Part shown: piece by piece, positions 1 through 64,000 of the stretch | How positions within the stretch are numbered: the first letter of the stretch is position 1 | Layout: each line of letters begins with the position of its first letter | Source of the DNA: Macrostomum hystrix | Lineage: Eukaryota; Animalia; Platyhelminthes | Direction of reading: 5' to 3' | DNA: 64,000 nt | Assembly: GCA_950097015.1 (NCBI GenBank) | Contig: CATNEN010000025.1 | Coordinates: 6,448,001 to 6,512,000 of the forward strand | Notes under the pieces: model-generated | The model's database searches: none | The model's input: only the letters and a program-made list of their open reading frames with translations | What the model was told of the DNA's origin: nothing | Translations under genes and position numbers: made by a program

Positions 1-37
1 AGACTTCGAGGCTCGGTTAGATGGCAGGCCTCGACGT

Positions 38-3000
38 ATGGCCTCTTGTGAGAACGGCGTCGGCGTCAGCATTGGCGCCGGCAGTCATCCGGCAGACGGT
101 CGAAAGCGTCGCCTTCGCTATGCCATCAGCACCGAGGATGAGGACGACGAAGATGCCGCCGCGCAAGTGACGGTAAATGGAAACCAGGTACATAGCGAAG
201 ATGATGAAGAGGAGGCCGCTTCATCGGCGCTTGACAGTGGCAGGCGGAGGCACCGGCGCGCCGAGCGCTTGTCGATGCGTCGCCGGCAAAAGCGACCTCG
301 GCGTCATTTGAGACAAAGCGAGTCAGATGCGGATGAGGCGGCCGAGCAGCGGCAAGAAGAAAATCAACAGGCCGAGACTTCGGCAACAGCAGCCGACGGT
401 GTCTCCGAACCCAAGGACGAGCCGCAGTTCTCCGACATGTACACCCGGGTGAAACGGCCGCGCAAGAAGTTCATCCGGGACATGTACGGCCAGCTAGTTG
501 CCGTTGATGATCAAGGCGGCGCCAAGGACGACGATGACGACGACGACGAGGAAGACGAAGACGAGGGCGCGACGGGGGAAGACGGGCAGCAGCGCCGGAC
601 GTATCAGTTGCGGCAGCACAGACGGCGCACCGACATCTATCAGACCTCTGCGTACGAGGCCGTGCCACGGCGCAGGCGCGGTCGCGGCATCAGCGGCGGC
701 GGCATCGGCGTTGGCGGCGGCAGTCACGAGGCGTTGTTTCGTCGCCAGCGATCGCCCAGCCGGGTCAGGCGGCGTCATCGACGCTCGCTGCAGCGCAATC
801 GGCACGGTTCTTCAAGCACAGAGTCGTCGTCTTCGTCTGGTGACGGCGCTTCCTCCGACGATGACAACGCTGACGAGCGTCGTTTTCTTCGTCGCAAGAA
901 TCGCAGCATGGCCAAGGCTCGCCTCCGCTGCCTGCCCATGAATCTGGCCATGGAGGATGCCGAGCGCGGCATTCGGCGCGATCGATCAAAGATTGGCGCC
1001 AGCCTGGCTGATGTAGATCCGATGTCCATCGATACTGGCATCACATTTGAATCCATTGGCGGCTTGGGCGAACATCTGCGCTCACTAAAAGAGATGCTGG
1101 TGTTTCCTATGCTCTATCCGGAGGTGTTCTCACACCTGCGGGTCGATCCGCCTAGAGGCGTCCTGTTCTATGGTCCGCCCGGCTGCGGCAAGACCCTTGT
1201 TGCCAGGGCTCTGGCTAACGAGTGCGGCCGAGGCAAAGCTAGGCGCAAAGTGGCTTTCTTTATGCGCAAAGGCGCCGACTGTCTCAGCAAGTGGGTTGGA
1301 GAGAGCGAGCGTCAGCTCCGTCTGCTGTTCGATCAGGCCTATCAGATGCGGCCTAGCATCATCTTTTTTGACGAGATTGACGGCTTGGCGCCGGTTCGGT
1401 CAACTCGACAGGATCAAATTCACAGCTCCATCGTTAGCACCCTGCTGGCTCTGATGGACGGCTTGGACGCGCGCGGAGAGGTTGGTGCATGTTTTGATCC
1501 ATTTTTCTGCCATTACGATGAATTAACTTTCGAAGCTGTCGGCATCGGTCGTCGAGATTTTCAGCTATTGTTTTCAAAGACCCTAGTGACAAGAAAAACT
1601 AACAGTACCTCTATGGCTAATCAATATTCGTTCAATAATCCGAGTGTGTCAGTCTCAGGGACCTTTGTTCTCAGCATCCCAGGCACTAGGGTCCCCTTCA
1701 TCGACGTCTGGAGCATCGGTGGCGACAGTCGGGACCTGCAAAAAGCACCCGATGAGAACAAATGTCCCTGGGACAGATTGACATTGTTTGTGGAGCCTAC
1801 TGTTTTTCGTAGGACGTACTTTCTACGTCCTTACCAAAAATTGGTTGATAAGGACGCTTTTTATGAAATTAACACATGGTTGCTATGGAGGCTAGTGCAT
1901 AACTCACGTATTACCATTGCCCCTGTTTCCCATCCATCCCCCAGGTGATCGTGATTGGCGCCACGAATCGCTTAGACAGCATCGATCCAGCGCTGCGTCG
2001 GCCGGGACGTTTCGACCGAGAGCTGCGCTTTGCGCTGCCAGACGAAACCGCCAGACTAGAAATTCTCCGACTACACCTGGGCCATTTTAACCTGACCGAG
2101 GAGACAATGCGCTCTGTGGCCGAGTCCACCGCTGGCTACTGCGGCGCCGATCTCAAAGCGCTGAGCACCGAGGCCGGCTTGTCCGCGCTCCGCCGCGCTT
2201 ATCCTCAGATCTACTATAGCAGGGATAAGCTGCTGCTGGACAATCGACGCATCGCCGTCAGTAGCGCCGATTTAGCTGCCGCTATGGCTCGAATCCGGCC
2301 AGCCGGACAGCGCTCCACTCCGGCTGTGGCAAGGCCGCCACCCTCATATATAAGCTCGCTGTACGCCGACGCTGCCGCCGATGCGGCCGAGCGGGTCCGC
2401 AGCCTGCTGGCTGACAGGCCGGCCGGCCGACCGGCTGGCAGTCGACAACGCCTGGTCATGCTGGTCGGCCGTAGCGGCGACGGCCTCGCCAAGCACCTGG
2501 GCCCGGCCCTGCTGCACAGATTAGAATCGCTGCCAGCCCACTGCCTGGATCCGGCCGCCCTGTACGCCTCGGCGAGCGTCCGCTGCCCAGAGGAGGCCGT
2601 TGCCGATCTATTTCGCGAGTTACGCCGAGCAGCTCCGGCCGCACTGTACGTGCCAGCCTGCGACTGTCTGTTCGATTCGTTGAGCGAAACCGTTAGAAAG
2701 TGCCTGTTAGCCTGTTTGCGCGACTTTGATCCAGCCATGCCCCTGTTGGTGCTGATGACGCGAGAGTGCGGCCGGATGGACACTGAATCCGCTGACAGCG
2801 ATGAGCATATGTCACCGCCTGACTGGCTGGAGTGCTCGCCGGAGGACTTGGTGATTGTTCGAGTGCCCAGTCCAACTGAGTCGCAGAGACGAGCTTTCTT
2901 CAGCGACCTGGTGCTCGGTGCCGCCAATCCGCCAGACGAAGACGAAGGCCGTCTGGCGCCTGGCGAGCTGCCGCCAGCCGATTCTCTGCCGCCGCTGCCG

Positions 3001-4464
3001 CTGGCGCCAGCTAGTCCGCCGCCGACTCTGACGCCCTCCGAGGCCAAACGGCTGGCTCGCAGCGAGGAGGCTCAATTGCGCGAGTTAAGGATATTTTTGC
3101 GCGACACCTGCAATAAGCTGGCCAGGTATGACAATTGTCGGTGTCTGGGATACTTATAAAAATGTAGGTTTCTGGGATAATTCTTCGGGATTAAGTTTCT
3201 GGGGGATAACTCTAAGATAATTCAGGTTTTTAGGAAATTTTGGTTTCTGTAATAATTCTGGTTTTGTGATAAATTCAGGTTTTGGGATTAGTTCACGATT
3301 CTGGGATAATTAGAAACTATCTAGCCTCTGGGAGTGGTTCGTTTTTTGGGATAATTTATATAATTGTTGGTTTCCAAGTGTCTTAGAAGAGCTGCCTAAG
3401 AATAGGTGTATATGAGTATAATTATGAAAAGGTAATAAAAATTTACCAGCAATTGTAAACGCTTATTTGTACGTCGGACCCGTCTCAAACACAGGGACCG
3501 CCGCTTCTTCGTGTTCGCCAAGCCCGTCACGGACGTGGCCGACTACTACGACATCATCAAGAATCCGATGGATTTGGCAACCGTCATGGACAAGATCGAC
3601 CGCGGCCAATACTGCTGCGCCGAGGAATTCCTAGCCGACATCGACTTGATCGCGCGCAATGCCCTGGAGTACAATCCAGTTACTGACGACGAATCCGTTG
3701 CCATTCGGCATCGGGCCTGCGCCCTGCGAGACGTTGCCCAGGCTATTGTCAAGGCCGAGATGGACTCGGACTTCGAGGACGACTGTCGACGAATTAGAGA
3801 TCGCCGACGCGACGATGCCACGGCGGCGTCGACGACAACGACCACGGCTATCGAGGCGTCGACGAAGAAAACGACTGCGTCAGCCGCTGCGAATGCTGCG
3901 ACAATCGGCTGTAATAGCGTAGCAGCTCGGCATCCGCACGTCAACAATGTCAGCAACGGCGGCCTTGTTCACAATGTCTCCCGCGCCGATCGAGCCAGTC
4001 GCCGCTCCGCTGCCCCGACCGTCGCCGCGGCCGTAACAACCGCTGCTTCGACAGCGTCAGCTGAGACCGCATCGGCTGAACTAGAAGCAGCACCGACTGC
4101 CGCGCCTTCGGCCTGCAGCCCGACAACTCGCCGGTCCGTCTCGGCTTCCGCCGGATCGCCGCCGGCCCTGTCGCCGCATCGGCCGCCGACGCCTCAGCCG
4201 ATGTCGTCGCCATCGCGTCAAGAGGCCGCGATTCGAGCCCGACTGCAGAGCCTGTTGGACCAGCTGGTTGACCGCACCAATGGCCTGGCCAGGCTGCAGT
4301 TGGACTCCGTCTTCACGCGCCTATCTGACCGGCTGGCCGATTTGCGAACCAACATGGCGTCCTTGACAACCAATGCTAGTCGAGATCAGCAGCAACTGTT
4401 TGCTGGCCGCATCTGCAGCGCTATTGAAGAGTGTGTGAATGAGATTTCACCCAACTCTGACTGA
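38..4464 (+). CDS. ATAD2: ATAD2-family AAA+ ATPase with bromodomain (3 exons; 5' end may lie upstream of the window)
   Basis: Exons 38-1480, 1945-3125, 3495-4464 with GT-AG introns, joining LDARGE|VIVIGATNR and LAR|DRRFFVFAKPV. Walker A GPPGCGKT, Walker B IIFFDEID, arginine finger ALRRPGRFDRE, degenerate second AAA domain, bromodomain (YYDIIKNPMDL...LEYNP). The frame is open from position 2. Confidence 0.95.
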
Positions 4465-5042
4465 GCCAATCAAGAATCTTCTGCTCAGTGTAACTCAACA
4501 AAAGCAATTATAAAATCTGGATAATATTTCGTCGCTACTACTTATAAATAGTAGATCAATAAGCGTAATTAGTAGTGATTATAAAGTTTATCGCGTTTAG
4601 TATATTATTAATATATATGTAATAGTTCGTTGGAATATTTGTGAAACCAAGTATTCGTTTTTAAATGCCAATTTCTCTTTCTTTAACGTAACAAAATTAC
4701 TAAGTAGGTAATTAACTAATTTAATTAGTTTATATTTTTGTTGTTGTCGTTACTGGCTTAACCTAGGATTTTCTGGTGCTTTAATCAAGTATCAAATTTC
4801 TTGCAGGAGTAGCGTATTGTTTGTGTGGATAAGTTTTTTAGTCAGCACGCACCTGTGTTCGTGTGAAACCATGCTCCTTTTTAAATTAGGTAACGCTTAT
4901 TTTTCACGCGTAAAAAACAAGGCTTTTAATTCATTTTCCTAGCGTTTTATTATTACTTATTTAAAGGTTTTGCTGTTCTTTTAATTTGAAAAAATTGATT
5001 TTTAAATCGAGCTCATGAAGGATTAGATTGAGAATCAAAAAC

Positions 5043-5475
5043 TTCCTGAAGTATTGGATAGATAGCGGAAGCTCCCTGAAGTATTGGATAGATAGCGGAA
5101 GCTCCCTGAAGTATTGGATAGATAGCGGAAGCTCTCTGGAGTATTGGATAGATAGCGGAAGCTCTCTGGAGTATTGGATAGATAGCGGAAGCTCTCTGGA
5201 GTATTGGATAGATAGCGGAAGCTCTCTGGAGTATTGGATAGATAGCGGAAGCTCCCTGAAGTATTGGATAGATAGCGGAAGCTCTCTGGAGTATTGGATA
5301 GATAGCGGAAGCTCCCTGAAGTATTGGATAGATAGCGGAAGCTCCCTGAAGTATTGGATAGATAGCGGAAGCTCCCTGAAGTATTGGATAGATAGCGGAA
5401 GCTCCCTGAAGTATTGGATAGATAGCGGAAGCTCCCTGAAGTATTGGATAGATAGCGGAAGCTCTCTGGAGTATT
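5043..5475. repeat. Minisatellite, 30-bp unit GAAGTATTGGATAGATAGCGGAAGCTCCCT, ~14 copies
   Basis: Direct tandem periodicity with no spacers. Confidence 0.95.
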
Positions 5476-6069
5476 TAATGCATTGGCCCCAGAATATTAG
5501 TGACTAGTATCAGACCATGCAATTATTAGATCCCTAATGACGTTATATGCATTCTTATAATAATTGTCGTTAAGTTGCTCAAACAGTTGCTAAGAGTGCG
5601 TATTTAATTGCATGCCAAACATCGCCTTCAAACTGCTAAAATAGAGCAGTACGATTCGCTAGTTCACTCATTGCTTGTCCGTCTGTCACTGCACTTTCTG
5701 CTTGTTGTCTGTGTCTTTGTCACCCACCTTTGGTTGAACAGCAAGATCCTCGTTGAAAGAACTCGTTTTAAAATATGCATTGCACAGTTTTAAATTCCGA
5801 ACGCGTGTCAATTTTTAGTCCTAACTTTAAATATAACGACTTTAATCTGTTCTCTGAGGGTGGCAGCCGCATGGCTGTCAACAATATCCCAAACTAATCC
5901 CTACCAGCCACCGCTGTCTCGATCTATAGGCATTTAAAACAACCAGTTTTACACGCTTGTCATTTGTGTGAAAGCACGTTTTAAAATCCTAGATATGCGC
6001 TGCCTTTTTGTTTTTTTTTTGCTTTTTTTCCTGCTCCAGATACTAAGAATCCACAGGATTGGATCTAGG

Positions 6070-6720
6070 ATCGCTTGCAGATCCTCCGGATTATTCGCTA
6101 TCACTTGCAGATCCTCAGGATTATCCGCTATCACTTGCAGATCCTCAGGATTATTCGCTATCACTTGCAGATCCTCAGGATTATCCGCTATCACTTGCAG
6201 ATACTCAGGATTATTCGCTATCACTTGCAGATCCTCAGGATTATCCGCAATTACTTACAGATCCTCAGGATTATCCGCAATTACTTACAGATCCTCAGGA
6301 TTATCCGCAATCACTTGCAGATACTCAGGATTATCCACTATCATTTGCAAATCCTCAAGATTATCCGCAATTACTTACAGATCCTCAGGATTATCCGCAA
6401 TCAATTGCAGATACTCAGGATTATCCACTATCATTTGCAAATCCTCAAGATTATCCGCAATTACTTACAGATCCTCAGGATTATCCGCAATCACTTGCAG
6501 ATCTTCGGGATTATCCACTATCACTTGCAAATCCTCAAGATTATCCGCAATTACTTACAGATCCTCAGGATTATTCGCTATCACTTGCAGATACTCAGGA
6601 TTATCCGCTATCACTTGAAGATCCTCAGGATTATCCGCTATCACTTACCGATACTCAGGATTATCCGCTATCACTTGCAGATCCTCAGGGTTATCCGCTA
6701 TCACTTGCAGATCCTCATCT
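6070..6720. repeat. Minisatellite, 30-bp unit GCAGATCCTCAGGATTATCCGCTATCACTT, ~21 copies
   Basis: Direct tandem periodicity; it generates the repetitive ORFs in all three + frames. Confidence 0.95.
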
Positions 6721-7184
6721 GCAAGATTCTTTATTTATCAAGAAATAAAATATTTTTTTAGGCTAGTGTCTGTATAGAAAAACTGTTTCCGTGATAAAGA
6801 AGTTAAACAAATTCTGCAATCTAGCGATGATCAACTCGATACGTATATTTATTTTGTGTTAGTTTTGTTAAAATTGCCAAACATTTTTGACGGTTAAAAT
6901 GGTCAATTCTGACGTACAATTGGTGTGCTTAGTTATAATTCAAATATACTCAAAGAATGCCTTTTTCGCTAATAAAATAGTAGCAATAGTCAACTAATGA
7001 TCTGTAATACAGCTAAAGTAGATCTCATCATTAAAATATATTTATGGATTTGCTAGACAAAAAAAATCATACATTGGTCAGACGGGTAATTAAGTGGTTT
7101 TAGATGAAATTCGTTCCATTTAGAAGTCGAATACTGCTCGATAGATTTTGCGTTCACAAATCTGGAAATTTCTGACTAAGGAAA

Positions 7185-8475
7185 TGAGTGCGACAGTCTC
7201 ACGATACACAGCTGCAGTGAGAGTGACAGTCTCACGATACACAGCTGCAGTGAGAGTGACAGTCTCACGATACACAGCTGCAGTGAGTGCGACAGTCTCA
7301 CGATACACAGCTGCAGTGAGTGCGACAGTCTCACGATACACAGCTGCAGTGAGTGTGACAGTCTCACGATACACAGCTGCAGTGAGAGTGACAGTCTCAC
7401 GATACACAGCTGCAGTGAGAGTGACAGTCTCACGATACACAGCTGCAGTGAGTGCGACAGTCTCACGATACACAGCTGCAGTGAGAGTGACAGTCTCACG
7501 ATACACAGCTGCAGTGAGAGTGACAGTCTCACAATTCACAGCTGCAGTGAGTGTGACAGTCTCACAATTCACAGCTGCAGTGAGAGTCACAGTCTCACAA
7601 TTCACAGCTGCAGTGAGTGTGACAGTCTCACAAGGCACAGCTGAAGTGAGTGCGACAGTCTCACAATTCACAGCTGCAGTGAGTGCGACAGTCTCACAAT
7701 TCACAGCTGCAGTGAGTGCGACAGTCTCACAATTCACAGCTGCAGTGAGTGTGCCAGTCTCACAATTCACAGCTGCAGTGAGAGTGACAGTCTCACAATT
7801 CACAGCTGCAGTGAGTGCGACAGTCTCACAATTCACAGCTGCAGTGAGAGTGACAGTCTCACAATTCACAGCTGCAGTGAGTGCGACAGTCTCACGATAC
7901 ACAGCTGCAGTGAGTGCGACAGTCTCACAATTCACAGCTGCAGTGAGTGTGACAGTCTCACAATTCACAGCTGCAGTGAGTGTGACAGTCTCACAATTCA
8001 CAGCTGCAGTGAGTGTGACAGTCTCACAATTCACAGCTGCAGTGAGTGTGACAGTCTCACAATTCACAGCTGCAGTGAGTGTGACAGTCTCACAAGGCAC
8101 AGCTGCAGTGAGAGTGACAGTCTCACAATTCACAGCTGCAGTGAGTGTGACAGTCTCACAATTCACAGCTGCAGTGAGTGTGACAGTCTCACAATTCACA
8201 GCTGCAGTGAGAGTGGCAGTCTCACAATTCACAGCTGCAGTGCGTGCGACAAGTCTCACAATTCACAGCTGCAGTGAGAGTGACAGTCTCACAATTCACA
8301 GCTGCAGTGAGTGTGACAGTCTCACAAGGCACAGCTGCAGTGAGTGTGACAGTCTCACAAGGCACAGCTGCAGTGAGTGTGACAGTCTCACAAGGCACAG
8401 CTGCAGTGAGTGTGACAGTCTCACAAGGCACAGCTGCAGTGAGTGCGACAGTCTCACAAGGCACAGCTGCAGTCT
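7185..8475. repeat. Minisatellite, 33-bp unit GACAGTCTCACGATACACAGCTGCAGTGAGAGT, ~39 copies with unit variants changing along the array
   Basis: Tandem periodicity (11-aa period in translation). Confidence 0.95.
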
Positions 8476-8559
8476 CGGACATCGTGCTAGGAGCTGGTCA
8501 ACGCAAAGTTAATACCGAGATGTCCCTTTTCCCCTGTCCCCTGATCTGATCCCCTGTCT

Positions 8560-9738
8560 TCAGCGCTCCTTGTTGTTCTCCTCGCAGCTGAACTCTGCGT
8601 GTACCGGCCTCGGCGCTGGCTCATCATTGTCGGGCAGTGCGCCTGCGAGTCGCTCGTTGAGCTGGTTGAGCAGCAGGGTGCACAGGGCCAGGCCGAGGGT
8701 AAGGTAGGCCACGCTGGCCACAGTTCTTGGGAAGCCGGAGTGGCCTGGCACCAAGTCGCCAAGTCCGATGCTGGTGGCGGAGATCACAGCAAAGTAGGCA
8801 CCGTCCAGAGGATTCCAGCGCTCGGTAGCTAGAAATAGGCCGGCGCCAAGGCAGCAGTAGGCAGCGAAGGCGCCGGCGGTGGCGCTCAGTGTTAGGCCGT
8901 TGGCGCCGGCGCTACCGCGCCATGAGCTGGCGCGCAGTAGGGCGCAAATTTGGCGCTCCAGCAGGGCGGCGAGACGGCCGATGTAGACGAGGCAGAGCGG
9001 AATGCCGGCCAGCGCATAGAGCACGCTGAACCATTTGCCGGCAGGGCTGCGGGCCGCCACGTGACCGTAGCCTGTTAGGCAGTTGGTGGCGAGGTCCTGA
9101 TATTCATTTTTTAGGATCCCCTCTGATCCCTATTATACATTGTGATCCTCTCTGTTCTCTGAGATATATTTCAATCCTTTCTGATCCCCAATTTTCATTG
9201 TGACCATCTCTGATTCCCAATTTTCATTGTGACCATCTCTGATCCCCAATGTCGATTGTGATCCTCTATTATCCATAATGTTCATTCTGATTCTCTCTAA
9301 TCTCATAGGTTCAGTGTGATCCTGTCTGACCCTGGCTCCCTGTCTCTGCCCAGTCGTTCAAATCCCATCCTGATTTCCTAAGCGCCAAAGCCGCTCACCA
9401 ATGGTGGTGTGCAGGGTGAAGCAGTACAGGAAGGCTGAACTAAAGTCCCAGTCCAGGTTGGCTTTGACCTCAATCCATTTATCCATCTCTTTAATGGCTG
9501 TCTCGGCGAATTTCTCCCTAGAGATGAGCTTGCTGGTTCGAATCTCGTACAGGCGAAACAGGAACTCGGTGTCTGCGCGCTCAGCAGTCAGGCCGCGGTT
9601 GGCTGGCGGCACGCGCCGGTTCTCGATGTACATGATGGCCAGAGCTCCGAGTGCTGTGTAAATCAGCAGGGCTGCTGTGAGTACGGGCACACTGCCCAAT
9701 AGAGCTAGCGGATTGGACTTCTTGGATGATTTGCTCAT
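8560..9738 (-). CDS. Two-pore-domain (K2P, TWIK/TWK-like) potassium channel, 2 exons
   Basis: Exons 9738-9399 and 9071-8560. Splicing (G|GTGAG ... CTAACAG|GC) rebuilds pore 1 TTIGYGH; pore 2 is SATSIGLGDLVPG; four hydrophobic TM segments; typical LALAGIPLCL and W-x-x-LDGAYF segments. Confidence 0.9.
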
Positions 9739-10164
9739 TGTCCAGCAGTGATTTCTGCCTTATCAAAATCTATGCTTTCAAACTGTTAGGAAGGCCAAAA
9801 GGCGGTGGTTAATAGAAGCTGCTTTATTCTCGACAATTCTCCCTCCCCAGACCTTTAACTTACACAGCCAATCCCCACTCTTCGTCTGAGAGGGGAATAT
9901 TATCCCACTGGCCTTACCCCGATAGGCAAATGAGGGATGGCGAATAGTCGAAGGATAGATCTAGCGTGTGCGGATTGCACTTTTATTGATTGCTTCCACC
10001 GTCGGCTCGGATCCCCAATCCCAACTGGCCATTCTCGCTTCGTCGGCCCCAGGGTTCGGCCAAAGACACGCCAAGGTTGTATGGGAAATATTGGGAAACT
10101 TTTGGAAGCGAATCCTGTGGCCTATATTGGCAGTTGTATTGCGCACCTGCGTATTCACACAGGT

Positions 10165-10530
10165 GAAGTGTGTGTGAGTGTGTGCGTGTGAGTGTGTGTG
10201 TGAGTGTGAGTGTGTGTGTGTGCGTGTGAGTGTGTGTGTGTGTGAGAGTGTGTGTGTGTGTGTGGGAGTGTGTGTGTGTGGGAGTGTGTGTGTGTGCGTG
10301 TGAGTGTGTGTGTGAGTGTGTGTGTGTGTGTGTGAGTGTGTGTGAGTGTGTGTGTGTCTGTGTGCGTGTGAGTGTGTGTGAGTGTGTGTGAGCGTGAGTG
10401 TGTGTGTGTGTAAGTGTGTGTGAGTGTGTGAGTGTGTGAGTGTGTGAGTGTGTGCGAGTGTGTGTGTGAGTGTGAGTGTGAGTGTGTGTGTGTGTGCGTG
10501 TGAGTGTGTGTGTGTGTGCGTGTGCGGATG
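10165..10530. repeat. Imperfect (GT)n/(GAGT) microsatellite
   Basis: Seen directly. Confidence 0.95.
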
Positions 10531-11114
10531 ATTAGCAACAGCCAATGACGTTACTGACAGGTCATGAACTATTAAAATCCCACGTTGCGTTTTTCCTCTG
10601 TTTTTAACCCTCGTTTATCTTTGTTTTACATCCACTTGAAACCTTTGTACTAACTAATTGAGAAACCGTGTGCAGAAACCATATACTGCTATCTTTTCCT
10701 ATTGTAGAACCGAAAAAATTCACTACGAACAGTCGTTGGCGGAAGAGAGCGATGACAGATGCGTTGTTGCTGGGCATTGGGCCATTTTTTTCGTGGGATA
10801 TTTGCCTTGTGTGACGTGTGCCTTCTGGGCATTGACACGCAATTCCTAGACCCAATCTGTGGTTGACAGGCTTCGATTAGATAATTAGAATTTGGCTCAG
10901 AATAACGAACTCACTAATACTCGTGCATAACTGCACGTCACTAGTGATTAAGCAGCAAGCAAGTTTTTAGAAATTCACTGAAAATATCGAGCTTTGCCAT
11001 TTCACCACCAAGAAATTTGTTCAGTAAGTCAAAATCGTGCAAAACTGACGTGAAATTTTGTTGTGACCTCCACGATTCGCAAGCATGACCTACCAGTTCA
11101 CCTTGCAATCCTCT

Positions 11115-11990
11115 CCTAGATCCCATAATTATCCCCTTACGAATCCCATAGTAATCCCTCGGAAATCCCATAGTAATCCCTCCGAGATCCCTTAGTAATC
11201 CCTCCGAGATCCCACATTAATCCCTCCGAGATCCCATATTAATCCCTCTGAGATCCCTTAGTTATCCCTCCGAGATCCCTTAGTAATCCCTCCGAGATCC
11301 CATAGAAATCCCTCCGAGATCCCCTATTAATCCCTCTGAGATCCCATATTAATCCCTCCGAGATCATTTAGTAATCCCTCCGAGATCCCTTAGTTATCTC
11401 TCCGAGATCCCGTAGTTATCTCTCCGAGATCCCATATTAATCCCTCCGAGATCCCATATTAATCCCTCTGAGATCCCTTAGTTATATCTCCGAGATCCCT
11501 TAGTTATCTCTCCGAGATCCCATATTAATCCCTCCGAGATCCCATATTAATCCCTCTGAGATCCCTTAGTTATCCCTCCGAGATCCCTTAGTTATCTCTC
11601 CGAGATCCCATATTAATCCCTCCGAGATCCCATATTAATCCCTCCGAGATCCCTTAGTTATCCCTCCGAGATCCCTTAGTTATCCCTCCGAGATCCCTTA
11701 GTTATCCCTCCGAGATCCAATATTAATCCCTCTGAGATCCCATATTAATCCCTCTGAGATCCCTTAGTAATCCCTCCGAGATCCCATAGTTATCCCTCCG
11801 AGATCCCTTAGTTATCCCTCCGAGATCCCATATTAATCCCTCTGAGATCCCTTAGTTATCCCTCCGAGATCCCTTAGTAATCCCTCCGAGATCCCATAGT
11901 TATTCCTCCGAGATCCTTTAGTTATCCCTCCGAGATCCCATATTAATCCATCTGAGATCCCTTAGTAATCCCTCCGAGAACCCATAGTTC
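11115..11990. repeat. Minisatellite, 22-bp unit CCGAGATCCCTTAGTAATCCCT with variants
   Basis: Tandem periodicity. Confidence 0.93.
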
Positions 11991-12424
11991 ACTTTCTACG
12001 GTGAATATTTCTTGCAAAAGTACGGCCTGTCAAACCTGGTGAATTTCTCGGGCTTTCTTCCCTCATTCGTTTTATTTTCCCTTTTAGGTCGCAACAGCTG
12101 CTGCCTCCCTTTGTCACCTAGCATTTTGCAGTTAAGAAAATTGCGTTTTGGGTCTCTTAAAGTTCAGCCCCTGCTCTCCAAGTTTCTCTCCGTCTTTAAA
12201 GGTTGGAATTGCTATTTTCTTAGTCTATGGGCTTTTCAGCGCCGCGAAAAACACTGCTTTGAACGCGTCTAGAAACCCGATCCCTATGCAAATCATCACT
12301 GGCGCACATCAAACTATATGCACTGTTGCACAATTTTCAGTAGCTCAAAGCAAATAATTCTACTGCAAGTAGTACGATTCACACACCAAAAATAATGTTT
12401 CTTTCCTTATCATAAACCAGAAGA

Positions 12425-12730
12425 TCTCAAACTATTCTCAAACTATAAGTTTCTCAAACTGCAAGATTCTCAAACTATAAGAATCTCAAACTATAAGATT
12501 CTCAAACTATAAGAATCTCAAACTATAAGATTCTCAAACTATAAGATTCTCAAACTATAAGATTCTCAAACTATAAGATTCTCAAACTATAAGATTCTCA
12601 AACTATAAGATTCTCAAACTATAAGATTCTCAAACTATAAGATTCACAAACTATAAGATTCTCAAACTATAAGATTCTCAAACTATAAGATTCTCTAACT
12701 ATAAGATTCTCAAACTATAAGATTCTCAAA
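12425..12730. repeat. Minisatellite, 16-bp unit ATTCTCAAACTATAAG
   Basis: Tandem periodicity. Confidence 0.93.
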
Positions 12731-12832
12731 GCAAACTTTTGAATTAAAATCGCTTTTTAAGTGCTCATGTTAAAAAAGGGTTAACAAGCTTAGCTAAAAC
12801 ATATCAATCCATCAGACCTCCCGTCAAACCTA

Positions 12833-12846
12833 ATGAAGTCGAGACT

Positions 12847-12915
<69 letters not shown>

Positions 12916-13127
12916 CTGGCTGCATCGCAGAGGAGCCTATAACCCGGACACTAGTCGGCGAATTTCTCGCCTGCCGCCATACATGGAGATCATTTTGGAG
13001 GGCGAGCGTCACAAGGCCCTGACCAGGGGCCGCAGCGGCAGCCACACAGACTGGTACATCAGCTCCGTCCGCCGCTGGAGTCAACAGTTCGATTTCGCGT
13101 CGGCGCTTCGAGCCCTGTTTAATCCGC
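12833..13127 (+). CDS. Probable upstream exon (polyQ-containing) of the BOK-like gene; linkage uncertain
   Basis: GC-rich ORF starting at ATG, (CAG)21 tract at 12851-12913, ends at a strong donor GTAAGT (13128). Splice phase to the next exon could not be closed. Confidence 0.4.
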
Positions 13128-13374
13128 GTAAGTTTCTTCTTACACGCTACTTATAGTAGAATTGATTGAGCTTAAACAGTAATTTCAGTGGTTAATTGAT
13201 TATTATTCTGCATCAGATCGACTGGCTAATAGCGTCGCGAAATCTTTTATGCCACACTTGCGGACTTCTGAAAGTTTCCAGATAAGATTACTAGCCAGTG
13301 ACTGCCAATCGTACTCGGGTTTTGTTATAATCAACCACTCGGGCAAAATAGTAGGCTTTAAAAGCTTGTACGAA

Positions 13375-13645
13375 TTCTACAAATCTGCCGAATCTACGAG
13401 TCTACCGATTCTGCCAATCTACCGAATCTACCAATCTACAGAATCTACCAATCTACCGAATCTAAGAATCTTGCGAATCTACTAATCTACCGAGTCTACT
13501 AATCTACCGAGTCTACTAATCTACAGAATCTAGCAATCTACAGAATCTACCAATCTACAGAATCTACCAATCTACAGAATCTACCAATCTACAGAATCTA
13601 CCAATCTACCGAATCTACCAATCTTTCCAATCTTTCCAATCTATC
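13375..13645. repeat. Degenerate 9-bp tandem repeat (AATCTACCA/AATCTACAG)
   Basis: Seen directly. Confidence 0.85.
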
Positions 13646-13649
13646 TGGA

Positions 13650-15678
13650 ATGCGCAGTCGCCGAATATCCAGTCAGCACGGTGGCACCTTCGGTCATCGA
13701 AAGCGAAGCATCCTACAGGCCCTCCAGCAGCAGCAGCAGCAGCAGCAGTCACCTCCGCCCCCAACCTCACTCCACCCAGGTCGAATCAGTAAGCTAGAAT
13801 CGGTCGCCAACGGTTTAGTCGGCCCCAGTCCGGAGGAACTCGTTGACGAAGGCAAAGCGCTGTGCCTCGAATACGTCAGCCACCGGCTCAGGCGCAGCGG
13901 TCTCCTGACGCAGAGCCAGCTGGACATCCTCGGCCCGCCAGTTGAATATAGCGAAGTTGGCGAAGAGGTGCGCCTAGTTGGCGAAGAGCTGGAGGCCATG
14001 TACCCGGACCTGTTCAAGAATGTGCACCGCCAGCTCAACTTGGCCATGCACTCCGACGAGGTCGCCCGGCGCAGCTTCGCCATGTTCGCCGACCGGCTCT
14101 GCGGCGACGGCATTCACTGGGGCAAAATTGTCGCCCTATTCGCCATGGCCGGCGCCTTCGCGGCCGACTGCGCCAGCAAAGGCCATCCGGACTACGCGCA
14201 CAAGATTGTGGACACATTCGGCCTGTTTGTGTCCACCAGGCTGTGTCCGTGGCTAAGTCAACAGGGCGGCTGGATTATAGTTGAGTACTGATTCTATTCG
14301 CATTGTTACCTTTCCTACTAGTTGTTTTAGCTTGTTAACTGAGTACACCTGTCCTAATTGGGCCAGATGTGCATCCGACATCTGTACGGCGGTTCTGCAG
14401 TCCATGGACTATGGGGAAGCCACACCCACCCTCAATTACCCCAGCTGATGCTGGTACCCATTTAACGGCTGGGTGAACTGAAGCAATGCAGAGTTAAGTG
14501 TCTTTCTAACAGACACAAATGGTTCCAGTGGAGTCGGGAATCGAACCCCCGACCTTCAAGACGTGATTCCGACGCTCTACTTACTAGTCAACAACCTCCT
14601 GTGTTCAAAAAAAGCTCATTACCGTTTAGATCTTCATAAGCGCAAATATAATACTGTTAGCAACAAAATGTGGGAGTATTTGTACGTGTACCATAGGTCT
14701 TATAGATTAAACAGCTGCTGGCCAGTTTATTGGGCTCCCATGCAGGGTTGGTCTGACGCTAAGCGGAAGTCTTAGGTAGAAACTCAATTTCTAGATTTAG
14801 ATTTGACTGCCCAATCTGTGCCTAATCTTTCCCAGGCACCGCAGCTGACTCTCTCTCAGAAATTCTCGCAGTATATTTCGCTTCCTTCCTTATGGGTTTA
14901 CAATCGCATTCATTCTGGTGCTTTAATGAACTACTCGGATTAATTCTAGCTACGGTAGCATAAACTCATTCCCAGAATATTTATTTCTCAGTTCTTAATT
15001 CTCAGTCGAATATTTCACGCACTGTTTCATCGTATGCTTCTCTGTGTTCCCTTCTTTATGATCTATTTTGTCCGTTTGAGCACAAATGTCTCTTTTACCT
15101 CTTTCATAGACTACTTTACTTTTGATATAAGATATCTATTCGTTTCTCTTTCTCTCTCTCTCCCTCTCTCTCCCTCTCTCTACCTCTCTCTCCCTCTCTC
15201 TCTGCCTCTCTCTCTGCCTCTCTCCCCCTCTTCCGCGTCTGGAGTTGCCATGGTTCGAATCCTGATTTCAATTTTTTCGATACATATCGGAATCGATTCC
15301 AACATCAGATTTTTGAAATTCAATGGGCAGTGTCCTCTCTCCTCTCTCCCACTCTCTCTCTCTCCCTCTCTCCCTCTCTCTCTCCCTCTCTCTACCTCTC
15401 TCTCTCCCTCCCTCTCCTCCTCTGCCTCCCTCTCCTTCCGTGTCTAGCATCAGTCTTCAGTTTTCGCTCCAAATCGTATTTGGGTTCAGGATTAAGCTAA
15501 TAAAAATACTCATTTTAAAATGTAGCGTAATTTAATTTAATCCGTCTTTGTCTTTGTCTTTGTTTTCCAGCCACAAGTGACCCGCAGCAACAAAGCCAGC
15601 CAGGACGAGGCCGCAACGTGGATCTGCGCTTCCCTGGCTGCACTGCTAGTCCTGGCTGGCGTTCTGTTATGCTTTTAA
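13650..15678 (+). CDS. BOK: BOK-like Bcl-2 family protein with C-terminal tail anchor
   Basis: Exon 13650-14279 carries BH4 (EELVDEGKALCLEYVSHRLRRSG), BH3 (VGEELEAMYP), BH1 of the BOK type (HWGKIVALF) and BH2 (WLSQQGGW). A phase-0 splice (GTTGAG 14280 ... TTTTCCAG 15570) joins exon 15571-15678 encoding the TM tail WICASLAALLVLAGVLLCF-stop. Confidence 0.88.
14342..14600 (-). mobile_element. tRNA-derived SINE, family A (CORE-like central domain), in BOK intron
   Basis: Reverse-complement homolog of 19860-20170; B box GGTTCGATTCC intact. Confidence 0.8.
15234..15440 (+). mobile_element. 5'-truncated copy of the hammerhead-bearing repeat (family C), starting at the ribozyme junction
   Basis: CGCGTC-TGGAGTTGCCATGGTTCGAATCC...CAATGGGCAGTGTCC plus a CT-rich tail; homologous to 29010-29146 and 29335-29490 (-). 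Lacks the CTGATGA core. Confidence 0.8.
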
Positions 15679-16558
15679 ATTCGGATGATATCATTTATAC
15701 TTTATTATTTTCGCATTGAAACTACTAATAGTAGACGACATCTTTCATACTTAAAATGCTAGGTGCTTCCAAAATAAAAAAGGCGACCAATAAAGTAATA
15801 TTTTCGAACGTCATGATTGATGCCTTGGCTTTGATTTCGACACTTTAGTAACTTTACAACGGTTGATTGATTAAATTGTCATTTTTTATTTCTATTAATT
15901 TCCCCAGTCCACGGACTAAATTGCTGTACAAAACTTTTGTATGGTCCTCAAAATGGTTGAGGCTTGTTATCTGGCGCAACTTGGCAAGATATAATTTCCA
16001 TCTATTTATCTTTCAAACTACCGTTGTACTATAAGTAGCATCATTGTTTTTTCAAATTCGTAAAAATTAATAGAAAAAATGCGTCTATTGTTTTTAGTAG
16101 AGTCCTACTATAGTTGAGCTGCATGTAATGCCCAGTTTCAGCTTATATGTGCTGACTTATGTTCAGCTCAATATACCCAAGCAGCAGCAGAATTTTGCTA
16201 TGTCTACCACTGTTTCTGCTACAGCTAGCAGAAACGAAAAATGTCTGCCTTTTCTGGCATCGAGACTGCCAACCCCAACTCCTCCACCCCAACTGAGTGG
16301 TATCGATTTGATCGGAGTAGGAAAAATCGATTCCGGATCCCCCGATCCCACGAAACCCACCTCCCAACTCCCCCCTACGCCGATCTAAAAATCCCTTCTA
16401 GAAAGACGGGTGCGAATATGCTTGAAGAAGGCGAACACAACAGGACGAGCGAAAGCGACTGGAAAGCAAATCAACACGGTGTTGTTTTTGCTATTTGTCA
16501 GACTCTTCAAGAGACGCTGAGAACTGCTCAAAATCAAGCGCTCTAACAGTGCTTTAGA

Positions 16559-19343
16559 ATGGCCGAGAACGGAGTCATTCTTGAAAACTCAGTCGAACAG
16601 CCGTTGACCTTCTCCATGGCCGGCAGCGGAATCCGCTGGAACTCACCGGCCGGCGAGTCGGCAGACGCCAGCGTGACAGACAACGCCGCCGTACTTCTGG
16701 ACTGTCGACGACTTCTTTGGAAAACTCAGCCTGCCGGCGGCGGCCTGTGCGCTTCCGTACCGCCGATGTCGTCAACGACAACAACAGCAACCACAGTGCC
16801 AATGCCGTCGCCTACGCCGCCTCCGCCACCATCGCCGATTTCTCCGCCAACCCAGAGCGAGGTGGCCTATCGCCAGTGGCTTGTCCGGCGCTACCAGCGC
16901 CAATTCCTACCATACGCCGAGTCCGGTGGCATTCCCAACAGGCTCTTCCTGGAGCTGTTCAATCGGCCGCATATCGACGAAATCGCCGGCGGTCGATCGC
17001 GCAAGCTGGCCCGACTGCTCCGCAGGGCTGAGGCGGACCGGAGAGGCCGCACCGACTGGGTCGACTTCTACGCCGGCATGACCTACCGGATGCGCGCGGA
17101 GGTGGCTCCGGTGAAGCGCCTGGTCAACCGGCTGGTTCGCGCCGCCGATCCCGGCGTCGCCGCTGCTGAGCGACGACTTCGCCAGCGTCGAATCGGCCGG
17201 CCGCAGCGTCGGCGTGAGCGGCGGCATCAGCGACTGGACGATGACTGCTCAGCTGACTCGGGCGGTGGCTGCGTGCCCGAAGAGGCCTACATTGAGCTGT
17301 ACAGATGCCGGCCGCCGCCCGTGTTCGTTCCGCTGGCCCTGCTGGCACTGCTTATTAACTTCAGCGTATGCGCCGTGCAGCTCAACGCCGGGCCGGATTG
17401 GAATCGAGTGGGCTGGGCAGCCGGCCTGCCCTTCTCCAGCCCGCTGGCCTTCTGCCCGGCTAGACGGCACGAGGTGACGGGGGGGGGGCTGAAATTCAGA
17501 CGAATGAAGTTGCAGTTTTAGTATCTGAGACTACTTTTTAACATGGAGTGAATTGACACGTTTTATTTTTAGCACAATTGACTAGCAATTTTAGCCCTCC
17601 TCCGGGGAGCACAAGCAGAATTTTAGCATCTATATAACCCCCTCTGCGTGACAACCTAATCCGACAAAAACTGTCTCCTCCCAGCAGCAGAGAACCGCCA
17701 TAATACCAGGCTACCAATACCATTACCATTAACACAGCAAGAAATGATTGCCCCCCCCCTTTGACAGCGAAAGAATGCTCTTATATAGCACAGTACCAAT
17801 GTTACCTCATGCCAGCAGACAATAAATGCACCTCACCGGGCAGCCAATTCCTCTTAGCAGTCAACCAATACCGCTCAGCAGGCAACCAATGCCCCTCAAC
17901 AGGCAACCAATGCCCCTCAACAGGCAACCAATGCCCCTCAGCAGGCAACCAATGCCCCTCAGCAGGCAACCAATGCCCCTCAGCAGGCAACCAATGCCCC
18001 TCAACAGGCAACAAATGCCCCTCAGCAGGCAACCAATGCCCCTCAGCAGGCGACCAATGCCCCTCAGCAGGCAACCAATGCCCCTCAGCAGGCAACCAAT
18101 GCCCCTCAGCAGGCAACCAATGCCCCTCAGCAGGCGACCAATGCCCCTCAGCATTTGGTGACGCTAGACCCGCAGCCAGACCCGACTAGGCAATTCTGTC
18201 TATTTCGCTGACTCCTGAGCACACACATGCACACGCTCACACTGGTGTGTACATCTGCCCTGAGTTTCTCATCGTCAGGCAGTGTACACTCTCACTGTGT
18301 CTTGAAGGGCGTAAATTGCACGACAATGGAATACATGTACTAAAACTGCAACCGTCTGAAATCTTTCAAAGAAAATTATTCAAGCGATCCTTATAATGTA
18401 TTTTTTAGTCCAAATGGAGTCGTAGCAGGGTTACCACAACCAGATGAGAATTTCAAGTGACTAAAAAACTGACAATATACTTTCACTGGACTAGTTGGCT
18501 TGGGCTGCGGCCTCCGCAATGATAATCCCACTAAATCATAAAAAGATTCCATGAAAACAAATGCAGGTTTGGCGTTTCGTCACCTACGCTCTGCTGCACG
18601 ACGGTTGGCACCACCTAGCATTCAACAGCGCCGCCTTCCTACTGCTCGGCCTGCCGCTCCAGCTTGCCCACGGTGGCCTCCCTGTTGCTGCCGTCATGCT
18701 GGGCGGTGTTCTACTCGGCTCCATGCTTTCCTCCGTGGCTGAGCCGGGCGCCGTTCTGGTTGGCGCGGCTGGCGCCGCCTACGCCCTAATTGGCGCCCAC
18801 ATCGGCCTCGCGCTGGCCAACTGGGGCCAGCTAAGCGCCGAATGGCGCGACATCACATCCCCAGGCTCCGGAGGCGGCGGCGGCGGCTCTGAACAGAAAA
18901 CTGCTGGCAAATTGCGCCGCCTATTGAACTCGTCGATGCTGCGACTAGTGCTGCTGGCTGGTTTGGTCTACGTCGACTTTGCCGTCGCCATCTATCAGCG
19001 GCACTGGCGCCGGTTGGGCATCTTCGCTGGCGATGGCGGCGGCAGGATCTGGCATTGCGGCATCTCCTACGCTGCCCACCCCGCCGGCCTGGCCTGGGGC
19101 CTCCTGATCGGCGCCCAGCTGCTCAGAATCGACGACAGCGAAGACGCCGCTGCGGCCAGCGAGGAAGAATCCGCCGTTGGCCAGCGCCGTCGTTGTTGCC
19201 GGCGCGCAACGCTGCTTGGCGGCTCGCTGGCTAGCTTCGCCGGCTTCGCACTGTTCGCCATCCTTTGGAATGTGTTCAACACCAGCTGGTACGCTGCTAC
19301 CGGCTGTCTCGCCTGCGGCTCCGGCGCCCCGAGCACCGGCTAG
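16559..19343 (+). CDS. Rhomboid (RHBDL/ventrhoid-type) protein, predicted catalytically inactive
   Basis: Exons 16559-17473 and 18567-19343 (RRHE|VWRFVTYALLH). WR motif, TM2 HHLAFN, TM6 YAAHPAG, degenerate EF-hand-like N-terminus (AEADRRGRTDWVDF). The GASGG motif reads GAAGA. Confidence 0.88.
17870..18150. repeat. Minisatellite, 21-bp unit GCAGGCAACCAATGCCCCTCA, in rhomboid intron
   Basis: Tandem periodicity. Confidence 0.93.
18151..18326 (-). mobile_element. SINE family B, partial copy (3' body)
   Basis: Homologous to 31565-31770 (CATTTGGTGAC.CTAGACC...GGTGTGTACATCTGCC...GGGCGTAAATTGCACGAC). Confidence 0.75.
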
Positions 19344-19469
19344 TCGGGCGGGTGAAGGCTCTATACCACCTGTGAACTCACAGCTCTTGTGTCAGTTCAT
19401 ATAGAATGTGAATACGAGCTAATAGTAATTTCTCTGTAAATTTGACACTTTCCTTATACTGCAATACAT

Positions 19470-19640
19470 TTCTGAGCTGAGGTACCTGAGCTCGAATCCG
19501 CCGCGAGGCCATATTTTTTGGGCCCAGCTGCGGAGAGAAGGCTTTGGGGCCTTGTGGTGTAATTTACGCCCTTGAGGGCCAACCTCCAAGACACAGTGAG
19601 AGTGTACAAGTCAGGGCAGATGTACACACCTGTGTGAGTG
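19470..19640 (+). mobile_element. SINE family B, partial copy
   Basis: Shares CGGAGAGAAGGCTT...AATTTACGCCCTTGAGGGCCAACCTCCAAG...GGGCAGATGTACACACCTGTGTGAG with the reverse complement of the other copies. Confidence 0.7.
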
Positions 19641-19859
19641 TACCCACCATGCCGAAAAGACAACTGGCCCCCACGGCCCACGGCCACCTAAGAATTTTAT
19701 TATTATTTTTTAGGTAAATATGGTTTCCTAATTTAACTATTTACTCGCACATCATTTCATTAATTTTCTCAGTTTATTAGGTTTCGCATTGATTTTATTG
19801 AAAATCGCTTCAAGTCTACTATGAGTATTATCTAACGCAACAGAGGTTGTAGCCTAGTA

Positions 19860-20170
19860 CAGAGGTTGTAGCCTAGTGGTTAGGGCGTCGGACTCACGAC
19901 TTGAAGGTCGGGGGTTCGATTCCCGACTCCACTGGAACAATTTGCGTCCTTTAGCAAGACACTCAACTCTGCATTGCTTCAGTTCACCCAGCTGTTAAAT
20001 GGGTACCAGCATCAGCTGGGATAATTGAAGGTGGGTGTGGCGTCCCCCCAGTCCGTGGACTGAACAGCCGTACGCAGCCTTCAGATGCGCCGCGCATTAG
20101 CTGCGGCTGTGCTGTCGGCTGCACATCTGACCCAATTGGGGCAGGTGTAATCAATTATTATTATTATTAT
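19860..20170 (+). mobile_element. Full-length tRNA-derived SINE, family A (tRNA head, CORE-like domain, (TTA)n tail)
   Basis: A box TAGCCTAGTGG, B box GGTTCGATTCC, CORE-like GTCCTTTAGCAAGACACTCAAC...CTGTTAAATGGG, (TTA)n tail, and a 14-bp TSD with one mismatch, TATTATC(T/G)AACGCA, at 19826-19839 and 20165-20178. Confidence 0.88.
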
Positions 20171-20624
20171 CGAACGCATGAAAATTTAATCGAATAAATT
20201 CCGGTAAAATGATTGACCTACTCGCCAGTAGTTCGTGTCTATGTATGAGTGATGTTTCATCACTGTTGTAATAAAAATATATGAGGCACTTACCTGTGTC
20301 AGTATTTTGTCACTTGAAGTACTAGTATTACGAATCGTTTATTATTTTCATTTGACAATGGTATTAAATACGGAATATATAAGTTGAAACAATTTATTTC
20401 TCACGACCAATGGCTCTGACTAACTGTAGGGTAGTGGAACAGTGGGGGCACACTCGGGACGCCCTACAGACACAATACACTGACCTTTGGATTTTTTTTT
20501 CTTTTACACATAACAATTTTAATTAATGTGAATTGAGGGACAGACTGACACTTAAATTACATAAATATTCATTTTTTCTAACGTTTTCTTTCTTTTATTA
20601 GATCCTCGCTCATTTTTAAAGAGG

Positions 20625-21745
20625 TATCTACTTCAGGTGGTTGCACACTCGGATGAGATCTACTTCAGGTGGTTGCACACTCGGATGAGATCTACTTCAG
20701 GTGGTTGCACACTCGGATGAGATCTACTTCAGGTGGTTGCACACTCGGATGAGATCTACTTCAGTTGGTTGCACACTCGGATGAGATCTACTTCAGGTGG
20801 TTGCACACTCGGATGAGATCTACTTCAGGTGGTTGCACACTCGGATGAGATCTACTTCAGGTGGTTGCACACTCGGATGAGATCTACTTCAGGTGGTTGC
20901 ACACTCGGATGAGATCTACTTCAGGTGGTTGCACACTCGGATGAGATCTACTTCAGGTGGTTGCACACTCGGATGAGATCTACTTCAGGTGGTTGCACAC
21001 TCGGATGAGATCTACTTCAGGTGGTTGCACACTCGGATGAGATCTACTTCAGGTGGTTGCACACTCGGATGAGATCTACTTCAGGTGGTTGCACACTCGG
21101 ATGAGATCTACTTCAGGTGGTTGCACACTCGGATGAGATCTACTTCAGGTGGTTGCACACTCGGATGAGATCTACTTCAGGTGGTTGCACACTCGGATGA
21201 GATCTACTTCAGGTGGTTGCACACTCGGATGAGATCTACTTCAGGTGGTTGCACACTCGGATGAGATCTACTTCAGGTGGTTGCACACTCGGATGAGATC
21301 TACTTCAGGTGGTTGCACACTCGGATGAGATCTACTTCAGGTGGTTGCACACTCGGATGAGATCTACTTCAGGTGGTTGCACACTCGGATGAGATCTACT
21401 TCAGGTGGTTGCACACTCGGATGAGATCTACTTCAGGTGGTTGCACACTCGGATGAGATCTACTTCAGGTGGTTGCAAATTCCAAGAGAGAGATGAGATC
21501 TGCTTCAGGTGGTTGCACACTCGGATGAGATCTACTTCAGGTGGTTGCACACTTGGAGGAGATCTACTTCAGGTGGTTGCACACTCGGATGAGATCTACT
21601 TCAGGTGGTTGCAAATTCCAAGAGAGAGATGAGATCTGCTTCAGGTGGTTGCACACTCGGATGAGATCTACTTCAGGTGGTTGCACACTCGGATGAGATC
21701 TACTTCAGGTGGTTGCACACTCGGATGAGATCTACTTCAGGTGTC
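20625..21745. repeat. Minisatellite, 32-bp unit TACTTCAGGTGGTTGCACACTCGGATGAGATC, ~35 highly homogeneous copies
   Basis: Tandem periodicity with no spacers. Confidence 0.95.
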
Positions 21746-22534
21746 CTTGCACTCATTAAAGTCCACATTACGCACCTGGAAAGTCACACTCTGAGTGTGC
21801 CTGAAGTACAGCTGCTAGGTAACAAAATGAACAGGCTAAAGCCTTGGTGATGATGTATCTAAGATTCGTGTGTTGCTATATTGACCGATCAATCGTGTTC
21901 GATCAAGAATAGGCTCATTAGACAGACAATTTGTTAAAATGAAACTGATATCCGAGAGACCTGTATCTGACTAGAAGTGGACAAGGTCAAGCCGAGAAAT
22001 AGAGAGACATCAAAACAGACAGAACCAGTGTGAGGCCGTCAACTCGAGCTGTCAATCTCGCTCTAAGCTATCTGTGAGGCAAAGAATTGTGGACTCGAGC
22101 AAAAACTACTCTAGAATTTCGAGTGGCCAAACTAACTGACAGATGATAGTGAAAGCATTCATTGCTCTAATTTCTTTTCTGGCCCTTGTAGGAAGAGATC
22201 TTGGAGTGGCCGGGTCTCGGCCACTCTCACACTTTATTTCTGCTCCCCATGGCCGGTAGCAACGCATTTAAAGCCGAACTAATAGGGCTGGACAATTCTT
22301 ATTATCTTTGTTAGCCTTTGATTCTCTGGCTGCTAAAACACTGCAGCTAGGGGCATTCACATCAGCCATAGGTAAGTTAAACGAGTCGTGTTTTCTGCTT
22401 CTGTGTGTGCTCTCTAACTCAAAGGTACCAAAACGATTCTGTTTTCACAATGCTCCATCTTTTTTTGCTAACTAAATATGAATGAACTTCTGCGAGACTG
22501 CTCAAGTAGGTTTAGTTGTTTGAGACTGGTCTTC

Positions 22535-23490
22535 CCTGACAGAGAGTGACATGACAAACTCAGCTGAATGACAGATAGTGACATGACAAACTCAGCTGAA
22601 TGACAGATAGTGACATGAGAGACTCAGCTGAATGACTGAGAGTGACATGAGAGACTCAGCTGAATGACAGAGAGTGACATGAGAGACTCAGCTGAATGAC
22701 AGAGAGTGACATGAGAGACTCAGCTGAATGACAGAGAGTGACATGAGAGACTCAGCTGAATGACAGAGAGTGACATGAGAGACTCAGCTGAATGACAGAG
22801 AGTGACATGAGAGACTCAGCTGAATGACAGAGAGTGACATGAGAGACTCAGCTGAATGACAGAGAGTGACATGACAAACTCAGCTGAATGACAGAGAGTG
22901 ACATGACAAACTCAGCTGAATGACAGAGAGTGACATGACAAACTCAGCTGAATGACAGAGAGTGACATGACAAACTCAGCTAAATGACAGAGAGTGACAT
23001 GAGAGACTCAGCTAAATGACAGAGAGTGACATGAGAGACTCAGCTGAATGACAGAGAGTGACATGAGAGACTCAGCTAAATGACAGAGAGTGACATGAGA
23101 GACTCAGCTGAATGACAGAGAGTGACATGAGAGACTCAGCTAAATGACAGAGAGTGACATGAGAGACTCAGCTGAATGACAGAGAGTGACATGAGAGACT
23201 CAGCTAAATGACAGAGAGTGACATGAGAGACTCAGCTAAATGACAGAGAGTGACATGAGAGACTCAGCTAAATGACAGAGAGTGACATGAGAGACTCAGC
23301 TGAATGACAGAGAGTGACATGAGAGACTCAGCTAAATGACAGAGAGTGACATGAGAGACTCAGCTAAATGACAGAGAGTGACATGAGAGACTCAGCTGAA
23401 TGACAGAGAGTGACATGAGAGACTCAGCTGAATGACAGAGAGTGACATGAGAGACTCAGCTGAATGACAGAGAGTGACATGAGAAACTGA
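22535..23490. repeat. Minisatellite, 32-bp unit GAGAGACTCAGCTGAATGACAGAGAGTGACAT
   Basis: Tandem periodicity. Confidence 0.95.
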
Positions 23491-24029
23491 GAGGAATGAA
23501 GAGAGTGACATGGGAAACTCAGCTGAATGACACAGAGTGACATTGGAAACTGAAAATGAATGACAATTTTTCTACAAGCAATGCCAATTAAAATTGATTG
23601 CTAAAGTTTGAAGCTTACTCACAGCCAGCCTGTCTGTCACAGCTGGCGTCTGTGGATCTTCAGCTCACTCACTCCAAGCAGACAAAAGCACAAAATTCTA
23701 AGACTTTATTCGGCCTTGCACAATCCACTTGACCCTGCTTTTGGCTTTTATTATCTGTCATTAAAAAGCAAGCAGGGAGAGAATTTCAACACGACATAAA
23801 ACTTCTTACAAAATCCTATCTCGCTTGCTGGATGAGCCATTTTGAAGATCCGATTTCGCCAATTTTATAATCATCAGCTGGTGCTTTCGATAAGGTATTT
23901 AGTTTTTTCAATGTTTTTTTCACATTTAAACAGATACCTTAGGATTTGTAAACTGAAATATAACGAGAAATACAGTACAGAAAATTACAAAAGACATTAC
24001 ACAGTTATATTATATAAATTCGAAAAATC

Positions 24030-25460
24030 ATACAAGAACGATTACACAATCATAGAAGAAAGATTACACAATCATAGAAGAACGATTACCCAATCTTAGA
24101 AGAACGATTACCAAATCTTAGAAGAACGATTACACAATCATAGAAGAAATATTACACAATCATAGAAGAACGACTACCCAATCTAAGAAGAATAATTACC
24201 CAATCTTAGAAGAATAATTACCCAATCTAAGAAGAATAATTACCCAATCTTAGAAGAACGATTACACAGTGTGAGAAGAACGATTACCAAATCTTAGAAG
24301 AAAGATTACCCAATGTAATAATAACAATTACTAAATATTAGAAGAACGATTACACATTCTTAGAAGAACTATTATCCATTCTGAGAATAACGTTTACACA
24401 ATTTTAGAGGAACGATTGCCTAATCCTAAAAGAACGATTGCCCAATCTTAGAAGAACGATTACCAAATCTTAGAAGAATAATTACCCAATCTTAGAAGAA
24501 CGATTACACAGTGTGAGAAGAACGATTACCAAATCTTAGAAGAACGATTACCAAAACTTAAAAGAAAGATTACCCAATATAATAATAACAATTACTAAAT
24601 ATTAGAAGAACGATTACACAATCTTAGAAGAATAATTACCCAATCTTAGAAGAACGATTACACAGTGTGAGAAGAACGATTACCAAATCTTAGAAGAACG
24701 ATTACCAAAACTTAAAAGAAAGATTACCCAATATAATAATAACAATTACTAAATATTAGAAGAACGATTACACAATCTTAGAAGAACGATTACACAGTGT
24801 GAGAAGAACGATTACCAAATCTTAGAAGAACGATTACCAAAACTTAAAAGAAAGATTACCCAATATAATAATAACAATTACTAAATATTAGAAGAACGAT
24901 TACACAATCTTAGAAGAACTATCACCCATTCTGAGAATAACGTTTACACAATCTTAGAGGAACGATTACTCAATCATAGAAGAACGATTACCAAATCTTA
25001 GAAGAACGATTACCAAATCTTAGAAGAACGATTACCAAATCTTAGAAGAACGATTACCAAATCTTAGAAGAACGATTACCAAATCTTAGAAGAACGATTA
25101 CCAAATCTTAGAAGAAAGATTACCCAATCTAAGAATAACAATTACCCAATCTTAGAAGAACGATTACACAATCTTAGAAGAACGATTACCCAATCTGAGA
25201 ATAACGATTACCCAATCTGAGAAGAACGATTACCCAATCTGAGAAGAACGATTACCCAATCTGAGAATAACGATTACCCAATCTGAGAAGAACGATTACC
25301 CAATCTGAGAAGAACGATTACCCAATCTGAGAATAACGATTACCCAATCTGAGAATAACGATTACCCAATCTGAGAATAACGATTACCCAATCTGAGAAG
25401 AACGATTACCCAATCTGAGAAGAACGATTACCCAATCAAAGAAAATCGATTACGCAATCT
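24030..25460. repeat. Minisatellite, 22-bp unit AGAAGAACGATTACCCAATCTT with higher-order variants
   Basis: Tandem periodicity. Confidence 0.93.
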
Positions 25461-25491
25461 TGAATGAGAAGCTGCTGAATTCCCTTCTCAG

Positions 25492-28400
25492 ATGACGAAT
25501 CAGAGCTCACCAGAACCGGCCTCTGTCGAGTCCCCTGCAGAAGAAAACTCGCCTTTGACTCCACGGACAGCCGTCGACGCCGCTACGGAAATCGCGGTCG
25601 ACGAATTCCAAGTCGAAGTGGAAATCGATGAGCGAGAAAGTTGGGGCACCAAAATCGACTTCCTGCTGTCAATCATTGGATTCGCCGTGGATCTGGCCAA
25701 TGTCTGGCGGTTTCCATACCTTTGCTACAAGTATGGCGGAGGCGCCTTCCTACTGCCCTACTTCCTCATGAACATCTTCCAGGTTGGTGCTATTCAAGGC
25801 ATGGTTGCACTTCCTGCACTCCCTTCACTCCCTGCACTCCCTTCACTCCCTTCACTCCCTGCACTCCCTGCACTCCCTTCACTTCCTGCACTCCCTGCAC
25901 TCCCTTCACTTCCTGCACTCCCTTCTCTCTCTACACTCCCTGCACTTCCCCCATTCCCTGCACTCCATAAAGTCACTTTACCCATCACTCCCTACCTTCC
26001 CTTGGACTCCATAAATTCCTTAAATTCCAAGCACTCATTACATTCCCATTAATCCCTACACTACCTGTATTCCTTACTCTATATAATCCTTAATAAATTG
26101 CCTACATTTCACACACTGTTCACCGCTTCCCTAGGCGGTGCCACTGTTCTACATGGAGCTTGTACTTGGCCAGGTGAATCAGCACGGCCCGATCCGGGTT
26201 TGGGACATCTGCCCGTTGGCTCGCGGCATAGGACTGGCCCAGAACCTCATGACCTATTTAGTGGCCTTCTATTACAATGTCATCATAGCGTGGTGCTTTC
26301 TGTTTCTATTCAACTCGTTCTCCATGACCACGTTGCCGTGGATGAAGTGCGACAACGCCTTCAATACGGAGTGGTGCGTCACTGTGGAGCAATACAAGAA
26401 TCTGACTGCACAGAACCGCAGCGCCAAATATGTGCTGGCTTCCGAGGAGTTCTTCGAGTGAGAGCCTCAAGGCTGGCGTGTACTTTTAGCTCGCCTATTG
26501 AATTACTAGGTATATTTCAAGCCAGTTAGGTATAGCCAACGCGTACCAAGTACAAATAACACCAGAAAGGTATAATCAACTCTTATCAGGTATAATTAAT
26601 CCCAGTAAGGTATAATCAACTCTTATCAGGTATAATTAATCCCAGTAAGGTATAATCAACTCTTATCAGGTATAATTAATCCCAGTAAGGTATAATCAAC
26701 TCTTATCAGGTATATTTAATCTCAGTCAGGTATAATTAACCCTTATGAGGTACAATTAACCCCCAGTCAGGTATGATCAAACCTTATCAGGTATAATTAA
26801 CCCTTATGAGGTACAATTAACCCCCAGTCAGGTATGATCAAACCTTATCAGGTATAATTAATGCTAATCAGGCATTATATATACTCTTTTCAGATACAAT
26901 AAGCCTCAGACAGGTGTAGTCAACCCTTATCAGGTTCAATAAAACCTAGTCAAGTATAATTAACCTGACTGACCCGGTTCCGCGGGTGCAAACCAAGTTC
27001 ACCTTTGAAACTTTCAAATTTTCAAATCTTCGTTTTTAACAAGCTTGAAAGGAAGAGGTTTTTGCTACTAGTCAACTGTAAGCGTGTAAGATTGATGTTT
27101 GCACCAATAAATTTTTTATTGGTTCCTAGGTGACAAATGTGAGTCACAAGTGATTGATTAGTTATTATATATAAAAATTCAGGTGACTTTTGATTGTTTA
27201 AAACGAATTTGCAGTGCGAACTGTGACATAAAGTACAGTAAAAATAAATTAAAATGTTCGTGTCTCTTCCAGACTACTTCCAGAAAAAAAAGTTGTGCAT
27301 AATGTATGCGATAGACTTAATCAGTGCATTATGACATGATTTAAAATACAGAACACAGTCATGTAATCAAACACATAAATACCAGACGCGGTGTCCTTGG
27401 CATCCACGAGAGCGTCGGCTTGAGCAGCCTGGGCCAGCCGCGCCTTTTGCTTGTCATCTGCTGCATGATCGTGTTCACCTGCCTGTACTTCTCCCTGTGG
27501 AAAGGTGTGAAAACCTCCGGCAAGGTCGTGTATATCACGGCCACAATGCCCTACATTCTGTTGGCCATTCTGCTAGGAAACGGTGCGAGACTGCCTGGAG
27601 CCAGCAAGGGCATCAAGTACTTTATTAGTCCCGACCTATCCAAGCTCAACTCAATTGATGTAAGTGCTTTATCCGAAATCTCAAGCATGATTTGTGTGAG
27701 CCAAGAAAATCTAGATCTTAATTGAAAAAATTAAAATGATAGACGTTTTTGGGGGTTTGGAGTGGTTTGTTCTAGAGAGCAGCTCTAGCTAATGAGCATC
27801 GAGATAAGGTTTGAGATTTTTTGTTTAAGATCGGCTCTAGCCAATGAGCGCAAAGATGCAAAGATAAGGGCTGAGATTTAAGAGGTGGTTTTTTTCAAGA
27901 TCAGCTCTAGCCAATCAGCGTAAAGATTACGGTTAAGATTCTAAATTAGGGGTGTTCAGCTCTAGCCAATAAGCGTCAGGAAAAGGGTTGAGATTTGTGG
28001 GTGGCTTGTTTAAGATCAGCTCTAGCCAATAAGCGTCAAGATAAGGGATGAGACTTGTGGGTGGCTTGTTTAAGATAAGCTCTTAGCCAATGAGCGTCAA
28101 GATTTAAGATTCGAAGCTAGTGCTAGCCGATGTGCGATGTGAAAGAGGTGTATATTTAGATTGGCATTGTTAATACGGAGAAAAAAATATGAATGAACTT
28201 TTAGCCGTGGATAGAGGCCGCCATCCAGGTGTTCTACTCAACAGGCGCCGGCTTCGGAGTTCACCTTGCCTACGCCAGCTACAGCAGGCCCAGAAACAAT
28301 TGCTATCGGGACTGCCTCATCACTGCGGCTGCCAATGCGTCTGCCAGCTTCCTAGCTGGCTTTGTGGTGTTCTCCTACCTGGGCTACATGTCCGAGGTCA

Positions 28401-31400
28401 CCGGCAAGCCGGTTGATCAAGTTACAGCTGAAGGTGAGAGAAAACTATTTGTACAGCCAATAGCTGAAACATGTAGCCAATCAGCGATGAGTCAGTTTTT
28501 TGTAAAAGGGCTTTCTAGCCAATCAGCAACAAGTTAGCTTTGAATTCTTTTTAGTGTTAGCATTTTAACAAATCAGAGAATCAGTGAATAGCTAACGGTT
28601 TTTGGATGCTTTGTAATCGGAACATTCGTACAAGAAACCTTATCCGCATGGCAACCGCAACTCCGAATTGCAGGTCCCGGTCTTGTGTTTCAAGTTTATC
28701 CAATTGCCATTGGAACTCTGCCTGTTGCGCCGCTATGGTCCATTCTGTTCTTCTCCCTGCTCATCACTCTTGGACTGGACAGCGCGGTGAGATCAAAGGG
28801 AGGGAGAGAGGGGAGAGAGATAGATAGATGGGGAATAAAGAAACGCAATCAGAGGAGGGAAGAGAGAGAGGTAAAGAGACAGGGAAAAGTGGGGATAGAG
28901 AGAGAGGGGGGGAAAAGATAGAGGGAAATAGAGGAAGAGCAAGAGGGGAAAAGAGAGACGGAGAGAGAGGGGCGAGAGAGAGAGTCGAGAGAGAGGGGTG
29001 AGAGAGAGGGAGAGAGGGAGAGAGAGAGCGGGAGAGAGGAGAGAGGACACTGCCCATTGAATTTCAAAAATCTAATGTTGGAATCTATTCCGATATGTAT
29101 CGAAAAAATTAAAATCAGGATTTGAACCAAGGCAACTCCAGACGCGTTTCGCTCTTATTGGAGCTCATCAGTAGAGTCTAGCCTAGCGCTCTAGCCTTTA
29201 GGCTATAGGCGCTTGTTCAAATCCAGCTTTCAATCTCAACATTTCGTAATCGATTCGGCAGCGCCCCGCAACTCAATCCACACTCACTCAACTCCGTGGC
29301 ACTGACTCGGTCGTACGAGACGCCGGTGCTGGCCTGAGAGAGAGGGAGAGAGGGAGAGAGGGAGAGAGACAGCGGTAGAGAGGAGAGAGGACACTGCCCA
29401 TTGAATTTAAAAAATCTAATGTTGGAATCGATTCCGATATATATCGGAAACATTGAAAGCCGGATTCGAACCAAGGCAACTCCAGACGCGTTTCGCTCTT
29501 TTCGATTTTCGATGAGAGAAAAACGATAAATAGGAGCTAAGAAGCTCCTAATATTGTGCGCTAACCAACCCCCCACCTGCATCTGACAATGGGCCGGGCA
29601 GATGGGAGGCATGGAATGCCTTCTAACCGGAGTCGGCGACCTAATCGAGAAGCCGTTGCGCAAGTACAAAAATGTGCGCGAAATTTTCACCGTCTGCGTC
29701 ATCGCCCTGGCCTTCCTAATGTCGATGTTTCTGTGCACCTCGGTGAGAACTGTCGCACAATTCTATGGGTAAAATCCTTTTGGCTATTATCGCTCACACA
29801 GTGTAGCCATTCACACAGGGCGGCATGTACGTCTGGAATCTGATGAACAATTTCTCCGCCGGCCTGTCGATCATTGTTGTGGCATTTGCGCAGGCTACAG
29901 CTGTGTCTTGGCTGTATGGTAAGGCTTATTTGCATGTGTTATCAGTGACACTCGTTCACGAGCTGTCTAAGGGCGAAATGAACTTCAATTGCGTGTGATC
30001 CATGGGCTATCCACACAATGTAGTCTATTGTCTATCCACACAGTGTAGTCTATTGTCTATCCACACAGTGTAGTCTATTGTCTATCCACACAGTGTAGTC
30101 TATTGTCTATCCACACAGTGTAGTCTATTGTCTATCCACACAGTGTAGTCTATTGTCTATCCACACAGTGTAGTCTATTGTCTATCCACACAGTGTAGTC
30201 TATTGTCTATCAACACAGTGTAGTCTATTGTCTATCCACACAGTGTAGTCTATTGTCTATCCACACAGTGTAGTCTATGGTCTATCCACACAGTGTAGTC
30301 TATGGTCTATCCACACAGTGTAATCTATGGTCTATCCACACAGTGTAGTCTATTGTCTATCCACACAGTGTAGTCTATTGTCTATCCACACAGTGTAGTC
30401 TATTGTCTATCCACACAGTGTAGTCTATTGTCTATCCACACAATGTAGTCTATTGTCTATCCACACAGTGTAGTCTATTGTCTATCCACACAGTGTAGTC
30501 TATTGTCTATCCACACAGTGTAGTCTATTGTCTATCCACACAGTGTAGTCTATTGTCTATCCACACAGTGTAGTCTATTGTCTATCCACACAGTGTAGTC
30601 TATGGTCTATCCACACAGTGTAGTCTATGGTCTATCCACACAGTGTAGTCTATGGTCTATCCACACAGTGTAGTCTATGGTCTATCCACACAGTGTAGTC
30701 TATTGTCTATCCACACAGTGTAGTCTATGGTCTATCCACACAGTGTAGTCTATTGTCTATCCACACAATGTAGTCTATTGTCTATCCACACAGTGTAGTC
30801 TATTGTCTATCCACACAGTGTAGTCTATGGTCTATCCACACAGTGTAGTCTATTGTCTATCCACACAGTGTAGTCTATGGTCTATCCACACAGTGTAGTC
30901 TATGGGCTATCCACACAGTGTAGTCTATTGTCTATCCACACAGGCTATCCACACAGTGTAGTCTATGGTCTATCCACACTGTGTATTCCATGGTCTATCC
31001 ACACAGTATAGTCTATAGTATATCCCACACTGCAGTCTTTAGTCTATCCACACTGGGTTGTCTATGGTCTATCGACACTGTGTGATGTACAGTCTAACCA
31101 CACACATCCTTCTGATAACCGCAGGCTTGGACCAGTTCTGCAAGGACATCAAGGATAATCTAGGCTTTTCACCAGGAATTTATTGGCGCCTATGTTGGAA
31201 ATTCGTGTCGCCAGTTTTCATTCTGGTAAGAGAAGCGTCGGTAATATTTGCGCAACTCGATTGTTATTAAAGCTAATTTGCGCGCATCTTCTAGGTGATT
31301 ATCGTGTTCAACTGCGTGATCCTGATGGACTCGTCCAGTTTTCTGTACTTCTACAAGTACACCGAGTATCATCCGGAGCTGTTTTCGAATCGTACAGCTG

Positions 31401-32893
31401 ATAACAATTATTTCTACTTCTATCCAATTGGCGGTAAGATAATTGGTTGGAGCATCTGCGGCATCCAGCTGGCTATGATCCCTTGCCTGGCCGTATACTC
31501 GATTGTGTCTTACAAGGTGAGCTTAATAATAATAACAATAATAATTGCAGGAGGGCTGCGGGCAATGTCACATCATTTGGTGACACTAGACCCGCAGCCA
31601 GCGAGGAGGCAATTCTGCCCATTTAGCTGGCTCCTGAACACACACGCACACAGATACTGTACACAGGCACATGCTCACACAGGTGTGTACATCTGCCGTG
31701 ACTTTCTCTTCGTCAGGCAGTGTACACACTCACTGTGCCTTGGAGGTTGGCTCTCAAGGGCGTAAATTGCACGACAAGCCCCCAAGCCTTCTCTCCGCGG
31801 CTGCGCCCCAAATAAATGCGGCCTCGCCGTGGAGTCGAACTTGGGGACCTTGGTGCGAGAGGCAAACGCGTTAATCGCTCTGCCACCGACCCCCCACAAG
31901 GTGAGCTTGCTAATACGAATGATAATAATTGATTGCACCTGCAAAAATTCGGTCAAACGATCGCAGCTATTGCGCCGTGCATGTGAAGGCTGCGTACGGC
32001 TGTTCAGTCCATGGACTGGGGACACACCCACCCCAATTACCCCAGCTAATACTGGTAGCCATTTAACAGCTGAGTGAACTGAAACAATGCACAGTTAAAT
32101 GTCTTGCTTTCGTCTGTGGAAAGTGTGGGTCTGTGGGTCTGTGGGTTGTGTGGGTATTGTGGTATGTGTGGCGTGTATGGTCTAAGTTATAAAGTATAAA
32201 CCCTCTGCTAAGATTATTTTAAAGGCTGTTTGCTACGCATCCTTAGAATTTTTTGGGTCTGGCAGCACATTGTGGAAGTGTGCGTAAAAAGTACAAGAAA
32301 ATAGCAAAAGATAAACACACTACAGGCTAAACGTTTGAAAGGAAAAGTCTCAGCCCAGGGTACGCTGGTAACTCTAATTTCACCTGTAGAGTTAGTTCAG
32401 TGCTCAACTAACCAAGCAAACTCAACAGCCAACAGATTTTGTTGAGTTTTCAAGAAAAAAGGCTAACTAAAACCTTGCTGTGATCTTGTAGACACAAAGT
32501 TAGGTACGTTCTGTTACAAAAAGTACAACGTACTTTGATGCGCCCAAGTATTCAAGTAAGGTAAATATTATTGCTACAATCATCTACATTTCCACTCCAC
32601 CAATTAACTGACGCCAATCGAAGAGTTTTGCGAAGGCCATCACTCCGATTCGCGATCACGGCCAAGTGGACTCTGGTCACGTGACGCGCTACACAATCGC
32701 CCACTGGCTGTCCCTCGGGCCGATGGACACCTTTCCGCTGGACCTGATCAGTAGGGCCTGGAATCGTCGCCGTCGTCTGCAAAACAACCGGCAACCAGGC
32801 AAGACTGGCTCGGACGCGGGAGAAGAGGATGCCAATCATCACGCTTCTGAGACCTACCCGATGACCAGCTGTGCAAAGACTGCCGAAGGCTAA
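25492..32893 (+). CDS. SLC6 Na+/Cl- dependent monoamine transporter, dopamine-transporter (DAT/NET) type
   Basis: Exons 25492-25782, 26135-26457, 27386-27659, 28205-28433, 28674-28786, 29602-29742, 29819-29918, 31125-31225, 31295-31516 and probably 32624-32893, with phases consistent. TM1 [18 protein letters not shown] has the monoamine-specific Asp; EL2 Cys pair; GLDSAMGG; C-terminal AITP...YTIAHWL. A small exon before the last one may be missing. Confidence 0.93.
25810..25965. repeat. 9-bp tandem repeat (CCCTGCACT/CCCTTCACT) in transporter intron 1
   Basis: Seen directly. Confidence 0.85.
26560..26900. repeat. 40-bp tandem repeat (dimer of 20-bp GGTATAAT... subunits)
   Basis: Seen directly; degenerates toward the 3' end. 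Confidence 0.8.
27775..28130. repeat. Degenerate ~60-bp tandem repeat centred on CAGCTCTAGCCAAT(G/C/A)AGCG
   Basis: The motif recurs about 6 times. Confidence 0.7.
28790..29500 (-). mobile_element. Tandem (head-to-tail) hammerhead-bearing repeat, family C; retrozyme/SINE-like
   Basis: Two same-strand copies of a ~110-bp body plus CT-rich tail, with GAAACGCGTC junctions at 29150-29141 and 29494-29485. Confidence 0.7.
29134..29178 (-). ncRNA. Minimal type I hammerhead ribozyme
   Basis: Minus strand reads GACTCTA CTGATGA GCTC-CAATAA-GAGC GAAA C-GC-G TC^ TGGAGTT. All core nucleotides are canonical; stem I 7 bp (2 G-U), stem II 4 bp with a 6-nt loop, palindromic ACGCGT stem III. Confidence 0.88.
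30005..31075. repeat. Minisatellite, 25-bp unit CCACACAGTGTAGTCTATTGTCTAT
   Basis: Tandem periodicity within a transporter intron. Confidence 0.95.
31525..31895 (-). mobile_element. Full-length tRNA-derived SINE, family B, with 13-bp TSD
   Basis: Minus strand head GTCGGTGGCAGAGCGATT...CCCAAGTTCGACTCC (A/B-box like), (TTA)-type tail, TSD ACAAGGTGAGCTT at 31512-31524 and 31896-31908. Confidence 0.88.
31915..32110 (-). mobile_element. SINE family A, 5'-truncated copy
   Basis: Reverse complement matches 19960-20170 (CORE-like domain through tail). Confidence 0.75.
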
Positions 32894-34204
32894 AATTGAG
32901 ATAATGCTGAGGAGAGGCGAGAGAACTTCTCGCATTTTTGACGTAGTACATTCTAGTACGAGTATGATTTTGTAGTGTTCTTTTAAAAGTTTTATATTCT
33001 CAGAAGCAGACAATATTTTTCACTATTCATTGCATCTTATTGAGTTCAGATCTGATTGGCTCGCTTAAAGGACAAAGGAAAAAAAATTTAAATGCTTCTA
33101 TTTTTAGCATCAATTTTAAGGTCAATCTCCACGCGCTACTTGCATGATCGATAACTGACCTTTTTGCATACAGGGCATTCTATTTTTAGCATCAAAGTCA
33201 AGTTCGATTACCACGCAGTACTAGCATGGATCAATTTCTGAGCAAAATGTACTAGAATGACCTTGAGAATCACCAATCGCATTAGCTACGCGCATGCATG
33301 GCTTGATGATCCTACATATTGACTCCACAAAAAACTCTTAGCTCTGATCCTATGCAATGAATAAAAGTCCTTGTCTACGCTTACAGCTGAATATTGCACA
33401 ATAAAGTACACATAAATCTAGATTTGTTATTGGTTGCAATGTTACGTATCTTACCGACATTTAAAAACTATATTAGGCTCCTTGTTATTTAGTTAATTTA
33501 TAGACTGCTTTGCTATGATGATGCTCTAACGATGTTAGCTATACCTATGCTGCTGTTTATTTATGTTTCAATTTCAGTTAGAAAAATATTTGCATTAAGC
33601 TATCACTGCAATTTTCACACTAAAAACAGTATAATAAAATTATAGTTTTTTAATTACCCGCACAATTAACGTCAGTCTCATTTTTATTTAAAAAAAAGGA
33701 ATTTGATATTGATTTTTTGCCACTGGCACAGTTATCTGGCGCCAATGAATCTCTCTGTTAGCTCACTGGCATGTCCAGAGAAAACGGCATGTTCACCTAC
33801 ACATATCTGATTGAGGGAGAACAATGCCAAAACGACTTCTTAGCTTGCTCTTAGCATAGAACACACACACGGAACAGGAGATGCGATTAACGACATGATC
33901 TAGATATTCGTTCAAAAAACCACTGTGTGTCATTAGCTGTTCGTTAATTTGAAGGTGAAAGTTCTCACCAAGCGTAATGGAAAGCATAAATCCTTTCTAA
34001 GAAAATTAATCAAAGCTTTTTTAGTCCAGAAAGCTCTGCGTGTTTGCGGACAAAGGCAGCAATCAGATGCTGGCATTTCTTCCTTCCCAATCCCAATATT
34101 TGCTGTGCAGTTGGCAATTTATATGCAGAGTCATTTTATTGAGATATCCCAGGGATAGCTGATATAGCTGATATGATAGTCAAATTAGAAGACGTTTATG
34201 AAAC

Positions 34205-34585
34205 GTTAGATGAAATCTGTCAGATGCGATTTGTCAGATGGGATCTATCAGATAGGATCTGTCAGATGGGATCTATCAGATAGGATCTGTCAGATGGGAT
34301 CTGTCAGATGAGATCTGTCAGATGAGATCTGTCAGATGGGATCTGTCAGATGGGATCTGTCAGATTAGGATCTGTCAGATGAGATCTGTCAGATGGGATC
34401 TATCAGATGGGATCTGTCAGATGGGATCTGTCAGATGGGATCTGTCAGTTGAGATCTGTCAGATGAGATCTGTCAGATGGGATCTGTCAGATGAGATCTG
34501 TCAGATGGAATCTGTCAGATGGAATCTGTCAGATGGGATCTGTCAGATGGGATCTGTCAGATGGGATCTGTCAGATGGGATCAGA
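34205..34585. repeat. Minisatellite, 14-bp unit ATGGGATCTGTCAG
   Basis: Tandem periodicity. Confidence 0.93.
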
Positions 34586-35124
34586 TGGCGTTAGGAGTAG
34601 CAGTTAGGAGGGATGGAATTCTGGGTCTGTGCAACTCATGCGTTGCATAGGCGTCCCATGTGACACCGATGGGTTTTGTCTGCCGGGGAAATGTCGCCAA
34701 AAGGTCTATGCTAGTTAAAAGAACTAAGTTGAATGGGGGATACAGGAAGAGGTGGCAGGAAGGTGAAAATAGTGAGGCGATGACGGAAAATGAAAAGTGG
34801 GACAAAAGGGGAGCGAAAAGGAGATGGGAGAAGTTAAACGCAGATTTCAGTAGTGGTTGGTTTTTCTACCTCCGTTGTCAAGGAAGCAGTTGCACTCAAC
34901 AGCCAACCAGATGCCGTTTGCCTCACATTTGGTCTGTCACAGATTTATAAAAACGCGACGCGAATTTTTCCTGCCAAAGATCAGCAACGAAACCTTGGAG
35001 TAGTGTAAGCGAACCCACAACTGACATTTTTGAGTCTAGTTGGCTGTTCAACTGCCGCGAAATATTAAATAAATCTTAACAGACACCTGCTTAATTAGAA
35101 ATCAACGTTCGAAAATGGTGAGCA

Positions 35125-35695
35125 TGCTGACAGGATCCATTGTGACAGGATCCATTGTGACAGGATACATTGTGACAGGATACATTGTGACGGGATACAT
35201 TGTGACAGGATCCATTGTGACAGGATACATTGTGACAGGATACATTGTGACAGGATACATTGTGACAGGATACATTGTGACAGGATACATTGTGACAGGA
35301 TACATTGTGACAGGATACATTGTGACAGGATACATTGTGACAGGATACATTGTGACAGGATACATTGTGACAGGATACATTGTGACAGGATACATTGTGA
35401 CAGGATACATTGTGACAGGATACATTGTGACAGGATACATTGTGACGGGATACATTGTGACAGGATACATTGTGACAGGATACATTGTGACGGGATACAT
35501 TGTGACAGGATACATTGTGACGGGATACATTGTGACAGGATCCATTGTGACAGGATACATTGTGACAGGATACATTGTGACAGGATACATTGTGACAGGA
35601 TACATTGTGACAGGATACATTGTGACAGGATACATTGTGACAGGATACATTGTGACAGGATACATTGTGACAGGATACATTGTGACAGGATACAT
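35125..35695. repeat. Minisatellite, 15-bp unit GTGACAGGATACATT, ~38 copies
   Basis: Tandem periodicity. Confidence 0.95.
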
Positions 35696-35736
35696 AGTTA
35701 ATTAACGAATTCAAAATCCACTGTTATTCCTGACAG

Positions 35737-36690
35737 GAGCCACATTGGCGGCTGCAGTTCCTTCTACTTGAGTCTATGCTCATCATGCCAATCTGCTGCA
35801 GCAGCCTGTGCGCCATCGGTTCCAACAATAGAATCTGCAGCTTCGCCTGCAGCTACATCGCAGACGATTGCAATTTTACCAAAGCCTATGAGCAATGCAG
35901 ACGTTGCAGCAAGCCAACTGGACTCGCCTTAGCAACTGCCACAAATGCAGTTACCGCCTTAGCAACAACTGGGACAGCAGCAGTGCACACAACCAGTCCG
36001 CCACTGAGTCCCGCATCCTATCTGATCTCCAGCCTGATGGCATTCTACGACTTTCGCCAGAGCTACAACAACCAGGCTTCGACTGGGCCCGGCCGATTCT
36101 TCTTGACGCCGTCGTCGGGGGTGACTCGCAGTTCCGCCGGAGCCGCATTGGACGGCACCGTGGGATCCTACATTGACGTCGACACTCAGTCCCAGCAGCT
36201 CCTAGCTGCAATGGGAGGCGCTGGAGGCAGTAATTTCAGCTTCTACGTTCGGGTGACTCGACGCACATTCTTCCAGGCAACCTATCACTACCTGTTCAAC
36301 TGCATCAGCCCCAGCAGCAGCTACTATTCAGGAATTCTGGCCGACCAGAACGGTGCCTTAGTTCTGGAGCACAGCGTCACCAGTCCCGGCAACAAGCTGA
36401 TTGTCAAGTCCAGTCAGACATTCGCCGCCGCTGATGGCGCCTACCGGGACGTCTCGCTGGGCATCTCGATGCGCGCCGGCGCCTTCCAGACTCTGTTCGG
36501 TCAGGGCGCGGCCTACACGACGGCGTCAATCGTCACGCAGGACTTCACCTATGTGCCCACCTGCTTGCGCCTGGGCTATCACGCTTCACCTGGCTACGGA
36601 CTGGACGGGACTCTGATCTGCTATGCCATTGCAAACAGAACACTCAGTGGCGCTGAGTTTGCCCAACTGCACAGCCACTGCGGGCCGTGA
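35737..36690 (+). CDS. Uncharacterised, probably secreted protein: Cys-rich module, Thr/Ala linker, concanavalin-A/LamG-like domain
   Basis: GC-rich open frame from acceptor TGACAG (35736) or ATG 35776 to the stop; hydrophobic N-terminus, 8 Cys, LMAFYDF...N at the domain start and GTLICYAIANRTLSGAEFAQL at the end, resembling LamG_3 termini. The domain call is pattern recall only. Confidence 0.6.
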   Translation, partial: EPHWRLQFLLLESMLIMPICCSSLCAIGSNNRICSFACSYIADDCNFTKAYEQCRRCSKPTGLALATATNAVTALATTGTAAVHTTSPPLSPASYLISSLMAFYDFRQSYNNQASTGPGRFFLTPSSGVTRSSAGAALDGTVGSYIDVDTQSQQLLAAMGGAGGSNFSFYVRVTRRTFFQATYHYLFNCISPSSSYYSGILADQNGALVLEHSVTSPGNKLIVKSSQTFAAADGAYRDVSLGISMRAGAFQTLFGQGAAYTTASIVTQDFTYVPTCLRLGYHASPGYGLDGTLICYAIANRTLSGAEFAQLHSHCGP

Positions 36691-36837
36691 CCAGGGCTTC
36701 ATCTATCAACAGGAGACCTGAACTCAACTTCTTATCAGAAACCAATCCGTGAACTATGAGTACAGCCAGGGTGTACATGTTGTACAACCAATGCTTAAAT
36801 AGTAGATGGAATGGCAACTAGGGTTCTCATCTAACTT

Positions 36838-37080
36838 ATAGATCCAATCTGACAGATCCCATCTGACAGATCTCATCTGACAGATCTCATCTGACAGATC
36901 CCATCTGACAGATCTCATCTGACAGATCTCATCTGACAGATCCCATCTGAAAGATCTCATCTGACAGATCCCATCTGACAGATCCCATCTGAAAGATCTC
37001 ATCTGACAGATCCCATCTGACAGATCCCATCTGAAAGATCTCATCTGACAGATCTCATTTAACAGTCCTCATCTGTTAGA
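36838..37080. repeat. Minisatellite, 14-bp unit CTGACAGATCCCAT (reverse complement of 34205-34585)
   Basis: Tandem periodicity. Confidence 0.9.
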
Positions 37081-37396
37081 TGTCGTAGTTTTTGGCAACT
37101 ATTATTTTTTTAATCTAGTTAAGAATGTACCTTTATTATTATCGTCAAGTCAACTTTATCCAAAAATAAACTTTCGATCCTCAAGTTTTAATGGACTTTT
37201 GTAGCATTCTAAATGTTTTTGTCCTTGATTTGCTATCAGTGTGACACGGGCGTACAATTGCCAGTTTTTGCCATAGACATCAATCGGACATCGAAGATTT
37301 TTGAAGAGCTGCAGAGACGAGAGAAAACACAAAGATTGAACTCAAAGCAATTGCTTTCATAAAAATTACATGATTTCACCTGTATAATTCCAATCC

Positions 37397-55895
<18,499 letters not shown>

Positions 55896-57602
55896 CGACA
55901 TTTGCGGGAGAGAGTTCGCAATTTGTTGATTCTAATGAAAACATTTCTTGAGGCAATCTAACATGATTTGTTCTCCAAATTAAATAATTTAATGCACCTA
56001 TCTCTAAATCTGAGTATCTCTAAATATGGTAAATCCGATTCACCATGGACACATTAATCTAGGGTCAGGCTTTCTAGACGATTGTCTGCAAATGGCAAAT
56101 AATTGATTTATTATAGTCCAAAACATCTCTCATTCGTGGTGGGTGTTATCCTCTGTAATTTTTATTAGAAAAATGCTAGTTAACATAAATTATTTCTAAT
56201 TTATTAAAAAGTTTCAACTTTGTAATACTTACATTATTTCACAAATTATATGCATAAACATTATATCTTTAAATACAAGAAATGTACTACATTCACTAAC
56301 TGTCAGAATTGCCAGAAATGAGTTACAAATCCCGGAAATCTAAGCAAGATCCTAGATCCAACATCCACTATTCATGATGCATGATAAAAAATTGTGCGTG
56401 AAGAAGGAATTTAAGTTTTTTCATTTTAAGCGTCTTTTAAAATATTTTTGATTCGATGGCTTCGGTGGCTAGGTCTCTTATGTACTGCGTTGTTGAAATA
56501 ATATCAATACAATCAAATATCAATATAAGAATGGATTAAAATGCATTAATATTATCTCTTGAATAGTGCATTCACGATAGAATATTTTTTGCGGCAAATA
56601 TTAAATGTATAGTATTTAAAACAAATTCACATAGAAGTTTTCTACACTGAAATATATTGAAACTATTAAAATATATCTCATTGGATAGATATTTTATTAT
56701 TATTTGTTTTTACTGCTTTTATTTTTTATTAAGAAGTAGCTTTACTTCTGTTGGCAAGACAACTTACTTAGGTGGCATAATTTAACGTCATGTTTTTTGG
56801 TAATTTATTGATAATCGTCATATGCAAAGCGACGCATTCTGCACTTTCATGTTTACACGAGACCAGATACGCATTACTTTTTACCAATGCGCATCGGTAA
56901 TATCGATCATATCGAAATCATATCGAAATATTTGATCGATATCGAATATCGATCAAATATATAATTATTTGATCGATAAGAATAGACTCGATGTAAATAG
57001 ACCGCCTCGTTTTATTTAATGAATAACAAAGTACGTGTATGGATAAATTTGCAGCCTAGATCGACTTACAGTTAATTTTAAAAGTAGTTTTTGTCAGCCC
57101 AGTATGAAGCCAATGTTTGAATTTGTTTCTTGTCTTGCATACAGTTTAATTTTGAAGAATCAAGTTTCAGCTTATAATTATGTAGTTTTGATCATACAAA
57201 ATTTAGATGGCTAGATGGCTAAATTTAGATTCTCTAATTCAAAATGAAAATTTATAATACATTTTCAACTGTACTGGAGAAGTAATTCTGTTGTAAAAAA
57301 GTTGTTTGTAAATTTTATGTATTTATATATTTTATAATATGAAGCCCTATATAAAGCGACATTCGATAATATGATATTGAAATGAAATTATAATATAATA
57401 AACAATAGCTCAAATCTACATAGCTTATAAATTATTTTTGGTATATTTTTGTGTAAACATTAGTTTTTTATATTCTAAGCGTCATATGTTTAAAACTGAT
57501 ATTAGTGCGAAAAAAATTCTAAAACTATAACGAAAACCTAATTGGTGTTTTAACAACAACGACAATTACAGCCATATACACCAACCTGCCTGCCTGCCTA
57601 CG

Positions 57603-60600
57603 ATGGGTCTCACACTGACCAAAGCCGCTGATTTGCTAGACGGTAACAAGCTGGACTTCAGTCCTGCCAATCAGATTATTCTCACCGACGTTCTCAAGAC
57701 TGTCGATGGCTATTCGCGCAACAATCCTATTGGCGGCAAGATGAAGTTCAACCAGCCGTTGGTCTGGGAGTCGACCGTCACGTTTGAAGACTTCAAGAAG
57801 ACTGAAAGATTTCCGGAGTCGTGAGTTAAAAAGATTCTTGAATTGGCTATCAATAACTCGTACGTGCATATTAAGGACAGTTTTAATATCGATAAATTTG
57901 CTTTTTACTATCAGGGAAGAGCAGAACACCTTGAAGCTTGACGACCTTTTGACTGTGACTAAGCAGGAGTCTGGGGCGGTGCTCGTGGAGTGTCACAACT
58001 TCGATACGCTTCAGCTGGTCCTGGACGCCTACCGTGGCAAGAAGACCGCTGAGATGCGCGCCTGCCTTGAAGGTTGGTCCGATGTGTCCGATTTCAGCTA
58101 TATTTCCTTGCATTCATTGAAAGTGCATGATTTCCAACAATCCAATTTACGAATTTCCAGCAAATTTGGATCCGGTAACGAAAATCCTTGGCGACCGATA
58201 CGCCTGCAACACCGAGGACGACGTCGAGTTCTACAAGCGCACGGAGGAGGATCTGCAGGGCGAGGACGTCAGCTTCGAGGAGTTCGAGAAAAAGAAGGTT
58301 GTTCTGAAGATGGCCATGGAGTTTCACAACTTGGATGTTCGCATGCTGCGCACAATTCAGGGTCTAATTTCAAAGTAAGAAATTAGTCAAAAAATTAATT
58401 TCAATGTTATCTCATCATGCTATCTAATCATTTAAAGTGCTACTGTCAGTAGAGCTGTTCAGATAGAGGGAAAAGTAAACATTTTTTACACAGAGATGCA
58501 CGCTTATCGCCGCGCCTGGTTGAGGCCGAATTCGACTGCCTGAAGGAGCTCTCCGGCTCCGAGGAGGAGCATCCGCTGCGCGACATCGAGCCGGTGCCGT
58601 GTGAGTACTGCTCAAATATTATACTTTTGGACGTTTTCAAAGGGAATAAAGAATGATAATACTTTTCTGCGTTTGAGCCTAATGAGCTGATGTGAATACA
58701 CTGAATGAGCTGTTGTGTGAGTACACTGAATGAGCTGTTGTGTGAGTACACTGAATGAGCTGTTGTGTGAGTACACTGAATGAGCTGTTGTGTGAGTACA
58801 CTGAATGAGCTGTTGTGTGAGTACACTGAATGAGCTGTTGTGTGAGTACACTGAATGAGCTGTTGTGTGAGTACACTGAATGAGCTGTTGTGTGAGTACA
58901 CTGAATGAGCTGTTGTGTGAGTACACTGAATGAGCTGTTGTGTGAGTACACTGAATGAGCTGTTGTGTGAGTACACTGAATGAGCTGTTGTGTGAGTACA
59001 CTGAATGAGCTGTTGTGAGCAGTAGGAGTATCCCAAATGAGCTCACTGAATGAGCATTAGCAAGTAAATTTAAAGAGCTGCCAGCGCACTTCTTGAGGGA
59101 CCACATCCGTCCTATTAAACTGTCGTTTTTTACCCGCAGGCTACACCCACGTGTTCAGCAATGGATATAGGGCGCCAAATTTTCGCCAACTGCAGAGCGA
59201 CATCGCATACTTTCAGGTTTATCTGCGAGACACTGACGACCTATGCGTGACCGCTAGCACTAAGGGCTGGTTTATCAATAAGGTAATTTTCCTGTTTGGC
59301 TTGCTCTTGATCTACCCGGTTCACTGTTCTGAAAAGAAATCCCAAACTGCAGGGCTACAGCAAGGACACCAACGACGTAGACTTCGAGCGCCGCTCGGAT
59401 CTCTACGGCAGCCTGTTCGCACTGTTGCGCGACCGCAGTCGACACTTTCGCGAGCGGACCAGCCGCCGCGGCGCCGACGGTGAGGCTGGCATCGCCGACG
59501 AGGCGACCGATGGCGCCGAGAAGCCTGATCAGGAGGGCGACGCCGGCCAGCAGGCTGCCAGGGAGGAGGCCGAGGAGCGGAAGAAGGACCCGACTCTGCG
59601 CTGGACGAGTCTGGGCACCAGCGAGCAGCAGGGTCGCGAGGGTCGCGAACGCCGCAGCGCCAGGCAGCAGCAGGTCGGGTCTGGCGGCGCCGCTCAGCAG
59701 TCGGACGAGAGCGACTCGGAATCCGGCACGGACGAGGAGGAGGACGCTGTCGAGCGTCGGCACGAGAGTAACGCCGACCTGCCAAGCGAGTACTGGCAGA
59801 TCGGCAAGTTCGTGCGCTACCTGAAGGGCGGCAATCAGACAAGCACCATCATCTCGCTGTGCGCCCTTCGCGACTTCCAGCTGAACACTGAGGTTTGCCA
59901 GCTGGCCATTCGCGATGTTGGCGGCCTCGAGGTGCTGCTGAACCTGCTGGAGACCGAGGAGAACCGCTGCAAAATCGGCTCGTTAAAGATCCTGAAGGAG
60001 ATCTCGCAGAATCCGCAGATTCGTCGCGCCATCGCCGATCTTGGCGGCCTGCAGACTCTGGTGAACATCCTGAAGGAGCCCAGCAAGGATCTGAAGTGCC
60101 TGGCAGCCGAGACTATCGCCAACGTGGCCAAATTCCGTCGAGCTCGCCGCATCGTCCGGCAGCACGGCGGCATCCGCAAGCTGGTGGCGCTCCTTGACTG
60201 TCCGGCGCTGAACGGGCCGACCTCGCCGGAGATTGAACGTGACATCGAGGTGGCCCGCTGCGGAGCCCTGGCCCTCTGGTCGCTGAGCAATTCGACCAAG
60301 AACAAGCGAGCCATGAAGCGGGCCGGAGTTATTCCGCTCCTTGGCAAGCTGCTGAAGTCCCGCCACGAGGACATGCTGATCCCTGTGGTCGGCACCCTGC
60401 AGGAATGCGCCTCTGAGCCCGACTATCGCGTTGCCATCCGCACCGAGGGCATGGTGGAGGATCTTGTGAAGAACCTCAAGAGCGACAACGCTGAACTGCA
60501 GATGCACTGTGCCTCCACCATCTTTAAGGTTGGAGCTTCTTTGGAAAGAATTTTCCTCACTATTTTATTGTTCATAATGCTTGTCCAAAACCCGACTCAG

Positions 60601-63600
60601 CGGGTCGACTGGCCGAGCGGTGAGCCACCCCACTCTCGCACCAAGGTCCCCGAGCCCGAATCCACATTCATTTTGGGCGCAGCCGTGAAGAGAAGGCTTT
60701 TGGGCTTGAAGTGAAATTCGAGCCACCCCACAACCCGCAACCGCAAAACCGGCACCCCAAAAACCCACATACCCATGACCCGCCACCCCATGACCCGCCA
60801 CCCAAAGACCCGCCACCCCATGACCCGCCACCCAAAGACCCGCCACCCCATGACCCGCCACCCCAAAACCCGCCACCCCATGACCCGCCACCACATAACC
60901 CGCCACCCCATGACCCGCCACCCCATAACCCGCCACCCTATGACCCGCCACCCCATAACCCGCCACCCAAAGACCCGCCACCCTATGACCCGCCACCCCA
61001 TAACCCGCCACCCCATGACCCGCCACCCCATAACCCGCCACCCTATGACCCGCCACCCCATAACCCGCCACCCTATGACCCGCCACCCTATGACCCGCCA
61101 CCCCATGACCCGCCACCCAAAGACCCGCCACCCCATGACCCGCCACCCCAAAACCCGCCACCCCATGACCCGCCACCACATAACCCGCCACCCCATAACC
61201 CGCCACCCCATGACCCGCCACCCCATGACCCGCCACCCAAAGACCCGCCACCCCATGACCCGCCACCCCAAAACCCGCCACCCCATGACCCGCCACCACA
61301 TAACCCGCCACCCCATGACCCGCCACCCCATAACCCGCCACCCTATGACCCGCCACCCTATGACCCGCCACCCCATGACCCGCTACCCCATGACGACCCA
61401 ACGACCCGCGGCCGCCATCGCAAGTTTTCCAACCCCCGATTTCGCCAACCCAGTGCGCAGAGGAGGAGGAGACGCGTGACCTTGTGCGGTCCTACGATGG
61501 TCTGGAGCCTATGGTCAGCCTGCTGGGCAAGACGGACAACAAGGAGCTGCTGTCGGCGGCCACAGGAGCCATCTGGAAGTGCTCCATGTCGCCAAAGAAC
61601 ATTCAGAAGTTTCAGGAGTTGAACGTCATCGAAAAACTGGTCCGCCTGCTCAGCGATCAGCCAGAAGAGGTGAGTAAATGGTTTTCAGTTTTTGTCTTCT
61701 TTTTATTGAGTTTCTCTTGTTTTGGCGGAAATTTCTTTAGCTTAATTTCATACTGCTGCTAGTAGCATGTGCGAGTTCTTCAGATTCCTTTTGCTTTGTT
61801 GCAATGCACATTATCTTAACTAAAGAAATTTATGTTTTAAGCAAGTCATCTTTTTTAATTAAAAAAATATGATCGTGCCTTGAAAAAATACAAATCGAAA
61901 TTTATAAACAAACGAAAAAAATTATTTTCGTTTATACGCTTTCGAAACCCACGCAAACCTGTTTTTCGTTTCAGCCTAAAATTTGCCTCGATTTTTTACC
62001 TTTTTAATTGCTTTTTGCTTAATCAACACAGGAAGTAGCAGACAGTGTTATAATTTATGGACCTTCCACATTTGCAGCAATGGGAGCCTGTGGGTTCGAA
62101 CCATCGACCTCCCTATGTAAATCTGGAGCAGCATTTGGGCACACAACAGCCTCTGCGTTTCCTATAAACCTAGTTCGAAGTTTTCAAAATCAAGCCTAGC
62201 AACAAAGCATGCCCAGAAATTTCCACATTTTAACCTGTTTGCATGGTCGATTTTTTCCTGAATTTATTTATACCTTTTACCGATTTTTAAACCATCCTAC
62301 TGACCCGGACGAAATGCAAGTAGTGTAGATGAATATGCTTGCCTATTTGATAAAAATTCCAGAACAGATGGTGGAGCATGGACCCTGATCTGTTGCTAAC
62401 TTCCATGGGATATAATGTGCGTGCGTTGCAGCCTAAAGCCACGCCAATGATAATCCCTAATCCCAATCTTCTAATCACAGATTTCTGTCAGTGCACGAAC
62501 GAGAGAAATTATCACTTGGCTTTATATACTTGCTTGTCACCCGCCTTGCTTTAAAACTGATCTCAAATCCCATTTTTAATCAGAAGAAAATAACTTGAAA
62601 TCGAAATTACTCAATTTCAGAGGTAGGCTGATTGAGGAACCTTACCTTCTTGTGTTCACCTAAAAATCACAATCACATTTTTGGGTCATTTTACTGCCTC
62701 ACAAATCTGTCAAGTATTTATAATTTTTTTATACCAGTGTAAGAGAACCCGACGTTGTTACGTGTTAGACATTGATTTCTTGCAGGAAAATGTTTTGTGT
62801 GCAAACACACGTACAATGTAAAAAAACTACGTCATAGATGACGCTTGAGTAAAAACGTTTGCAAGCGTATTACGGTAGAATAATAAAAATACTTACTTGT
62901 TAGAAATACTAATATTAGTAATTGTCGATAGTTTTAGTGCGCAAAAGTAAACAAAAAAACACGACAGGGAAATTTTTGTAATTCAGGAAAGAGTTTAAAG
63001 ATAAAAAAATCGAAAAAACTTGATTTCCAAATGTAAATTTCTTTAAAATCTAAGATTTCTTTAAAATGCAATATTACATGGAAATCTAAGGCTTTTCAGC
63101 AATCAGAGGCTTCTTGGAAATCGATGATTTCTTCGAAAGCAATGGTTTCTCGGAAGTAGGTGGCATCTTGGAAAAGAAACAAAATTGATAGCTTTTTAGA
63201 TATCAATGATTTTTCGGAAATCAATTACTCCTTAGAGATCTTCGGTTTCTTTTACAAAAAATGATATGGTAAACATAGTTTCCTTCGAAAAATCCGAAGA
63301 TTTCTTAGAAACCGAAGATTTCTTAAAAACCGAATATTTCTTAGAAACGAAGATTTCTTAAAAACCGAAGATTTCTTAGAAACCGAAGATTTATTAGAAA
63401 CCGAAGATTTCTTAAAAACCGAAGATTTCTTAGAAACCGAAGATTTCTTAAAAACCGAAGATTTCTTAGAAACGAAGATTTCTTAAAAACCGAAGATTTC
63501 TTAGAAACCGAAGATTTCTTAAAAACCGAAGATTTCTTAGAAACGAAGATTTCTTAAAAACCGAAGATTTCTTAGAAACCGAAGATTTCTTAAAAACCGA

Positions 63601-64000
63601 AGATTTCTTAGAAACCAAAGATTTCTTAGAAACCAAAGATTTCTTAGAAACCGAAGATTTATTAGAAACCGAAGATTTCTTTGCACGTTGCATCTAATCA
63701 TCCCCGCCTGACCCTTGAACGTCCCTCCGTGCAGGTTCTCGTCAACGTAGTCGGCGCCCTCGGCGAGATGGCCGCGGAGCAGCAGAATCGGCACGCGATT
63801 CGCAAGGCCGGAGGTGTTGGGCCGCTCGTCCAGCTGCTGACAGGTACCAATCAGGCGCTGCTGGTCAACACGACGCGAGCTGTGGGTCGCTGTGCCCAGG
63901 AGAAAGAGAACATGGCCATCATCGATCGCATGGACGGTGTTCGCCTGCTCTGGTCTCTGTTGAAGAACTCGAACCCGGATGTGCAGGCCAGCGCTGCGTA
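57603..64000 (+). CDS. ARMC4: Armadillo-repeat outer dynein arm docking subunit ARMC4/ODAD2 (3' incomplete)
   Basis: Exons 57603-57820, 57915-58072, 58161-58374, 58494-58600, 59140-59282, 59353-60528, 61454-61669, 63735-end. N-terminus MGLTLTK...PLVWEST; ARM region [34 protein letters not shown]...[16 protein letters not shown]...[11 protein letters not shown]. Confidence 0.95.
58680..59050. repeat. Minisatellite, 25-bp unit TGTGAGTACACTGAATGAGCTGTTG
   Basis: Tandem periodicity in an ARMC4 intron. Confidence 0.93.
60603..60715 (+). mobile_element. SINE family B head fragment
   Basis: CTCTCGCACCAAGGTCCCC...GGGCGCAGCCGTGAAGAGAAGGCTT matches the family B 5' region. Confidence 0.65.
60770..61400. 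repeat. Minisatellite, 15-bp unit CGCCACCCCATGACC
   Basis: Tandem periodicity in an ARMC4 intron. Confidence 0.95.
63295..63680. repeat. Minisatellite, 18-bp unit AAACCGAAGATTTCTTAG
   Basis: Tandem periodicity in an ARMC4 intron. Confidence 0.93.

Follow-up and report, generated by a model that had tools for sequence, protein, structure and literature searches.

Metazoan non-LTR retrozymes are tandem repeats with units of 170 to 400 nt, found in many invertebrate phyla, whose self-paired RNAs are circularised by tRNA ligase (PMC7229834). They have been argued to be nonautonomous derivatives of Penelope-like elements (10.64898/2026.07.22.740005), which show an insertion bias toward microsatellites (PMC8557442), and de la Pena and colleagues have described them as seemingly promoter-less (PMC7761336). 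The canonical metazoan type I hammerhead ribozyme has a helix I of 6 bp (6 to 7 bp), a helix II of 4 bp, and a helix III of 1 to 2 bp with a small palindromic loop, and it acts as a dimer, whereas the min-HHRs of Penelope-like elements have a helix II of 7 to 8 bp and a helix I of 4 to 5 bp (PMC4209133). For the Schistosoma repeat Sm-alpha, secondary sources report that at least two tandem units are needed for propagation (PMC6765202, PMC2770079).

The window, by which we mean the whole 64,000-nt stretch of DNA analysed here, contains a complete type I hammerhead within a partial tandem of a 344-nt repeat, and this array lies antisense in an intron of an SLC6 gene (Table 1). The array is probably one old insertion of a small nonautonomous retroelement of the metazoan non-LTR retrozyme or Sm-alpha-like kind.

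Table 1. Positions of the ribozyme, the repeat, the promoter-like boxes, and the host exons in the window
Feature	Position	Strand	Details
Complete type I hammerhead ribozyme	29134..29178	-	Direct reading, Rfam alignment, pattern and descriptor scans
Rfam Hammerhead_HH9 match	29118..29189	-	Includes distal helix I extension (AGGC/GCCU after UA bulge)
Repeat unit, 344 nt	29141..29484	-	Cleavage junction to cleavage junction; non-coding, predicted rod-like RNA
Direct repeat, 155 nt, upstream copy	29346..29500	-	
Direct repeat, 155 nt, downstream copy	29002..29156	-	93% identical to upstream copy; spacing 344 nt
Upstream ribozyme copy, truncated	29478..29500	-	3' half alone: helix II 3' strand, GAAA, ACGCGU, C17 (29485), helix I 3' strand
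Internal CU-rich tract of unit	29336..29390	-	Predicted to pair with G/U-rich stretch of other rod arm
Long CT-rich tract at end of array	28800..29046	-	13 nt from intron 5' splice site
Third fragment, solitary	15234..15390	+	Unit positions 1-149, 90% identity; (CT)n on both sides
A-box-like motif	29195..29205	-	9/11 to TRGCNNAGTGG
B box	29118..29128	-	10/11; 12 nt 3' of cleavage site
B box copy	29462-29472	-	11/11
B box copy	15252-15262	+	11/11
T4 and T6 runs	29103..29114	-	Just after B box; Pol III terminator-like
Further T5 run	29066-29070	-	
SNF/SLC6 exon	28685-28786	+	GT donor at 28787
Other SNF/SLC6 exons	25492-, 27420-, 28229-28537, ~29602-29772, 29825-29998, 31058-31270	+	

A complete type I hammerhead ribozyme

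The 45 nt quoted in the initial annotation (29178 to 29134, minus strand) were read directly from the sequence, and each letter and each pair claimed there for the minus-strand sequence, the canonical core, and stems I and II was found. The motif begins with GACUCUA, the 5' strand of helix I, which is followed by the core CUGAUGA and by helix II (GCUC/GAGC) with the loop CAAUAA; after GAGC come GAAA, the palindrome ACGCGU, C17 at 29141, and UGGAGUU. The conserved hammerhead core is 100% present, including G10.1-C11.1, A15.1-U16.1, and the U-H cleavage dinucleotide. Three helices surround this core, with the open end at helix I. All 7 pairs of helix I can form, two of them as G-U, and the helix resumes past a UA bulge as AGGC/GCCU (4 bp); helix II has 4 bp. 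Helix III consists of 2 bp (A-U and C-G) and a 2-nt loop, a perfect 6-nt palindrome; it does not close as a hairpin and is stable only between two copies. The ribozyme's own cleavage is predicted after C29141, that is, between 29141 and 29140, which matches the formal position given in the initial annotation.

Judged by its predicted helices, the ribozyme belongs to the canonical metazoan type I and is not a min-HHR. The earlier description of it as a minimal hammerhead holds only loosely; the min-HHR label does not apply, since helix II has 4 bp and helix I 7 bp. We scanned public metagenome contigs with a pattern made up of the core and ACGCGU, in which helix II was largely free and helix I lay outside the pattern. 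The scan returned 47 loci, among which 32 ribozymes were distinct and 26 sequences of helix I were represented. In 91% of these ribozymes helix I forms 5 or more of its 6 pairs, versus 12% in a null with mismatched partners, and both free helix II pairs form in 28 of the 32. Helix I pairing so far above the null indicates that the combination of core and ACGCGU is a real and widespread class of architecture. Members of the 344-nt repeat family were absent from the metagenome matches.

The bare core, CTGATGA..CGAAAC, occurs once in the window, where 0.07 occurrences are expected. A full descriptor comprising the core, G10.1-C11.1, a 4-bp helix II, at least 5 of 6 helix I pairs, and UH has one match in the window and none in 300 dinucleotide-shuffled windows. 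The Rfam search proposed as a check in the initial annotation gave a match to Hammerhead_HH9 (RF02275) with 38.4 bits and an E value of 9.8e-8 (1.8 kb searched), which falls below the HH9 gathering score of 52, so that Rfam reports no hammerhead at its gathering thresholds; the sole match at those thresholds is the tRNA-like head of a SINE at 19862-19931. Agreement with the HH9 consensus extends over 25 of 26 positions of the core, helix II, and loop 2. The alignment has a 5-position deletion at helix III, where the model expects a longer hairpin, and we take the missing hairpin to account for much of the shortfall in score. Matches to SNORD66 and sR39 near the ribozyme have E values above 1 and were dismissed as chance.

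These results confirm that the hammerhead is real and complete and exclude a chance match. A chance match, or a dead relic in which the ribozyme shape is meaningless, could draw on the subthreshold Rfam score, on the unremarkable thermodynamic z-scores of the isolated motif (-0.8 to -1.4), and on the age of the locus, whose tandem copies have diverged by 7%. Against chance stand the shuffled windows, the position of the motif exactly at the repeat-unit junction, and the recurrence of its 3' half 344 nt upstream, and we consider this pair of alternatives extremely improbable. A relic at this particular locus would be compatible with the insertion of a retrozyme-like element; chance would not.

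Repeat array, host intron, and predicted fold

The 344-nt unit has a G+C content of 50.3%, and no coding capacity, LTRs, PBS, or PPT were found in it. The tandem array comprises 1.45 units (29500 to about 29002, minus strand) and runs into a CT-rich tract that reaches about 28800 and consists of the unit's own tract and a presumed (CT)n target. The start of the array at 29500 lies 16 nt 5' of the upstream junction 29485/29484, and the upstream copy is without CUGAUGA. An exact second copy of the 22 nt that span the helix II 3' strand through the helix I 3' strand lies at 29499-29478, and because just this 3' half of the ribozyme survives, the upstream copy can serve as a substrate only. A decayed 5' half upstream of 29500 was considered and rejected, as about 8 of 21 positions agree. 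The locus therefore holds one complete ribozyme and no tandem of complete ribozymes. In the third fragment, CGCGTC, which forms the final 6 nt ahead of a junction, stands immediately before the part belonging to the unit (15240-15390). The ORF at 29217-29738, which overlaps the unit, has no Pfam domain; no inverted repeats were found in 27500-31000, and no Penelope-like ORF was seen near the array.

The insertion is old, because the two tandem copies differ by 7%. At this divergence the 45-nt motif would remain intact by luck in about one case in five (p ~0.2), and so its intactness says nothing for selection; the same holds for the first 34 nt of the repeat, which are free of mismatches (p ~0.09).

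The next exon after that at 28685-28786 begins at about 29602-29608, and the array together with the CT tract fills most of the resulting intron of ~820 nt. Read-through from the host promoter cannot produce the ribozyme strand, which is antisense to the gene. The initial annotation placed the motif antisense within a dopamine-transporter intron. Orientation and SLC6 intron are both borne out; the assignment to DAT is not, for the host exon shares ~55% identity with Drosophila DAT, and comparable scores are obtained with SERT and NET. Of two other ORFs used for protein searches, a rhomboid ORF had no match at the very strict cutoff of E <= 1e-20, and an ATAD2-like ORF had matches in vertebrates and arthropods with 53-61% identity where about half of it aligned, and up to ~80% over the AAA domain alone; the genome appears to be that of an invertebrate without a close relative among these matches. 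The effect on the host is probably just that of an intron insertion, by which a short intron was lengthened about sevenfold.

As a circle, the RNA of the 344-nt unit has a minimum free energy of -122.8 kcal/mol, compared with -96.4 +/- 5.6 kcal/mol for shuffled sequences (z = -4.7; 0 of 200 as good). The predicted fold is a rod in which the arm preceding the ribozyme pairs with the arm that follows the cleavage site, including a helix of 20 bp, and in which the CU tract pairs with a G/U-rich stretch. The ribozyme sits at one end of this rod.

Double hammerheads work crosswise, in that one copy supplies the catalytic strands and another the strand that is cleaved. The arrangement at this locus is one-sided, because the catalytic strands are present only in the downstream copy and the upstream copy offers the substrate strand only. 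In the unconstrained minimum-free-energy fold of the 29520-29100 transcript, the helix I 5' strand of the ribozyme pairs with the upstream substrate at 7 of 7 positions. If this transcript is constrained to the complete fold, in which helix III has 6 bp and is of the intermolecular type, the cost is 1 kcal/mol, whereas a constraint to the monomeric fold at the ribozyme's own site carries a penalty of 8 kcal/mol. Because of this difference, with which the order of transcription agrees, we predict that the single complete ribozyme favours the upstream junction 29485/29484 and that there is at most weak cutting at 29141/29140, where helix III has 1 to 2 bp and a downstream partner ribozyme is missing. 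The cleavage position predicted in the initial annotation thus stands as the formal site of the motif, and it is not the one cut in the fold favoured at the locus. Some monomeric cleavage is possible by analogy, because newt hammerheads with an internally looped extension of helix I can cleave as monomers (PMC6155905). Efficient release of a 344-nt monomer from the locus appears unlikely, because no complete unit follows downstream, and on the folding model the locus is probably a dead-end copy and not a source of circular RNA.

Promoter-like boxes around the ribozyme

An A-box-like motif and a B box bracket the ribozyme (Table 1). The two lie 77 nt apart, and the cleavage site falls between them. 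The A-box-like motif is part of an 18-mer that agrees at 14 of 18 positions with the D arm of the resident tRNA-headed SINE. B-box motifs number 6 in the window against 0.65 expected, and over 128 kb (both strands) the succession of an A box and a B box occurs only at the ribozyme locus and at the tRNA-headed SINE. The boxes are probably tRNA-derived. With introns permitted, ARAGORN detected no tRNA in the native sequence, nor did it detect one in 396 variants from which the ribozyme had been excised; as a control, the resident SINE head likewise needed a lowered threshold. The Rfam tRNA model has no match at the ribozyme locus. The boxes occur in 0 of the 32 related metagenome ribozymes and so are not general to the class.

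Runs of T4 to T6 follow the B box in two of three copies and are absent from the remaining one; a Pol III transcript ending there would stop long before the end of a full unit. The sequence could instead be a stand-alone Pol III small-RNA gene, the product of which would be a tRNA-like, ribozyme-bearing transcript of ~110 nt with a function in the host. The A-like and B boxes, a pair of motifs otherwise seen in the 128 kb only at the tRNA-headed SINE, the T4 and T6 runs, and the enrichment of B boxes all speak for such a gene. We nevertheless regard it as very improbable, given that ARAGORN was negative for the native sequence and all variants and the Rfam tRNA model was silent, that the B-box region forms one strand of the 20-bp rod helix, and that the sequence is a repeat present in several copies, one of which is without the T run.

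Origin of the array and comparison with known systems

The array is best accounted for by the life cycle of retrozyme-like elements. As the literature describes for the family, multimeric transcripts would be cleaved by hammerheads by way of an intermolecular helix III formed from the ACGCGU palindrome. Reverse transcription of the cut RNAs, most likely by the enzyme of a Penelope-like element, would follow, and this step would yield partial tandems. The position of the ends relative to the cleavage junctions points to rolling-circle or multimer templating, because the array extends across one junction and ends 16 nt beyond the next, and the solitary fragment ends 6 nt beyond its junction. Priming may take place inside the CU tract. 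The link to retrozymes and Penelope-like elements drawn in the initial annotation, and the cleavage as a dimer that it mentioned, fit the published descriptions (PMC4209133, PMC7229834), the partial tandem of 344 nt, the rod-like RNA, and the lack of coding capacity. Points that count against a retrozyme are the single complete ribozyme, the Rfam score under the gathering threshold, and a G+C content at the upper edge for animal retrozymes.

The array could instead be a pseudo-LTR, the terminal repeat that remained when an autonomous Penelope-like element was truncated at its 5' end. Pseudo-LTRs of these elements carry hammerheads, and the elements form partial tandems, are mostly 5' truncated, and prefer microsatellites (PMC4209133, PMC8557442, 10.64898/2026.07.22.740005), all of which the locus resembles. 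With a helix II of 4 bp and a helix I of 7 bp, however, the ribozyme has the canonical architecture and not that of a min-HHR (PMC4209133); no coding remnant was found in the Pfam search; and the unit is a closed rod of 344 nt. A pseudo-LTR is for these reasons improbable, if less so than a Pol III gene, and insertion of a small nonautonomous element of the retrozyme kind is the reading that we retain.

A fuller version of this reading, in which the retrozyme has three previously undescribed features, its own split tRNA-derived Pol III promoter, a ribozyme that acts across the rod, and a CU tract that primes on (CT)n/(GA)n, we consider doubtful when all three parts are taken jointly. If it were true, the A and B boxes would be joined only in a circle-derived or tandem DNA copy, the ribozyme would act on the junction at the opposite end of the unit to which it belongs, and the CU tract would anneal to nicked (CT)n/(GA)n microsatellites and prime reverse transcription. 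Priming by the CU tract would explain why both insertions in the window end in CT-rich DNA and stop 6 to 16 nt past a junction.

The locus is a copy of an already known kind of element, such hammerhead repeats having been reported from many invertebrates (PMC7229834), and in itself it is not exceptional. Specific to it are the one-sided double hammerhead, the end structure shared by two independent insertions, and the split promoter boxes. The first of these illustrates that a partial tandem can leave a single ribozyme able to cut only the neighbouring junction. The two independent insertions have the same ends, the 3' end in a CT tract and the 5' end just past a cleavage junction, and this regularity could help to test whether animal retrozymes undergo rolling-circle reverse transcription and home to microsatellites. 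The arrangement of the promoter boxes, if functional, would contradict the published promoter-less view of retrozymes.

Metazoan non-LTR retrozymes (PMC7229834) resemble the locus in their canonical type I ribozyme, short palindromic helix III, unit of 170 to 400 nt, tandem arrangement, lack of coding capacity, and self-paired predicted RNA. The array differs from them in having 1.45 units with one complete ribozyme, and its G+C content of 50.3% compares with less than 45 to 50% in theirs. While retrozymes are said to be promoter-less (PMC7761336), tRNA-type A and B boxes bracket the ribozyme here.

The Penelope-like min-HHRs share with the locus a type I ribozyme in a retroelement, a palindromic helix III region, partial tandems, and a microsatellite context (PMC4209133). 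They flank an ORF for a reverse transcriptase-endonuclease, whereas the array is flanked by SLC6 exons and intron. Hammerhead_HH9 (RF02275), which represents the intronic hammerheads of amniotes, is similar at 25 of 26 positions of the core, helix II, and loop 2 and in the internal loop of helix I. In contrast to the HH9 ribozymes, which lie in sense orientation in conserved introns and have a helix III hairpin, the ribozyme described here is antisense, belongs to a repeat, and has a 2-bp palindrome. Newt satellite 2 and other double hammerheads (PMC6155905) likewise have an unstable helix III, and there as here activity is expected to come from the pairing of two copies or from an extended helix I with an internal loop. 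Unlike in the newt double hammerheads, the partner copy here is without a catalytic half, hence only a one-sided arrangement can form.

Sm-alpha and Sj-alpha of Schistosoma were compared by description only, with Sm-alpha known to us through secondary sources. According to these accounts, they are SINE-like repeats of ~335 bp that carry both a canonical type I hammerhead and Pol III promoter boxes derived from tRNA (PMC6765202, PMC2770079). For Sm-alpha, the entire promoter is said to precede the ribozyme (PMC6765202, PMC2770079), whereas here the cleavage site lies between the A and B boxes. Sm-alpha copies are stated to be called tRNA-Gln pseudogenes by tRNAscan-SE, and in the present array no tRNA is detectable. 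Schistosome genomes have a low G+C content, and the window, at 39 to 58%, does not look schistosome-like. Going by these descriptions, Sm-alpha is the closest precedent for the combination of promoter boxes and a ribozyme.

A hairpin, a palindrome and repeats in the SLC6 gene

A hairpin and a palindrome were found beside and within, respectively, the retrozyme-type element, which lies antisense in an intron of the SLC6 gene. A perfect 8-bp hairpin (TAGGAGCT TCTT AGCTCCTA; 29501-29545, minus strand) is intronic and located immediately 5' of the start of the element. An 18-nt palindrome, TTCCGATATATATCGGAA, lies within the 344-nt unit (29433-29450, minus strand) and is kept, with one change, at the equivalent positions of the two other unit copies.

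Other introns of this gene also contain repeats (see the table). The intron following that of the element, flanked by exons at 29825-29998 and 31058-31270, is occupied by a 25-bp tandem array, and each of the ~55-60 bp repeats carries a CCAAT-containing motif (GCTCTAGCCAATNAGCG).

Coordinates of genes and repeats in the window
Feature	Position	Strand	Description
ATAD2-like gene	38-4464	+	AAA ATPase, AAA lid, bromodomain
tRNA-headed SINE, copy two	14380-14600	-	body common with copy one
tRNA-headed SINE, copy one	19862-20100	+	classical; tRNA-type head
~55-60 bp repeats	27769-28103 and 28474-28541		SLC6 gene introns
25-bp tandem array	30007-31104		unit CTATCCACACAGTGTAGTCTATTGT, ~37 copies, 97% matches

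tRNA-headed SINEs and a further B-box match

The body common to both copies of the classical tRNA-headed SINE contains the core "GTTAAATGGGTACCAGC." The head scores 31.8 bits against the Rfam tRNA model and is called as tRNA-Val(CAC) by ARAGORN at a lowered threshold only; its first 20 nt are present twice, with the duplicate at 19840-19861. Beyond the B boxes (tRNA-type Pol III promoter motifs) of the unit and the SINE, a further match, GGTTCGAACCC, is found at 62092-62102 on the minus strand. No obvious A box or tRNA accompanies this match, which may represent another decayed SINE head.

A strand-asymmetric stretch and an ATAD2-like gene

The stretch from 40000 to 45000 is strongly strand asymmetric (GC skew, -0.50; AT skew, -0.46; 36% G+C). 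It contains overlapping, very long ORFs in all three plus-strand frames as well as internal repeats with a period of ~600-1280 bp, and its appearance is that of a long tandem array rather than a gene.

The exons of the ATAD2-like gene are unusually long, with a G+C content of 57%. As a query, it has 53-61% identity to vertebrate and arthropod sequences, in matches aligning about half of its length.

Follow-up and report, generated by a model that had tools for sequence, protein, structure and literature searches.

The segment 29000-29502 on the minus strand of the window, that is, of the whole 64-kb stretch of DNA that was analysed, is best explained as a young retroelement, non-coding and hammerhead-bearing, whose unit is ~336 nt long and which entered a CT-rich array by Penelope-like integration, a reading to which we give a probability of about 0.8. 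The element most likely works like, and is, a Penelope-associated animal non-LTR retrozyme. The original prediction did not know the family as a described one; elements of this kind are already in the literature (PMC7229834, PMC4209133, bioRxiv 10.64898/2026.07.22.740005), and the family is a further member that differs in its layout, its target, the form of its hammerhead and its tRNA-gene-like boxes. For the annotation of the window, this stretch is a repeat insertion in an intron and not a gene.

The locus was recognised by its two ribozyme junctions. The 23-mer AAGAGCGAAACGCGTCTGGAGTT matches the 64-kb window twice, at 29156-29134 and 29500-29478, both on the minus strand, where chance would give no match at all. 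The corresponding GUC^U sites lie at 29141/29140 and 29485/29484, so the second junction sits exactly 344 nt upstream of the first on the same strand, as had been reported from the sequence at the outset. The features of the locus are listed below in the direction of the minus strand, followed by a further family copy elsewhere in the window; unit positions are counted from position 1 at AGGCC over a unit length of about 336 nt.

29336-29502, minus strand: upstream 5′-truncated copy, from unit position 178 to the unit end, starting inside stem II at 29502/29500.
29452-29471, minus strand: right arm of a 20-bp helix in the upstream copy, variant CCGGCUUUC, pairing with the left arm at 20/20 positions.
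29000-29335, minus strand: full (downstream) copy, covering unit positions 1 to about 336, with 97% identity to the unit of locus L029 that serves as reference.
29215-29234, minus strand: left arm of the 20-bp helix, unit positions 102-121.
29195-29205, minus strand: A-box-like motif TAGCCTAAAGG, where most family copies have TAGCCTAATGG.
29134-29189, minus strand: predicted complete type I hammerhead of the downstream copy, with cleavage after C29141.
29118-29128, minus strand: B-box-like motif GGTTCAAATCC, followed by a T6 run at 29108-29103.
29108-29127, minus strand: right arm of the 20-bp helix in the downstream copy, for which local pairing with 29234-29215 is possible and would enclose the hammerhead.
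28800-28999, minus strand (GA-rich on the plus strand): CT-rich array downstream of the element, its presumed target, reaching the SNF exon that ends near 28795.
15234-15380, plus strand: third family copy, strongly 5′-truncated, starting 5 nt before the cleavage-site position, with CT-rich arrays on both sides.

The downstream copy contains all of the core residues, CUGAUGA and GAAA, together with a cleavable GUC^N site, surrounded by three helices that are open at helix I (type I, clan CL00010, HH9-like). Stem I has 6 bp (ACUCUA/UGGAGU) with an outer extension (CUAGG/CUUGG) and is followed by CUGAUGA, stem II has 4 bp (GCUC/GAGC) and the loop CAAUAA, and GAAA is followed by a short palindromic stem III, ACGCGU, that contains the site. 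The Rfam model Hammerhead_HH9 matched this copy with 38.4 bits (E 6e-8), below its gathering score of 52, mainly because helix III has no loop. At gathering thresholds, Rfam gave zero ribozymes in the window, and the hammerhead match surfaces only with E-value thresholds. The upstream copy starts inside stem II and so kept just GAAA and the site; CUGAUGA is missing. It otherwise consists of the 3′ half of stem II, the B-box-like motif GGTTCGAATCC and a CT tract whose length (29389-29336) exceeds the usual one by 8 nt. Helix III comes to 1-2 bp in the monomer and to 6 bp in dimer-type pairing. When the downstream core (29192-29142) and the upstream half-site (29502-29470) were cofolded in silico, stems I and II and a 6-bp ACGCGU/ACGCGU stem III were predicted at -25.2 kcal/mol, which agrees with the full hammerhead originally proposed for this pair.

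A search of the 220-Mb, 42-contig eukaryotic assembly placed the locus within a repeat family. A first look at the repeat around the ribozyme gave at least 129 candidates, 40 of which were scored and found to be 95-98% identical, and junction motifs with up to 2 mismatches numbered 99 genome-wide compared to 0 for a reversed-pattern control. Family copies are spread over at least 24 contigs, and all 69 intact cores of this form in the genome are members of the window family. For the census, 64 of about 89 loci were read and each was mapped onto one L029 unit, whose landmarks are the following.

Unit positions 102-121: left helix arm.
Unit positions 131-141: A-box-like motif.
Unit position 165: CUGAUGA.
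After unit position 195: cleavage.
Unit positions 208-218: B-box-like motif, overlapping the right helix arm at 209-228.
Unit positions 228-233: T6 run.
Unit positions 289 to about 336: CT tract.

The segment 29335-29215 corresponds to unit positions 1-121 and was found in all copies long enough to reach it. A chance juxtaposition of two copies, with 29330-29215 missing from the rest of the family, had been considered in the original prediction; the presence of this segment in every such copy instead bears out a real repeating unit, although of ~336 nt, of a hammerhead-bearing non-autonomous retroelement. Since 336 nt, about 45 of them taken up by the CT tract, leave no room for RT or EN, the element is non-coding and non-autonomous. 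The GC content of the family unit is about 49-50%. The hammerhead is fully intact in 33 of the 58 copies that span it, and the scattered single changes in the remaining copies fit post-insertion decay, as expected. An A-box-like motif is present in 43/51 copies and the B box GGTTCGANTCC in 47/51, with a conserved run of five or six T right after the B box and upstream of the CT tract in 49/51. An exact-pattern scan of metagenome contigs gave zero copies of the family, a literature search with the literal sequence gave no paper carrying it, and a literature search on flatworm and planarian retrozymes gave nothing relevant. With ~100 young, cleanly bounded copies in a chromosome-scale assembly, the family is useful for the question of how partial tandems of Penelope-type elements and animal retrozymes originate and how these elements come to target simple repeats.

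The ends of the copies carry much of the argument for the mode of integration. Throughout the 64-locus census, the 3′ end lies inside the conserved CT tract, and the 5′ ends are variable, giving copies of less than 1 to 1.63 units. In a subset of 27 loci chosen solely for having a junction, the copy extends to position 1 at 10 and is truncated at the other 17, in 14 cases with its 5′ end between unit positions 128 and 181. Among the copies that reach position 1, 19/34 run seamlessly upstream into the 3′ part of a preceding unit. These upstream partial units start between positions 125 and about 297, and because none starts before 125, the longest copy amounts to 1.63 units. The limit near position 125 may reflect the 5′ end of the RNA or an obstacle that the structure of helix plus ribozyme poses to reverse transcription, and a polymerase III start would be predicted at about the same place, near unit positions 120-125. 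At L004, the 5′ start coincides exactly with the cleavage-site position. A second junction is included in six census loci, the window among them. Junction pairs, as derived from a genome-wide listing of single junctions, are spaced 300-503 nt apart with a mode of 336, and the 344 nt of the window equals 336 nt plus one extra 8-nt CT repeat. Two cores in this partial-plus-full layout occur only at L026, L029, L051 and L053, and a few loci (L026, L029) have two complete ribozymes 336 nt apart. Tandem arrays of the unit, which had been anticipated, are not what the census contains: no multimeric array was present and 1.63 units is the maximum span. Inverted copies, which often flank Penelope-like elements, were not seen.

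A strong preference for CT-rich sequence was apparent at the insertion sites. Measured 50-140 nt from the element on its sense strand, a C+T content of at least 85% in at least one flank was found at 55/64 loci, compared to 0.12% of background windows of 80 nt. Many insertions are flanked on either side by one and the same CT-rich minisatellite, and at L004, with the element bordering a short CT run, a direct repeat of 94 nt that is not satellite sequence represents a long target duplication. In the window, matches to SNF-family exons lie on the plus strand at 25633-28795, 29602-29772, 29825-29998 and 31058-31270, and, as judged from these matches, the element and its CT-rich flank occupy most of a predicted intron of ~800 nt in an SNF/SLC6 transporter gene, antisense to the gene. 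High 5′ truncation, a truncated copy followed by a full one and a bias for microsatellites are known for Penelope-like elements (PMC8557442), and it is on the 5′ truncation, the full copy preceded by a truncated one and the microsatellite bias of the present family that Penelope-like integration is proposed.

The two halves of the window element need not have arrived together. Private variants were counted by column majority over a 123-nt non-coding segment, and at L029 and at L053 both halves have such variants in common, indicating that each of these pairs came from one template. The window halves have zero private variants in common, which goes against their original treatment as one unit, and the pair may therefore derive from two templates, either by two insertions or by a template switch. 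It is possible, although we do not favour it, that an older 5′-truncated copy was hit in its CT tail by a later full-length copy, and that the 344-nt unit is a target-driven juxtaposition. The upstream half carries 8 private changes and the downstream half 3, the upstream half has a G at the CCGG position that is seen in few other copies, and identity between the two halves is 90.6%, compared to 97-98% between the downstream copy and other copies. The CT-tract tail of the element is itself a target of the preferred type, and independent truncated copies do lie next to one another at L052, L054, L056 and L057. Against two insertions, the 8 versus 3 split lacks significance (binomial p about 0.2), the same pattern would follow from a single event with a switch between two template RNAs, and L029 and L053 show that pairs with common private variants exist. 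The seamless partial-plus-full layout, moreover, recurs in more than half of the copies that reach position 1, despite only ~100 copies and many CT arrays in which to land. The closest genomic match of the upstream copy is 95% identical, and no closer subfamily was found.

The retroelement reading is also preferred to a tRNA-derived SINE, in which a polymerase III transcript would be copied by a LINE with the hammerhead as a passenger, as was once proposed for schistosome Sm-alpha. The frequent B box and A-box-like motifs noted above, a T-run where the terminator of a tRNA gene would be expected, and the combination of 5′ truncation with a long target duplication, which is compatible with LINE-type integration, are all in its favour. 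We nevertheless consider it improbable, given that the likeness extends to box-level motifs only, with no tRNA from ARAGORN and no Rfam tRNA match in the stretch at E up to 10, and that partial tandems characterise Penelope-like elements and not LINEs (PMC8557442). Polymerase III would moreover be expected to terminate at the T6 run (unit positions 228-233), about 100 nt short of the CT tract in which all copies end, which makes it improbable that the mobile RNA is a simple transcript of this polymerase.

Duplication at the DNA level, by unequal exchange or slippage in a CT-rich array and with no RNA intermediate, would suit the variable CT tract lengths, the range of junction spacings and the five identical truncated copies within a single 2.28-kb higher-order repeat of the (GAGAGTGAGG)n array on contig 38, but is very improbable in view of a unit end/start junction that is constant across many unlinked loci while the 5′ breakpoints vary, the target duplication at L004 and the dispersal of copies over contigs. 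The contig 38 cluster was also considered as a longer element and was rejected as such, being a segmental repeat inside a minisatellite.

Returning to the Penelope-associated retrozyme, the RNA of the unit is predicted to be strongly structured, as had been proposed. The minimum free energy fold of the 344-nt site-to-site unit is rod-like, at -127.4 kcal/mol as a linear molecule (z -4.8) and -122.8 as a circle (z -4.7). In this rod, the 5′ UGGAGU pairs with ACUCUA of the core, the 20-bp helix prolongs that pairing, and a G/U-rich stretch (unit positions 40-75) is the partner of the CU tract. About 68% of the bases of the unit RNA are paired in the predicted folds. For 336-nt units, the sense strand gave lower z values than the antisense strand at both L029 (-4.1 vs -2.2) and L026 (-3.6 vs -0.6). 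The arms of the helix at 29471-29452 and 29234-29215 pair at 20/20 positions, 18 Watson-Crick and 2 G-U, compared to 18 on the opposite strand, so that the helix is fully paired only on the ribozyme strand, just as was first noted. This perfect pairing is peculiar to the window locus, with 18/20 pairs typical of the family, and results from a CCGGC variant found only in the upstream copy of the window.

With regard to mechanism, copying would proceed by target-primed reverse transcription of the Penelope-like type, in which the nicked GA-rich strand of the CT array would serve as the primer by annealing to the CU tract in the RNA of the element. To pass the unit boundary, the reverse transcriptase would use a template that is circular or multimeric, or would switch templates. 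Since a monomer cut by the hammerhead cannot template an intact 195/196 junction, the templates would be uncleaved or religated RNAs. It is conceivable, though unlikely, that a 336-nt rod RNA is circularised after cleavage and that this circle is the integration template, primed at the CU tract and copied more than once round. If true, this would explain, for an element of Penelope type, the constant CT end, the seamless crossing of both the ligation site and the unit boundary, and the variable stops of up to 1.63 units.

The hammerhead would be the canonical type I of animals, in which stem III is very short and palindromic and which would work best as a dimer of neighbouring motifs. Short palindromic helix III and dimer action have been reported for the hammerheads of Penelope-like elements (PMC4209133), and the canonical animal form with a short helix III is described, in the part of PMC4209133 that cites Forster et al. 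1988, as cleaving poorly alone and well as a dimer in which the cores cut each other's site. With a single core in the window, the stable 6-bp helix III of dimer type would serve the upstream site only, and the downstream site would be left to a weak monomer fold with a stem III of 1-2 bp or to a core acting in trans. This disfavours, though it allows, the release of a 344-nt RNA here, and the locus would be a poor source: of the two cuts needed for the release originally proposed, the upstream one is matched by a stable predicted dimer-type fold, and the downstream one, with its 1-2-bp stem III, is not. A rod-like RNA of 336 nt, linear or circular, would more likely come from the rare two-motif loci such as L029, and if a 336-nt circular RNA exists, these few loci are directly testable as sources.

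A Penelope-like partner that shares the ends of the element had also been suggested. Penelope-like copies with RT and GIY-YIG are present in the same genome, with the motifs read from translation; Pfam gave no match for the RT fragment beside the L007 copy or for the 865-aa open frame of L044. One Penelope-like clade (a fragment in L031, and L048, L049 and L050) lies in CT arrays with the same polarity as the window element and carries, close to its 3′ end, a minimal hammerhead. Its copies are all broken, with open frames of at most 356 aa, and no intact partner that targets CT arrays was found; the intact Penelope-like family of the genome inserts in (TCTA)n instead. A blastn comparison of the unit with seven Penelope-like loci gave CT-tract matches only. 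Local alignment identified a 24-nt motif common to the unit and the 3′ ends of L048 and L050, with a marginal score of 25 compared to a null of 17.5 +/- 2.2 (z about 3.3), and this marginal motif is the extent of the sequence likeness on which homology of the window unit to a pseudo-LTR could be based.

In comparison with known systems, the element shares with Penelope-like elements the 5′ truncation, the truncated copy in the same orientation before a full copy, the bias for insertion into simple repeats and the hammerhead in a repeated terminal part (PMC4209133, PMC8557442; bioRxiv 10.64898/2026.07.22.740005). It differs in having no ORF and in the lack of an inverted flanking copy among those seen. 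Its hammerhead is canonical (helix I of 6 bp, helix II of 4 bp, loop 2 near that of the Rfam HH9 model), in contrast to the minimal hammerheads of the Penelope-like copies of this genome. Repeats with a type I hammerhead in animals are classed as retrozymes that are non-autonomous and related to the terminal repeats of Penelope (PMC7229834; bioRxiv 10.64898/2026.07.22.740005). With the animal non-LTR retrozymes (PMC7229834), the family has in common a canonical type I hammerhead in a non-coding unit that is a few hundred nt long, a highly self-paired unit RNA and target duplications of more than 4 bp, and with those of amphibians a helix III that is too short and favours dimer action. The described animal retrozymes form tandem repeats of 150-450 bp, from dimers to multimers, whereas the window family extends to 1.63 units at most with two junctions at ~6/64 loci. 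Their GC content is below 45-50%, and the 49-50% of the window family is not clearly below this range. They occur as unit-length RNA, both linear and circular, whereas the present family is known from DNA sequence and predicted folds. The family is thus set apart from described retrozymes by partial tandems in place of arrays, by CT-rich targets, by its canonical hammerhead and by the position of the ribozyme between tRNA-gene-like boxes.

Schistosome Sm-alpha and Sj-alpha (Ferbeyre et al. 1998 and Laha et al. 2000, in PMC8490949) are similar as far as they are described there, being SINE-like elements of ~335 bp with a type I hammerhead in a flatworm-type genome. Relative to that description, the window ribozyme is distinguished by lying between A-box-like and B-box-like motifs and by a tail that is a CT tract. 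The double hammerheads of newt satellite 2 and avocado sunblotch viroid, as summarised in PMC4209133 from Forster et al. 1988, likewise have a short palindromic helix III that is extended when two motifs pair. According to that summary, each core cuts the other's site in those systems, whereas the window locus has one core, by which one site would be served.

In the main window insertion of the hammerhead-bearing family of ~336-nt units, an A-box-like motif, the hammerhead, a B-box-like motif and a T6 run form a compact module (29103-29205, minus strand). This module, conserved in 43-49 of 51 family copies, resembles a tRNA gene plus terminator, yet it goes unrecognized by tRNA models. The sole match in the window to reach the Rfam gathering level was a tRNA, for which the Rfam alignment contains a shortened T stem:

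19862-19931, plus strand: tRNA (Rfam, 31.8 bits)

Family copies also vary in the 20-bp helix formed by arms 102-121 and 209-228 of the reference unit. Across 57 copies, the mismatch site of this helix at unit position ~219 (window 29461) was more variable than its neighbouring positions, with T changed to G in four copies and to A in two, and each of these changes re-forms a pair with U110. The site may mark a subfamily or be a mutational hot spot, or selection may favour the helix.

A third family copy in the window is flanked on both sides by CT-rich arrays:

15234-15380, plus strand: family copy, strongly 5'-truncated, its first base 5 nt ahead of the cleavage-site position

Truncated copies were also found elsewhere in the genome at locus L058 (G000:C38:21522800-21529400), where a (GAGAGTGAGG)n array holds five identical copies spanning unit positions 112-342. 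Spacings between these copies alternate between 1589 nt and 680-690 nt, a pattern that points to segmental duplication of one insertion within the minisatellite as the origin of the cluster. Within the window, the following array, in which GC and AT skew are both strongly negative, is flanked on each side by further 20-nt arrays:

38738-44797, plus strand: array of a pyrimidine-rich 20-nt unit (6 kb, ~300 copies)

Penelope-like copies were present at other loci of the assembly:

L044 (G000:C1:5546500-5556499), 4380-6560: 5'-truncated copy with an open RT and GIY-YIG frame and a minimal hammerhead
L031, 345-1745: second clade
L048, 4779-6000: second clade
L049, 4525-6275: second clade
L050, 5564-3715, minus strand: second clade

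The L044 copy has (TCTA)n at both flanks, and read-through of this microsatellite gives its open frame a spurious N-terminal extension of 316 aa. The second clade consists of broken copies only, every one of them surrounded by CT-rich arrays, and at their 3' ends the minimal hammerhead is followed by a GTCAGTG-type motif immediately ahead of the CT run.
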